Assembly: GCA_963845755.1 (NCBI GenBank)
Contig: CAWJTV010000031.1
Coordinates: 160,001 to 224,000 of the forward strand
From: an uncultured Planctomycetota bacterium
Lineage (GTDB): Bacteria; Planctomycetota; Planctomycetia; Isosphaerales; Isosphaeraceae
Reading direction: 5' to 3'
DNA length: 64,000 nt
Shown here one piece after another: positions 1 to 64,000 of the stretch; position 1 is the stretch's first letter, and each line of letters starts with the position of its first letter. Made by a program: the position numbers and the translations under genes. The notes under the pieces are model-generated. The model saw nothing but the letters and a program-made list of their open reading frames with translations, ran no database searches and was not told the DNA's origin.

Positions 1-2927
1 AAGAACGAACCGAAAAGCCCGACCGGCAGCGACAGGATCACGGCCAGCGGCAGGATAAAGCTCTCGTATTGCCCGACCAACACCAGATAGACGAACGCGA
101 CGACGATGAGGAAGATATAAATTGCCTCATTCCCCTTTTTTGACTCGTCATAAGAGAGACCCGACCAGCCGACGTCGAAACCGCGAGGCAGCGTCTCGAC
201 ACCGACCTCCTTGATCGCCTGGATGGCTTGACCGGTGCTGTAGCCAGCAGCCGGCGCGCATTGAATGGCGGCGGAGGTGAACAGGTTATACCGGGTGATT
301 CCATTCAAACCCTGCCTCTTTTCGCGCGTTATGAACGCGGAGTAGGGGACCATTTCCCCTTGGTCGTTCTTGACGAAAAGGTTCTCCAGATCCTCGGGGT
401 AGCGCCGGAACTCCGGCCGGGCCTGGACGAATACCTTGTAGAACTGGTTGAAGAGAATGAATCCCTGCTCCCAGGTGCTGCCAATGAGGATGTTGAGGCT
501 GTCCATCGCTGCCTTGATCGACACGCCCTTCTGATAGGCCATGTCTTTGTTGATGATCAGCTCGTACTGCGGGTAGTTGGCGGCGTAGAAGGTGAACAGG
601 TTCGTCACCTCCTTACGCTTTTTCAGGGCGGCCATGAATTTCTCGGTCACTTCTCCGAGGTGCTGGTAATCCGCGGAGAACGTCTTGTCGAGGACCAACA
701 AGGAGATACCCCCGGCGGTGCCAAAGCCGGGAACCGCGGGCGGTTCGAAGAACTCGAGCTTCACGTTGCTCATCCGGCGGCATTTTTCTTCGAGATCCAC
801 AATGATCTGGCGGGCGGTTCGCGTGCGGTCGGCCCAGGTCTTCAGGTTGATGATACAGGTTCCCGAGTTCGAGCCGCGGCCTTCGGTCAGGACTTCATAA
901 CCGGCCAACGAGGTGACGGAGGTGACCTCCTCGATCTCCTTGGCGATCTTCTCCAGCTCCTGGGATTTGTCGTTGGTGTACTCGAGCGTGGAGCCCGGAG
1001 GCGTCTGGAGGACGGCGTAGATGATGCCCTGGTCCTCGCCCGGGATAAACCCCGTCGGGAGCTGCGTATTGACAAGAACGATACCGGCGGCAAAACCCCC
1101 GACGACGGCCATGGTCAGCGTGCGGCGCGTGGCGATCCGCCGCACGATCGCGGCATAACCGCCCGTGACCTTCTCGACGGCGCGGTCAAAAGGACCCCGC
1201 ACCAACGGCAGAAGAATGAGCAGGAAGCCAACCGGCCCCCACAACTCATAGGCCAGATACGTGATTCCGCCCAGGACCAGCAACCCTCCCAGCGCAAACA
1301 GCAGCTTGACTCCGAGTCCGCGCGGCCTTTCCACGTGGCTCGTGGGGGAGTCAGTGCCGGTGTCGCTCGTGGGGGTGTTAGGGTCGGTGTCGTTCGTGTG
1401 GGAGTCAGTGCCGGTGGGGCTGTGGGGCTTGAGAATCATCGCACAGAGTACCGGCGTCAGCGTCAGGGCCACCAGGCCGGACAGAATGATGGACGTGGCC
1501 ATCGTGATCCCAAACTGGCGGTAGAAGGTGCCGACCGCCCCGGGAATGAACGTCACCGGAACGAAGACGGACGTCATCACGAGGGTGATGGCAATGATCG
1601 CGCCGGAGATCTCGTGCACGACCTCCATGGTTGCCCGGTAGGGCGATAAGTGCTTCTGGGCCATCTTGGCATGCACCGCCTCGACCACCACGATCGCATC
1701 GTCCACCACGACACCGATCGCGAGTACCATCGCGAAGAGTGTGATCAGGTTGATCGAGAGCCCCATCAACCGCAAGACAAAGAAGGTCCCGACCAGCGAC
1801 ACCGGAACCGCGAGTGTCGGGATCAGCGTGGATCGTAAATCCCCGAGGAACATGTAGACCACGAGCGACACCAAAATGAACGCCTCGAGTAGGGTGTGCA
1901 GCACCTTTTCGATCGAGGCGTCCAGGAATTTGGAGACGTCGTAGGCGAATTCGTAGTCCATCCCGGGAGGGAATGATTCCTTCTTGATCAGCTGGAGTTC
2001 CTTCTTGATTTCCTCGATCACCTCGGCGGCGTTGGAGCCGGGAGCCTGCTTGAGAACGATGGACGCCGCGGGACGCCCGTTGATGTCCGAGTAAATGTCG
2101 AAGAACTGGGGACCCAACTCCACCTGGGCGACGTCCTTGAGCCGCAGGATCTCCCCATCGGGATTTGCTTTCAAAATAATGCTTTCATACTGCTCTGGCT
2201 TGTTAAAACGCCCGATATAGGTCAACACGTATTCCTTTGATTGAGACGTCCTCCCTGTGGCCTGGCCGAGCCGTCCGGGCGAACCAATCACGCTCTGTTC
2301 CGACAGAGCCTTCATGACATCCTCGGACGACAAGTTGTAGGCACGCATGCGGTCGGGATTCAGCCAAACCCGCATCGCAAAGATGCGGTTGCCGAGATTC
2401 CTGGGGATGCCCATGCCTTTGATCCGCTTGAGCCGGGGCATGACGTAGACGTTGGCAAAGTTGAAGAGATCTTTCTGGTCGGCGTTTGGATCCGTGCTGT
2501 AAATATTCACGTACATCAGCATGCTCGGCACGACCTGGCTGACGAGGATCCCCTCGCGCACCACCAGGGGCGGGAGCTGGAAGAGCACGATGTTGACCCG
2601 GTTTTGCACGTTCACGACATTGATATTGGGATCCGTGCCCGGCTCGAAGTAGATGATGATCGCCGCCTCGCCGGCACTCGAGGCGGAGGAGGTGATGAAG
2701 CGCATGTTCTGAACGCCATTGATGGATTGCTCCAACGGGATCAGAACCGATTCGACCAGGACATTGGCGCTGGCGCCGGGATAGGAAATGGAGACCATCA
2801 CGGTCGGCGGCGCGATGTCGGGGAACTGTGCGATCGGCAGGGTCTTGATCCCCAGCACCCCCAGGAATAAGAGGATAGTTGAGATGACGATCGCGAGTGC
2901 CGGTTGATGGAGGATTTTTGTGAACAT
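1..2927 (-). CDS. RND efflux permease (HAE1/AcrB-like), copy 1; runs off the left window edge
   Basis: Not in the ORF track because its stop lies outside the window. The nucleotide sequence is nearly identical to 6235..9134 (offset 6234, then 6207). ATG at 2927 gives MFTKILHQPALAIVIS; contains the TM4 motif VLAIGVVVDDAIVVVE. Confidence 0.93.
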   Translation of the reverse strand, partial: MFTKILHQPALAIVISTILLFLGVLGIKTLPIAQFPDIAPPTVMVSISYPGASANVLVESVLIPLEQSINGVQNMRFITSSASSAGEAAIIIYFEPGTDPNINVVNVQNRVNIVLFQLPPLVVREGILVSQVVPSMLMYVNIYSTDPNADQKDLFNFANVYVMPRLKRIKGMGIPRNLGNRIFAMRVWLNPDRMRAYNLSSEDVMKALSEQSVIGSPGRLGQATGRTSQSKEYVLTYIGRFNKPEQYESIILKANPDGEILRLKDVAQVELGPQFFDIYSDINGRPAASIVLKQAPGSNAAEVIEEIKKELQLIKKESFPPGMDYEFAYDVSKFLDASIEKVLHTLLEAFILVSLVVYMFLGDLRSTLIPTLAVPVSLVGTFFVLRLMGLSINLITLFAMVLAIGVVVDDAIVVVEAVHAKMAQKHLSPYRATMEVVHEISGAIIAITLVMTSVFVPVTFIPGAVGTFYRQFGITMATSIILSGLVALTLTPVLCAMILKPHSPTGTDSHTNDTDPNTPTSDTGTDSPTSHVERPRGLGVKLLFALGGLLVLGGITYLAYELWGPVGFLLILLPLVRGPFDRAVEKVTGGYAAIVRRIATRRTLTMAVVGGFAAGIVLVNTQLPTGFIPGEDQGIIYAVLQTPPGSTLEYTNDKSQELEKIAKEIEEVTSVTSLAGYEVLTEGRGSNSGTCIINLKTWADRTRTARQIIVDLEEKCRRMSNVKLEFFEPPAVPGFGTAGGISLLVLDKTFSADYQHLGEVTEKFMAALKKRKEVTNLFTFYAANYPQYELIINKDMAYQKGVSIKAAMDSLNILIGSTWEQGFILFNQFYKVFVQARPEFRRYPEDLENLFVKNDQGEMVPYSAFITREKRQGLNGITRYNLFTSAAIQCAPAAGYSTGQAIQAIKEVGVETLPRGFDVGWSGLSYDESKKGNEAIYIFLIVVAFVYLVLVGQYESFILPLAVILSLPVGLFGSF

Positions 2928-2971
2928 GGTTCTAGAATAATCTCCTCGGGTTCCGTATCAGGAAGCGGTTG

Positions 2972-4837
2972 CTATTCCGCATGGTTTTTTTGGTTTGCCA
3001 TGACCTCTTCCGGGGAACGAAACTCGTATTCCACCTTCTCGCCGTCGTGAAGCTGTCGGACTCCCTCGAAAACGATCCTGTCGTTCACATCGAGTCCCTT
3101 CTTGATGACGAAGATGTCGTCCAGCTCGTTCTGGATGACGATCTCACGCTGATGCACCACGTCATCTTTGTCGACCACGTAGACGTATCGCTTGTCCATG
3201 ATCTCGTAAGCCGCCCGTATCGGGATGACGGTGGCGTCATGCAAGGTTCGGTGGATCAGGACGGTGCCGGTCTGACCGTGACGCAGCAGGCCGTCCGGGT
3301 TCGGGAAATCCGCCCGGAAGGCGATGTTCCCGGTCTCGTTGTTGAATTGGCCCTCGATCGCACCGATTTTGCCGCTCTGCGGGAACTTGTTGCCGTTTGC
3401 CAGCACGAGTTCGACTTTCGAATCCTCCTTATCCTGCTTCCGGACGGCCATGTATTCGAGGTATTGTTTCTCGGATATATTGAAATAGACCCACATCACG
3501 CTGTTATCGGACAAGGTCGTGAGGATGTCCCCCTCCTTGATCAGGCTGCCTAACTGCTCGTGCAGGCGGTTAACGATGCCATCGAAAGGTGCTCGGACGT
3601 CGGTAAAGTTCAGTTCGCGAATTAAGACTTCGGACCTGGCCAGAGCAATCGCGTCGGAAGGTGTGCTGACGTCGGTAGAGTTCGATTCGGCCTTCGTCAG
3701 GTTCGCTTTGGCCGGTTTGATCTTGAACATCGAATCGCCCTTCTTCACCGCCTGGCCCGCCTTGACTGAGATCTCCTCGAGATGCCCGTTCTCCAAGGCA
3801 CGAACGTTGATGTGGCGTTGCGCGTGGATCTGGCAGACATATTGCTGGGTGATGATGACGTCCGTTGCCTTGGGGCTGGTGACCACGATCTTGTCTGCGT
3901 GGTTTTCCCGTTTTTCCATCACCTCTTCCGGGGCACGAAACTCGTATTTCACCTTCTCGCCGTCGCGAACCTGTAGGATTCCTTCGACAACGATCCTGTC
4001 GCCCACACCGACTCCCTTCTTGATCACATAGATGTCATCCATTTCGTGCTGGGGGACGATCTCGCGCTGATGCACTACGTCATCTTTGCCGACGACGTAA
4101 ACGTACCGCTTATCGAGAAACTCGTAAGTCGCCCGCTGAGGGATGATGATGGCATCATGCAAGGTTCGGTGGATCATGATGGCACCGGCCTGGCCGTGAC
4201 GCAGCAGGCCGTCCGGGTTCGGGAAATCCGCCCGGAAGGCGATGTTCCCGGTCTCGTTGTTGAATTGGGCCCCGATCACACCGATTTTGCCGCTCCGCGG
4301 GAACTTGTTGCCGTTTGCCAGCACGAGTTCGACTTTCCGATCCCCCTGATCCTGCTTCGGGCTGGCCATGTATTCGAGGTACTGGGCCTCGGGTACGTTG
4401 AAATAGACCCACATCACGCGGTTATCGGACAAGGTCGTGAGGATGTCCCTCTCCTTGAGCGGGCTGCCCACTTGCTTGTGGAGGCGGTCGACGATGCCGT
4501 CGAAAGGTGCTTTGATGTTGGTCAAGTTCAATTCGGCCTTCGCCTTGATCTTGAACATCGAATCGCCCTTCTTCACCGCCTGGCCCCCCTTGACTGAGAT
4601 CTCCTCGAGATATCCATCCTGAAATGCATAAATATTGATTTTTAGATGTGCGTGGATTTGGCAGACATGTCGCTGCGTAATGATGACGTCCGTTGCCTTG
4701 GGGCTGGTGACCAGGATCCTCTGGTGCTCCTGGTGGGGCTGCATATTCGCCAACCCCAGGACGCCGCCACTTACAAACACGACGACCAACATGAGGGTTC
4801 TGATGGGTCGCCGTATGGCAAAGACGATGGTATTCAT
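2972..4837 (-). CDS. RND periplasmic adaptor (MFP) with two tandem MFP modules
   Basis: 621 aa. The motif set APFDG / WVYFN / ETGNIAFRADFPNPDGLLRHGQ / IPxRA / GLxVxDRIV occurs twice. N-terminal hydrophobic anchor; caggag RBS-like sequence upstream. Confidence 0.88.
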   Translation of the reverse strand: MNTIVFAIRRPIRTLMLVVVFVSGGVLGLANMQPHQEHQRILVTSPKATDVIITQRHVCQIHAHLKINIYAFQDGYLEEISVKGGQAVKKGDSMFKIKAKAELNLTNIKAPFDGIVDRLHKQVGSPLKERDILTTLSDNRVMWVYFNVPEAQYLEYMASPKQDQGDRKVELVLANGNKFPRSGKIGVIGAQFNNETGNIAFRADFPNPDGLLRHGQAGAIMIHRTLHDAIIIPQRATYEFLDKRYVYVVGKDDVVHQREIVPQHEMDDIYVIKKGVGVGDRIVVEGILQVRDGEKVKYEFRAPEEVMEKRENHADKIVVTSPKATDVIITQQYVCQIHAQRHINVRALENGHLEEISVKAGQAVKKGDSMFKIKPAKANLTKAESNSTDVSTPSDAIALARSEVLIRELNFTDVRAPFDGIVNRLHEQLGSLIKEGDILTTLSDNSVMWVYFNISEKQYLEYMAVRKQDKEDSKVELVLANGNKFPQSGKIGAIEGQFNNETGNIAFRADFPNPDGLLRHGQTGTVLIHRTLHDATVIPIRAAYEIMDKRYVYVVDKDDVVHQREIVIQNELDDIFVIKKGLDVNDRIVFEGVRQLHDGEKVEYEFRSPEEVMANQKNHAE

Positions 4838-5153
4838 GGCCCTTACTGCTCCTGGCGGGTTCGCGGCCGGTTAACATCCACACCTCGGGCGAGAAATCTC
4901 CGATGGCCAGGTTCCTTGCTGTAGACTGCGAAGGAAACGGGCAAATGCACGTCGGATGACGCGATTTCACGAGCATTGCCGGGAGGCACCTCGGCCCGGC
5001 CGATCGTGCGGGCACCCGGGCGACGGTCGATGACGGCGCGCAGTCCCTCGGGGCGATAGCCGGGCCGATCACGGACCTGATGGGAACGTTCGGCCATCCC
5101 CCCCCAACGATCGCGCCCGCGTGATGAGGACGACGCTGGTCGGGGGTATAGTC

Positions 5154-5540
5154 TCAGCAGCGGCGCGGTCGGGCCACTAGCGAGACAGCGTAGGTGAGCC
5201 GTGGGGAGTAAGGCTCGGGACAGGGAGAGGGCAGTACGTCGAAGGATACGGAAGCCAGCGGGGATTTTACGGTCAGTTCATCCTCAATATCGGCGTCCAG
5301 TTCGTCCTCGATATCGGACTGGAGGGAGTCCGCCTCCCTCAAGGAGGGGCGGGCCGACATCGCAAATTGGCCGCTGTACCCATTATTGAGGATGACGAAG
5401 TTGCGCGGGAGGTAGTCGGGAGAGGTGGCTGTAGGGTATGACCCGGTGAGCCGAATCGGTGAACACATCACCGTCAGCAGCAGCGCCACGGCCGCCAGGA
5501 TGCGAATCCCATGATCGACGAAGCGTCCCATCATCGTCAT
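5154..5540 (-). CDS. Small hypothetical exported/membrane protein ending ...ARPRRC; paralogue of 10917..11282
   Basis: N-terminal hydrophobic stretch followed by SPIR, then RNFV, an acidic middle and C-terminal PxRC. Same layout and operon position as 10917..11282. Confidence 0.6.
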   Translation of the reverse strand: MTMMGRFVDHGIRILAAVALLLTVMCSPIRLTGSYPTATSPDYLPRNFVILNNGYSGQFAMSARPSLREADSLQSDIEDELDADIEDELTVKSPLASVSFDVLPSPCPEPYSPRLTYAVSLVARPRRC

Positions 5541-5777
5541 TCAGGTCCCGGGTGCGGTGAAAGGCTCAGAATCCATGCAGCCAGAACACGTACCGGCTAG
5601 CATCAAATCTCAACTTTACCAACGGTTTGGATTGTTGGCTTGTCTGACATTCGCTGGCAGGGCCCATCAAAAAATGCAAGGCTCAACGCGCAATTCGCGG
5701 ATTTCAGCAGGAGTATTGTAGTTCGCGTGAACGTTCTGTCAAGCTTGTTCGCACAGGACGGCAGAACCAGCAGGAGG

Positions 5778-8700
5778 CTACACGTGAACGTGATCGTGTT
5801 CTTCTTCTGCTTCGGCTCGGTGTCCGGCAACCTCACTCAGTGGTCCATGGGTCTCGTCCTTGAGGAGTTTGCGTCCGCCGTCCAGTTGCCCGAATAAATA
5901 ATACAGGCCGGGAATGACCAAGACTCCGATCACCGTGCCCACCAGCATGCCGCCGGCTCCCGTCGTGCCGATGGTTCGGTTGCCGATCGCCCCGGCGCCG
6001 CTGGCCACCACCAACGGAAGCAGACCCGCGATGAACGCGAACGACGTCATCTGAATCGGCCGGAACCGCAGTTTTGCGCCTTCGACCGCCGCCTCCTGGA
6101 GAGACACGCCTTCCAGCCGACGTTGGACCGCGAATTCCACGATCAAGATCGCGTTCTTGCCCAGCAGGCCGACCAACATCACCAGACCAATCTGGGCGTA
6201 CACGTCGTTAGCCAAACCCATGGCCTGCAGGAAGAAGAACGAACCGAAAAGCCCGACCGGCAGCGACAGGATCACGGCCAGCGGCAGGATAAAGCTCTCG
6301 TATTGCCCGACCAACACCAGATAGACGAACGCGACGACGATGAGGAAGATATAGACGGCCTCATTCCCCTTTCTTGACTCGTCATAAGAGAGACCCGACC
6401 AGCCGACGTCGAAACCGTGAGGCAGCGTCTCGAGGCCGACCTCCTTGATCGCCTGGATGGCTTGACCGGTGCTGTAGCCAGCAGCCGGCGCGCATTGAAT
6501 GGCGGCGGAGGTGTACAGGTTATACCGGGTGATCTCATTCAAACCCTGCTTCTTCTTGACCGTCATGAACGCGGAGTAGGGGACCATTGCCCCTTGGTCG
6601 TTCTTGACGAATAAGTTCTCCAGATCCTCGGGGTAGCGCCGGAACTCCGGCTTGGCCTGGACGAAGACCTTGTAGAACTGGTTGAAGCGAATGAATCCCT
6701 GCTCCCAGGTGCTGCCAATGAGGATGTTGAGGTTGTCCATCGCTGCCTTGATCGACACGCCCTTCTGATAGGCCATGTCTTTATTGATGATCAGCTCGTA
6801 CTGCGGATAGTTGGCGGCGTAGAAGGTGAACATGTTCGTCACCTCCTTACGCTTTTTCAGAGTGGCCATGAACTTCTCGGTCACTTCACCAAGATGCTGG
6901 TAATCCGCGGAGAACGTCTTGTCGAGGACGAGCATGGAGATACCCCCGGCGGTGCCGAAGCCGGGAACCGCGGGCGGTTCGAAGAACTCGAGCTTCACGT
7001 TGCTCATCCGGCGGCATTTTTCTTCGAGATCCACAATGATCTGGCGGGCGGTTCGCGTGCGGTCGGCCCAGGTCTTCAGGTTGATGATACAGGTTCCCGA
7101 GTTCGAGCCGCGGCCTTCGGTCAGGACTTCATAACCGGCCAACGAGGTGACGGAGGTGACCTCCTCGATCTCCTTGACGATCTTCTCGAGCTCCTGGGAT
7201 TTGTCGTTGGTGTACTCGAGCGTGGAGCCCGGAGGGGTCTGGAGGACGGCGTAGATGATGCCCTGGTCCTCGCCCGGGATAAACCCCGTCGGGAGCTGCG
7301 TGTTGACAAGAACGATACCGGCGGCAAAACCCCCGACGACGGCCATGGTCAGCGTGCGGCGCGTGGCGATCCGTCGCACGATCGCGGCATAACCGCCCGT
7401 GACCTTCTCGACGGCGCGGTCAAAAGGACCCCGCACCAACGGCAGAAGAATGAGCAGGAAGCCAACCGGCCCCCACAACTCATAGGCCAGATACGTGATT
7501 CCGCCCAGGACCAGCAACCCTCCCAGCGCAAACAGCAGCTTGACTCCGAGTCCGCGCGGCCTTTCCACGTGGCTCGTGTGGAGGTCAGGGTCGGTGCCGT
7601 TCGTGTGGGAGTCAGTGCCGGTGGGGCTGTGGGGCTTGAGAATCATCGCACAGAGTACCGGCGTCAGCGTCAGGGCCACCAGGCCGGACAGAATGATGGA
7701 CGTGGCCATCGTGATCCCAAACTGGCGGTAGAAGGTGCCGACCGCCCCGGGAATGAACGTCACCGGAATGAAGACGGACGTCATCACGAGGGTGATGGCA
7801 ATGATCGCGCCGGAGATCTCCTGCATGACCTCCATGGTTGCCCGGTAGGGCGATAAGTGCTTCTGGGCCATCTTGGCATGCACCGCCTCGACCACCACGA
7901 TCGCATCGTCCACCACGACACCGATCGCGAGTACCATCGCGAAGAGTGTGATCAGGTTGATCGAGAGCCCCATCAACCGCAAGACAAAGAAGGTCCCGAC
8001 CAGCGACACCGGAACCGCGAGTGTCGGGATCAGCGTGGATCGTAAATCCCCGAGGAACATGTAGACCACGAGCGACACCAAAATGAACGCCTCGAGTAGG
8101 GTGTGCAGCACCTTTTCGATCGAGGCGTCCAGGAATTTGGAGACGTCGTAGGCGAATTCGTAGTTCATCCCGGGAGGGAATGATTCCTTCTTGATCAGGT
8201 CGAGTTCCTTCTTGATTTCCTCGATCACCTCGGCGGCGTTGGAGCCGGGAGCCTGCTTGAGAACGATGGACGCCGCGGGATGCCCGTTGATGTCCGAGTA
8301 AATATCGAAGAACTGGGGACCCAACTCCACATCGCCAACGTCCTTGAGCCGCAGGATCTCCCCATCGGCATTTGCTTTTAGAATGATGCTTTCATACTGC
8401 TCTGGCTTGTTAAAGCGCCCGATATAGGTCAACACGTACTCTTTGGATTGCGACGTCTTCCCCGTGGCCTGGCCGAGTCGTCCGGGCGAACCAATCATGC
8501 TCTGTTCCGACAGAGCCTTCATGACATCCTCGGACGACAGGTTGTAGGCACGCATGCGGTCGGGATTCAGCCAAACCCGCATCGCAAAGATGCGGTTGCC
8601 GAGATTCCTGGGGATGCCCATGCCTTTGATCCGCTTGAGCCGGGGCATGACGAAGACGTTGGCAAAGTTGAAGAGGTCTTTCTGGTCGGCGTTTTTATCC

Positions 8701-9134
8701 GTGCTGTAAATGTTCACGTACATCAGCATGCTCGGCACGACCTGGCTGACGAGGATCCCCTCGCGCACCACCAGGGGCGGGAGCTGGAAGAGCACGATGT
8801 TGACCCGGTTTTGCACGTTCACGACATTGATGTTGGGATCCGTGCCCGGCTCGAAGTAGATGATGATCGCCGCCTCGCCGGCACTCGTGGCGGAGGAGGT
8901 GATGAAGCGCATGTTCTGAACGCCGTTGATGGATTGCTCCAACGGGATCAGAACCGATTCGACCAGGACATTGGCGCTGGCGCCGGGATAGGAAATGGAG
9001 ACCATCACGGTCGGCGGCGCGATGTCGGGGAACTGTGCGATCGGCAGGGTCTTGATCCCCAGCACCCCCAGGAATAAGAGGATGATTGAGATGACGATCG
9101 CGAGTGCCGGGCGATGGAGGATTTTTGTGAACAT
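5778..9134 (-). CDS. RND efflux permease (HAE1/AcrB-like), copy 2
   Basis: 1118 aa with LPIAQFPDIAPP, GVVVDDAIVVVE, GLLGKNAILIVEF and RFRPIQMTSFAF motifs. Confidence 0.95.
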   Translation of the reverse strand: MFTKILHRPALAIVISIILLFLGVLGIKTLPIAQFPDIAPPTVMVSISYPGASANVLVESVLIPLEQSINGVQNMRFITSSATSAGEAAIIIYFEPGTDPNINVVNVQNRVNIVLFQLPPLVVREGILVSQVVPSMLMYVNIYSTDKNADQKDLFNFANVFVMPRLKRIKGMGIPRNLGNRIFAMRVWLNPDRMRAYNLSSEDVMKALSEQSMIGSPGRLGQATGKTSQSKEYVLTYIGRFNKPEQYESIILKANADGEILRLKDVGDVELGPQFFDIYSDINGHPAASIVLKQAPGSNAAEVIEEIKKELDLIKKESFPPGMNYEFAYDVSKFLDASIEKVLHTLLEAFILVSLVVYMFLGDLRSTLIPTLAVPVSLVGTFFVLRLMGLSINLITLFAMVLAIGVVVDDAIVVVEAVHAKMAQKHLSPYRATMEVMQEISGAIIAITLVMTSVFIPVTFIPGAVGTFYRQFGITMATSIILSGLVALTLTPVLCAMILKPHSPTGTDSHTNGTDPDLHTSHVERPRGLGVKLLFALGGLLVLGGITYLAYELWGPVGFLLILLPLVRGPFDRAVEKVTGGYAAIVRRIATRRTLTMAVVGGFAAGIVLVNTQLPTGFIPGEDQGIIYAVLQTPPGSTLEYTNDKSQELEKIVKEIEEVTSVTSLAGYEVLTEGRGSNSGTCIINLKTWADRTRTARQIIVDLEEKCRRMSNVKLEFFEPPAVPGFGTAGGISMLVLDKTFSADYQHLGEVTEKFMATLKKRKEVTNMFTFYAANYPQYELIINKDMAYQKGVSIKAAMDNLNILIGSTWEQGFIRFNQFYKVFVQAKPEFRRYPEDLENLFVKNDQGAMVPYSAFMTVKKKQGLNEITRYNLYTSAAIQCAPAAGYSTGQAIQAIKEVGLETLPHGFDVGWSGLSYDESRKGNEAVYIFLIVVAFVYLVLVGQYESFILPLAVILSLPVGLFGSFFFLQAMGLANDVYAQIGLVMLVGLLGKNAILIVEFAVQRRLEGVSLQEAAVEGAKLRFRPIQMTSFAFIAGLLPLVVASGAGAIGNRTIGTTGAGGMLVGTVIGVLVIPGLYYLFGQLDGGRKLLKDETHGPLSEVAGHRAEAEEEHDHVHV

Positions 9135-9187
9135 GGTCCGGGAACACTCCCGTAGTGTTCGGTGCCGAGAACGTCAGTGAGCGGCTG

Positions 9188-10546
9188 CTATTCCGCGTGG
9201 AATTTTTGGTTCTTAAGGGCCTCTTCCGGCTTACGAAACTCGTATTCCACCTTTCCGTCTTCCTCAATCTCCCGAACCCCTTCGAGAACGATCTTGTCTT
9301 TCACATCAATTCCGCTATTGATGACAAAAACGTCCTCCAGTTCGTGCTGGATGGTGATCAGGTGCCGCTTCGCCTTGTCATCCTCGCCGACGACCCAAAC
9401 GTATCGCTTGTCGAGGAGCTCGAACGTCGCCCGCTGTGGGATGACCAGAGCATTCTTGAGCGTTCGGTGGATCTGGATGGTGCCGGTCTGACCGTGACGC
9501 AGCAGGCCGTCCGGGTTCGGGAAATCCGCCCGGAACGGGATGTTCCCCATCGTGTTGTCGAATTGGCCCTCGATCGCACCGCTGCCGTTGCCCATCTTGC
9601 CGGGATACGGGAACTTATCCTGGTTCGCCAGCACGAGTTCGATTCTGTCCTCGGCCTCATGCTGCTTCCGGTGGGCCATGTATTCGAGGTATTGTTTCTC
9701 GGGTACGTTGAAATAGACCCACATCACGCTGTTATCGGACAAGGTCGTGAGGATGTCCCCCTCCTTGACCAGGCTGCCGAGCTGCTGGCGCTGGCGGTTG
9801 ACGATGCCGTCGAAAGGTGCCTTGACCTTGGCAAAGTTCAATTTGGCCTCCGCCACCTCTAACTTGGCCTGGGCCTTGGCCAGTTTGGCCTTGAACAGTG
9901 CCACCTCATTCGGAGAGATACCGTTTTTCTTGGCCAACGTCTCGGAATAACTTAACTCCATTTTCGCGAAGTTTTTCTCGGCCACCGCGGCTTCCCACTC
10001 TGCCTTGTAAAGAATTGCCAAGGTCTCGAACATCACCTCGCCCTCTTTCACTCGCTGGCCTTCCTTGATCAGGATGGACTTGAGATACCCGTCCTCCAGT
10101 GCACAGACATCAATATGTTGTCGCGAGTGGATCTGGCAGACATATTGCTGGGTGATGATGACCTCTTTTGAGATCGGGGTGGTGACCCAGATCTTCTGTT
10201 CCTCAGCATGGGCCTCCCCCTCGGGCTGGTGAGAATTCGATCCATGCTGCCCGACGATGCGCCCTTTTAATTTCTCGACGTGTACGCTCAGGGTATCAAG
10301 GTGCGCGTAAAGCGTGGAAGTGTTCAGCGACGGGATGTCCACGCGCATCTTGTACAGGCCGAAGACCCCGCCGCCGATCAGGGCGGCGACCAGCAACAAG
10401 GCCATCACCAGCCGTCCCGTGACGGACGACTTCTTGGCTCCAGCATGTTCGATGCGACCTTGGTCGATGGGCGAGCCGTTGAGCTCGATCGATCGATGAT
10501 CAACAAACGTCTCATTGACCATGCCGGACTCAGCAACCCGATTCAT
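9188..10546 (-). CDS. RND periplasmic adaptor (MFP)
   Basis: Lipoyl halves flank an intact alpha-helical hairpin; APFDG and ADFPNPDGLLRHG motifs. Start chosen at ATG 10546 behind a caggag RBS rather than the ORF-track start at 10906. Confidence 0.9.
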   Translation of the reverse strand: MNRVAESGMVNETFVDHRSIELNGSPIDQGRIEHAGAKKSSVTGRLVMALLLVAALIGGGVFGLYKMRVDIPSLNTSTLYAHLDTLSVHVEKLKGRIVGQHGSNSHQPEGEAHAEEQKIWVTTPISKEVIITQQYVCQIHSRQHIDVCALEDGYLKSILIKEGQRVKEGEVMFETLAILYKAEWEAAVAEKNFAKMELSYSETLAKKNGISPNEVALFKAKLAKAQAKLEVAEAKLNFAKVKAPFDGIVNRQRQQLGSLVKEGDILTTLSDNSVMWVYFNVPEKQYLEYMAHRKQHEAEDRIELVLANQDKFPYPGKMGNGSGAIEGQFDNTMGNIPFRADFPNPDGLLRHGQTGTIQIHRTLKNALVIPQRATFELLDKRYVWVVGEDDKAKRHLITIQHELEDVFVINSGIDVKDKIVLEGVREIEEDGKVEYEFRKPEEALKNQKFHAE

Positions 10547-10916
10547 TGCAAGGCTCCTGTTCGACTCTACTCGACGCTGTCCCGATATCTTGGGCAAGAA
10601 AACGCGGTGTGGAATTGGAGGGATTCGAGTACGGAAGGCGATCCGACTCGGTTCGAGGCCGTGGGAGGCGAGGTGGCGCCTGCAAACGCGGGATGATCTT
10701 CTGACCAGGTCGTCGATCGTGGACGTCGGCGTCTGGGTGAGGCCGAACCGACATCCATGAGGGACGTCGAACCCATGCCAGGACCTGGACATTGGCGAGG
10801 CACGGATTGGCCGAGTCGGCGACGTTGATTGCACACCATCCCTCTGGCCGGGCCTGGACGACGCATGAACGACCGGCGACACATCGGCCGGTAATCCGGC
10901 GGCCATCAGAGTACGA

Positions 10917-11282
10917 TCAACAGCGGAGAGGGTAAAGGGAGAGGATCGAGTGGGGGGCGACTAACTGGCGATCGGCGACCTTGCGGAAGGAACAAGGGAT
11001 TAGTAAGGCAACCCGAGGCCCGTCCAGAGCATCAGCCCGCTCCTGCTCTTCACTTTCGGAAGGAAGGGCATCCACCTCCAGGACAGCGTCGGTCGCCATC
11101 GCTGCGCTGAGGTCGGTCGTAGGTTGGCCCAGGGGTAGGACGAAATTACGGCGGAGGCAATCGAGCCGGGTCGAGAAGGAGACGAACCCCGTTGTCCGGA
11201 TCGGCGCAACCAGCACCGACCCCAGTAGCGCCAGCAAGGATGCGAGCCAGAGCGTGGAGGCGAGGCTTTTACGGTCGGGCAT
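10917..11282 (-). CDS. Small hypothetical exported/membrane protein ending ...LYPLRC; paralogue of 5154..5540
   Basis: MPDRKSLASTLWLASLLALLGSVLVAPIR...RRNFV...acidic...PLRC. Lies immediately upstream of an MFP gene, like its paralogue. Confidence 0.6.
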   Translation of the reverse strand: MPDRKSLASTLWLASLLALLGSVLVAPIRTTGFVSFSTRLDCLRRNFVLPLGQPTTDLSAAMATDAVLEVDALPSESEEQERADALDGPRVALLIPCSFRKVADRQLVAPHSILSLYPLRC

Positions 11283-11459
11283 AGCCCTTCGCTTCTCGAG
11301 CGTCGTGATTTGAGGCTGACTCGCCCGCCTTCGGCGAGGTGACCCTCGATCAGGTTGCTTCGCGAATTCTCCGGCTGGCCGGGTGAAACCCACGGCCTCG
11401 TAATATATATACTCTGAATCGACGCGCGAAGGGACCCCAAAATTCCGGACAAACAACAC

Positions 11460-11475
11460 ACGATATCCAAGTCGT
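11460..11475. promoter_or_regulatory. Candidate operator (ACGA-N8-TCGT dyad) in the AT-rich divergent promoter region
   Basis: acgatatccaagtcgt lies between the divergent small-ORF/MFP operon and the wHTH regulator. The dyad arms are only 4 bp, so support is weak. Confidence 0.25.
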
Positions 11476-11518
11476 AAAATTTATAGCTTCGCTATCGACG
11501 GAAGTCAAGAGACGGCGC

Positions 11519-11848
11519 ATGGTTGTTCGAAACATGATAAACGATCCCGGATGGACATTCCTGAGTAACCACGCCCGCGTGCTACGTTTCATCGCAAAAG
11601 AGTCCGAAGTGCGCCTCCGAGAAGTGGCACATCGGGTGGGGATTACCGAGCGGGCCGTCCAACGGATCGTGGCCGAGCTCGAGGAGGGAGGTTACCTCTC
11701 ACGTTCGCGCGCGGGGCGGCGGAATCGCTACGAGGCGCACCTGGACCGCGCGATGGGGCATTCGGTCGAGTCGCGCCGCGAGGTGGGCGTGCTCCTCAAC
11801 CTCATCCTCCGGCCCGGCCAACCCGATTTGGGAGGCCCGGAGAGCTGA
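11519..11848 (+). CDS. Small winged helix-turn-helix transcriptional regulator (MarR/AsnC-type HTH)
   Basis: WTFLSNHARVL...RLREVAHRVGITERAVQRIVAELEEGGYLSRSRAGRRNRY is a typical wHTH. The start may instead be ATG 11534. Confidence 0.88.
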   Translation: MVVRNMINDPGWTFLSNHARVLRFIAKESEVRLREVAHRVGITERAVQRIVAELEEGGYLSRSRAGRRNRYEAHLDRAMGHSVESRREVGVLLNLILRPGQPDLGGPES

Positions 11849-12040
11849 CACAGGTCGCGACGAACCTCTCTGGGGCTCGTCGGGAACTGGTCCGAGAGAT
11901 CCCCGGTCGCGACCCGGATCCTCGCCAACCAACGCTTGCAGGGCGTCGAACCCGCATGAGCGATGGACCTGGAAGGCCGTCGCCTGGTCAGTCGCCCCCA
12001 CGCAGAACCCAGGCCTTCTTGTTGTGCTCTCGCCAACCGG

Positions 12041-13930
12041 TCACTTCCCCGACGTCGCCGGCATCGGCGACTCGGCGGGGGGTGTGCTGCCGCCGGTGTC
12101 GTTGACGGCGGGTTCTTGGGTCCCCTGCTGGCCGAACGGGCCAGGCATGCCCGCGGGTGGTGGCGCGGGCGGGAGCGGGGCGAGGTTCCCCGGTTCGGCG
12201 ACGGGCACCGTCTCGGGGCCGGGCGGGGCAACCGCGGGGGCCTCCTCGATCAGGGCCGGGTCGAGCTGATTGACCGGAGGGATGATGATCGTGTCGCCGA
12301 CGGTCAGGCGATCGAAGGCGGGGACGGCATCCTTGTTCGCCTCCCAGAGGGCCTTGCCATACCGGCTCGACCTGTAGTAGAGCAGAGAGATCGTCCGGAA
12401 GTTCTCGCCGGCGCGGACCGTGTGGGTGTACGGGAATTGACCGTGAAAGTCTGTCGGAGTTGAAATCGTCACCACACCACCACCGAGGGTTTGATAGGTT
12501 CTTACGATGGCAGACAGTTGCTCCGTCTTGGTGTCGATCAAGACCACTCTCGCATCCCTGAGGTCACGCTGGGAGAAAAGCACGTCGATGTATTCGATGC
12601 GGGCATTCTGAAAAAGATCCTCGGCGAATTGGACTGCGGAATCGAGCGTTTTCAACTGCTGTTTCTTGATCTCGATGCTGTTGCTGAAGTTCTCCACCAT
12701 GGACACGCTGTTGATAACCTGGGTAAAAGCCTCGAGGATGACGCGCTGGTAGTTGTAGATGGCCTGCAATTGCCTGGCGTTCGCGTCGAGGTACTGGGCC
12801 CTGATCGCTCTCTTGTTGACCAACGGCCCGACCAGGCCACCGGCGATACTGCCAAGTACGGCGTTCGGCTCGAACAGATGATTGAGGAGGAGGGACTGGA
12901 GGCCAACGCCGCTGGCGATCACCAGTTGAGGAAAGAAGTTGACCCGGGCGACCCTCACGTCGAGACCCGCGGCCGCCAGCTCGCGCTCGGCTTGGCGGAT
13001 ATCGGGGCGGTTCTGGAGCAGCTGCGAGGGGAGTCCGATGCTCAGCGGGTGAATTTTCAGATCGTAGAATCCCGAAGAATCGCGTTCGACACGCTGCGGG
13101 TAGCGATTGACGAGGAAGTTGATCCGGTTTTCGCCCTGGATGATCGCCTGATTAATGATCAACTTTTCGCTGTAGTTCCTTTGAACCTCGGCCTGGAAAC
13201 GCAGGACAGCCAGCTCGGTGCTGCGGGCTGCTTCCTTCCTGGCCTTGGCGATCTCGAGGCTTCGCTGGTTGAGCTCGATGATTTGATCCAGATTCTCAAG
13301 CCGTTTGTCGAGCCCCATGAGCCTGTAAAAATTCTCGGCAATGTCTGCGATCAGAGTGGTCACGAAGTAGTTCCGCTTCTCACTGGCGGCGACGTAGCGC
13401 TGCGCCGCCGCGTCCCTGGCATTCCGCAACTGCCTGTAGATGTCCACCTGCCAGGTGAGGTTGAGGCCCGTCCCGAAATTTCCCGACGGATTGGTAAAAT
13501 GCTTCCCGGGGAGATACGGGTCGTCGAGTATGCCGGCTCCTTCTTCCGTGAAGCGGCTGTATCTGTACAGCCCCGTGCCGGCCGCGACACTGACGAAGGG
13601 AAGATACGCCCCTGACCGCGCCAGAACTTCGTTGCCGGCGATCTGGACCTCCTCATTCAGGACCTTCAGCTCCCGATTGTCGAACAATGCCTTTTCAATT
13701 AAATATGTAAGCATGCGATCATTATAAAACTCTTCGATCCCGAGCTGAGACGAGTTTTCCGAGCTGGTCTCTCCCTTGAAGTCGGTCGGCAGGCCTGGTC
13801 CCGGTTCCGGATGACGGAGAGGGGGGATTCCGCAGGACGGCAGAACTAGCAGCATGATGGCGCAAGTGATCGCTCTTGTAATCACGCGCTTTATGTGCTT
13901 TGTGTTCGAAAGCCTCATGAACTGGTTCAT
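12041..13930 (-). CDS. TolC/OprM-family outer membrane efflux lipoprotein with a C-terminal LysM-like domain and Pro-rich tail
   Basis: Lipobox-like LLVLPSC; OEP motifs (ALFDNRELK, LLQNRPDIRQAERELAAA, YQTLGGG), then HTVRAGENFRTISLLYY...LWEAN...LTVGDTIIIPP. Start chosen at ATG 13930 (gagg RBS); 13918 is an alternative. Confidence 0.9.
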   Translation of the reverse strand: MNQFMRLSNTKHIKRVITRAITCAIMLLVLPSCGIPPLRHPEPGPGLPTDFKGETSSENSSQLGIEEFYNDRMLTYLIEKALFDNRELKVLNEEVQIAGNEVLARSGAYLPFVSVAAGTGLYRYSRFTEEGAGILDDPYLPGKHFTNPSGNFGTGLNLTWQVDIYRQLRNARDAAAQRYVAASEKRNYFVTTLIADIAENFYRLMGLDKRLENLDQIIELNQRSLEIAKARKEAARSTELAVLRFQAEVQRNYSEKLIINQAIIQGENRINFLVNRYPQRVERDSSGFYDLKIHPLSIGLPSQLLQNRPDIRQAERELAAAGLDVRVARVNFFPQLVIASGVGLQSLLLNHLFEPNAVLGSIAGGLVGPLVNKRAIRAQYLDANARQLQAIYNYQRVILEAFTQVINSVSMVENFSNSIEIKKQQLKTLDSAVQFAEDLFQNARIEYIDVLFSQRDLRDARVVLIDTKTEQLSAIVRTYQTLGGGVVTISTPTDFHGQFPYTHTVRAGENFRTISLLYYRSSRYGKALWEANKDAVPAFDRLTVGDTIIIPPVNQLDPALIEEAPAVAPPGPETVPVAEPGNLAPLPPAPPPAGMPGPFGQQGTQEPAVNDTGGSTPPAESPMPATSGK

Positions 13931-13990
13931 CCGCCTCGTCCTTGAGGAGTTGCGCTCGTCGGCAATCTCGCCGAAGAAGAAATAGTCGAT
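13895..13990 (-). pseudogene. Relic of the 3' end of an RND permease gene overlapping the tolC-like start
   Basis: Reads YFFFGEIADER[-1 nt]LLKDEADEPVHEAFEH versus YYLFGQLDGGRKLLKDETHGPLSEV at the end of permease copy 2. Shares ctcgtccttgaggagtt with ~5853..5869. Confidence 0.6.
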
Positions 13991-15036
13991 CAACTCCTGG
14001 CTCGTGCACGGCCCATTCATGAGCGTCCTCAGCGAATGGTCGAACAGGCCATGCCCGCGGAGAACTATATATTGATCGACCAGGGCGGGTTGTGACTTTA
14101 GTAGCGGATTGCGCGATTGGGAAAAATGACCGGATCCCCCGGCGCTGAAATCGGAAACATCCCAGCTTTCGCATTTTAGCAATTGCCGGGTTCCAAATAC
14201 GACGCAATTTCGAGGGGCACACGTTCGCTAATCTGGCTCCGGGGCAATCGAAGCGGCCCTTGAGGGCTGGACTAACATCGGGCGTACCCTTGATATCTCG
14301 GCCAGCGCACGTCGAGGCAAGGTCGTACTGAAGTGATGTCAACGCTGATCGACCTCATCGATTATTCGACGATCTCACAGGAACTCTCTGGAAAAGCCAT
14401 TACGTCATCTGACATGCCCCTTTACCCCGTCGGCCGCCAGGCTGCGGACCGATTCTCCGACTCCCGGTGCCGCCTTTTCCCACGCGCTCAGTTCAAGCCC
14501 GAATCGCCACCGTTTTTCATGGCGTGCTGCGTCCGTGCGTCCGTGGTTGTATTGTGACTCGGTCGCAATTCGTCATGACTCGCCCGGTACTCACTCAAGC
14601 CTGGAATTGGGACGTACTCGCCGGACCATCTCCTCGACCCACCGAGGAAGAATCTGAGACGACCCTCTTGATTCCGACGATAACCGGTGTTAGAAGCATT
14701 TCTTTCGCTGAGCGATGAGATTTGTGTCGGTTTTGAATATGTGCGAAAACGCCGCATCGGCGCCGATTGCCGATGAAACCGCATCTCCTGAGTTTTGGCC
14801 GCGCGTTGTTGCACCACCAGGCTGTGATGCAATGCGGAATTGGTGGTACCAGAGGATCGGGAATTCCCTCAAGAATAATGGACGTCCCAACGATGCGCGA
14901 GTGCCAAGATCACAGGACGACGTGCAACATTCCTTGACGCGTCGGTGTACTGGTCGGCTGCCGGTGACTTTCGGGACAGCGAGCCGCTGCCTTGTGGGAT
15001 CAAGCGGTTGATCGAACGAGAACGGGCAGATTCCTG

Positions 15037-15900
15037 ATGGGACCGCTAGAACTCGTCAAACTGGATCGCCTCATGGATCGTTCGAGCGGGAGGTCTGAGA
15101 TCGTGGTTGCCTTGATCGACGGCCCGGTTGTCATCGATCATCCGGGCTTTGCCGCCGGTAACGTGCGCGAGATGGTCGGAACGCGAAATGCAGCCTGCGT
15201 TCGCTCCGCGAGCGCAGCTTGCCTGCATGGAACATTCGTGGCGGGCATACTCTTCGCGAGACGAGGATCAGCAGCACCAGCCATTTGTCCGGCGTGCACT
15301 CTATTGGTACGGCCGATTTTTGGGGAGACCCCCGCCTCGAACGAAGAGATGCCAAGAGCGACTCGGGAAGAAGTGGCGACAGCGATTACCGAATCTGTTC
15401 AAGCCGGAGCGAATGTGATCAACCTCAGTGCGGCATTCGCCAGACCGTCATCGCGAGGTGAACGCTCGTTGGAACTGGCGTTGGATTATGCGGCCAGGCG
15501 GGAAGTTCTGGTTGTCGCGGCCGCAGGAAATCAGGGAACGGTCGGCAGTTCAGCCATCACCCGTCATCCGTGGGTGATCGCCGTGATCGGCTGCGATCAG
15601 GACGGCAGGCCCACGGCGGAGTCGAACCTGGGAAGATCCATCGGCAGCCGAGGGTTGGCCGCTCCGGGACAGAACATCACCAGCCTGGGGACAGACGGAA
15701 GGCCCCAAACGTCCGGCGGTACCAGTGCGGCAGCTCCGTTCGTCACCGGCGCGATCGCCTTGCTCTGGTCGGAGTTTCCCGGTGCCAGCGCCGCCCAACT
15801 CAAGCTGGCCTTGACCCAGGCCGGCCAACCACCGAGAAGAACCATCGCGCCCCCCCTCTTGAATGCCTGGGCAGCGTATGAAGCTATGGCCATCAATTAA
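15037..15900 (+). CDS. S8 subtilisin-like serine peptidase, PatA/PatG-type, stand-alone domain
   Basis: Catalytic motifs ALIDGPV (Asp), HGTFVAGIL (His), AAAGNQG (oxyanion Asn) and GTSAAAPFVTG (Ser). No signal peptide. The DGPV and AAGNQG context plus the adjacent PatG-domain gene point to the cyanobactin protease subfamily. Confidence 0.9.
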   Translation: MGPLELVKLDRLMDRSSGRSEIVVALIDGPVVIDHPGFAAGNVREMVGTRNAACVRSASAACLHGTFVAGILFARRGSAAPAICPACTLLVRPIFGETPASNEEMPRATREEVATAITESVQAGANVINLSAAFARPSSRGERSLELALDYAARREVLVVAAAGNQGTVGSSAITRHPWVIAVIGCDQDGRPTAESNLGRSIGSRGLAAPGQNITSLGTDGRPQTSGGTSAAAPFVTGAIALLWSEFPGASAAQLKLALTQAGQPPRRTIAPPLLNAWAAYEAMAIN

Positions 15901-15915
15901 CCTGGAGGCAGCCCC

Positions 15916-16116
15916 GTGGACCGGCAATTCGACTCGACAAGCGATCGCCAACAGCACCCGACACATCAAGTACGGCTTCCCGGCTTCCTGATCGAAGAAG
16001 AAATCGGGCTCGGCGACGTGATCAAGAAAGCAACCTACGCCATGGGCATCAGGCCCTGCGGCGACTGTGAAAGGCGCGCGGCGGTCCTGAACCGCTGGAT
16101 GACCTTCTCTCGATGA
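15916..16116 (+). CDS. Small hypothetical CxxC protein (66 aa)
   Basis: GGAGG RBS before a GTG start; VRLPGF...IGLGDVIKKAT...IRPCGDCERRAAVLNRW; tightly packed between the S8 and PatG-domain genes. Confidence 0.8.
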   Translation: MDRQFDSTSDRQQHPTHQVRLPGFLIEEEIGLGDVIKKATYAMGIRPCGDCERRAAVLNRWMTFSR

Positions 16117-16145
16117 CAACGGCAACATACAGGAGGGCAACCACG

Positions 16146-17087
16146 ATGGCGCAATCTCAAGCGGAACTTCAAGAGCAAACCGAAACAGCATCACCTCTCC
16201 GGGATGACCCTCCGGCAGCCGTTGCACGTGCCTTCGGCGCCCCGGCCGGTGCCATCTCCCCACAGGCCTGCGCGACTTGCGGAACCGCGATCGCCAGCAA
16301 CGGTGGTCCCGTAACTCCAAGCACCTGGCTCTATGCGATCGGCAACATCGAGGCGCGCTTCCCGTCGCTTTCCCTGGAGAAGGAGTTCGCCCAGGCCACT
16401 GGCCGCGACAACACGTCGGGGCTCACCGACAGACAAGTGTTTCAGGCCGTGCTCTCCAAGCCCGAGAACCGCTACCTGGCGCGCCAGTGCTGCTACATCA
16501 TGATGATCGGTGGGCTCGACACTTACATCCTGGTGCCACGCGAGTACTGGGACGTGGCTCTGCTCGTGGGAACCATCCGCGCCAACCCCAGTCCGATGGA
16601 TCTGGACGTGGTCATCGGCACGAAGGGGCAGATTGCTCCGCCGCAGAAGTGCAACGGTTTGCTGCTTCCCGTCGTGGTCTTCGACCAGCTCTACTCATTC
16701 GACCGCGATGCCTTGATCAAGTCGATCCCGAAGCCGGAGAAGATTTCCGCCAAGGACTTTGCGCCTGCCGCCGAAGAAGTGTTCGACCGCGTCATGCAGA
16801 TCGCCGACAACGCGGGTGCCACCGACGAGCATCGCGCCTTGAACTACCTCGCCGTGCGTTACCCGGCGATCTACGCGAAGGCCGCCGAGTACTTCGCGCA
16901 GAATTGTTCGCTCACGGCGGTGGACGTCCAGGGGTCTCCGCTCAGTGGCGCGCGCAACGTGCTGGACGTGATTTTCTCCTACACCAACCGTAACACCGAC
17001 GTGCTGGAGAAGTGCTTTGTGCGGGTTGACGTGACCGACGAGTTCCCGTTCCTGGTCACCAAGCTGTCACCGTATTACGACCGGTGA
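16146..17087 (+). CDS. Stand-alone PatA/PatG C-terminal (DUF; PatG_D/PatG_C-like) domain protein
   Basis: YAIGNIEARFPSLSLEKEF, NRYLARQ, LDVVIG, NAGATDEHRALNYLA and the C-terminal VRVDVTDEFPFLVTKLSPYYDR match the cyanobactin protease C-terminal domain. AGGAGG RBS before ATG 16146. Confidence 0.88.
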   Translation: MAQSQAELQEQTETASPLRDDPPAAVARAFGAPAGAISPQACATCGTAIASNGGPVTPSTWLYAIGNIEARFPSLSLEKEFAQATGRDNTSGLTDRQVFQAVLSKPENRYLARQCCYIMMIGGLDTYILVPREYWDVALLVGTIRANPSPMDLDVVIGTKGQIAPPQKCNGLLLPVVVFDQLYSFDRDALIKSIPKPEKISAKDFAPAAEEVFDRVMQIADNAGATDEHRALNYLAVRYPAIYAKAAEYFAQNCSLTAVDVQGSPLSGARNVLDVIFSYTNRNTDVLEKCFVRVDVTDEFPFLVTKLSPYYDR

Positions 17088-17118
17088 GACACCCAAAATC
17101 GAGCAGGAGGTACGTACG

Positions 17119-17430
17119 ATGAGTTTTCCCGGATTTGGTGCGCAGAATTCGCTTTACAAATCGACCGGCTCTTACTGGATGGCCGGAAGTTTTGACCACG
17201 CTCAAGGAATCATCCCACAAACGATCACCTGTGGGCCGTGCCAATTGCAGAACAACGCGTGCGTGCGCCAGTGCACTATCTGTATCTTCCACAAGTGTCC
17301 TCCTGGTACGATCAATAGTTGCGACCCCGGCGGTTGCACGACCACGATCGAATCGTGCGCGTCCAGCCAATGTCCACCACCACCGCCGCCGCCGCCGTGC
17401 TGCCCCGCGGGCTGTCAGGGGACATGTTGA
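17119..17430 (+). CDS. Putative precursor peptide: 34-aa leader plus 69-aa core with 14 Cys and a Pro8 tract
   Basis: Strong AGGAGG RBS; MSFPGFGAQNSLYKSTGSY...QGIIPQ followed by a Cys-rich region ending in Cys; last gene of the protease operon. Confidence 0.8.
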   Translation: MSFPGFGAQNSLYKSTGSYWMAGSFDHAQGIIPQTITCGPCQLQNNACVRQCTICIFHKCPPGTINSCDPGGCTTTIESCASSQCPPPPPPPPCCPAGCQGTC

Positions 17431-17841
17431 GCCGACTTTGCGAGTTGTCATTTTGCGGCCGTGGGCCCGAGGGCACCCGAAGGGTCTCCTACTTCGGGCT
17501 CCACGTGTCCTCCCCCTCAATTCAAAGAATTTCGCAACACCTGCTTCGGGCAAACCGGGCGGCCACGGCCCGGTTGCCACACATTCGGGTGACTCCGTAC
17601 CACTAATTTCGAAAAGCCTGTACGCCGTGCACGAATTCATAACGTCTCGAGGTACAAGAGGTTGGGTCGGCAGAAGGCATCGAAGCATTCTTCTCTGTGC
17701 CCTCTGTGACTCTGTGGTGAGTCTCTTTTGATTGGTTGGTTGCGGCTCGGCCGCGCTGTGTTCAATTCGACCGAAGGCCCCCTCGGGCTAACGGTCGGCA
17801 TTCAAGATGAGAGCGCTTCAGGCCGGGGTCGCGCAGACCCG

Positions 17842-17906
17842 ATACAAACCCGCTTCGTCAGCGAGGGTAATGCCGTCGAACCTTCGCTGAAGCTACGGGT
17901 TCGTAT
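17842..17906. repeat. REP-like inverted repeat
   Basis: atacaaacccgcttcgtcagcgaggg ... ccttcgctgaagctacgggttcgtat: imperfect inverted arms in an intergenic region. Confidence 0.6.
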
Positions 17907-17948
17907 GAGTGTCCGGCTCATAGGCCCAGATTGGTGAATGATCTCTCG

Positions 17949-18009
17949 TGTAGGGCGAATGCAACCCATCATAACCCCAACTTGAATGGTGGGTTGCACC
18001 CATCCCACA
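17949..18009. repeat. REP-like inverted repeat (GTAG-type)
   Basis: tgtagggcgaatgcaacccatcat ... atggtgggttgcacccatcccaca, with a ~13-bp core stem between convergent genes. Confidence 0.6.
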
Positions 18010-18166
18010 AACCCGCAGGCGGGAGCAATTACCGATTTCGGCCGATGAGCCGCTTCTTCTTTCCCTCGCGCCCCGCCCGTTTTTCCGTGGCCTCTCGCTT
18101 GCGCTTCGACTTGGCTTGCCTTCGTTTCTTGTTCGACCTTGAAATCAGTTCCACAGTCTGCAACCG

Positions 18167-18922
18167 CTATTCGTCGCCATGCTGCGGCGGAGACTTGCCC
18201 ACGCGTTTGATTAAACGCGGGTACGTGACGGTCGGGATCGCTTTCTCGATCCGATCGATCTGAACCTGATGATACCATTCATCACCGGGGTCGAACCAGT
18301 AACCGAAGACACGGCCCTGCTTCAGATTCAGGTCGTCCAGCTTCGTCTGACCGGCGTCTCCTTCCGCTTTCTTCCGTGTTTGCGGACCGGGACCTCCATA
18401 ATTGGGTCCATCGGGATCGAACGGACGCTTGCCGAACTGGAATTCGTACTGAGAGTCGTCACGACGGTCATACGCCTGGAAGATGGCCTCATGCAGTTGT
18501 CCGAGTGTTTGGTCGCCTCGGATTTCGATCGCACGGCTGATTCGCGTGTTGGCGAACTTCTTACTGATTGGCCCACTCATCAAGAAGACCGAGACAACGT
18601 AGAGGTTCGTCGGAGGCGTTGCCGGGCCCTCGGCAGCGCGTCTCGGTTGGTCGGGAGAACGCGTCGGAGTCGTCGTCTGCTTGCGACTGTTCCAAGCCGG
18701 AATCTCGTCCTCAGGGACCAGAACCTGGAGCGAACGGGCCTGGCCGGGATGGCGCAGGATCAGCCCTTTCTTCTCGAGCATCTTCACCATCTGGTTCACC
18801 GAAGGCGGTGAGACGCAAAGGGCCGCCGCGATCTCCGATTCGGCAGGCGGGTATCCGTGCCGATTGATGTAGGCGAGAATGAACGAGAGATAACGACCTT
18901 GAGTCGGCGTGAAGTCAGCCAT
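18167..18922 (-). CDS. LexA/MarR-like HTH fused to a pRiA4b ORF-3-like domain
   Basis: N-terminal FTPTQGRYLSFI...GYPPAESEIAAALCVSPPSVNQMVKMLEKKGLI...ARSL; C-terminal RAIEIRGDQTLGQLHEAIFQAYD...GYWFDPGDEWYH...SPPQ. Confidence 0.82.
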   Translation of the reverse strand: MADFTPTQGRYLSFILAYINRHGYPPAESEIAAALCVSPPSVNQMVKMLEKKGLILRHPGQARSLQVLVPEDEIPAWNSRKQTTTPTRSPDQPRRAAEGPATPPTNLYVVSVFLMSGPISKKFANTRISRAIEIRGDQTLGQLHEAIFQAYDRRDDSQYEFQFGKRPFDPDGPNYGGPGPQTRKKAEGDAGQTKLDDLNLKQGRVFGYWFDPGDEWYHQVQIDRIEKAIPTVTYPRLIKRVGKSPPQHGDE

Positions 18923-19153
18923 AACATCGTTTCCGTCATGGGTGTGAGGCCAAGGTTGCGGTTTCCATGCTGGCTCGCCAATGACGCGATTCCACATCAT
19001 GAGAGCGACGGCTTCCCGAACGACCATTCAATAACGGATTCCAGTGTGCATGCGAATCGTCGAACGGCTTGAACGAGGAAAACGACCCGGCGTACATTGG
19101 GTTCTGCCGGTGACGTCAGAATCCCCATTCAAAGCTGCGCGGGTCGCCTCACG

Positions 19154-21840
19154 ATGCACGAACTGACAATCACACCACAAGGGCATCTCCTGGTTCGAGA
19201 AACGTCTCTCGATACTCCGGATCGGAAACTCTCGAAGGCGATGCTCGAGGCGTACCGTGAAAGTCCGGCCCGAGGAATGCTCTACTCTGCAAGTGCAGAG
19301 ATCGAAGCGGCGCTGCCGTCGTCTTTCGAGTTCGCACGATCGATCGCGCGCCTTTATCTCACGGACCTCTGCAAGGCCGCAACGGGCGAACCCGGCGAAT
19401 CCATCCCCGCACTCCCGCCTCCCGCGGCCGACCTCGAGCTTGCCATGAGGCAGGCGCCTCCGATGATCGGGCTGGAGTACCTGACACCGGAAGTCCTTTC
19501 GAATTGGTGGCAAGACCTCGATTCTCTCACACGGAGCGAAGTCGGAAAGCACTCCGGAGGAGCTCAAGGCTATCTGCGGGAGCGCAATCCTCATTGGCGT
19601 TTTGTCGGCCGTGTGACGTTTCATCTGGCCGAGAACAAGAGGGACCCCGAGTACCCGTTCGCGTTCCTGGCCACATTTGCCAACGGTCTGACACCGCAGG
19701 GAAAAGTGAAGCACGAACCGCTGGGGCGGGCGCTCCAGCAGTATGCCGGCGATCAGAACCGCGCGGCAATGCTGAATTTATTGCTCCCCATTTCGAAAGC
19801 CGCCGAATCCTCGGAATTGATTCGACGACTCGTCAACTCCGAGCAAATCTACCACCCCCTCGCGTGGACGCCGAGGGCTGCCTACGAATTCATCCAGGCG
19901 ATACCCCTCTTTGAATCCAGCGGTTTGATCGTACGGTTGCCAGACTGGTGGAATGCCCGGAAGCCGCTCCGGCCACTCGTCAGTGTGAAGATCGATTCGA
20001 AGAATTCGGCCGGCATCGGCGTCGATGCGATGATGCAATTCTCGATCGGCATGAGCCTCGAAGGAGAAACGCTCAGCCCCGATGAGATCGCTCGATTGCT
20101 CGAATCGACCGGGGGCCTGGTCCCGTTGAAAGGTAAGTGGGTCGAAGTGGATCCGGAGAAGTTGAAGCAAGCCCTCGAGCATTGGAAGGGCGTCGAGAAA
20201 GACGTCCGCCGGGAGGGTATCTCCTTCTTTGAAGGAATGCGTCTCCTCTCCGGAGCGAATCTCGCCCAAGAGGAAGACGGCAAGAGCCAGGCGGCGATTC
20301 GCGAATGGTCGGGTCTGACCGCCGGCGCCGAACTGGAGGAGATCCTCAAGGGCCTGCGTTCACCGGAGACCCGAAAGGAGAAGGCCCCCCCCGATTTGAA
20401 AGCGGACCTTCGCCCGTATCAGCAGACAGGCTACGCCTGGTTGCGATTCGTCGCTCGCCTGGGTCTGGGAGGCTGCCTGGCCGACGATATGGGCCTCGGC
20501 AAGACCGTGCAGGTGATCTCTCTGCTGCTCGATCTGAAGCGCGCAGGCCGAAGAACGCGAGCCTGCTCGTCGTGCCGGCGTCGCTGATCGCGAACTGGAA
20601 ATCCGAGCTGGCGAAGTTCGCGCCAAGTCTTTCTTTCGCCGTAGCCCATCCTTCGGAAGTGAAAGCAAGCACCGCTGAAGCCGGACTCGCGAATGCCGAC
20701 ACGTTCGATTTGATTATCACCACGTATGGCATGCTCGTCCGCACGGACTGGATCAAGCAGCATCGCTGGCAACTCGCGATCCTCGATGAGGCCCAGGCGA
20801 TCAAGAACTCCGGCACGAAGCAGACCCGAGCGTCGAAGGAATTGACCGCCGCCAGTCGGATCGCTATGACCGGCACGCCCGTCGAGAATCGCTTGTCGGA
20901 CCTCTGGTCGCTCTTCGATTTCTTGAACCCCGGATTGCTCGGATCCGCCAGGGAATTCAGCTCGTTCGTCAAACGCCTCCAGAACGCAGAGCCTCCCTCG
21001 TTCGAACCGCTGCGCAATCTCGTACGACCCTACATCCTGCGGCGGCTGAAGACCGACAAGCGGGTGATCTCCGATCTCCCGGATAAGACGGAGGTGAAAG
21101 CCTATTGTGCGCTGAGCAAGCACCAGGCTGCCCTTTACCAGTACGCAGTCGATGATCTCGCGGAGCAGTTGAAGGGTTCCGACGGGATCCAGCGTCGGGG
21201 GATCGTCCTGGCCCAACTGATGCGGCTGAAGCAGATTTGCAATCATCCCGCCCAGGTGGCCGGCACCAACGACTTCGCGGCCGAGCAGAGCGGCAAGTTT
21301 CGCCGGCTGGCGGAGATCGCCGAAGAGATCGCTTCCCGGCAGGAGAAGGTCCTCGTTTTCACGCAGTTTCGAGAGATCGCCGACCCGCTGGCTGGGTTCC
21401 TCGCCACGCTTTTCGGCCGATCCGGGTTGGTGCTCCACGGGGGGACGAGCGTCAAGAAGCGGAAGGAGTTCGTCGATCAGTTCCAACGCGAAGAGGGGCC
21501 GCCTTTCTTCGTATTGTCGCTGAAAGCGGGCGGCACCGGGCTGAACCTGACGGCGGCTTCGCACGTAATACACTTCGACCGCTGGTGGAACCCGGCGATC
21601 GAGAATCAGGCGACCGACCGCGCCTTTCGGATTGGCCAGAAGAAGAACGTGCTGGTCCATAAGTTCATCTGCCGGGGAACCGTCGAGGAACGGATCGACG
21701 AAATGATCGCGCGGAAAAGCCAGGTCGCAGGCGAAGCAATCGGTGGAGAAGACTCGGGCGAAGTCTTGCTGACAGAAATGGACAACGATACGTTACTGAG
21801 GTTCGTGAAGCTGGATTTGCACCAGTCGACCGCAGAGTGA
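19154..21840 (+). CDS. SNF2-family (SWI2/SNF2) helicase/ATPase; one frameshift near 20545
   Basis: LRPYQ and CLADDMGLGKT in one frame; LLVVPASL, LDEAQAIKN, TGTPVEN, SLKAGGTGLNLT and QATDRAFRIGQ in the next. Confidence 0.92.
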
Positions 21841-21868
21841 TGAGATTCGCGCAACGCAGGACACTCCA

Positions 21869-22708
21869 ATGGGCAGATACGACTACGATGATTACGGATG
21901 GAAGCCATATGTCCCCGTGGCTCAACGGCGGGCTCAGGCCGCGCAGGAAATGGCCAGGCGGGTCAAGAAAGGGCAAAAAGTTTGCCCGGTCCGGATTGAG
22001 CGCCGAACCATTACCTCGACGTTCTGGGGCAATGCCTGGTGTACAAACCTGGAGAGTTACAGCGACTTCGCCAATCGTCTGCCACGCGGGCGGACCTACG
22101 TTCGTAACGGGTCGGTCGTACACTTGACGATCGACAAGGGGCGGATCGAAGCCGTCGTGAGCGGATCGGAGCTGTACGAGGTCCGGATCGACATCGCCGC
22201 GCTACCCAAGCCAGCCTGGCAAGCCTTGAAGGTGCAGTCCGCGGGCAAGATCGGCACGCTGGTCGAACTGCTCCAGGGCAAGCTTTCGAAAGCGGTCATG
22301 GAGTTGGTGACGGATCGGGATCGGGGGCTTTTTCCGAAGCCGAAAGAGATCACGATGCGTTGCAGTTGCCCGGACTACGCGGGGATGTGCAAGCATGTGG
22401 CCGCGGTGATGTACGGAGTCGGAAATCGTCTCGATTCGTCGCCAGAGCTACTGTTCGTACTCCGGGGCGTGGATCACAAGGAATTGATCGAGCAGGCAAT
22501 CCCCACGACCCCGATCAAGGCCACGAGCAACGCCCCCACGATCGCGACAGACGATCTGGGAGCCATCTTCAATATCGAAATCGGCGACGCTCCGGTCGCG
22601 AAAGCCGACGCCAGGATCCGCGAGAAGCCGGCTTCGAAAAAAGTCGTGAAGAAGGCTTCGGCCGCGAAGAGAAAAGAAGTCCCATCAACTGCCAAGAAGA
22701 AGAAGTAG
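21869..22708 (+). CDS. SWIM zinc-finger protein (SNF2 partner)
   Basis: NRLPRGRTYVRNG and CSCPDYAGMCKH SWIM motif; Lys-rich C-terminal tail. Confidence 0.9.
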   Translation: MGRYDYDDYGWKPYVPVAQRRAQAAQEMARRVKKGQKVCPVRIERRTITSTFWGNAWCTNLESYSDFANRLPRGRTYVRNGSVVHLTIDKGRIEAVVSGSELYEVRIDIAALPKPAWQALKVQSAGKIGTLVELLQGKLSKAVMELVTDRDRGLFPKPKEITMRCSCPDYAGMCKHVAAVMYGVGNRLDSSPELLFVLRGVDHKELIEQAIPTTPIKATSNAPTIATDDLGAIFNIEIGDAPVAKADARIREKPASKKVVKKASAAKRKEVPSTAKKKK

Positions 22709-22815
22709 CTTGCCAGCCCGAGCCATTCTCAGCCTGTGTTTGTCTGGCAAGGCACGCCGCGAACAGACGGACCGGAGAGCCCAGGGTGAAGCCGAAGTTC
22801 GCGTGAGTCGCGGAG

Positions 22816-25270
22816 TTACCGCGACGAAGGTCGCTCCGAGGCGAGTCTGATCAGCTTCTCTTGGAGACCCGCGACCTTGAGGCGCGCTTCCGCGTTTCGG
22901 GGGTCGAGACGTAACGCGGTGCTAGCTTCGTACAGTGCCTTCCTCATCGCGTCTTCGATCGTCGCGTAGTCCTCGACTTTCCAGGCGTTTTTCGATTCCT
23001 GCTCCAAGGCCATGCACAGGACCAGGTGAAACGCCGCCTCATCAGGATCTCTTCGTGCTAGCGTCCTGGCGAAAACTGAGAGCCATGCTGCGGTCTGTCG
23101 GGCGTCGTCCAGGTGGCCCGCATAGCGTTGCTCCGCGGCCCAATCGGAGGCAATGCCGGCCATCTGAAAGGCCGCGGCGGGAAGCAAGGAGGGGACCACG
23201 CCGACCGCCACACATCTTGACTCGATGCCCGGATGACCGCATGGGCGTGGGCTTCCGGTTCGAGGCGACCCTTCGATACGCCGGTCGGATTTGAGCCGAA
23301 CAGAAACGGATGGACGTCGCCTGCAATCCATTGCGCTATTTTTCCCTGGAACAGTTGCGGGAGCTGTCCATTGGCCGGGAATCTCCGGATCGCGGCGCGG
23401 AGCTTTGCGCTCGCGTCGTCATCGGGGGCCAGGTCCAATCGGGCCAGCGTCGCAAGGAGGCCGAGCGCGGGGTCGCCACCGTCATGCTCGCTCGACGGCT
23501 CAAGGATACGAATGTGCGCCTCCAGTAGCCTCCGCCGCGGTTCTTCTTGCCTGCTCCGACCGAGCAGCGAGGCGATCGCTCGTCGCGATTCGTCGATCGA
23601 GACGATGACTTCCAGGTGTCGCGGGTCGTAGACAAAGCCTTCCAGTGCCTCCTCAGCGCGATGGAAACAGACCAGCGCCTCGTCGAAGCGTTGCTGAGTG
23701 TGCGCGACTCGACCGAGCTCAATCAACGCTTGCGCATACGCCGCGTTAACATCCGGGTCGATGGCGCCAAGTCTCGACGCTTCTAATAACTCCAGACTGT
23801 CCCTGAGCAACAGGCGTGATTCGGCGAACTTGCCGCGACGCCGGGAATCGATCGCCAATTGACGTTCGAGTTCACAGATCGCGACGAGGTTTGATGCGGC
23901 GAACCCCCGATGCCGACGCAGTTTCGCCGTGAGATCACGTACAGCCAGCGAAGTCCTCTCGAATCGCTCCGACACGAGCATTTGCGGCGCATCCACGGTC
24001 GTCGCCAGCAGGCTGACGAGATCGCGGACCGCACCGGACGTCGCTATGTCGCTCTCGATGACACGAGCGAGGGCATTTTCGGCCCGAACGCGCTCGACCT
24101 CAGAATGGCGCCAGAGTGTGAGCAATCCCACGAGGCTCGACGCCACCGTGAACGCGAGGAGGGCCAGGAGCGACGCGATCGCCGGCCGGCGCCGGCACCA
24201 TCGCCCGGCGTGTTCGAGCTTCGAGACCGGACGCGCCCGGATCGGGTACCCATCGAGCCAGCGCTGGAGGTCGTCCGCAAGCGCGCCGGCCGACGCATAT
24301 CGACGCCGTGGGTCTTTCCGCAGGCAAGTCAGGGCGATCGTTTCGAGGTCGCGTGCCAGATCGGGGACGAGCGTCCTCAACGGGGCCGGTTCACGGGTTC
24401 GCACCAGATCGAGCGTCTCGATCACCGACGCGGCCTGGAACGGAGGACGTCCGGTCAAGAGGCTGTACAGGGTGGCCCCGAGGGCAAAGACGTCGGATCG
24501 CGGACCGATCGCGGCGCGGTCGCCGGCAATCTGTTCCGGAGCCATGAACGACGGGGTACCCCGCACTCCGATCGGACCGGTCGTCGTCGAGCCCGGATCG
24601 TCGCCCGCCCGCGCAATTCCGAAGTCGGCGATCAGCGGCGTGACCTGATCCCACGGTCCGTCGGGCAGGCCGTCAAGCAAGATGTTCGAGGGTTTGATGT
24701 CGAGATGCAACATCCCCGCGCGATGGATCTGGTCGACGGCCCGCGCGACCGTCGCCATCAACCCGATCGCGACCCGAGCCGGCAAAGGGCCGCTGACGCG
24801 CTCCGCCAGGCTGCCCCCAGCGATCAGGTCGAGGACGAGGTAGAGACAGCCGTCTTGTTCGCCCGCGTCGTGGAGCCGGACGACGTTGGGATGGCGGACT
24901 CGCCCGATCGCCTGAGCCTCGCGTAGCCAGCGCCTGCGATCCTCCGCACCGATCCCGGCGCTCGCGCCGACGAGCTTGATGGCGACGTGGCGGGCCAGTT
25001 GCGGTTGCCACGCCCGATAGACGACCCCCATTCCACCTCGCCCAAGCACGCCCTCGATCACGAAACCGGGGATCGTGGGAGGGTGCGCGGCTCCGCCAGT
25101 CGTCCGGCTCCACGTCCCTCTGAGACGGACGCATCAGCGGCAAGCCGTTGGAGAACCTCCTGACAGTTTGCGCACATCTGGACATGAGCTTCCATGGTCG
25201 CGAAACGCGAACCGCTCGCCGAATCGCCTGCGAGCCGGCTGAGCGTCTCGGGTGTGGGACATGAGGACAT
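22816..25270 (-). CDS. Ser/Thr protein kinase (Hanks type) with TM and TPR-like C-terminus; frameshifts near 25065 and 23225
   Basis: N-terminal CP...HVQMCANC zinc-finger-like segment, LGRGGMG, VAIK, HLDIKPSN, DFG, GTPSFMAPE, DVFALG and a TM helix, spread over three ORF fragments. Confidence 0.85.
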
Positions 25271-25303
25271 GGGGGAAACCTCGTGGGCGATCTGAACGCT
25301 CGA

Positions 25304-25948
25304 TCAATCCCCGACCAGTCCGCCTTCTGGGTCATGCACCCACCGTTCGGCCAGGAGCCGTTGCCCCTCGTCTCTGAGCATCTGCCGCACCCGTTTCTGT
25401 GCCGCGAACGCGGCATAGTAAGAGATGCCCGCGGCCTCCGAAACCTCGCGCACAGATTGCCCGAGGACGGCGACGTTCCAGAAAACCTGCCACGTCCGTT
25501 CGTCGACCCGTCGCCGAACGGCGTCTTGGACCTGATTGGCCAGGTGGAGCAGGAGCGGGCGTTCCTCGGCAGCGTCTTCTTCGGCCTCGATCTCAGCAGG
25601 AGCTTCCGGCAACAACGACTCGACGGGCCGGTCGTCCAACGAAAGCACTGCGTCGGCAGTCATCTTCCGCAGCAGATCAATCGCCCGCGATTGGCACAAT
25701 CGGCGGAGCCACCCGCGAAACGTCTTACCGGGGTCGTAGCGGAAGGTGCGCATCCGTCGCGCCAGGTCGATCCAGACCCGCTGGGAAAGCTCATCGGCGT
25801 TCTCGGCGCTGAGCCGATATCGGCGGCAGGAGAGCCGGATCACCGGGTCATAACGTGTGACGAAATCGACCCACGCTTCGTGATCGCGCCAGTCGCCGAG
25901 GCGGTCCAGAAGCGTCGGATTTGTCGTGCCCGCATCGTAGCGGATCAT
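25304..25948 (-). CDS. ECF sigma-70 factor (planctomycete type)
   Basis: TNPTLLDRL...AWVDFVTRYDP...FRGWLRRL...VSEAAGIS...QKRV; directly upstream of a kinase gene. Confidence 0.9.
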   Translation of the reverse strand: MIRYDAGTTNPTLLDRLGDWRDHEAWVDFVTRYDPVIRLSCRRYRLSAENADELSQRVWIDLARRMRTFRYDPGKTFRGWLRRLCQSRAIDLLRKMTADAVLSLDDRPVESLLPEAPAEIEAEEDAAEERPLLLHLANQVQDAVRRRVDERTWQVFWNVAVLGQSVREVSEAAGISYYAAFAAQKRVRQMLRDEGQRLLAERWVHDPEGGLVGD

Positions 25949-26442
25949 CGGCGTGACCTCGGGTCTGGGGCGGCGATCCGGACAGGGCCGCCACGAGCCG
26001 CGTTAATACCCTTCGTATTCCTTGATGGGGAGGCTTAAGTTACTGACGTTGCGGATCGGCTTTTCTTGCATGTGGGCATCGTCGCCCGCCGGATTTCTAC
26101 CCGGAAGTGAATTCCTCCATGCAGGCGCAGTCGTACTCGTGACTTTACCAGGCTTGCGGGCACTCCAGCAAGATCCGGGCCCAGGAACATCGAGAGTGTC
26201 TCCCGGTGGCCTCATCGATGAGGATGAAAAACCGAGCCGCGTGCCCGTTACTGTTGCCCATTCCATGATTGGATTCGTCCCCATTCCCATGCCGGGATGA
26301 CCTTTCTGCACTGTTGAACCGCGACGGAGTAATCGACTTACATCAGGAAAGTCTCCTTGTTCAAGACACCCCGAGTCCTCGGCCTGGCAATGACTCTTGT
26401 CATGTTGCGGGCGCATTAGAGTCCCCCTGGAGAGCATCCGCC

Positions 26443-28540
26443 ATGCCTACAACAGACCGTGATCGAGCGACCGATGGATTGTCGAACTCCGATCCCCGCT
26501 CGGACGAACCGTCCGTCGCCCGCTCGGAGCCTGCTCCGATTGCCGTCCTGCCTCGCGCGTCTGTCGCCTCGGGGGCGGACAAGACTCCCTCGCGGCGCGG
26601 CCGGCGAACGCGGCGGCCGGAGAGGCTCCCGTCTCGCGTCCGATTCCGGCCCCAGGTCGGCCTCCTCGAACAGCGTGCCCTGCTGAGCGGATTCGCAGGT
26701 CAACATCAACCCCTACCTCAATTCCAACCTTAGAAATACGCGATGGGTCGTTTTACCCGATCGGAGGGACGAGCCTGACGGTTGGGGGAGTCGCGTTCAC
26801 TCTGGCGAACTATCCCGGTGGCGGGAAGGGGATCATCCAGACTCGCCTACCAATCGAACCCAAGCTCCTTCGACATGCCGGTCAACATTGTTAACCCGAC
26901 CACCGTCTACACCCTGATCAGACTCAATATGGGGCGTTTACGGGGATACGGTCGGCGCGGTCGAATTCAAGGCAACCGGTGGGCTAGACGACACGGTGAA
27001 TCTGGTGGAGGGGCAGGATATTCGCGATCATAACAACGACGATAAGCTCTCAATAATACGATCGGGCAGGGGGCCCTGGGAGGGATCTATGTCGGAACGG
27101 CGTCTTTCGGTGGAGGTCAGGTCCGCTTCGACGAACAAGGATTCACGCTGCCGTCAAGTTTCCAATCGTTGACCCTGACCGACATCATCTTGCATGGCTA
27201 TGGCAATTATCCCATCGGTAACCCGTTCCTCGCGGCAGCGACCGTGACCAGCAACCTGATCATCAACGGCGGGTTTGAACAACCGACTCCGCTGCCGAAC
27301 GACTGGGGAGAGGAGTTTGATGCGGGAAGTACCCTCATTCCCGGCTGGTCCGTCGTTTCGGGTTCCGTGGACATCCAATCGGCGAGTTGGTTCGATCCCG
27401 ATCAGGCTGCACAATCACTCGACCTGGATGGATCTCACCCGGGTTCGATCGAACAGTCGTTCGCGACGACGATCGGAACAAGCTATCAACTCTCATTTGC
27501 ATATGGTAACAACCCGGACCAACGCGGGACGTTTGATGGGCCGCAAACAGCCGATGTGACGGTGACCGATTCCGGTGGGTTGATTTTGCTGAGCTCGACG
27601 ATCACGCACACAGGCTCGACGCCGACTGTTATGAATTATCGAATATTCACGGAGACTTTCGTCGCGGACACGACGAGAACAACTCTGAAATTCACGTCCA
27701 CCGATCCATTTTCCAGCAACAACGGAATCGCACTTGACGCCGTCTCAGTCAGCCCCACGTCGACTCCGACACCGACGCCCTCACCCACGCACGCCGACGC
27801 CGACGCCGACTCCAACGCCTACACCGATTCCGATACCCATCCCCGTGAGTCCGATTGGTGGACCGGTTGCGACGCGAACCTTCCTGACAGCAAAGCCCAG
27901 GCCGGCGAACCTCGGGCGACCGGTCACGCTGACCGCCACTGTCAAGGATCTCAGACACCGTGGTCCGACTCCGATCGGTTACGTCACGTTCCTGGACGGG
28001 ACGCTCAACCTGGGTACAGTCGCTCTTCGCCACGGCAAGGCGAGCCTCAGGACCTCGAACCTGCATCTCGGCCCGAATCCAATCCAGGCCGATTACACGC
28101 CGAGCCATGGCTTCGCTCCCAGCGCCGCGGCCATCATCGAGAACGTCAGGGCGCATCGATCAAGGAGCAAGACCACGCCAGATGCGGAGACCGGCAGACG
28201 CCCGGTACCCTCGACGTACATGGCGGTTCGCTTCGGCGGAGTCGCCGCGATTCCCGTCGGCGCCGTCTCGATCGTAGGCGGACCCACCGTGCTCGGATTG
28301 ATTGGGCCCGACCAGGGCAGGGCGGCACGGAGCGACGGCATCGCCGCGGCAACTCGTCAAATCCGTACGGAGACCTCGGGAAGCGACAATGGTGGCCTCG
28401 ACAGGGCGTTCCGGCGCAAGCCGGCTGTAAACCAATCGATCCCGGCGGCCTTGAACGTCGCGGGGATGCGGCCGACACCCGATGTCGTTCAAGGGCGGAA
28501 ACCGACACGTAATTTGGGGGCGGAAACCGGGACGCAATGA
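26443..28540 (+). CDS. Planctomycete extracellular protein with DUF642-like domain, Thr-Pro linker and Ig-like domain; several frameshifts
   Basis: RR..R..RFRPQVGLLEQRALLS motif; NLIINGGFE...PGWSV...SLDLDG...IEQSFATTIGTSYQLSF...ALDAVSV; TPTP repeat; GRPVTLTATV...GYVTFLDG...LGTVAL...IQADY. Confidence 0.7.
27755..27845 (+). repeat. Degenerate hexanucleotide tandem repeat encoding a (Thr/Ile-Pro)n linker
   Basis: acgccg/actccg/acaccg/attccg units. Confidence 0.7.
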
Positions 28541-28625
28541 GCTCGCCCAGGAGCCAGATCCGCCGATTACTCTGAATTCCAGATTGGCGTGTACGTTCTT
28601 GGCTTCCGTGGATGACGATGCAATC

Positions 28626-29489
28626 TCACTTCTTCACCATGTCATCAGCAAACTCAAACAACGCCCTCGTCGAGGCGTCATCGGGCAGGCCGAGGTTGTC
28701 GTTTATCTTGGAGTGTTCCGTATCCTTGGCTCCGAAGAGTTTCGCGGCGATGCCGGCTTCGTTGAGCACGGAACCGAGACGCTTGGCTTGCGCGCTGGTG
28801 TCGGGATGATCGGCGACGTAAAGGAGCAGAAAGGGCGAAATGCCTTTATCGCGAGCGACGTGGTTGACGGCCGAAAAATCCCGGTGCTTCACCGGATCGC
28901 TGCCGAACTTCTCGTAATGGCCGAATTTCGGATCGGGCTGGCCGAGGGCCTTGCGACGAGCGGCGCCCGTTTCGATCATGAGCGGCACGTCGTAGGTGTC
29001 GCCGTCGACGGGCACGCAGCCTTTGATGATTGCCAGCGACAGCCCCTCGGCCTTCAGGTAGCGGTCGTCGGTGCATATCAACGCCGCGAGCTGGGCACCC
29101 GCGGAATGGCCCATGATGAGCAGGCGTCTTGGATCGCCACCATACTCGGCGATGTGGTCGTGAACCCAGTGAATGGACTTTGCAATGTCGCGGACTATGG
29201 TTCCCATATCGACGTTCGGCAGGAACCGATAGTTCGTTGAGACAAAAACGAAACCCTTGTCCGTAAAGGCCTTCGGCTTGGCTTGCACGCTCGTCTTGTC
29301 CCCCGCTTGCCAGCCGCCGCCGTGGATCCAAAAGATCACGGGCCGGTCCTTCCCGTTTTCAGGCGCGTAGACATCGAGCATCTGACGTTCGTTCGCGGGC
29401 GCGGCGTACGGGATGTTGCGCCTGACGTTCTCCGCATGGGCCTCGGCCACAAAAGATAGAATAATAATAATGTACGTAAATTTTTTCAT
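28626..29489 (-). CDS. Secreted alpha/beta hydrolase (HSL-type carboxylesterase)
   Basis: Signal peptide ...AEAHA; LDVYAP, IHGGGW, GHSAG nucleophile motif and a C-terminal His. Confidence 0.9.
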   Translation of the reverse strand: MKKFTYIIIILSFVAEAHAENVRRNIPYAAPANERQMLDVYAPENGKDRPVIFWIHGGGWQAGDKTSVQAKPKAFTDKGFVFVSTNYRFLPNVDMGTIVRDIAKSIHWVHDHIAEYGGDPRRLLIMGHSAGAQLAALICTDDRYLKAEGLSLAIIKGCVPVDGDTYDVPLMIETGAARRKALGQPDPKFGHYEKFGSDPVKHRDFSAVNHVARDKGISPFLLLYVADHPDTSAQAKRLGSVLNEAGIAAKLFGAKDTEHSKINDNLGLPDDASTRALFEFADDMVKK

Positions 29490-29581
29490 GTTTGGATTCA
29501 CTTCCCGCCATTGTAAAGTCGTAACCGACGATTCCCGGTTGACCGCCGAGACCGAGCGGTTTGGTCAAATGTACTCTATGC

Positions 29582-30901
29582 TCAGCAAACAGGGGGACGA
29601 TCGCTGTCGTCTTCCGGACCGAGATAGTCTCGATCCCGCAACCGTTCGGGAAGGCAGGTCATCTCCTCTCGAGCGTTGGGATCATCGTGGACGTAACGAT
29701 ACCCTCGACCATAGCCGATGCCCTTCATGAGCGGTGTGACGGCGTTGCGCAGGTGGAGCGGCACCGGCTCGCGCGCCGAGTCCGCGGCATCGGCGGCCGC
29801 GGCCTGATAGGCGGCTTTCACCAGGTTCGACTTCGGGGCCTTGGCCAGATAGATCGTGGCCTGCGCCAGCGGGAACAGGGCCTCCGGCAGTCCGATGAGG
29901 TGCGTGATCTGGGCCGCGGCCGACGCCTGGACGATCGCCTGCGGATCGGCGAGCCCCACGTCCTCGGAGGCCAGGATGCAAAGACGGCGCGCGATGAACA
30001 TCGGGTCCGCCCCGCCTTCGATCATCCGGGCCAGCCAGTACAGCGCGGCATTCGCGTCGGAATTCCGGAGCGACTTGATGAATGCCGAGATCAGGTTGTA
30101 AAACTCCTCGCCTTGCCTGTCGTAGGCAAATCGGGCCCGGCCCAGCGATTCGACCACGAGCGGCCAGGTGACGTGCCGCGCGCCGTCAGGATCCGTCTCC
30201 GCCGCCAGAACGGCCGATTCGAGTGCGGAGAGTGCCACACGCGCGTCCCCTTCTGCAACCCGGGACAGTCGATCGATGACCTCCTCAGCCACGCGCGGAT
30301 TCTGTCCGGCGAGCCCCCGCTGCGTGTCGGCGAGCGCCCGGCGGAGGATCGTCCCAATATCCTCCTCGGCCAAGGGATTCAGAGTGAGGACCCGGCAGCG
30401 CGAAAGCAGCGCGGCATTAACTTCAAACGATGGGTTCTCCGTGGTCGCTCCGATCAGGGTGACGGTCCCATCCTCCACGGCCGGCAGCAGCGCATCTTGC
30501 TGGGCCTTGTTGAACCGATGGATCTCATCGATGAACAAGACGGTGCCCTCGCCGCGACGTCGCGACGCCCGAGCTTCCGCGATGGTCTCACGCACCTCCT
30601 TCACGCCAGATCCGACGGCCGACACGGCGTGGAATCGGGCCTCGGCAAGCCTTGCGAGCAACCGGGCCAGCGTCGTCTTGCCGGTGCCCGGCCCTCCCCA
30701 AAGAATCAAAGAGGGCAGGGGACCGCCCGCCTCGATCAGCCGGCGCACCAGGCGACCCTCACCCACCAGATGCCCCTGGCCGACAAACTCCTCCAGGCTT
30801 CGGGGACGCATCCGTTCCGCCAGCGGCGCGTCGGCGGCGACGGGCTCTTCCCGGTCTTCGTCGGAGCCGCCGAAGAGGCTGCCGGTCTGGTATCTGGGCA
30901 T
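29582..30901 (-). CDS. rarA: Replication-associated recombination protein A (RarA/MgsA AAA+ ATPase)
   Basis: PLAERMRP, GPGTGKTT, FIDEIHRFNKAQQD, GATTENPSF, ISAFIKSLRNSD, ASEDVGLADP, PKSN, VPLHLRNA. Confidence 0.95.
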   Translation of the reverse strand: MPRYQTGSLFGGSDEDREEPVAADAPLAERMRPRSLEEFVGQGHLVGEGRLVRRLIEAGGPLPSLILWGGPGTGKTTLARLLARLAEARFHAVSAVGSGVKEVRETIAEARASRRRGEGTVLFIDEIHRFNKAQQDALLPAVEDGTVTLIGATTENPSFEVNAALLSRCRVLTLNPLAEEDIGTILRRALADTQRGLAGQNPRVAEEVIDRLSRVAEGDARVALSALESAVLAAETDPDGARHVTWPLVVESLGRARFAYDRQGEEFYNLISAFIKSLRNSDANAALYWLARMIEGGADPMFIARRLCILASEDVGLADPQAIVQASAAAQITHLIGLPEALFPLAQATIYLAKAPKSNLVKAAYQAAAADAADSAREPVPLHLRNAVTPLMKGIGYGRGYRYVHDDPNAREEMTCLPERLRDRDYLGPEDDSDRPPVC

Positions 30902-31113
30902 GAAGCCGACCTCGCAGGTCTTGACCCGATTCGCCAGGTATCAGTGACTGAACGTACAGATTCTATCGTGTTCCGTCACGCGAGGGGAAGGTGGAATGTG
31001 ACATCGAAAAAGAGCTCGCACGTCGACGAATTGATCTGCGGGACTTGTGTACCACATCATGGCCCAACGGTCGAACCGCTTCTAATGCGGCCGGAGAGAC
31101 AGGTCCTCTCCGA

Positions 31114-32807
31114 TCATGGCTTTGCGATTCGGGCCTGGAGAATCGTCGCCCACAACCATTCCGTCCTCGCACCAGGACCCACGATCGGCGCCGTGGCCAT
31201 TCGGGATGTTCGTGGCTCGCGCGTGGCCTTGCCGACGATGCGAAGCGGGCCAGAGGTCCCGCCCTTATCGGCTGTGAGTTCGAGCGTGACAGACCGCGCC
31301 GAAGCATCGCCGGGCTTCGACGATGGCGGCTCCGCCGTGATTCCGGGCGGTAGATCTTCGGCGACGATCTCGATCGGTTCCAGCAGTCGCCGTCCTTGCG
31401 CTGGATCGCCACGGTGATCTTGGTCGGCTTCCCCGGCGTCAGGTCGAACCGATCGGCCGCCAGGGTGAGGGCGAAATCCGGATGCGGCTCGAGCACGCTC
31501 AAGAGATAGGCGAATCGAGGACCGCCCTCGGCCGTTGAGGTCGCGCACCACGAGCCGGTATTCGCCATCGGCGGGTGCGGTGAACGACCGCTCGAGATCG
31601 CGGCTGTTCCGGCCGGTGTCGTCCAGACTCGGCCAGGACCTTGCCGCTGGAGTCGAGCACGCGGAGGATCGGATCGAGCGGCCTGCCCAGGGCGCGGGAC
31701 TCGACGCGGAACACGCGCTTGTCGTCCTTTCGCAGCGAGAGGCGGAAGACGTCCTGGTCGCCCGGCGGGTCGATCCGGCCGCTGAGTGCGACCGGGCCCG
31801 TGATCGCTTGGGGCCGCGCCAGGTCATTGGGCTCGGTCTCGACCGTCGCGGCGAAAGGAACCCGGCGAACCTCGGCCGTGCCGGCCAGCGAGGGATGGAA
31901 GACGGTCGAATGCGTCGCGGGCGTCGCAGTCCGGAGATCGGCCATCGTCGTGCGTCGGCGGGGATGTTCCAGCCGATCGCCTCGACGGTTCCGGGGCCGT
32001 CCTGGCCGACGGCGAGCGGGAAGGCGTAGTCGAGGAATCCGCCGGTCGTCAGCGGTGAGCCGGTAGACGAAGTCGTTGGCCCCCGCGAATCGGATGCTGC
32101 TATCGGGCGTTGCGGGGAAGGCGAAGAGACGAACGATGTACGACCCTGTCGAGGGTGCTTTGAAGACGATCCTCGGGTCGCGGCCGATATCGTCGTCGTT
32201 CTGGGCCAGGACGAACCCCTCGGGCGAGACGACCTGGAGGACGGCGTCCATCGGAGAGCCGAGGTGTTGATTCGCTTCCAGGCTCGGCGACGAGCGTCTG
32301 GCCGCGGGTCAGACTTGACCGCGAAACCGTCCACGTCACCCGCCTTGGCCAGGCGGCCGTTGACTGTGGCCGAGGCCGTTGCGAGCCGTTGCGGAGCCTT
32401 CGGCTCGTCGTTGGGCTCGACCTCGACCACCTCGGGGAGCACGCCGACGACGAACGGCCGGAGCGTCGTCGCCCCCTCTTCGTCGTAGAGCCGAACCCAG
32501 CGCAAGCCGGGTGCGGCATCGGCGGCGACGACGAACGCTGAGCTTTCCCTTCTCCTTCTCGGCCCGGATCTCGACCCCTCGGCCCTCGATCCAGGCCTCG
32601 AACGGGCCAGTGGTCGAAGGTCCCCGAGACTTTGACGGCGACCGTCTGGCCGCGACGCGGCCCCGGGCGGGAACAGGTCCGTCAATGTCGGCGGTTTGGC
32701 AGTGGACCGGGACGCGCCGAGGCAGTGCCGTGGCGATGAGGGCCGAGAAAACGCGGACGACCCGGGTTGGCCCGACATTTCCGCGCGTGCAGGATGCGGC
32801 GACTCAT
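31114..32807 (-). CDS. Planctomycete PPC-domain protein (associated with DUF1501/DUF1549 operons); multiply frameshifted
   Basis: PTLTDLFPPG, EVEPND (twice), GRLAKAGDVD, LAQNDD...DPRI, LDPILRV, YRLVVRDL and PDFAL across several frames. Confidence 0.7.
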
Positions 32808-34129
32808 CCCATCAGTTCCCGGATCGGGGTCGGGTCGCTCACCAGTTGGACCGGCCGGCCGCTGGGCGTGTGGAGGATCTTGGCCGGGTCGATGCCGAGC
32901 TTGGTGTAGACCGTGGCGGCGAAGTTCTCCGGGGAGAGGAGCCGCTCGTTGGCGGCGTAGCCGTGCGCGTCGGTCGAGCCGACGACCTGGCCGCCGGGCG
33001 TCCCGCAGCCGGCGAACAGGACCGACATGGCGTTGGACCAGTGGTCGCGGCCCGCATCCTTGTTGATCTTGGGCGTGCGGCCGAACTCGCCCAGCGCGAT
33101 CGACCAGCGTCGTCTCGAGCAGGCCGCGCCGGTCCAGGTCCAGGATCAGCTCGGCGATCGTCGATTCGAAGGCGGCCATGCGCTGCTTGTAGGCCTTGAA
33201 GATGCCGATGTGATGGTCCCAGCCCCCCTCGTTGAGCGTGATGAACGGCACGCCGGCCTCGACCAGGCGGCGGGCCAGCAGGGCGCGCTGGCCGAACGAA
33301 TTGCGGCCGTAGGCGTCGCGGACCATGTCGGGCTCGTTGGCCGATGTTGAAGGCCCGCTGGGCCTCCGGCGAGGACATCAGGTCGTAGCCCTGCTCGTAA
33401 TAGGCGTCGAGCGTCACGGCCGGGTCGCACGCGGCCTCGTCGGTGAAGCGCCGGAAGCGGTCGACGCGGGCACGCAGGTCGCGGCGGCGATCGAACCGAT
33501 CGTCGTCCAGTCCCGCGGGCGGCGCGACGTCCCGGACCTGGAAGTCGCTTCGGCTCGGGTCATCGGGAACCACGAACGGGGCATACTTCGCCCCGAGGAA
33601 GTTCGGGCCGCCCGACCGCGACATGCTCGGGCATCGAGAAATACGGCGGCATCCCGCCGGTCGGTCCCGCGCTCGTGCGCGGTGACCGAGCCGAGGCTGG
33701 GGTGGAAGCTGACGAACGCGCCGCAGCCGACCGGGATCCGGGTCGGGGCGCCGGTCATCATGTAGTGGTTGCCCGCGCCGTGGTTCCCCTGGTTGTGGCG
33801 GATCGATCGCACGATCGCCAGCTTGTCGGCGATCGACGCCAGCCGCTTCATCGGCTCGGAGAAGGAGATGCCGGGAACCGTGCGTCGCGATCGGCGAGAA
33901 CTCGCCCCGGATCTCCTTCGGGCGCATCCGGCTTGGGGTCGAACGTCTCGTAGTGGCTGGGTCCGCCGTCCATCCAGATCAGGATGCAGCTCGTCGGCCG
34001 GCTCCCGGCGAGGGCCGCCTGGCCTCGCAGCCGCAGGGCGTCGACCAGGCCGCCGCCGATCAGGGCGCCCAGGCCCAGCCGCAGGCAGTCGCGACGCGTC
34101 ACCGATTCGCAGTTCGTATGAAAACCCAT
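32804..34129 (-). CDS. DUF1501 family protein; multiply frameshifted
   Basis: TRRDCLRLG, CILIWMDGGPSHYETFDPKP, ARRLVEAGVPF, GWDHH and GEFGRTP-like segment; ends PIRELMG. Confidence 0.85.
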
Positions 34130-34181
34130 CGGACGCCTCCTCGAATCCCGAATGACGCGATGGCCGCGCCGGTTCTCTCGA

Positions 34182-36394
34182 TCAGTCTTTGAAGACAAAC
34201 TCCGCCGAGTTGAGCAACGCCCACAAGAGGTCTTCGACCGCCACGCGGCGGTCGGCCCTGGGGCCTTCGAACAGCGAGACCCCGACGGCACGCTCTTCGT
34301 CGGTCGGGAGCCGGCTGTACGTGAGCAAGTAGAGTTCCTCGACGATCGCCCGCGGCGGTTCGCTTCCCCTTGGCCAGCCGTGCGGCCCGCCCGGCGTCGC
34401 TGGTGACCTTCTTGTGCAGCTCCGGCGCAGTTCATCAGGTGCAGCGCCTGGACGACCGAGGTGTCGCTGGTGCGCTCGCAGGGCGGGTCCTGGTTCGGGT
34501 CGGGCCGGCCGAACGTGTCGAGGAACAGCGAGGGGACCCGGTGCGTCCAGATCGCCGAGGCACGCGAGCCGGGCGGGGCGGCCGCGAACGTGTCGGGCAC
34601 GCCGGTCACGTCCGAGATCGCGTCGAGCAAGACCTCGGCCCGCAGCCGCTGCCGGTAGTGGCGGGAGAAGTTCCGCGTGTCGGCGACGTTGCGGTCGTTC
34701 GGCTCGGAGCTCAGGCGCGTAGACCGACGAGGCCAGGATCGTGCGGATCAGGTGCTTGAGGTCGTAGCCGTGGCGGCGGAAGTCGTCGGCCAGGGCGTCG
34801 AGCAACGGCCCGTTGCTGGGCGGATTGGTCGCGCGGAGGTCGTCGACCGGATCGACGATCCCGCGGCCCATGAGGTCGGCCCAGACCCGGTTGACGATGA
34901 CCCGTGGCGAAGTACGGGTTCTCCGGCGCGGTCATCCAGCGCGCCAGGGCCTCGCGCGGGTCGGAGTCGGCGTCGATCGCACACGGGGGCCGATCCGAAG
35001 AGCGGCCGGGGCTCCAGGACCTTCCCCGTCAGGGGATGTTTGACCGACCCCGACTTCGCCGTGTAGACGATCTCCTCGCTGCCGGAGATCGGCGGCGACA
35101 GCCCGGTCCCCTTGCGGCCGACCCGGGCGAAGTAGGCGGCGAACTCGTAGAACTGGGCCTGGTCCCACGACTCGAACGGATGGTGGTGGCACTTGGCGCA
35201 TTCGAGCCGGATGCCGAGGAAGAGCTGGCTGACCATCGGCGCGATCTCTTCGGGCTCGCGGCGGTCGCGGAAGATCGTCGCCGGCCCTTGCTCGAACGTG
35301 CTCCCTCGCGCCGTGACGATCGCATGCACGAACTGGTCATAGGGCAGGTTGCGGCGGAAGGCGTCGCGGATCCAGCCGTCGAGGTTCAGGACCGCCTTGA
35401 TCCCCACGCGGTAGGGATTCGGCCGGAGCAGATCGACCCACTTGTTGGCCCAGTGGTCGGCGTATTCCGGTCGATCGAGCAGCCGATCGACCAGCCGCGC
35501 CCGCTTGTCGGCCGAGGTATCGGCGAGGAACTCCCGGACCTCGTCGGGACGACGGCAAGCCGGCCGATCACGTCCACGTAGGCACGCCGGAGGTAGGTCG
35601 CATCGCCCGCCGGGACCGACGGGAACAGCCCGAGCTTGCGGAGCTTCGTCCAGACAAGGTCGTCGATGAAGTTCGATCGCGGCAGCGAGTCGTACCGCGC
35701 TGGCGGGAATCGCTCCGGGCAACGGGATGCTCACATCGCAGTTGGCGAACAGACCGCCGAACCGCGCCGAGATGGTCGCCTCGCCCGGGATCGGCCCGGC
35801 CTTGACCTGACCATCGGCGTCCACATTCACCAGGGCCGACTCGCTCGAGGCGAACGCCGCCAGAGCGGTCACGTCCTCGGCCGAGCCGTCCGTGAAATGG
35901 GCCGTGACGCCGCAATGCGAACGATTCCGCCGCGTTTCAGCCGTCCGCTCGGTCGGCTCGACGACGATCCGTTCCAGCCGAGGCGCATCGGACGGAGTGC
36001 GAGGCATGCCCGCGGCGATCCAGCGGAGGACCGTCTCATACGCCGGACTGCCGGGCGCCAGTCGCAGGCCGCCGCCGTGCGGCACCCGCGCCGTGGCCTT
36101 GCGGAGCAGCAGGCTCTCCTGCGGCATCAGCCGGGAGACGCGACGCCCGACGGCTTCCCTGACGATCGCGTCGTAATCGAATGCCGGATCGAATCCCAGG
36201 AGCGACAAGGCAAACCCGTTCTGCCCCCGCGCCTTGCCGTGACAGGCCCCGGCATTGCAGCCGGCCCGCGTCAGGATCGGCTCGATATCCCGCTCGAACG
36301 TCACAGACCTGGTTTCGCCGGCCTCGACACCCGAAAGACCGACCGGGACCAGGACGGCTATCGAGATCACGAGCCCGAAAACTCTGTGTCCCAT
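34182..36394 (-). CDS. DUF1549/DUF1553 (PSCyt2/PSD1) protein with Ig-like domain; multiply frameshifted
   Basis: GCNAGACHG, GFALSLLGFD, CAKCHHHPF, GRGIVDPVDD, FLDTFGRP, QALHLMN, EDLLWALLNSAEF. Confidence 0.85.
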
Positions 36395-37107
36395 CCCGGA
36401 GCCTCGCTCATCGCGCCACGGTTCCAACTCACACGCACGGCTGAATCTTAAACCATCGCGAGAGAAAGATCCAACAATTCTCCAACTCCGAGACGGGCAT
36501 TCCGCAATATTACTCAAATTCCGCCAGGTCACGGCGGAGTTACTGGCAATGAGCCGCCGATTCGTGAAGATTCGCCATCATTTTACTTGGAATGGCATGA
36601 GATCTGACGAAGACCACCTACGGTTAGAGGATCCGTGAATCGACCAATTCCCCCCTGGTATCGGGATTCCAACCACAATGGTTATGATTTGCCGATTTCA
36701 TCCGTGACCGACTCGTCATCGAGAAGTCGGTTCGCGATCCAAACGATCCCGCGATTCGTGCCGACGCTGGCGCCGGTTTCAACTGCTCGGATCTCACGGC
36801 GATTCTGAATCGCGGCGAGTCTCTACGGTATCGAAGCCTGGGCGAGAGCGGCGCGTACCGGTCGAGGACCTCCAGACGATCGGAGAGAAATGCCCCGGCG
36901 CATGGAAATCGCATCTACCGAGGATTGCATGGAAAACGAACCGCCGAGACGATCCTTCAGAACTTACACGACATTCGTCGTTAAGAAACCGATCCGGTTG
37001 TCGGTTAATACGAAAGAAGCCTCTAAGGATCGACGCGGAGAACCCATTCGGTTGTCCTCGGGAAGTGTTGGACCGAGGATGCGGATGGCGGAATCGGGAG
37101 GAATGTC

Positions 37108-38697
37108 ATGTATGATGCGGCGGTCATCGGGGGCGGGATCGCCGGTATGGCGACGGCCGCGCGGCTCCAGGCGCGGGGCTTGACCACGATCGTCCTGGAG
37201 GCCCATGGCCAGCCGGGAGGCTGTGCCGGCTACTTTCGCCGCAAGGGATTCTCGTTTGACGTCGGTGCCACCACACTCGTGGATTTTGGTCCCGGGGGAG
37301 TCGGCGGCGAGCTGCTGGAGAGTATCGGCATGCCGCCGCCGGAGGGCGAAGACCTGCCGGGTTACGTCGCCTGGCTGCCCGACCGCACCGTGACGCTCTA
37401 TCGCGACCCGATGTCCTGGCATCGGGAGCGGCTCCGGGTCTTCGGGGACACGCCGTCGCATCGCGCGTTCTGGGGCCTGCTGGACCGCCTCGCGAGCGTC
37501 TTCTGGAAGGCCAGCCGTGACGGCGTCAAGTTGCCGATCCAGCGCCTCGTCGATGCAGTCGGCGCCATGGGCGCGGTCGGACTCCGCGGGTTGCCCCTGG
37601 TCGGCTATCTGTCATGGACGATGGCACGGGCGTTGCGGGCTCACGGCTTGCAACACGACCAGGCGCTCGCCGGCCTGCTATCGATGCTCGTCGAAGACAC
37701 GGTCCACAGCACTCTCGAGGATGCGCCGCTGATCAACGCCGCTCTGGGTGTCACGATCCGGGGCGCCGGCCTGCTCCGGGCGCGAGGTGGCATGCGCGGA
37801 TTCTGGCGACGGTTCACGGCCCATTACGTCGCGCTCGGGGGTATCCTGCGAGTCGGCTGTCCCGTCGAGAAGATCGAGGGGAGGGCGGGAGATTATCACC
37901 TGACCACGCGACGTGGGAGGATCGCGGCCGGTCAGGTAGTCGCGGCGGTCCCGCTCTCGCTGGCCGCCAAACTCGGTCCCGATTCCGTTGCCGAAGCGAT
38001 GCAGCCTTATCTCCGCCGCGATGCCGACGCGCAGGGGGGCGCCGTGGTGGTCTTCCTCGGCGTTCCCGAGCGCGAGGTCGCTGATCGGACATTCACGCAC
38101 CACCAGCTCATGACCGACTATCAACGGCCGCTCGGAGACGGCAATAACATGTTCGTCTCCGTCTCTGCCGCCGGCGACACGGACAGCGCGCCGGCCGGTT
38201 ACCGCGCGGTGATGATCTCGACACATTGCGAGCTGGCACCGTGGGAGCGGCTCACACTCGAGGAGTATGAGGCCCGCAAGCAGGATGCCGGCAATCGTCT
38301 GATCGATCTGGCACGTCGGGTCTATCCCGAATTAGGGCGGGACGCCGTCGTTCACGAGGTCGCCACGCCCCGGACGTACGAGCGATTCACCCGGCGGCCT
38401 CGCGGTTCTGTAGGGGGCGTTCGCCTGAACCTGGCCAACGCGAACCAGAACGCCGTACCACACGACCTGGGCATCCCCGGCTACTGGCTCGCGGGCGACA
38501 CCACCTGGCCAGGCCTGGGGACCGTCGCCTGCTGCCTCGGTAGCCGGATCGTGGCCGCGGGTGTGTATGCCAGGGTCGCCCGTCGCGCCCTGCCCCCGGC
38601 GCCGAATCATCTCGAGACGAGGAGCCAGCCGTGCCGCCATCGACGTGCCCTGACCTGGAACTCCCCACGCTCAACGGCCTCGGCGCCGACCTGTTGA
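37108..38697 (+). CDS. FAD-dependent phytoene desaturase-family oxidoreductase (CrtD-like)
   Basis: VIGGGIAG dinucleotide-binding motif, LEAH..PGGCAGYFRRKGFSFDVGAT, GGM, ATPRTYERFT and LAGDTTWPGLGT. Confidence 0.85.
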   Translation: MYDAAVIGGGIAGMATAARLQARGLTTIVLEAHGQPGGCAGYFRRKGFSFDVGATTLVDFGPGGVGGELLESIGMPPPEGEDLPGYVAWLPDRTVTLYRDPMSWHRERLRVFGDTPSHRAFWGLLDRLASVFWKASRDGVKLPIQRLVDAVGAMGAVGLRGLPLVGYLSWTMARALRAHGLQHDQALAGLLSMLVEDTVHSTLEDAPLINAALGVTIRGAGLLRARGGMRGFWRRFTAHYVALGGILRVGCPVEKIEGRAGDYHLTTRRGRIAAGQVVAAVPLSLAAKLGPDSVAEAMQPYLRRDADAQGGAVVVFLGVPEREVADRTFTHHQLMTDYQRPLGDGNNMFVSVSAAGDTDSAPAGYRAVMISTHCELAPWERLTLEEYEARKQDAGNRLIDLARRVYPELGRDAVVHEVATPRTYERFTRRPRGSVGGVRLNLANANQNAVPHDLGIPGYWLAGDTTWPGLGTVACCLGSRIVAAGVYARVARRALPPAPNHLETRSQPCRHRRALTWNSPRSTASAPTC

Positions 38698-39452
38698 CGA
38701 CGACGCCCGCGCAGAGGCGGCTCGCACTCGCACGGCCGTTCCTGGGCGTCGCCGCTTACGTCCTGGCGGCCGGCGCGGGTCAATGGTGGTTGACTCCGTT
38801 CCTGGTCTTCTTGATCTTCGTGGCCGTGGTGACCGTGACACACGATGTCGTCCACGGTTCGCTGGGATTGTCTCCCCGACAGACGGAGTGGGCGCTCTTT
38901 GCCCTCGGTGCCGTCGTGATGGAGAGTGGACATGCCTACCGTGCCACCCACTTGCGTCACCACCGCGTCTTCCCGCAAGCGGACGATCCCGAAGGCGACC
39001 CAGCCCGCATGAGTCTGCTCGGATCGATCCTCTGGGGGCCTTTGTTCCTGCCCCGACTCTGGTGCTGGGCCTACGCCCGGGGCCGGCCCGGCGGAGGCCA
39101 GCGACGCTGGCTGATGGCCGAGGCCGTTTGGGCCTTCGCGGTCCCGATGGCAGGGCTCGGTCTGCTGTCGCGGACGCCCGCCGTGATCGTCTACGCGGCT
39201 CTGGCCGTCATCGGCAGTTGGGTCTACCCGCTCCTCACGGTCCACCTCCCCCACCGGCACTACGGCGAGACGCCCCTGACCCAGACCCACACCCTGCGCG
39301 GTTCGATCGTCCCCGCGCTCTTCCTGGAGTTGACATATCATCTGGAACACCACCTCTATCCGGAAGTACCCAGCCATCAACTGGCCGAACTGTCCCGACG
39401 GCTCGACCCCCTGCTCAGACAGGCTGGAGTCCAACCCTGGCGCGTCCCCTGA
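38631..39452 (+). CDS. Membrane fatty-acid-desaturase-superfamily protein (possible carotenoid hydroxylase/ketolase)
   Basis: Three His boxes HDVVH, HLRHH and YHLEHH, with TM segments; overlaps the upstream gene. Confidence 0.85.
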   Translation: MPPSTCPDLELPTLNGLGADLLTTTPAQRRLALARPFLGVAAYVLAAGAGQWWLTPFLVFLIFVAVVTVTHDVVHGSLGLSPRQTEWALFALGAVVMESGHAYRATHLRHHRVFPQADDPEGDPARMSLLGSILWGPLFLPRLWCWAYARGRPGGGQRRWLMAEAVWAFAVPMAGLGLLSRTPAVIVYAALAVIGSWVYPLLTVHLPHRHYGETPLTQTHTLRGSIVPALFLELTYHLEHHLYPEVPSHQLAELSRRLDPLLRQAGVQPWRVP

Positions 39453-39624
39453 GCCGGGTTTGTCGGGGAGGATCCGGCGCGATTGTGCACTCGATTCCCC
39501 GCAAAATCCTGGTATCATGAGCATCGACTACGTCTGCATCCTCAACCGATTCTTCCCAATCGTTCACCACGCCCCCGGACGAAGGCACCGTGAAGGATCG
39601 ACGGATTCACGCATGGAGGTGATA

Positions 39625-42533
39625 ATGCGCTCGGCATCAAGGATGTACCTGCTGCTTTGCCTATTTGGTATGTCCGCAAACCCGGAAGTGACGATCGGTG
39701 ACGATGATCCTGCGGGTACTGAGAGCCAATCGTCGCGGGCCATGCCGATCCTGCGGGCGGCCTACCAGCGGGGCGGAACGGCTCGTGGGTTCTCGGTCCG
39801 CTGGATGGGCCAGGATGGACAGGACTACGTCGGCCCGAGCAACCGTCTGGAGCCCAGTGAGGTCCAGGACGTCCACCTGGCGCTCGGCGGCCTCAACCCG
39901 GCGCGGGCGGTAGTCTCCATCGACGTGCTGGCGCAAGGAGGCGACCAGTGGCAGTACAAGGAGCAGCCATCCTCGTGGAAGGCTGAATTGAGGCGGACTC
40001 GGGGCGCGACGACGGCGGACCTGTATCTTGAGCCGAGTCGTGCGGAGACCGGCCGCGTCTTCCACATCACGCTCCGCTACGATGATGGCTCGACGGTCGA
40101 GGCAGACGTCCGGTCGCGCCGGACCGATCCCGATCTGCGGATGCCGGGCACGGCACTCCAGGCACAATGGGTCGGACAAGGAGATAACGACCGGGTTGGG
40201 CCAGGGCCCTCGGTCGGTCCCGACGGGATCCCGGATGTCCGGATCCGGCTCAGCAAGCTGAGCGTGAAGGCGCCGATCCGGTCGATTCGCATCGACAGTC
40301 CCTCGGGATCCCACTGGGAGTTCGGGCCGAATCCCCAGCTTTTCTCCAATGCCGAACTGATCCGCGACGTCAAGGATCCGTCGCGAGGCGACCTCTTCCT
40401 CCAGCCCGAACAGGACCTGACCGGCCAGCGACTCAAGATCACGGTGTTCTACGCGAATGAGAAACGCGACGTGGCCACGGTCACCGGAGGCCGATTCGCG
40501 TCGAACGCTCCGTGTGACCCAGGCACCGCTACCGAAGATCGAGGAACAGTCGCTGAACGCGAAATGGCTGGGCCAGGACGGGGACAGCCGTTCGCGGATG
40601 GGCGACGTTCACGTCGTCCTGAGCGGGCTTTCCGCAACCGCCAAGCTGGGCGCCGTCGTGCTCACCGGATCGGTTCGCGGATTCTGGGTCTATCGCGAAA
40701 GCGAGCCGCGTCGCGGTCGCCGCCGACCCGCTGGCCGCGCCCTTGGAAGTCCGGGCTCGGCCCGATCGCACCTCGCTGGACCTGTTCTTCGCCCCTTGCC
40801 GCGACTCCCGGAAGGAGACGTTTAGCATACGACTGATCTGGACCGATGGCCTGATGACGTATGCGCGGTTCTCCGGTGGGCCGTGCGACCTCGGGCGTCG
40901 GGCGCCGTCGCCCGCCTCGACGCACGTCGATGCGCAACCCGGGGATGACCTTCAATCGCTCGTGGACGGTCACGGGACCATCGTCCTCACGCCGGGGACC
41001 TACCGGCTCATTCATCCCCTGGTGCTCAATCATCCGGTCACCCTCACCTCGCGCGGAAAAGCGACGCTCCTCTTTGCCCAGGATCGGTCCGATCCGCCGT
41101 GGACGACGGCCGTCAAGGTCCGCTGCGGCAATACGACCCTGGAGAAGTTTGCGGTCCGTTTCGAAGGGCCCGTGCGATGGAACCAGGAGGTGTCCTATGG
41201 TCCGGCGATCGTCGGGATGACCGATAACCTCGAACCGGGCTATGACGAGTCCAAGGTGAATGTGGTTTTCACCGGGCTCGACCTCGAGCAGCCCGATTCC
41301 GAGAACCCGTCCGGTCGGATCGTCGCCATCGGCCTGATGCGATTGGTCCACGCACAGTCCGGTGTGATCGCGAAGAATGTCCTCCGCGGTGGCACCATCG
41401 AGTTCTTCGACGGCCCCTGGCAGATCGTGGATAATGTGTTCCGCGGCACGCCTCCCGGCACGTTCTCATTCGGGTTCGCGTCGGGCCACAATGTCCACGA
41501 CATCGTGGTGCGCGGCAACCGTCTGAGTGCCCCGGCGCCCAGTGGGAAGACCTGGCGGTTCCTGACACTCACCGGGACGGGCGTGCAGGATCGGATCGAG
41601 CAAAACCTGGTGGAAGGGATCGGGGCGCACGACAACGATACCATCCCCCCGATGAACGCGCCGGAAATCATCCTGACCGAGGGCTACTTCCTCAAGTATG
41701 AAGGTAAAGTCCTCGCCACGTCGGTCAACCGCAAGGTCATCCGGGTCGGCCAGCCTCAGTGGGACATGGTTCGGACCGGCGACGTCATCTCGATCCTGTC
41801 GGGACCGGGGGCCGGGTCCTGGCGGCGCATCTCTCAGGCCATCGATGCCACGACGTTCCTCGTGGACGCGCCCATCCCGCTCGGGACCGAAGCGGTCTCC
41901 ATCTCGCAGGGGTTCGTCAACGAGGTGTTTGAGGCGAACACCATCGACATCCGGGGCGGCCGAGGATCCGATGGCCTGGTCTTCGCCGGCAACCACTTCG
42001 GCACTCGCGTCGTGAACAACCTCCTGCTCGGGGGCGGCCTGGCCTTCCGGATGATGGCCTGTCCGACCGAGCAACCCATGATCTGGGGCTGGTCGCACGC
42101 GCCGTTCCTCGGCGGCACGATCGAGAGGAACGTTTTGGAAGACTGCGAGCAGGGGGGAATCGTGGGCGTTGATCATTCGCAGTACATCAAGACGAACCAG
42201 GGTCGAACCTATATGAGCGTGGTGCTTCGCAAGAACATAGTGCGCTGGACCGAGCCGTTCCTGGCCCGGAGGGTGCGGTCTGACGCGAAGAAGCCGCTGA
42301 CGGGACTGACGGTCGGCTATCAACCCTCGAAAGATCCGGCTGAACTCCTCGTGACGGGCGAGGGAAATCGCCTGGATGCTCCCCGTGGATATGAGGACGC
42401 CCCGGCTCTGGTCGTCCATGCGGCCTTCTACAATTCCCATCGCATGGTCAATCGCCGGTTCAAGCTTTTGTCCGACCGAGCGGCGACTCCCGGCAAGCAG
42501 ACCTCGAATATCAAGGACGCGAGCCGGCGTTGA
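39625..42533 (+). CDS. Secreted protein: three repeated WxGQ(D)G domains plus a right-handed beta-helix region; frameshifts near 40500 and 40710
   Basis: GGAGG RBS and signal-like N-terminus; repeats RWMGQDGQD, QWVGQGDND and KWLGQDGDS each followed by DV(H/R)..L; then QPGDDLQSLV...LTPGTY and Asn-ladder repeats (I..N). Confidence 0.7.
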
Positions 42534-42572
42534 GATTGCACGGCTTCTGCGGTCCGACTGCGGAAAAACACG

Positions 42573-42857
42573 ATGAGCAAACCATCTCGGAAACGATCCT
42601 GTGGCCCGAAGAGTCCTGGAGATCCCCCGCGCGTCCCACCTGGTCCGGCCCCGCAAGGGGACGAACTCGTCATGGAGCGATATGGGCGCATCCGCGATCT
42701 GGACCGCTCATTCGATATCCAGTACTGGCAGCAGCAAGGACACGCAGCAATCTTCCGGGCGGCCTGGGAGTTGGTCGAGCTTTACTGGCGCACCCATGGT
42801 AGGGATCCGCATGAACTCCGACTTCAAAAATCTATTGAAAATTTTGAACGATTATAA
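42573..42857 (+). CDS. Small hypothetical protein; probable partner of the downstream nucleotidyltransferase
   Basis: DRSFDIQYWQ...IFRAAWELV...ELRLQKSI; overlaps the NTase-like start. The true start may be ATG 42672. Confidence 0.6.
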   Translation: MSKPSRKRSCGPKSPGDPPRVPPGPAPQGDELVMERYGRIRDLDRSFDIQYWQQQGHAAIFRAAWELVELYWRTHGRDPHELRLQKSIENFERL

Positions 42858-43123
42858 GGTCCATTACCTCGATATCTGGATTGAGGCTTCACCCAAGAAC
42901 GCCCGCGATCTTCAGAGCGCTCGAGAAATTCGGCGCTCCTCTCGTCAACCTGACAGAAGCCGACTTTGCCGCGAAAGGCTTCCTCTACCACACGGGGCGT
43001 CCGCCGTCCCGAATCGACGTCTTGATGTCGATCGGAGGCGTCGAGTTTGCCGATGCCTGGCCTGATCGAGTCAACATCAACTTCGATAGGGTCATCGGAC
43101 GTGTCATCTCGCGCAAGCATTAA
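42811..43123 (+). pseudogene. Degenerate nucleotidyltransferase (DUF6036/MNT-like)
   Basis: MNSDFKNLLKILNDYKVHYL-DIWIEASPKNA [frameshift] FRALEKFGAPL...GRPPSRIDVL. The GG...DxD segment expected between HYL and DIW is absent and the C-terminus is truncated. Confidence 0.65.
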
Positions 43124-43225
43124 CAGCTCCATCGCCGGACTGATTCGCCGCTTGCCCATTCGACTCGTTCGACTTAGACTCATCGTCTCGTCGAATCGAG
43201 CACCGGCACCTGGGGAGGCGGACGA

Positions 43226-44428
43226 ATGAGGCGACGTTGCAAGGTGATCGGCTGGCTGCTGACTCTCGGTGTCATCGTGTGTGACGGAGGAGAAAGGACG
43301 CTGGCCGTGCCACCAGGGCCGGAACGTGTTCACATCTTCCCTCCCGAGCCGAAGCACAACCACTCATCGTGCGTCGTCGAGACGGCCGACGGAAGCCTGC
43401 TCGCCACCTGGTATTCCGGCAGCGGCGAGAGGACTTCGGACGACGTGGTCATCCAGGGCGCGTGGCTCCGCAAGGGAAGCACGACCTGGGAGCCGCGCTT
43501 CCTCATGGCCGACACGCCGGGATATCCCGATTGCAACCCGGCGCTCTTCGCCGCGCCCGATGGATCGGTCTGGCTGTTCTGGCCCACCATCCTCGATCAC
43601 CGCTGGGAAGGGGCTCTGCTCAAGTACGCGCGCTGCGAACATCCTTCTCCCGATGCGGGCCCTCCGAAATGGACCTCGACCGGGGTCCTTCACGTTACGC
43701 CCAGGGACTTCGCCGCTGAAATGCAACGCGCGATTTCCACGGTCGGCGAGGAGGATAAGTCGAAGTACCGGCGTCTGCTCGATGGAGTGCAAACACGCTC
43801 CCGCGACGAGCTCTATCAGCGCCTCGGTTGGATGCCGCGCGTCCATCCGGTGGCGCTGCCGACCGGGCGCTGGATCCTTCCCCTGTATTCCGACACGTTC
43901 TCGGCGTCGATCATGGCGGTTTCGGACGATCGGGGCGCGACCTGGACGGCGAGCCGGCCCCTGATCGGCTTCGGCAATATCCAGCCCAGCCTCGTCCGCA
44001 AGAACGACGGTAGTTTGGTCGCCTTCATGCGCGATAATGGCCCCCATCGTCGAATCCGGCTGAGCACGTCCGCCGACGAGGGCGTCTCGTGGTCGGCCGT
44101 GACCGATTCCTCGTTTCCCAACCCGGGCGCGGGGATCGAAGCCATCCGGCTGGCGAGCGGTCGCTGGGCGCTGGTCTACAATGACACACCGTCCGGGAGG
44201 CACTCGCTGGCCATCTCGGTCTCCGACGATGAGGGAAAGACCTGGAAGTGGACGCGGCACCTGGAGCGTTTGCAGCCCGGCCAGGGGCAGTTCCATTACC
44301 CGTCGATGATCCAGTCCCGTGACGGAACGATCCACGTGACCTACACGCACAGGCCACGAGGGCAGGGGAGTACCATCGAGCACGCGCGAGTCAGCGAAGA
44401 TTGGCTCGTGTCGACCGATTCCGAATGA
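43226..44428 (+). CDS. BNR/Asp-box repeat sialidase-like protein, secreted
   Basis: Asp boxes SDDRGATW, SADEGVSW and SDDEGKTW; HYPS...IHVTYT; signal peptide. Confidence 0.88.
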   Translation: MRRRCKVIGWLLTLGVIVCDGGERTLAVPPGPERVHIFPPEPKHNHSSCVVETADGSLLATWYSGSGERTSDDVVIQGAWLRKGSTTWEPRFLMADTPGYPDCNPALFAAPDGSVWLFWPTILDHRWEGALLKYARCEHPSPDAGPPKWTSTGVLHVTPRDFAAEMQRAISTVGEEDKSKYRRLLDGVQTRSRDELYQRLGWMPRVHPVALPTGRWILPLYSDTFSASIMAVSDDRGATWTASRPLIGFGNIQPSLVRKNDGSLVAFMRDNGPHRRIRLSTSADEGVSWSAVTDSSFPNPGAGIEAIRLASGRWALVYNDTPSGRHSLAISVSDDEGKTWKWTRHLERLQPGQGQFHYPSMIQSRDGTIHVTYTHRPRGQGSTIEHARVSEDWLVSTDSE

Positions 44429-44473
44429 GTCCCAATCCCCAGTCGTACCGCATTCCGCCCGCCTGGAGTCCGG

Positions 44474-45802
44474 ATGCAGCAAGTCACCCCTGATTCTCGA
44501 CATTCCCGGCCGATCTCCGGAGCGGCTTATCCCTGGCTCGTCGTGGGGCTGCTCTGGTTTTGCGGGTTCTTCAATTATGCCGACCGGCAGGCGGTCAACT
44601 CGGTCTTCCCCCTGCTCAAGACCGAGTTCCAGCTCAATAACGAACAACTGGGATTGCTCGGCTCGGCGTTCATGTTCGTGTATGCGGTGGCCTCACCGTT
44701 CTCCGGATATACGGTGGACCGCCTATCCCGACGTCTGCTGATCGGCGTGGGCCTGGCGTTCTGGAGCCTGATCTGCGCGGCGACCGCAGTGTCAAGAAGC
44801 TTTGTCCAGTTGGTACTCTTCCGCGGGGCCGAGGGGCTGGGAGAAGCCTTCTACTTCCCAGCCTCGATGTCGGTCCTGGCCGATTATCATGGACCGAGGA
44901 CCCGCTCGCGCGCCATGAGCATCCACCAGACCAGCGTCTACCTCGGGACGGCCGGAGGTGCGGTCCTGGCGGGCTATCTGGGCGAGCATTACGGCTGGAG
45001 GTCACCATTCTGGACACTAGGTTTGGCCGGCCTGGCTTATGCGGTCTTCCTCGGGACCGTGTTGCGCGAACCGGCTCGCGACCATGCCAAGGAGAAGCCG
45101 AAGGCCCCGGCGCCGGGAGGCAACGAGTTCGACGAGTGGGATTCCCGGGCGGTCGCCTCCGGCACGCTGACGGAGAAAGTCAAGCGGATCGTGACAAACC
45201 CCGCAGCCGCCTTGCTCCTGACCGTCTTCGTCGGCGCCAATTTTGTCGCGGCGACCTTCCTCGCCTGGCTGCCTCTTTATATATTCGAAAAGTTCCGGAT
45301 GGGACTGGCCGATTCGTCCATGATCTCGACGACCTGGTCGCTGGCCAGCCTGTTCGGCGCGATTTGCGGGGGAGTGGCGGCCGACTGGGCCGCCCGTCGG
45401 TCGGCGGGCGGGCGTATCCTGATCCAGAGCCTCGGCCTGATCCTCGGCGCGCCGTTCGTTTTTCTCGCGGGACAGTCGCAATCCCTCCTCATGGTCAAAG
45501 CTTCACTGATCGGCGCCGGTCTATGCAAGGGGATTTACGATGCCAATATCTTCGCGTCGCTCTTCGATGTCGTCCCGCCCGAAGATCGGGGTACCGCCGC
45601 GGGCTTGATGAACACCGTGGGCTGGACTGGCGGTTTCCTCGCTCCCTGGGCGGTCGGCCGAGCATCCCAGGAATTCGGCCTGGGAGTGGCCATCGGATCG
45701 ACGGCCGCCGTGTATTTCCTCGTGGGGCTGCTGGCCTGGTTCGCCTCTCGCCTGGCCTTGGCCCGTAGCCGTTCACTTCCTTCCGACCATTCTCCGACCT
45801 GA
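44474..45802 (+). CDS. MFS transporter
   Basis: FNYADRQ, GYTVDRLSRR (motif A), about 12 TM segments. Confidence 0.92.
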   Translation: MQQVTPDSRHSRPISGAAYPWLVVGLLWFCGFFNYADRQAVNSVFPLLKTEFQLNNEQLGLLGSAFMFVYAVASPFSGYTVDRLSRRLLIGVGLAFWSLICAATAVSRSFVQLVLFRGAEGLGEAFYFPASMSVLADYHGPRTRSRAMSIHQTSVYLGTAGGAVLAGYLGEHYGWRSPFWTLGLAGLAYAVFLGTVLREPARDHAKEKPKAPAPGGNEFDEWDSRAVASGTLTEKVKRIVTNPAAALLLTVFVGANFVAATFLAWLPLYIFEKFRMGLADSSMISTTWSLASLFGAICGGVAADWAARRSAGGRILIQSLGLILGAPFVFLAGQSQSLLMVKASLIGAGLCKGIYDANIFASLFDVVPPEDRGTAAGLMNTVGWTGGFLAPWAVGRASQEFGLGVAIGSTAAVYFLVGLLAWFASRLALARSRSLPSDHSPT

Positions 45803-45816
45803 GAGGCCCTCCCCTC

Positions 45817-47493
45817 GTGAACCCTGCAGCCATGATTGATTCCCGACCCAGCTCCCGGTACGTCTGGGCCCACCGCGGTGATATCAACGCCTTCTCCGGT
45901 CTGATGCTCGACAACGTCGGCGGCCTGATCCTCATGGCCAGCTTGCTGGTCGGCTTCGGGCTGCCCCGACAGTTCGTGTTGACCCGAATGATACCGGGGA
46001 CGGCGGTCGGCGTCCTCGTGGGCGATCTGATCTTCACGGTCATGGCGTTCCGCCTGGCCCGTCGGACCGGCCGGGCCGACGTCACCGCCATGCCCCTGGG
46101 TCTCGACACGCCCAGCACCTTCGGCGCAGTGCTCTTCATCATCGGTCCATCCTATCTGGCGGCCCTCAATCGAGGACTCGAGCCCAATGCCGCAGCTTCA
46201 CATGCCTGGTTTATTGGCATCGCAATGTTGCTCGCCTCGGGAATTTTCAAGATTTTCTGTGCGCCCATGAGTGCTTGGGTTAGACGAATGGTTCCACGGG
46301 CAGGATTGCTCGGTTCGTTGGCGGCGATTGCGCTGGTTCTCATCAGTTTCTTGCCAATGCTGGACATTGCCGCTCAGCCCATCGCCGGCATGGTGGCACT
46401 TGGCTTGATGTTGGCCACCTTGACGGCTCGTTGGGAGCTTCCGAGGCGGTTTCCCGGGGCGCTGGGGGCGGTTGTGGTTGGTTGTATGGTGTACTACGCG
46501 ATCCGGTGGCTGGGATGGGATGGTGCGGGCGGGGCGGACATGGAGCGTCCCTCTCTGGCGCTTTGGGCCGTGTTACCGATGCCCGTTGATTCCTGGTGGA
46601 CGTGGTTCACGAACTCGTGGCGCGAGGCGGTGGGATACTTGCCGGTGGCGCTTCCACTGGCGCTCGCGACGGTGGTCGGGGGCATTGATTGCACGGAAAG
46701 CGCCGCGGCCGCGGGCGACGATTACCCCACGCGACAGATCATCGCCGTCGAAGGCATTGCGACGCTGATCGGGGCGCTCTTCGGGGGGGTGATCCAGACC
46801 ACACCGTACATCGGCCATCCCGCGTACAAGGCAATGGGTGCGCGGGCCGCGTATACGCTGGCGACCGCCCTGTTCGTGGGGGCCGCGGGGATCTTCGGAT
46901 TCTTCGACTGGATCTTCTTCATCATCCCGAAGCCGGTGATCTTCCCGATCCTGATTTTCATCGGCCTGGAGATCACGTCCCAATCGTTCCAGGCCACGCC
47001 CCCCCGCCATTATCCCGCCGTGGCGATGGCCTGCATTCCCGCGCTCGCGTACCTGGCCTCGCTGGCGCTGAACCGGCTCCTCCCTGCTCTGGGCACGTCG
47101 TTCGCTCAGCTCCCTCCGGACCTCCAGCAATGGATCCAGACCATCATGATCGTGGCCGGGGGCGGCACCTTCATCGTGACGAGCCTCTTATGGTCCACCG
47201 CACTGGCGCATCTGATCGACGGCCGGATTCGAGCCACCGCGGCAACGCTGTTGCTGGGTGCGGTCTTCTCCTGGTTTGGCATCATCCACTCGCCACTGCC
47301 GTCGAGTCCGATCCTGTTCCCAACGGAGGTCTTGCGCCGGTTGGAGGCCGATGGCAAGGCGGAGGCGACCGCCCGGCAGACCCCCTATCACTGGTCGGCG
47401 GCCTATCTCTTGACCGCCATCGCGCTCCTGACCCTGGGCCAATTCGGGACGGCCCCGCGCAACGCCCACCTTGGATCCCTCAAGTCCGAGTGA
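45817..47493 (+). CDS. NCS2/AzgA-like permease
   Basis: GDINAFSGLMLDN, TAMPLGLDTPS, ESAAAAGDDY, TTPYIGHPAYKAMG; many TM segments. Confidence 0.85.
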   Translation: MNPAAMIDSRPSSRYVWAHRGDINAFSGLMLDNVGGLILMASLLVGFGLPRQFVLTRMIPGTAVGVLVGDLIFTVMAFRLARRTGRADVTAMPLGLDTPSTFGAVLFIIGPSYLAALNRGLEPNAAASHAWFIGIAMLLASGIFKIFCAPMSAWVRRMVPRAGLLGSLAAIALVLISFLPMLDIAAQPIAGMVALGLMLATLTARWELPRRFPGALGAVVVGCMVYYAIRWLGWDGAGGADMERPSLALWAVLPMPVDSWWTWFTNSWREAVGYLPVALPLALATVVGGIDCTESAAAAGDDYPTRQIIAVEGIATLIGALFGGVIQTTPYIGHPAYKAMGARAAYTLATALFVGAAGIFGFFDWIFFIIPKPVIFPILIFIGLEITSQSFQATPPRHYPAVAMACIPALAYLASLALNRLLPALGTSFAQLPPDLQQWIQTIMIVAGGGTFIVTSLLWSTALAHLIDGRIRATAATLLLGAVFSWFGIIHSPLPSSPILFPTEVLRRLEADGKAEATARQTPYHWSAAYLLTAIALLTLGQFGTAPRNAHLGSLKSE

Positions 47494-47904
47494 GGTCTCG
47501 GGGAATGGTGGGCACCGATGTATCCCCTCAACGCCACGATCGCTCGGGGTGAGCTATAGACGGCGCTCCGGTGGCGATATACCCTAATCTTCAGACACGG
47601 GATTGTCGTCGATACGCCAAAGGTCGCGTCTCCGTCGGTCTGGTACAAGAGTTGCCATCCTCTCTGGATGCAACGCCCACCGTCGCCCGGACCTCGACCT
47701 CGAATTCTCTCGTGCGAGTCGATCGCTCGACGACAATTCCCGGATCGGTTCGACCCATCCCCACGACCGAGAAGCGCGGCGCTCCCGGTCGGGGAGGACC
47801 TCCGAGGAGTCCATTGGCTTTCAGAGGGCTCGGTTCGTACGACTCTTCCGTAGGGTGGAGTGCCCGACTGTTCGATCGTCATGGAACTGTGAGACCGGCT
47901 CGTC

Positions 47905-49676
47905 ATGCATAAGGGAATCGGGGTGAGTCCTGGCGTCGTGGTGGGCGTGGCACACCGCGTGGAGTCGGTCCTCGGCGCGCTCGAACAGCAAGCCCTGGAC
48001 GATCCCAGCCAGTTTCCCGCCGAGATCGACCGTTTCGACCAGGCCGTCGCCGAGTCGGCGGCCGATCTGGAAGCCCAGGTCCAGAAGGTCGCCCAGGAAC
48101 TCGGCGAGTCCGAGGCCGAGATCTTCAAAGGGCATTTGCAGATCGTCAACGATCCGGCCCTGCTCTCGCGGGTCCATGATTTCATCGAAAACAAGAATCT
48201 GACCGCCCTCTCGGCCCTTCAGGCCGTGATGCACAGCTACGCTGCGCAGTTCGCGCGGATCGAGCAGGATTATTTCCGGGAGCGCATGGCCGACGTCCGC
48301 GACGTGATCCTGCGTATCGGCTCGCACCTGACTCGGAAGCCCTCCGCCCACTCCGCCGATGCGGCCTGCGAATCGCGGAATGGCGACGAGTCCGTGATCC
48401 TGGTGGCGCACGAGCTGCTCCCCAGCCAGGCCATGAGCCTGGGCGACCTGCCCATCGCGGGGATCGTCACCGAGGTCGGTGGTTCCACCAGTCATGCGGC
48501 GATCCTGGCCCGCAGTCGAGGCATCCCGGCGGTCTCCGGCGTCGACAACATCATGACCCAGGTCCGCAGCGGCGATCTGATGATCGTCGACGGCCGCGAC
48601 GGCATGGTGATTCTCCGGCCGGATCAGGAGGCGACCTCGGCGTATCGCAAGGTCCAGCGCGAGTTCTTCAACATCAAGGACAGCCTGGTCGCCAACCGCG
48701 ATAAGCCGTCACTCAGCGCCGACGGGACCCGCATCGAACTGCTGGCGAACATCAACAATCTGGCCGATGCCCAATCCGCCCACAAGGTGGGTGCCACCGG
48801 GGTCGGGCTCTTCCGCACCGAGTACCTGTTCCTCACCCACCACGACGTCCCCGGGGAAGAGGAACAGCACGAGTATTACAAGCAGATCATTCTCAACGCG
48901 CCCAATCGGACCATCACCATCCGTACCCTCGATCTCGGCGGCGACAAGACGGTGGCCTACCTGGGGCGGCGGAGCGAGCCGAATCCCTTCATGGGTTGGC
49001 GCTCCACCCGGATCTTCTTCGAGAATTCCAAGCTGTTCGTCACGCAGATCCGGGCGATCCTGCGCGCAGCCGTCACGGACATGTGTCGATGCTCTTTCCG
49101 ATGATCACGAACCTGGAAGAGCTGCTCTTCGTGAACAAGCTGGTCAAGGAGACGCGGAGCAATTTGAAACGGGAGGGCGTACCTTTCGGCGACGACGTCA
49201 AGACGGGGGTGATGGTGGAAGTCCCCGCGGCCGCGATCTGCATCGACGCGATCCTGCGAGAGACCGACTTCATCTCGGTCGGCTCGAACGACCTGATCCA
49301 GTATCTCGTGGCCGCGGATCGGGATAACCCCAAGGTCGCGCATCTCTGCGAGTCGCTCAACCCGGCGATCTTCCGCGTGCTCCAGATCGTGCTGGCCGCC
49401 TGCCAGCGGACCGGCACGCCCGTGACCCTCTGCGGCGAGATGGCCGGCCAGCCCCGTTCCGTCCTAGTGCTCTTCGGCATGGGCCTGCGCCGCTTCAGCA
49501 TGAGCCCCGCGTTCATCCCCACCATCAAGGCACTGCTCGCCTCGGTCACCACCGCGCAGGCCGAACGCTATGCCCACCACGTCCTCCAACTGAATACCAA
49601 CGAGGAGATCCGAACCTACCTGACGGCCCGGCTCCATGAAGTCTCCAGCACGGTGGAGATGCTCGACACGGCCTAG
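47905..49676 (+). CDS. ptsI: PEP-protein phosphotransferase (PTS enzyme I); frameshift near 49070
   Basis: KGIGVSPG, GGSTSHAAILARS (phospho-His), GVGLFRTEYL, RTLDLGGDK, MVEVPAA, SVGSNDLIQY, CGEMAG. Confidence 0.93.
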
Positions 49677-49697
49677 ACCCCGGAGAAGCTCTTCGCC

Positions 49698-51863
49698 ATG
49701 GGATGTCGCCGACGGACGATCCGAACGGCCTGCCTGATCGCGGTCTGGATGATGCTCGATGCCTACGCGCAATCCGGTGAGCCCGATCCGGCCGCCGATT
49801 CGATCGCCAGGCGGGTCCAACCGATCTTGAGCCGCTGCACCGCATGCCACAGCGGCGACCTACCCGAGGGCGGGCTCGACTTGACCAGCCGCACCGCGGC
49901 CCTCCGCGGCGGAGAGTCCGGGAGTGTCCTCCAGCCCAACGACGCGACGAAGAGCCTCGTTTACCGGAAGGTCGCAGCCGGCAAGATGCCGCCCAAGAAT
50001 CCCCTTGATCGCGAGCAGGTCGCGCTGATTCGCGAATGGATCAATGCCGGGGCCACGTGGGCGGAGCCACTCCCGATCCCTGCGAAACCGTCAACCGAGG
50101 CCGGCCTCTGGGTGTTGCGACCGCTGGTCAGTCCCGAGGTGCCCAAGGTCCATTCGGCGTCCTGGTTGTCCGACCCGATTGATGCTTTCATCCTGGCCCG
50201 TCTCGAACTTAACGGCCTGTCCCCCGCCCCCCCGGCCGATCGGTTGACCTTGATCCGACGGGCGACGTTCGACTTGCTGGGACTCCCGCCGACACCCCGG
50301 GAGATCGACGCCTACCTCGCGGATCCTTCTCCGGCCGCCTACGAGAGCCTCATCGATCGCCTGCTCGCCTCGCCCCACTACGGCGAACGCTGGGGCCGCC
50401 ACTGGCTGGATGTGGCCCGATTCGCCGAAAGCAACGGATTCGAGCACGATCGCATCCGCGACCATTCCTGGCATTATCGCGACTACGTGATTCGAAGCCT
50501 CAATGCCGATCGTCCGTATCGCCAGTTCGTGCGCGAGCAGATCGCCGGCGACGTCCTCGATCCGGTGACCCGAGAAGGGATCATCGCGACGGGCTTCCTC
50601 GTGGCCGGGCCCTGGGACGAGGCGAACCAGCTTCAACAGAGCAGCACGATGAGGCAGAGGGCTCGCGAGGAGGAACTCGAGGACATGGTCGCGGCGGTCG
50701 GCCAGGTGTTCCTCGGGCTGACCGTCAATTGTGCCCGGTGTCATGACCACAAGTTCGACCCCGTGCCCCAGCGCGATTACTACCGGCTCAAGGCCGCGCT
50801 GGAGGGAGTCCTTCATGGCAGTCGACCGATCGCGCCGGGCGCCGATCCCAACGGATCTACGCCCCCGCTGGCCTATGCCGCCCGGCCGAATCGCACGCCG
50901 CCGCCCACGTTCCTCCTCAATCGCGGCGACGTCGAAAAGCCGGGCAGGCGGGTGGCCGCGGGCGGGCTGTCGGCAGTCGTGTACCCGACCGCGGACTTCG
51001 GTCTCGCCGACGATGCCCCGGAAGCGGAACGCCGGCGCAGGCTTGCCGACTGGCTCGCCCATCCCGCCAACCCGCTAACGGCCCGGGTCATCGTCAACCG
51101 GGTCTGGCATTACCACTTCGGGACCGGCCTCGTCGCCACGCCCAACGACTTCGGAAACAATGGCGACCGGCCCTCGCATCCCGAGCTTCTCGACTGGATG
51201 ACTTTCAATTTCCTCGCGGATGGGACACGCCTCAAGGCGTTGCATCGGCGAATCATGCTCTCCAGCACCTACCGCCAGGCGTCGCGGTTCGACGCCAGGG
51301 CCGTGGACATCGATGCCGACGATCGGCTACTGTGGCGCTATCCGAGCCGCCGGCTCGAGGCCGAAGCGATCCGCGACGCGATGCTCCGATCCAGCGGCGA
51401 GCTCAACACCCAGATGGACGGTCCCAGCTTCCGGCCGTTCAAACTGATCGTGTTCAACTCCAACTTCTACCAGCTCAACGACCCGATCGGTCCGGAGTAC
51501 AACCGGCGGACGGTCTACCGGATCAACATCAATTCGGCAAAAGACCCGCTGCTGGAAACGCTCGATTGTCCCGACCCGTCGGTCAAGACGCCCCGTCGTG
51601 CGGTGACAACCACACCCCTCCAGGCACTCGGCCTCATGAATGACTCGTTCGTCCTGAGGCAGGCACGTTGCCTGGCAGTTCGTGTCCAGGCCGAAGCCGG
51701 ATCCGACGTTGGCCGGCAGGTGGACCGTGCGTATCGGCTCACGATCGGAAGGCCGCCGAACGATTCCGAGGTCGAACGTGCCTCAGCACTGGTACGCGAG
51801 GCCGGGCTCGACAATCTGGCCTGGGTCCTTTTCAATGCGAGCGAGTTCTTGTATCTCAGATAG
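49698..51863 (+). CDS. Planctomycete cytochrome c / DUF1549 / DUF1553 (PSD1) protein
   Basis: CTACH haem motif, PIDAFI, YGERWGRHWLDVARF, CARCHDHKFDP, PSHPELLDW, PLQAL, FNASEFLY. Confidence 0.93.
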   Translation: MGCRRRTIRTACLIAVWMMLDAYAQSGEPDPAADSIARRVQPILSRCTACHSGDLPEGGLDLTSRTAALRGGESGSVLQPNDATKSLVYRKVAAGKMPPKNPLDREQVALIREWINAGATWAEPLPIPAKPSTEAGLWVLRPLVSPEVPKVHSASWLSDPIDAFILARLELNGLSPAPPADRLTLIRRATFDLLGLPPTPREIDAYLADPSPAAYESLIDRLLASPHYGERWGRHWLDVARFAESNGFEHDRIRDHSWHYRDYVIRSLNADRPYRQFVREQIAGDVLDPVTREGIIATGFLVAGPWDEANQLQQSSTMRQRAREEELEDMVAAVGQVFLGLTVNCARCHDHKFDPVPQRDYYRLKAALEGVLHGSRPIAPGADPNGSTPPLAYAARPNRTPPPTFLLNRGDVEKPGRRVAAGGLSAVVYPTADFGLADDAPEAERRRRLADWLAHPANPLTARVIVNRVWHYHFGTGLVATPNDFGNNGDRPSHPELLDWMTFNFLADGTRLKALHRRIMLSSTYRQASRFDARAVDIDADDRLLWRYPSRRLEAEAIRDAMLRSSGELNTQMDGPSFRPFKLIVFNSNFYQLNDPIGPEYNRRTVYRININSAKDPLLETLDCPDPSVKTPRRAVTTTPLQALGLMNDSFVLRQARCLAVRVQAEAGSDVGRQVDRAYRLTIGRPPNDSEVERASALVREAGLDNLAWVLFNASEFLYLR

Positions 51864-51909
51864 ATCGGGAACGCGCGGGCGCCGGCAGGCGAGAGGTCAC
51901 GAGAAGACG

Positions 51910-53338
51910 ATGGTCAACCACGTCGGCGGATTCGGTGGCTCGCCGCTGCTGCGAAGGCAATTCCTCCGCGATGCCGGCGCCGGGCTGGGCTCGGTCGCCC
52001 TGGCCTGGATGCTCGGCGAGGAGTCGGCGGCGGGTGGCCCGGTACGGTTTCATTTCCCGCCCCGTGCCCGTCGAGTCGTCCAGATCTTCGCCTGTGGCGG
52101 GGTCAGCCACACCGACACGTTCGACTACAAGCCCGAGGTGGCACGGCTGGATGGGCGGGAGCTGACCGGCAAGGGCAAAGTCGAGACCTTTTTCGGCAGG
52201 CCCGGCCGGCTGATGAAGAGCCCATTCCGATTCCGACGTCACGGCGAGAGTGGGCAATGGATCAGCAGCCTGCTCCCCCATCTGGCAGAGCGCGCGGATG
52301 ACCTCACCGTGATCCGTTCCATGGTGGCGAAGAGCTCGAACCACACGCCGGCGACGTTCCAGATGAACTCGGGCTTCACGATGAACGGCTTCCCCTGCCT
52401 GGGAGCCTGGCTCTCCTACGGTTTAGGCTCGGAGAACCAGGATCTGCCAACCTTCGTGGTCTTGCCCGATCCCCGCGGACTCCCGGCCGGAGGCTCGATC
52501 AACTGGACATCGGGATTCCTGTCGGCTACCCATCAAGGCGTCGCGTTCCGCACTTCGGGCGACCCGATCGTCAACCTGTTTCCGCCCGCCCAGGTGTCAC
52601 CAGGCCATCGGCAAACCAGCCTGGCTGTGCTGGAGGCCATGAATCGGGAGTTCCTCGAAGTCAATCCCGGCGACTCGGCACTCGCGGCGCAGGATCCGAT
52701 CCTACGAGCTGGCCGGGCGGATGCAGGCGAGCGTCCCCGAGGCGATCGAGTTCGAGGCCGAATCCCCGGCGATCCGGGCTCTCTACGGCCTGGACCGACC
52801 CGAGACCGCGGGCTTCGGCCGAAATTGTCTCCTGGCGCGCCGGCTGCTCGAGCGGGGCGTGCGATTCGTCCAGCTCTATCACGGCGGTGCCTTCGGTTCG
52901 CCCCGGATCAACTGGGACGCACACGAGAATCTCGTCGAGAACCACACCCAGCAGGCCGCGAGCCTGGACCGGCCAGTCGCTGCTCTGCTGAAGGATCTGA
53001 AGCAGCGGGGCATGCTCGAGGATACCCTCGTGATCTGGACGACCGAGTTTGGCCGGACGCCGTTCACCGAAGGGATCGGCGGCAAGGGGCGCGACCATCA
53101 TCAACTCGCCTTCACCTGCTGGTTGGCCGGCGCAGGGCTCAAGGCCGGTTATTCGCTCGGCTCCACCGACGAGGTCGGTTACCAGGTGGCCGAAGACCCG
53201 GTCTCCATCTACGACTTCCACGCCACCATCCTCCGCCTCCTCGGAATCGACCACAAGCGGCTCACGTTCTATCATAACGGCATCCAGCGGCGGCTGACCG
53301 ACGTCCACGGCGAGGTGATCACCAAGGTCCTGGCCTGA
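51910..53338 (+). CDS. DUF1501 family protein; frameshift near 52695
   Basis: RRQFL twin-Arg, GGVSHTDTFDYKP, ARRLLERGVRFVQ, WDAH, TEFGRTP, GRDH, RLTDVHG. Confidence 0.92.
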
Positions 53339-53465
53339 CTTTCCGCCCACGCGAATCGGTCCGGTTCGACTCCGAGCGGTTGTGTTCGATTTGGGTCCGT
53401 TCCATGGTCCGTCCAGAACTACGGCGAGTTCTGGGACGCCTCTAGAACTCCAAGGATTTTAGGAA

Positions 53466-53569
53466 CTCGTTCCCACGCTCCTGCGTGGGAATGCCGTCTT
53501 GGCCGCTCCGCGGCCCCGGCGACGCGGAGCGTCGCACCCGGACGTTCCCACGCAGAGCATGGGAACGAG
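53466..53569. repeat. REP/REPIN-like palindromic element
   Basis: ctcgttcccacgctcctgcgtgggaatg ... gttcccacgcagagcatgggaacgag: two internally palindromic units in inverted orientation. Confidence 0.75.
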
Positions 53570-53848
53570 GATCCCGATGGTGTGAGGACGAGGCCTTCCT
53601 TCCTGAGCCCGGTTCCGTTGCTACAGTCTCGAATTTTCCTGAAATTTTTCCTTGCAGTTCGTGAGATTTTGGTTTATGCCTTTCCCTTGCCCGTCGATTG
53701 GCGGTATCTGCACGGAATCGAATGTCAACGATGTTGAGTTCCCGGTTCCGTCCCAGTCGAACGTCTGCATACCGGCCTGTGGCATCCGACGAGTCGAGGC
53801 TCGTCATTGCTGCGTGTTGTCCGAACTTCTACCTCAAGGGAGTGCATC

Positions 53849-54568
53849 ATGGTAGGTACCGGTCGTCAACGATTGGTCGTCGTGAGCCTCGCAGTCGCCA
53901 CTCTCATGCTGTCTTCGAGCGCAACGCCGCAGTCGTTCGCCGGCAGCAACTTCTCATTCACGGGAAGTTTCAACGTTGACGATGATGTTCAGTTATTTAC
54001 ATTCAATCTCGCGTCGGCGGACTCGGTGACCATGGAAACCTGGTCTTACGCCGGCGGTACCAATGCCGCGGGCCAGGTCATCTCGGCCGGCGGATTCGAT
54101 CCCATCGTGACGCTCTTCAGCGCGAACGGGACGTTCATCGATTCCAACGACGATGGCATGGGTGTTGCGTCGGATCCGACGACAGGAGCGGCTTTCGACG
54201 CGCTGTTGACGGATTCACTCAGTGCCGGAAAGTATATCGTCGCCCTCACTCAGTTCGATAACTTCGCCAATGCGGACACCAATTATCTGGGTGCCCCTCC
54301 CGGAGGCAACTTGTCCGATGGCTTTTTCGAAGCCGGAAACCCGAATTTCACCCTGGATTTTGCGCCGAACGGGGCGACCGGGTATTTCTGGGATGTCACC
54401 CAGGCTGAGCGGACGGGCAATTGGGCCCTGGACATCGATAACGTCGCGTCAGCAAGCATCGGCGGTGCCTCCGTTCCTGAACCCTCGGGACTGGTCCTGG
54501 TCGGATCGGCTGGTCTGACGCTTCTGGGTCTTCTCGGGTTCCGCCGCGGGCAACGATCCGCGGCTTGA
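53849..54568 (+). CDS. PEP-CTERM protein (DVUA0089-like domain)
   Basis: Signal peptide; DDDVQLF, TWSYAGGTNAAG, GGFDPIVTLF, NDDG; C-terminal VPEPSGLVLVGSAGLTLLGLLGFRR. Confidence 0.9.
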   Translation: MVGTGRQRLVVVSLAVATLMLSSSATPQSFAGSNFSFTGSFNVDDDVQLFTFNLASADSVTMETWSYAGGTNAAGQVISAGGFDPIVTLFSANGTFIDSNDDGMGVASDPTTGAAFDALLTDSLSAGKYIVALTQFDNFANADTNYLGAPPGGNLSDGFFEAGNPNFTLDFAPNGATGYFWDVTQAERTGNWALDIDNVASASIGGASVPEPSGLVLVGSAGLTLLGLLGFRRGQRSAA

Positions 54569-55660
54569 AGCCAACGCGGACGCGCTCGATCTCCCAGCGC
54601 GAGACAACCCAGCCTTCTTCATCCGCGTGGGTCGCCACGTCGCTGGCGACAGTGGTGACCCACGCGCGGACAGTCGATGCCAACACCCCCCCTGAGTGGC
54701 CCTCTCTTTCCCACATCCTGATTCGAGGACCGTGACACGAATCCCCAGGCAGAAGACCTGTCCGATCGGTTGCACTACGGAAAATTCGAGTGTTCTCGCC
54801 CGAGATCACCGGTGGCCGTGCCCGTCACACCGGCCGTTTTTGGGCGCAGGCCTCGAGGGGCCATCGGGGCCGATCACCTCGCCGTCCGCCCCTTTCCCGC
54901 CCCACGACCCGGCGCAATCCACAGCACTTTTTTTTTGGAAAAAATCTGGATCTCCCTCTCCTGTCGAGAGTTCGGGCGCGAAAAATCGTCATTTCTGGCA
55001 TAGGTGCATTAACGAAATTCCAAAGTTGAGGCATCCTGATAGTAGAGGGTTCATCAAAGGACTCGCACGATCCGTTCCCCGTTGCGTCCCAGGCGTCATC
55101 ACAACTCATGTCAGATCCCGGAACTCGTCGCCCTCGGCCGTCGGCCGGTCGCCGGAGCCGACCGGACCGACCCAGCAAGCACTGGTCCCGAACTCATTTC
55201 AGGCCAACAAGATCGGGGATGGGGACCTTCCCGATTTGTAACATCGTGTGCCACGTTGTGCCACGATCGGCGCCGTCCGGCGGCGGTCCCACCTTCCCCC
55301 TGACGTCCTCGGGATCGCCGCGGATACTCGGGATTTTGGGAGCCAACCCGGAGACGCCTGGGCCCAATGTGCCCGCGGCACGGATGAGGGGCCGAACCGG
55401 GACTCCCGCAATCACTCCGGATCCCTACGGTGGTCTTGAGCGAGCCGTGTCGAAAAATCCTTCTGGCCGCTTCCACGACAACATTACGACCAACTAGGAT
55501 AGGTCGTGTAGGACTTCGGAGTCGGCGGTCGCCTTCGCGGTCCACCCGGCGGAGTTGGCGCGACCCGTCGCGACGAATGGGACCCGGCTCGGATCGAGCA
55601 GCAGGCGTTCGGATCGGTTCTCGGATGTCACCAAAGATCGCCACCGTATCTGGTGATCGG

Positions 55661-57160
55661 ATGTCGAGGAGTTCACTCCGGTCGACGCGGCGTACGCGTT
55701 TCGTGCTGGAACCGCTCGAGTCCCGCCTTCTCATGGCGAATTACGTTCCGCCCTCTCTATCGGGACAATTCGTTGTCCCGCTGGATCTGATCGTCACGGT
55801 CTCGGTGGCACCGGTCTCGGTCCCGGTCAACTATGGTGATGGGCCCGTCCCCGCGTCCGCCTCGTCGACGGGCGACAACCAGCCGATTGAGATTGCCCCG
55901 ACGGGAAGCGGGCTCGCGATCTCTTCGGCCCCCACATCCATAAATGGATCGCGGCTCACTGTGAGTTTGGTGACGCTCCCGGTCGGGGCCGCGGAGTCGG
56001 CGAGCATCGGTTCGGGGGCCCAAACCGATATTTTTCCTCTCGGAACCGCCCTCCTCGAAGCGTCGGGATCGCTTTCGCATGACGTCGTCGTGGGGATCCC
56101 CGTCCGAGGGTCGACGACCACGAGCCCGTCCGCGGAGGACATCAGCTATTTTCTCGAGATCGATTTCGACCCTTCTTCGGCAGTACCGCTCTCGGGCGAG
56201 GTGAACTCCGATATCCTTCAGATCGACCTCAGCACTTCGATGCTGCTCAACCCGAGCGGCAGCGCAGCGCTGGTGCCGGCCGTTAGTTTCTCCGAAGATT
56301 CCGGCTCGACCGGCTCAACCTCTCTGGTCGCGACTCAGTCGGGTGGGTCCCCCTCATTGGCACAATTCCCGGCTTCAACCCACGAGACCGACGTGACATC
56401 GCCGACCACCCCAGGTGGACACAGCGCCCCAGGCGTCTCGATCACCGTAACGACGATCAGCATGGGTCCCCTACCCACAAGCCCGTACCAGCCGGCCGGC
56501 GGGATATTCTCGGATGGTATAACCACGCCCGGGATTGGTCGGAGCGAGGAGACGTGGATCGAAGCGTCCCGGGTTCTCCGCCCGTCCAACGGAGGGACTC
56601 CATCGCTACGGGACGAGTGGTCAACCGATCCGGAGGTGGAAATCCTGGCTTCGGTTCTTGCTGTCGCTGGCATCGTCTCAACTCGCGATGACGACCTGCC
56701 TGTGGAACCGCCGACATCAAACGGGGCGCGACCGATCCTTCATCAGCCGGGACTTTTCCTCGAGGCCGCATCTTGTCCGACGGGGCGCGAAAACGGGATG
56801 GCGGACCTCCAATCCCTCGGACACTCCGCCGCTTTGCACGATCCTCCCGCCGATGACGTCTCGGGTTCAGGCGTCTTCTGGGCCTCCGCAGCAACTCTGC
56901 CTCCGATCGACCGGTACGACGCAACCACGATCGCCAGCCCCGCAGGGCGCCTGGAGAATGCCGGTGACGATGAGACGGCGCCGGCATCGCCGGGCGGGCG
57001 GGTCGTGGCGATCCTGTTGGGCCTGAGTGGATCGACCGCTCTAGGCGTGGCCCTGTACGCGCCGGACCTCCTCGCGGCGATGGGCTTGAATGAGCCCCGA
57101 CTCGCAACGAGACGGCGGCCTCGTCAGGCTTCGAACCGGATCGTTCGGGTTCCTGAATAG
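55661..57160 (+). CDS. Ser/Thr/Pro-rich planctomycete extracellular protein with a C-terminal TM segment
   Basis: RR.RFVLEPLESRLLMA motif; low-complexity middle; VVAILLGLSGSTALGVALYAPDL followed by a basic tail. Confidence 0.65.
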   Translation: MSRSSLRSTRRTRFVLEPLESRLLMANYVPPSLSGQFVVPLDLIVTVSVAPVSVPVNYGDGPVPASASSTGDNQPIEIAPTGSGLAISSAPTSINGSRLTVSLVTLPVGAAESASIGSGAQTDIFPLGTALLEASGSLSHDVVVGIPVRGSTTTSPSAEDISYFLEIDFDPSSAVPLSGEVNSDILQIDLSTSMLLNPSGSAALVPAVSFSEDSGSTGSTSLVATQSGGSPSLAQFPASTHETDVTSPTTPGGHSAPGVSITVTTISMGPLPTSPYQPAGGIFSDGITTPGIGRSEETWIEASRVLRPSNGGTPSLRDEWSTDPEVEILASVLAVAGIVSTRDDDLPVEPPTSNGARPILHQPGLFLEAASCPTGRENGMADLQSLGHSAALHDPPADDVSGSGVFWASAATLPPIDRYDATTIASPAGRLENAGDDETAPASPGGRVVAILLGLSGSTALGVALYAPDLLAAMGLNEPRLATRRRPRQASNRIVRVPE

Positions 57161-57466
57161 CGTTCCACGGAGAAAGAGCCGGAATTCCCCGGAGGGGTGA
57201 GCCTCGGTGCGAGCCCGCATCGAGAAGAGGTGGGAGGGAACCTCGCCCTCTCGAATGCCGATCTGCCTTTCCGTGGAGCGGTCCTGAGTCCTATGCGACG
57301 CCTGGTGGTGGATTTGTTAGAATCACGCAAGGATTCTTGGCCGGTATCACGCCCGCTTGACGACAGAGAGAGAGTCGGGGCGCAGACGTTCGCAACTCTG
57401 GACGATCTCGGTCGCGTCTCTTCGGATGCAACATGGGCCTACGATCATTGCAAAAGGCGTGTATCT

Positions 57467-59927
57467 ATGAAATCCCCGCTGAGATCTAGGAATGATCGCC
57501 AGCCCGTTTGGTCTGTGCGGAGCCACCGGCCGTCTCGAAGGCTGTGCTTCGCCGGGGCCGTTCTTCCCGAAGGGCTCGAGGCGCGGCGTCTTCTCAGTGC
57601 GATCGTCGTGGCCAACACGCACGACAGCGGCCGGGGATCGTTACGGTCGGCGGTTGCGGCGGCGCACGATGGCCAGACCATCCGGTTTGCAAGCCAGCTC
57701 AGTGGCCAGACGATCTCCCTCCACTCGGCCATCGACATCGCGAAGAACCTCACGATCGCCGGCCCGGTGGATGGCGGGGTGATGCTGAGCGGCGGGGGTA
57801 AGACGCGCGTCCTGGAGATCGATGGCGGAACGGTCCATCTTGCCCACCTGGTGATCGAGCGGGGAGCCGCGGCGAGTGGGGGTGGAATCCTGGATAACGG
57901 CGGCACGCTGACCATCCGCGACAGCCGGCTCACGGCGAATGTCGCCTATGGGAGTGCCACGACGATCAGCCAGGGCGGAGCGGTCGCCCAGGAGGGAGGA
58001 ACGACGACGCTGGTCCGCGATATCCTCACCGGTAATCGCGCGGTGGGGAATCCTCAAAGCCCCGTCATCTACCCGCCGCCGAGTCATCTGCCAGGAGGAG
58101 GTATCGAGCCCGTGGGCCTTGTCGTCGTGCCCGATGCCGTCCTCACCCTCAGCCCGATCGTCTACGCCGGTGAGGCGGACGGAGGCGCCGTCTCCGACTT
58201 GGGCGGGGAACTGAGCATGCGGGACTGTCGAATTACAGGCAATCGCGCCACAGGTGTGGCGCCGACCGCTTCGTACGGCGGTGATGCCTCTGGGGGCGCG
58301 GTGTACGTGAGCAACGGCCAGCTCCGGAGCAATCGGAGCACCTTCGAGAAGGATCGAGTTGTCGGCGGTGACGTCGTGAACACCACAGCGGCGCCCGCCA
58401 ACTCGACTGCTGCCGGTTCGGCGAGTGGCGGAGCCATCGCCGTTCAATCGTCATTCGTGATGCTCAAGAATACGACGATCCAGCATGATGTCGCCCAGGG
58501 AGGACAGGGGCAGAGCCTCGAGGGCACCGCCGGCAGCTTTGGAGGCGGGGCAGGGGGAGGAGGCGTATCGGTCACGAACAGCTCCGATCTCGCGGTGATC
58601 GGGGGGACCGTCACGAGGGATGAAGCCCTGGGGGGCGAAGGATCCCCCGCCACCTATCCCAATCCGAGGGAGGGTGATGAAGTTCCGGGCGGAGGCCGCG
58701 CATTTGGAGGGGGCATCGAGAGTGACATTTCCAACGTCACACTCTCTGGAGCAGCGCTCTCGCACGACACCGCTCACGGAGGTGACGCTCCCGATCCCTC
58801 CGGCTCCGGTTTCGATTATCTCGCCGGCGATGCCGGGGGCGGGGCCCTCGATTTCGGTGGGTTCGGCACGCAATATGGGAATCTCTCGGTGGATCGGACC
58901 AAGCTCCGCGACAACTCGGCCAGCGGCGGTGATGCCGAGCGGCCGGGCGATGCGTCGGGAGGGGCATTGTCGATCGAGGAGGCGCAATCCGTGGCGATCA
59001 CCGATGGTCTTCTCAAGGGCAATCGCGCAGCCAACGGTCTCGGGCTATAATCCCACCATCGAATTGAATAGTGATGTCAACAATCTGTCGAGCGGCTCGG
59101 TTTATGCCGGAGCGGTCTATGTGTCGTTCATCGTCGGCCGGTTCGACGTGACGAATTCCCGCGTCGTCGGAAACCAGGCGGTCGCCGCGGGAAATGCCAC
59201 CGCCTCCGGCGGCGGCCTTTACCTGAACGACGTTCAAGTCAACCTGACGAGCGATCGATTCAAGTCCAACAAGGCGGTCGGCGGCCCCATCGTCTCGGAG
59301 GAGTCCAGCTCGTCGTGGGGGCAGGCGAGTGGAGGGGCAATTAGTCTGAGCCTCGCGAATGCGACCGTCGCGAACAGCCAGTTCCGCAACAACATTGCCA
59401 GGACCCAGAATGTCGATCGGCAGTATGCACCAGCCGATGCTGTGATCGCCGGTCAGGGCGGTGCGATCGCGAATCTCGATGGCACGATATCGATCGCCGG
59501 TGGATCCTTCGTCAACAATCAGGCGATCGGCAGTACGGCTGAAAACGGATCTTCGGACATCGGCGGCTGGGGAGGTGCCCTTTATAGCTTGGGCTTCCCC
59601 CCGGACTACGTCACGCCCTTATACCCATCCCAGGAACCTCCAACGCCGTCCAGTTTCCTGACTGCGACCGGGGTGACCTTTCGCAAGAATAAGGCCGTGG
59701 GCGGCGGCGATGGCCAGGGAGGTGCGATCTTCAACGACCAGTACAGCGAGCTCGCGTTGACGGCCAGCAAGGTGGTCGCGAACCAGGCCCTCGCGGGCCC
59801 CAATGGCTCCGGACAAGGTGGGGGATTGTATCTCGCCCCCATCTCGACGAACGTTCTCCAATCGAATCAGATCGTCCGCAACCGGGCGACGACGACCGGC
59901 TCCCAGATTGAGCAAGTGGGAACATGA
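57467..59927 (+). CDS. Planctomycete extracellular GGA(I/V)-repeat beta-helix protein; frameshift near 59045
   Basis: EGLEARRLLSA motif, DSGRGSLRSAV, many GGA(I/V/L) and N.A.GG repeats. Confidence 0.8.
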
Positions 59928-60064
59928 GCGAGTGCGGCGGGCCGCACTCCCGGCGGACATTCGTTCGTCTCTTTCGCTCGAAGAAGATAACATGCTCTCT
60001 GGGGCAGTTGGAACCGCCGAGCGATCAAAGCGGTCAAGGCCGCGAGCACCAGGGGGAGGCGCCG

Positions 60065-60686
60065 ATGACCGCGGGCGATCCGCCGCACAACCCGAGCCCG
60101 AGCCCGGGAAGCCCGATTCGAGCGTTCCTGGACCGCATCCGGGCCGGCGACGAAGAGGCGGCGCGCGAGCTGCTCGCCCGGTACGAGGCGCAGGTCCGCC
60201 TGGTAGTACGTTGAACAACTTCCCAGGCTGCTGCGGTCCCGGTTCGACTCGCTGGACTTTCTTCAGAGCGTCTGGGCGAGCTTCTTCCTGCGATTGCGAG
60301 CCGGTCCCGAGCAGTTCGAGGACCCGCGTTACCTCGTCACATTTCTCGCCCAGGTGGCGAAGAACAAGGTCGTGGACCAGTACCGTCGTGCCGTCAGCCA
60401 AAAACAGGACATGCGGCGTGAGGAACCGCTTTCCTCTGGAGGGTTATCTAGCCGGGAGTTCATCACCGATCAGGATTCCCCCAGCGAACTCGCCGAGGCC
60501 AACGAGGCTTTCGGCCGGCTCCGGGACCTGCTCCCCGCCGACTGTCGCGAGATCCTGGCCTTGAAGGTCGATGGCCTTTCCAGCCGCGAGATCGGCCAAC
60601 GGCTCGGGCTCAGCGAGCGGACGGTCCGTCGCCTTCTAGAGGATCTAAGACGGAAAGCGGCGTCCTCGGACAAGGCGGAGGAATGA
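60065..60686 (+). CDS. ECF sigma-70 factor; frameshift/stop near 60212
   Basis: LDRIRAGDEEAARELLARYE..VRLVVR / QLPRLLRSRFDSLDFLQSVWASFF...KNKVVDQYR...GLSSREIGQRLGLSERTVRR; GGAGG RBS. Confidence 0.85.
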
Positions 60687-60690
60687 GCCG

Positions 60691-63600
60691 ATGAGCACGA
60701 GTGTTCTCGGTCGCACCTGGGACGACGCCGCGACTCCCGAGGTCGTCCGTCTCGTCCAACAGTTCGAGTCCGCGTGGCGTGCCGCCCGCGGCACGCGGCC
60801 CGATCCGCTCGAATTCCTCCCCGCCCGGCCTGGCGAGCGCCCCGGGGCCCTGCTGGCCCTCCTCCGCACCGATCTGGCCCTGCGTCGCCAGGCCGGCGAG
60901 TCGGTCCGCGTCGAGTGGTATCAATGTCACTATCCGGCGATCGATGACGAGGCCCTCGTGGCCCTGATCTACGAGGAGTATTGCCTCCGCGAAGAGGCCG
61001 GTGAGATCCCCGATCCGAACGAGTACGCGACCCGTTTTCCCGCGATCATCGGCCGGTGGCGCGAGGTTATCGAGATTCATGGATTCGTCGCCGAGTGCCC
61101 CAGCACGGCTCCCCATCCACCCGAGCCCGACCCCGGTTCGACCTTCCCGGAATCGGGCCAAACGATCGCCGGCTTCCGACTTGTCGAGGAACTGGGCCGC
61201 GGCTCTTTCGCGCGAGTCTTCCGCGCCGAGGAGCGTCGGCTGGGCGATCGAGCCGTCGTGCTCAAGGTCACCCGGCTGGGCACGCGCGAGCCGCAGACAC
61301 TGGCCCGATTGCAGCATACTCACATCGTCCCGGTCCACTCGTATCGGACGGAATCCGGCGACCGGGCTCCATCTGCTCTGCATGCCGTACTTCGGCCGCC
61401 TGACCCTGGCGCGTGCCCTGGCCGACCCGGCCGTGGCGACGGCACGGTCCGGAGCCGAGCTCGTCGCGGGCCTCGACCGCCTCCAGTCGCCGACCGAAGG
61501 CCCACCGTCGGCGGTACGGACCGCCCTGGCCAGACGGACATTCCCCAGGGCGATCGCCTGGTGGGGGGCTCGGCTCGCCGAGGCCTTGCAACATGCCCAC
61601 GAGCGCGGTGTGCTCCACCGCGACATCAAGCCGTCCAACGTCCTGCTGACCGACGACGGCCTACCCATGCTCTTGGACTTCAATCTGGCCAGCAACCGGG
61701 GAGCCGGAGACCCGACCGCGAGTCCCGAGCGAGTGGGAGGCACGCTGGCTTACATGGCCCCGGAACACCTGGAAGCCCTGATCGACCACGAGGCCGGTCG
61801 GATCGACCATCGTTCGGACATCTATTCGATGGGCCTCGTCCTCCAGGAGACACTCGGAGCGTTGCCGATCTCCCCGTCGGCTGGGTCAACCATGCCCGCC
61901 AATGCACCGTTCCGGCTCAGGGAGATCCGGCGGGCGGGCGTGCCGCCAACCCGCGACAACGCCCGCCCGATCCCCCCCGCCTTCCAGGCAGTCCTGCGGC
62001 GGTGCCTGGCCCCTGAGCCGGGCGATCGATACGCAACCGCCGCCGAGCTGGCGGCCGACCTGCAAGCGGTCGCCGACGGCGCTCCCCTGCGATTTACTCG
62101 CGAGCCGATCGCCAGCCGCGTGGCCGGCTGGGTCCGTCAAAACCGCTTCCGGATGGCGCTGACCGGCCCACTGCTCGCCGTCTTGATCGGGGTCACGGTC
62201 GCCTGGCTCCAGGCACAAACGAACCGCCTGCGCCAAGAGGCGGAAGTGCGTCAGTTGTTCTCCCTGGGACGGCAATGGCTCGATGTGGGCGATTGCGCCC
62301 AGGCGGCCATGCAGCTCAAGACCGCCGCCGACCAGGCCGAAGGTTGGCCCGGGCTGCGGGCTCTGCGACAGGCCGCCCTCGATCTGAGCGAACGGGCCCA
62401 CGAGAGCGATGCGATTCGCAAGCAGGCCGACACATTCAGCCGAGACGTCGACCCCATGCGGTTCCACTTGCTCGGTTTCGGCGGCGATGCCGCGTCCGCC
62501 TCGCTCGACCTGGAGGCCGCCCTGGCGCCCTTCGGCGTGCTCCAGGACGCGAACTGGTTCCGACGGGATCGGCTCGGCCGGCTCGACGAGCCGCGGCGCG
62601 ATCGGCTCATCGAAGAGGTCAACGAACTGCTGTTTATCTGGCTGTTCGCGGTCGGCAGGGATCGGCAAGGCGACCGAGAGATGGCGCACCGCGCCGTCTG
62701 GCTCTGCGACCGGGCGCTGGTCTTCGTCGAGCCGCGCGCCCCTGGGACTACTTGCGCGACTGGTGGCGCGGTTCGGTGGGCGAACTCGCGCACGCACCGA
62801 CGGCGCCCCGCAAGGTCACGGGCGAGAATTCGGCGCGGGCCTGCTTCCAGTGGGGTCTACTCGCCGTGCTTGAGCACGACCGACGCCAGGCACTCGCATG
62901 GCTCGGCCGGGCGCGGTTCCTCCGGCCCGATAACTACTGGCACCAGTATGCCTTGGCCTATCAACTCGAACGGGCGGGCGATGTCGACGGCGCCCTGGTC
63001 CACTATGAGGCATCGATCGCTTTGCGGCCCGGCGCCCCTTGGGCCCGATACAATCGAGCCCATCTCTCCGCAATCCGACACGAGTGGCTCCCGGCCCTGC
63101 GCGACCTGGATATCGCCGTGACTTCGGCGAGCGACATCCCCATGGATGGCGCCCGTTTTCGGATCGAGCGTGGCAAGATCCGCCAGGCGATTGGCGACGT
63201 GTTGGGAGCCCGTGCCGACTTCGAAGCGGCCCTCGCGGTCGCCCCCTCGGGCCGGATCGCCCGCGACGCGCGGATCGACCGGGCCCGGCTCTTTGCCGAG
63301 ACCGGCGCCCTGCGGTGGGCGCAAGCCGAATATGACGCCTTGCTCGACGCGGACGCCTCGGATCGGACGGCTCGCCTCGCCCGCGCGCAGGCTGGCGCTC
63401 CGGCAGGGTCGAGCCGCCGAGGCCGACTCCGACCTGACCCGGCTCCTGAGCGAAGGCCCGGGCCTGTCCCGACAGATCCGCGCCGATTGGTTGTCGAGTC
63501 GGGCACTCGCACGTCTCTCACTGGGTCGAGTCTCCGAGGCCATCACCGATGCCGAATCGGCCATGAAACTGGATCCGAGCCCGACCCGGGCCCGCATCCG

Positions 63601-64000
63601 CGCCGGACCGCCCTGGCCGCTGGCTGTCCGGTCGACGAATCGATGCTCCACCCCGACGCGATCGCCGCCTGGCCACTGAGTGGAGCAGCGTTGGGCACCG
63701 ACCTCAGGGCGGCGACGGACCGGCCGGGCTCGGTCGCACTCGACGCGCCGGAATCCACCACGGCCTCGGCCTGTCGCGCCCGCGCCGCGATGCTCAGCGC
63801 CCTCGGTGAGCACGCGGCCGCGGTGACCGTCGCCGATCGGGCCGTGGCTTGCGCACCCTCCACCTCGTCCTATTTGCTCAGGGGCGAGGTCCGACTCCGC
63901 GCGGGCGACCGTCTCGGGGCACTGGCCGACGTCGAGCGAGGCCTGATCCTCGATCGCGATGACCCCGAGCTGCTCGTGTTTCGCGGCCGGCTCGCGATCG
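60691..64000 (+). CDS. Ser/Thr protein kinase with TM and TPR repeats; several frameshifts; runs off the right edge
   Basis: LIYEEYCLREEAG, LGRGSFARV, EPQTLARLQH, HRDIKPSN, LLDFNLA, GGTLAYMAPE, DIYSMG, TM helix, then TPR-like Ala/Arg/Leu helices. Confidence 0.87.

Follow-up and report, generated by a model that had tools for sequence, protein, structure and literature searches.

A four-gene cassette at positions 15037 to 17430 of the window (the whole 64,000-nucleotide stretch of DNA analysed here) is real, widespread and apparently undescribed. It encodes a PatA-type S8 protease, a small CxxC protein, a stand-alone cyanobactin-type domain whose function is unknown (DUF), and a Cys-rich precursor. 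Judged from the sequences, the cassette is, with a probability of about 0.6, a portable one that matures linear, disulfide-bonded miniproteins.

Organization of the locus

Four co-oriented, close-packed genes had been predicted, and all four reading frames were found in place on the + strand, with intergenic gaps of 15, 29 and 31 nt. The features are as follows.

15037..15900, + strand: PatA-type S8 serine protease gene, 287 aa, PF00082 match
15916..16116, + strand: CxxC protein gene, GTG start, 66 aa
15973..15987, + strand: RLPGF motif (R20-F24) of the CxxC protein, resembling the N-terminal box of the precursors
16146..17087, + strand: stand-alone cyanobactin-type DUF gene (PatG_D + PatG_C), 313 aa
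16254..16280, + strand: predicted protease site I37-S-P-Q40 of the DUF protein, then C42-x-x-C45 (putative cleavage)
17119..17430, + strand: precursor ORF, 103 aa, 14 Cys, leader and predicted core
17119..17220, + strand: precursor leader, 34 aa, with N-box (PGF..A...SLY) and C-box I31-I-P-Q34 (predicted cut site)
17221..17430 (stop codon included), + strand: predicted core, 69 aa, 14 Cys, poly-Pro stretch

The three clear ribosome binding sites of the original prediction were also seen. Anti-SD pairing is strong at the CxxC (-9.3 kcal/mol), DUF (-10.8) and precursor (-11.7) genes and weak at the S8 gene (-3.6). The possibility that the DUF gene starts further upstream, at 16113, was rejected because the SD there is weak (-3.1 vs -10.8 kcal/mol) and alignments with close homologues begin at 16146. 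A search for promoter-like sites at the cassette came back empty, and terminator-like sites showed no excess over chance.

Linkage of the cassette genes in other genomes

A scan of species-representative genomes yielded 272 DUF relatives, and neighbourhoods were counted for the best 80 of these. Of these 80 loci, 69 contain an S8 gene, 68 a CxxC gene and 68 a precursor, the full trio being present in 57; some of the loci end at contig ends, and the strict leader pattern missed at least five leaders that are visible otherwise. The association of protease/DUF operons with leader-bearing Cys-rich ORFs, whose lack had been named as grounds for giving up the original prediction, is thus what the neighbourhoods showed. 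The leader-bearing ORFs number 188 over the best 80 of the 272 loci, 1 to 8 per locus. All except one share the strand of the DUF gene (187/188), and the remaining one adjoins a second, minus-strand DUF. Among 121 genomes of the host's order, the same three hold both a close DUF and a leader; a fourth has a distant DUF alone, with no leader.

The cassette is a widespread bacterial gene set. The best 80 of the 272 loci are mostly from Acidobacteriota, and Proteobacteria, Actinomycetota, Nitrospirota and others are also represented. Cultured species with the cassette include Sinorhizobium mexicanum, Edaphobacter modestus, Methylobacter luteus and Nitrosospira multiformis. The pathway had been described as a non-cyanobactin one in a planctomycete. 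Its non-cyanobactin character and the planctomycete-like host stand, but it is not specific to planctomycetes and is rare in the host's order.

When the 816 neighbouring ORFs were grouped into families, none was seen at five or more loci except the DUF, the S8 protease, a frame running antisense to the DUF gene and the precursor cores. No recurring transporter, oxidase, flavoprotein or tailoring enzyme was seen in the 80 neighbourhoods (best of 272), and no macrocyclase, heterocyclase or second protease family recurred near these DUFs. An RND efflux operon of the window (5778-14182, opposite strand) was considered as a dedicated exporter and rejected, since no such family recurs in the 80 loci. 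A crude hydrophobicity test flagged the N-termini of 6/57 S8 proteins (the window's included), 1/74 DUF proteins, 0/61 CxxC proteins and 3/188 precursors. A similarly crude N-terminal test found no twin-Arg motif among the cassette proteins.

Precursor leaders and cores

The leader plus Cys-rich precursor of the original prediction is well supported. Its 34-residue leader precedes a 69-residue core with 14 Cys, and it scores 41.2 bits against a leader profile built from other loci only, so it is not a chance ORF. When 199,538 six-frame segments of the genome were searched with the profile, eight matches scored at least 22 bits, followed by a drop to 13.9 for the next. The N-box consensus of the 188 leader ORFs is MxxPGFTAEASL; the ORFs were found by a strict pattern, which makes N-box frequencies circular. 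The window's N-box differs from this consensus at three positions. The C-box, [VIL]xP[QAS], occurs in 126/188 precursors (mean 16.2 and maximum 29 in 500 shuffles), in 100 of these 126 at 32-35 residues past the Pro of PGF; 62/188 carry no strict C-box. Cys content is 0.5% before the cut site and 13.4% after it.

There is one core per precursor. The cores range from 23 to 430 aa (median 51 aa) and fall into 123 sequence clusters among the 188. The Cys count is even in 179/185 Cys-containing cores and in 118/121 cluster representatives (non-redundant cores). As controls, seven other residues were even in just 89-109 of the 188 precursors. Even Cys counts are split between multiples of four (89) and other even numbers (90), 6 being the commonest. 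This parity points to selection for complete disulfide pairing, and the near-universal even count argues for disulfides in the cores. By the same family-wide parity, the window's core would have seven disulfides if all 14 Cys pair. Ten cores were scanned against known families: three match Stig1 above the cut-off, one matches Defensin_2 just under it and one gave a weak unrelated match. Stig1 and Defensin_2 folds are disulfide-bonded.

Cyanobactin precursor models gave no match to 119 leaders, the lone NCBIfam match being unrelated (E 0.079), and a follower-like word was found in 1/185 cores. A conserved leader, a variable core and linkage to a predicted maturation enzyme, the gene-level features of a RiPP in the broad sense, are present.

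The protease and the DUF protein

HMM searches with the S8 and PatG domain models matched PF00082, PatG_D and PatG_C in the cassette. The protease matches PF00082 with E 6.3e-26. Its residues D28, H64, N165 and S230 align with those of PatA (4h6v, E 1.1e-30), in agreement with the earlier claim that the D/H/S/N motifs are intact. The four best PDB matches are all PatA-type (E 1e-30 to 2e-28), PatG reaching just 2e-11. The protease carries no DUF; it has conserved Cys54, 62, 84 and 87 and a CxxC motif. The PatA-type N-terminal protease of cyanobactin pathways is thus present here, though its TIGR03895 score of 115 is under the cut-off of 421, in a model that takes in the fused DUF.

The third gene had been called a stand-alone PatG C-terminal domain. 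It is a separate gene, but its extent was underestimated: both PatG_D (E 4.4e-29) and PatG_C (E 2e-34) are present, so the protein holds the whole DUF, beyond the C-terminal part. A sequence search of the PDB with the DUF protein gave no match, and its likeness to a known structure emerged from the fold search alone. In the predicted model (pLDDT 80.9), residues 1-56 are under 50 and residues 57-313 fold like the PatG-DUF 4uvq (Foldseek E 8.6e-15; VIA-align Z 21.1, rmsd 3.0 over 244 residues; 17-18% identity), which is the sole clear fold match. Other matches, to OB folds and cystatin-like folds (Z up to 7.4), did not rise above what common arrangements give and were left aside. Counting fused and partial proteins, 1,955 clusters (50% identity) match the DUF profile with E no higher than 0.001.

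A precursor-type C-box lies at most 14 residues before a Cys pair in 55/74 DUF sequences (shuffles: mean 5.6, maximum 14), which makes trimming of the DUF by the protease, at this predicted site, probable as well. Complex prediction for the DUF (57-313) with the leader gave 0.57, 0.00 and 0.00 in separate runs, and these scores were weighed neither for nor against leader binding.

The CxxC protein

The CxxC protein has no Pfam match and no NCBIfam match at E up to 1. An Atlas search returned unnamed clusters only, and homologues number at least 7990 among 8000 candidates scored. In 55 CxxC proteins, L21, P22 and F24 of the RLPGF motif are invariant and R20 and G23 are conserved at 90% or more; the motif has the same letters as the start of many precursors. 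The second half matches a phage family with no assigned function, phrog_32048, in 54/55 members, and the GLGD...CxxC unit occurs in phages too. The predicted model (pLDDT 75) has two helices, with the C48-x-x-C51 pair at the start of the second. A fold search, with the thioredoxin fold as the question, gave one match alone (Z 2.0). The gene is dispensable, as 12 of the best 80 loci (of 272) gave no match to it, partly owing to losses at contig ends. S8-CxxC fusions seen at two loci (L065 and L068) look by eye like frameshift joins and were set aside.

Comparison with cyanobactin pathways

Active cyanobactin clusters are described as always encoding A and G proteases (PMC4663559). The cassette resembles the PatA half of such a pathway but fails membership. 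An associated DUF is present, as a separate gene. A PatG-type second protease with the capping insertion (about 35 residues in two PatG-type proteases aligned alongside) recurred nowhere in the best 80 of 272 loci, and the window's own S8 protease has no such insertion. The YcaO cyclodehydratase search gave no match in the host genome (87.9% complete), the control being positive in 5/14 genomes. The search for PatB (TIGR04220) in the same incomplete genome was also negative, and its control was silent as well. Short cores flanked by RSII and RSIII, as in PatE-type precursors, were not found in the cassette precursors. As the original prediction had assumed, the locus does not represent part of a standard cyanobactin cluster, since no macrocyclase, heterocyclase or transporter recurs nearby and there is no PatG, follower, short core or recurring YcaO.

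The closest known proteins are PatA and PagA (4h6v, 3zxx, 3zxy, 4h6w; TIGR03895). The likeness consists in the best PDB matches, the aligned catalytic residues, the absence of the capping insertion, a similar predicted recognition site and the associated DUF. In contrast to PatA and PagA, the cassette encodes its S8 protease and DUF in two ORFs separated by a small gene, the substrates are single Cys-rich cores of 23-430 aa with no follower, and no PatG, YcaO or tailoring gene is recurrent. The PatG-DUF (4uvq; PF18047 + PF18065; Mann et al. 2014, PMC4259220) has the same fold as the cassette DUF, whereas the latter stands alone, and a predicted cut site and a CxxC accompany its low-confidence N-terminal segment. 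The protein that was crystallised, PatG 914-1191, is part of a macrocyclase and did not bind PatE' by NMR. This weighs against a simple leader-binding role of the DUF, with the qualification that a PatG domain and a different leader were involved.

PatB and PatC (TIGR04220 and kin) are like the CxxC protein in being encoded by small, non-essential genes adjoining the protease. The likeness is positional and logical and does not imply homology; the CxxC protein has its GLGD...CxxC unit. PatB-like ORFs and several precursors of their own loci start with LP...PVxR, as the CxxC protein and the precursors share LPGF; these examples were selected by pattern and serve as illustration only.

In-frame start codons in fused PatA-type genes

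The layout had been named 'split PatA'. The genes are separate here, but this is not a fixed trait, as 79/86 longer DUF relatives are S8-DUF fusions. On a quick, undirected DUF tree (FastTree, 161 rows), fused and stand-alone DUFs are interleaved, with at least 16 changes between the two states vs at least 42 in shuffles, and a long branch separates the cassette's DUF clade from the PatA DUFs. The cut-site motif is present in 35/79 linkers of the fused relatives; some fused linkers have no Cys. At the protein level alone, a Met following K/R/E/G residues lies within about 30 residues past the S8 domain in 70/79 fusions vs 209/1431 control windows.

The DNA of PatA-like genes was taken from 3 plasmid loci and 36 metagenome loci. 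Motif filters were passed by 24 fused genes, 21 of them with a Cys pair in the linker, and for 17 of these 21 a PatB- or PatC-like gene is at the locus. The remaining 3/24 have no Cys pair, two being PatG-type. The filter missed one more PatA-type gene (in L120), whose Met comes a few codons later. All 21 PatA-type fused genes have an in-frame ATG or GTG 16-19 codons past the last S8 motif, and in 19/21 the anti-SD pairing is at least as strong as -7 kcal/mol; any such start was found in 35/430 control windows. At fixed offsets 11-15, GGA is used for 22/22 Gly codons (15 genes under 85% identity, median 57%), whereas its share tops out at 57% among 39 conserved Gly columns of those genes. The fused genes are mutually related, so the internal-start counts are not independent. 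The window's protease ends at the position equivalent to this internal start, and most PatA-type linkers carry a recognition-like word (GIEAS, EVEAA) just before a CxC.

The conserved in-frame start, its anti-SD pairing and the GGA-only Gly codons make it likely that cyanobactin patA genes also produce a stand-alone DUF. Ribosome pausing at the domain boundary is the alternative explanation of these signals. No mention of an internal start in patA was found in the literature searched, which consisted of main texts, with a minority of the subscription journals.

Solo fused PatA-type genes, on contig C38 of the host and on Acaryochloris and Gloeocapsa plasmids, directly precede Cys-rich ORFs. 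They are like the cassette in having S8 and DUF followed by Cys-rich ORFs whose leader ends in a PatA-like site, and in having a site-plus-CxxC linker ahead of the DUF. They differ in being fused, in having another N-box and in a DUF nearer true PatA. RefSeq calls the protease of the plasmid genes cyanobactin-type, and the precursors are missing from the gene tables shown.

Proposed mechanism and alternatives

The S8 protease would very likely cut the precursor after I-I-P-Q34 and free the 69-residue core, with no macrocyclisation, much as PatA cleaves behind its own recognition site. The PatA recognition consensus is given as G(L/V)E(A/P)S, with a hydrophobic P4 and Pro or Ala at P2 (PMC10885120), and the cassette C-box resembles this site. 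That the Cys residues of the core would finish as disulfide pairs can be assumed with high confidence. Reasonably probable is a second cut by the same protease, after I-S-P-Q40 in the unstructured N-terminus of the DUF, which would leave CxxC near the new N-terminus. With odds slightly in its favour, the N-box may be a docking tag, the LPGF copy of the CxxC protein reaching the same site on the DUF or the protease. More tentatively, the trimmed DUF and the CxxC protein might chaperone or shuffle the core thiols, enabling cores that differ greatly to fold. The export route and the oxidant would be supplied by the host, outside the cassette. The variability of the cores and one defensin-like core suggest that competition or defence outside the cell is the most likely role of these peptides.

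A wider proposal is doubtful, namely a dedicated machine for the oxidative folding, and perhaps the release, of disulfide-rich miniproteins that would start in the cytoplasm with no need of signal peptides, in which the activated DUF would be a leader-reading chaperone or thiol shuttle and patA would encode the same DUF internally. Its internal-start part alone is more likely than its folding-machine part. Against the stepwise maturation model above count the dispensable CxxC gene, the fused linkers that have no Cys, and the finding that no oxidase or exporter recurs; so do the few hydrophobic N-termini (crude test), the lack of twin-Arg motifs and the precursors with no strict C-box.

The DUF and the CxxC protein could instead have no redox role and serve leader reading for export, or restraint of the protease, with disulfides formed after the cytoplasm by host Dsb or by air after lysis. 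The bacterial cytoplasm is reducing, which agrees with this explanation, as does the absence of a recurring oxidase from the neighbourhoods and of the CxxC gene from many loci. In addition, PatA keeps a DUF with CxC though many cyanobactins have no disulfides, and PMC4663559 regards the disulfides of the others as forming spontaneously. However, no signal peptide or dedicated transporter accounts for export, and there is no explanation for the retention of a Cys pair just past the predicted cut site in the split lineage and the PatA lineage alike; this possibility is regarded as somewhat unlikely. Metal binding by the cores, as zinc or copper thiolates, with the CxxC motifs serving for metal transfer, is improbable. 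The cores are small Cys-rich proteins with no signal peptides, CxxC is present in the S8 protease, the DUF and the small protein, and the PatG-DUF crystal contains a zinc ion, its ligands not being conserved. The near-perfect even parity with a mode of 6 Cys and no excess of multiples of four, as well as the Stig1 and near-Defensin_2 matches among the ten scanned cores, argue against metal binding.

It is very improbable that the locus is left over from a cyanobactin or azole-peptide cluster, or that it works with a PatG or YcaO encoded elsewhere. The S8 protease and DUF are clear PatA relatives and the genome is incomplete, as such a reading would have it. On the other side, YcaO is absent from this genome in a search whose control was positive, and no such gene is recurrent in the best 80 of 272 loci. 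The missing capping insertion, the near absence of follower-like words and the long branch separating the DUF clade from the PatA DUFs also speak against it.

The literature searched (main texts, with a minority of the subscription journals) gave no account of the cassette or of solo fused genes with Cys-rich ORFs, in line with the earlier statement that no characterised example was known. The DUF of PatA and PatG is still termed a domain of unknown function in a 2025 paper (PMC12639078). In the cassette it occurs as a protein by itself, with little else around it, and its predicted trimming, the Cys pair behind the predicted cut and the probable separate start in fused patA are direct routes to its role. 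If true, the internal start together with the folding machine would explain the DUF of PatA and PatG. The clusters of cores are a natural library of disulfide-rich scaffolds, and a leader-directed protease and folding set that takes cores of such different lengths would be useful for producing disulfide-rich peptides.

Host and origin of the cassette

PF07596, a family linked to planctomycetes, has 163 matches in the host genome vs none in the 14 control genomes, and by this count the host looks like a planctomycete. GC content is 61.2% in the cassette, 59.2% in the surrounding 24-kb stretch and 64.4% in the genome. The cassette's DUF is 76% identical to acidobacterial copies and 57% identical to the host's own paralogue. 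A close DUF occurs in 3/121 genomes of the host's order and in 0/47 of the high-quality ones. The GC offset, the DUF nearer to acidobacterial copies and the rarity in the order make horizontal acquisition of the cassette likely. The host genome carries a second cassette, which has no CxxC gene yet has even-Cys cores, together with one decayed cassette and one orphan precursor locus.

Related loci in the host genome

The host genome (G000) carries other loci related to the cassette, ranging from a second cassette to an orphan precursor and a fused PatA-type gene.

L081:2563-5521, contig C14: second cassette lacking the CxxC gene, with S8 protease, DUF and three precursors
L082:4813-5555, contig C36: decayed cassette copy, a C-terminal DUF fragment in frame with a precursor
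L083:4617-4877, contig C33: orphan precursor locus
L084:4975-7544, minus strand, contig C38: fused PatA-type S8-DUF gene

A transposase-like ORF adjoins the decayed copy. A frameshift close to the catalytic Ser disrupts the fused gene of L084, which is followed by two Cys-rich ORFs whose cores have 10 and 8 Cys and whose leader is of a different type. The first of these gave no match in the Pfam scan.

Cores behind the cassette leader

Long cores made up of Stig1-type repeats were found behind the same leader as that of the cassette in L011, L023 and L032 (precursors of 199-478 aa). At an actinomycete locus, the precursor (L050, about 6872-7096) is the first ORF after the DUF; in a family scan of cores, its core matched the arthropod defensin family with an E-value of 7e-4, just under the cut-off.

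Fused PatA-type genes and their downstream ORFs

Fused PatA-type genes (L085, L086, L087, L107-L138) share a conserved internal Shine-Dalgarno sequence and in-frame start where the protease part meets the DUF, and 3' of this start lie a recognition-like word, resembling the PatA cut site, and then a Cys pair. Cys-rich ORFs were also located at PatA-type loci.

L087:6910-7215, Gloeocapsa plasmid: precursor-like ORF directly after a solo PatA-type gene
L086:6922-7110, Acaryochloris plasmid: precursor-like ORF directly after a solo PatA-type gene
L127:3399-3632: 6-Cys ORF with a PatB/PatE-style N-terminal motif

Both plasmid ORFs are missing from the gene tables of their loci. The L127 locus also has PatA, PatG, PatB and PatC genes. 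In single records the DUF is fused to PF05908, Fic, glycosyltransferase or DUF676 (P0122, P0123, P0149, P0151, P0173, P0200); these fusions may be run-on gene calls.

Neighbours of the cassette

5778-14182, minus strand: efflux set of the RND family (a pump of the AcrB type, a membrane-fusion protein and an outer-membrane efflux protein)
18167-19027, minus strand: gene for a protein that combines a LexA-type DNA-binding domain with a pRiA4b ORF-3 domain
19097-21840, plus strand: SNF2 helicase as two overlapping ORFs, then a SWIM zinc-finger gene

The efflux set is divergent from the cassette and is not conserved with it. Pfam matches of the two SNF2 ORFs run consecutively (positions 1-48, then 49-289), and the helicase gene is therefore probably frameshifted. 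A small MarR-like gene sits within the efflux set.
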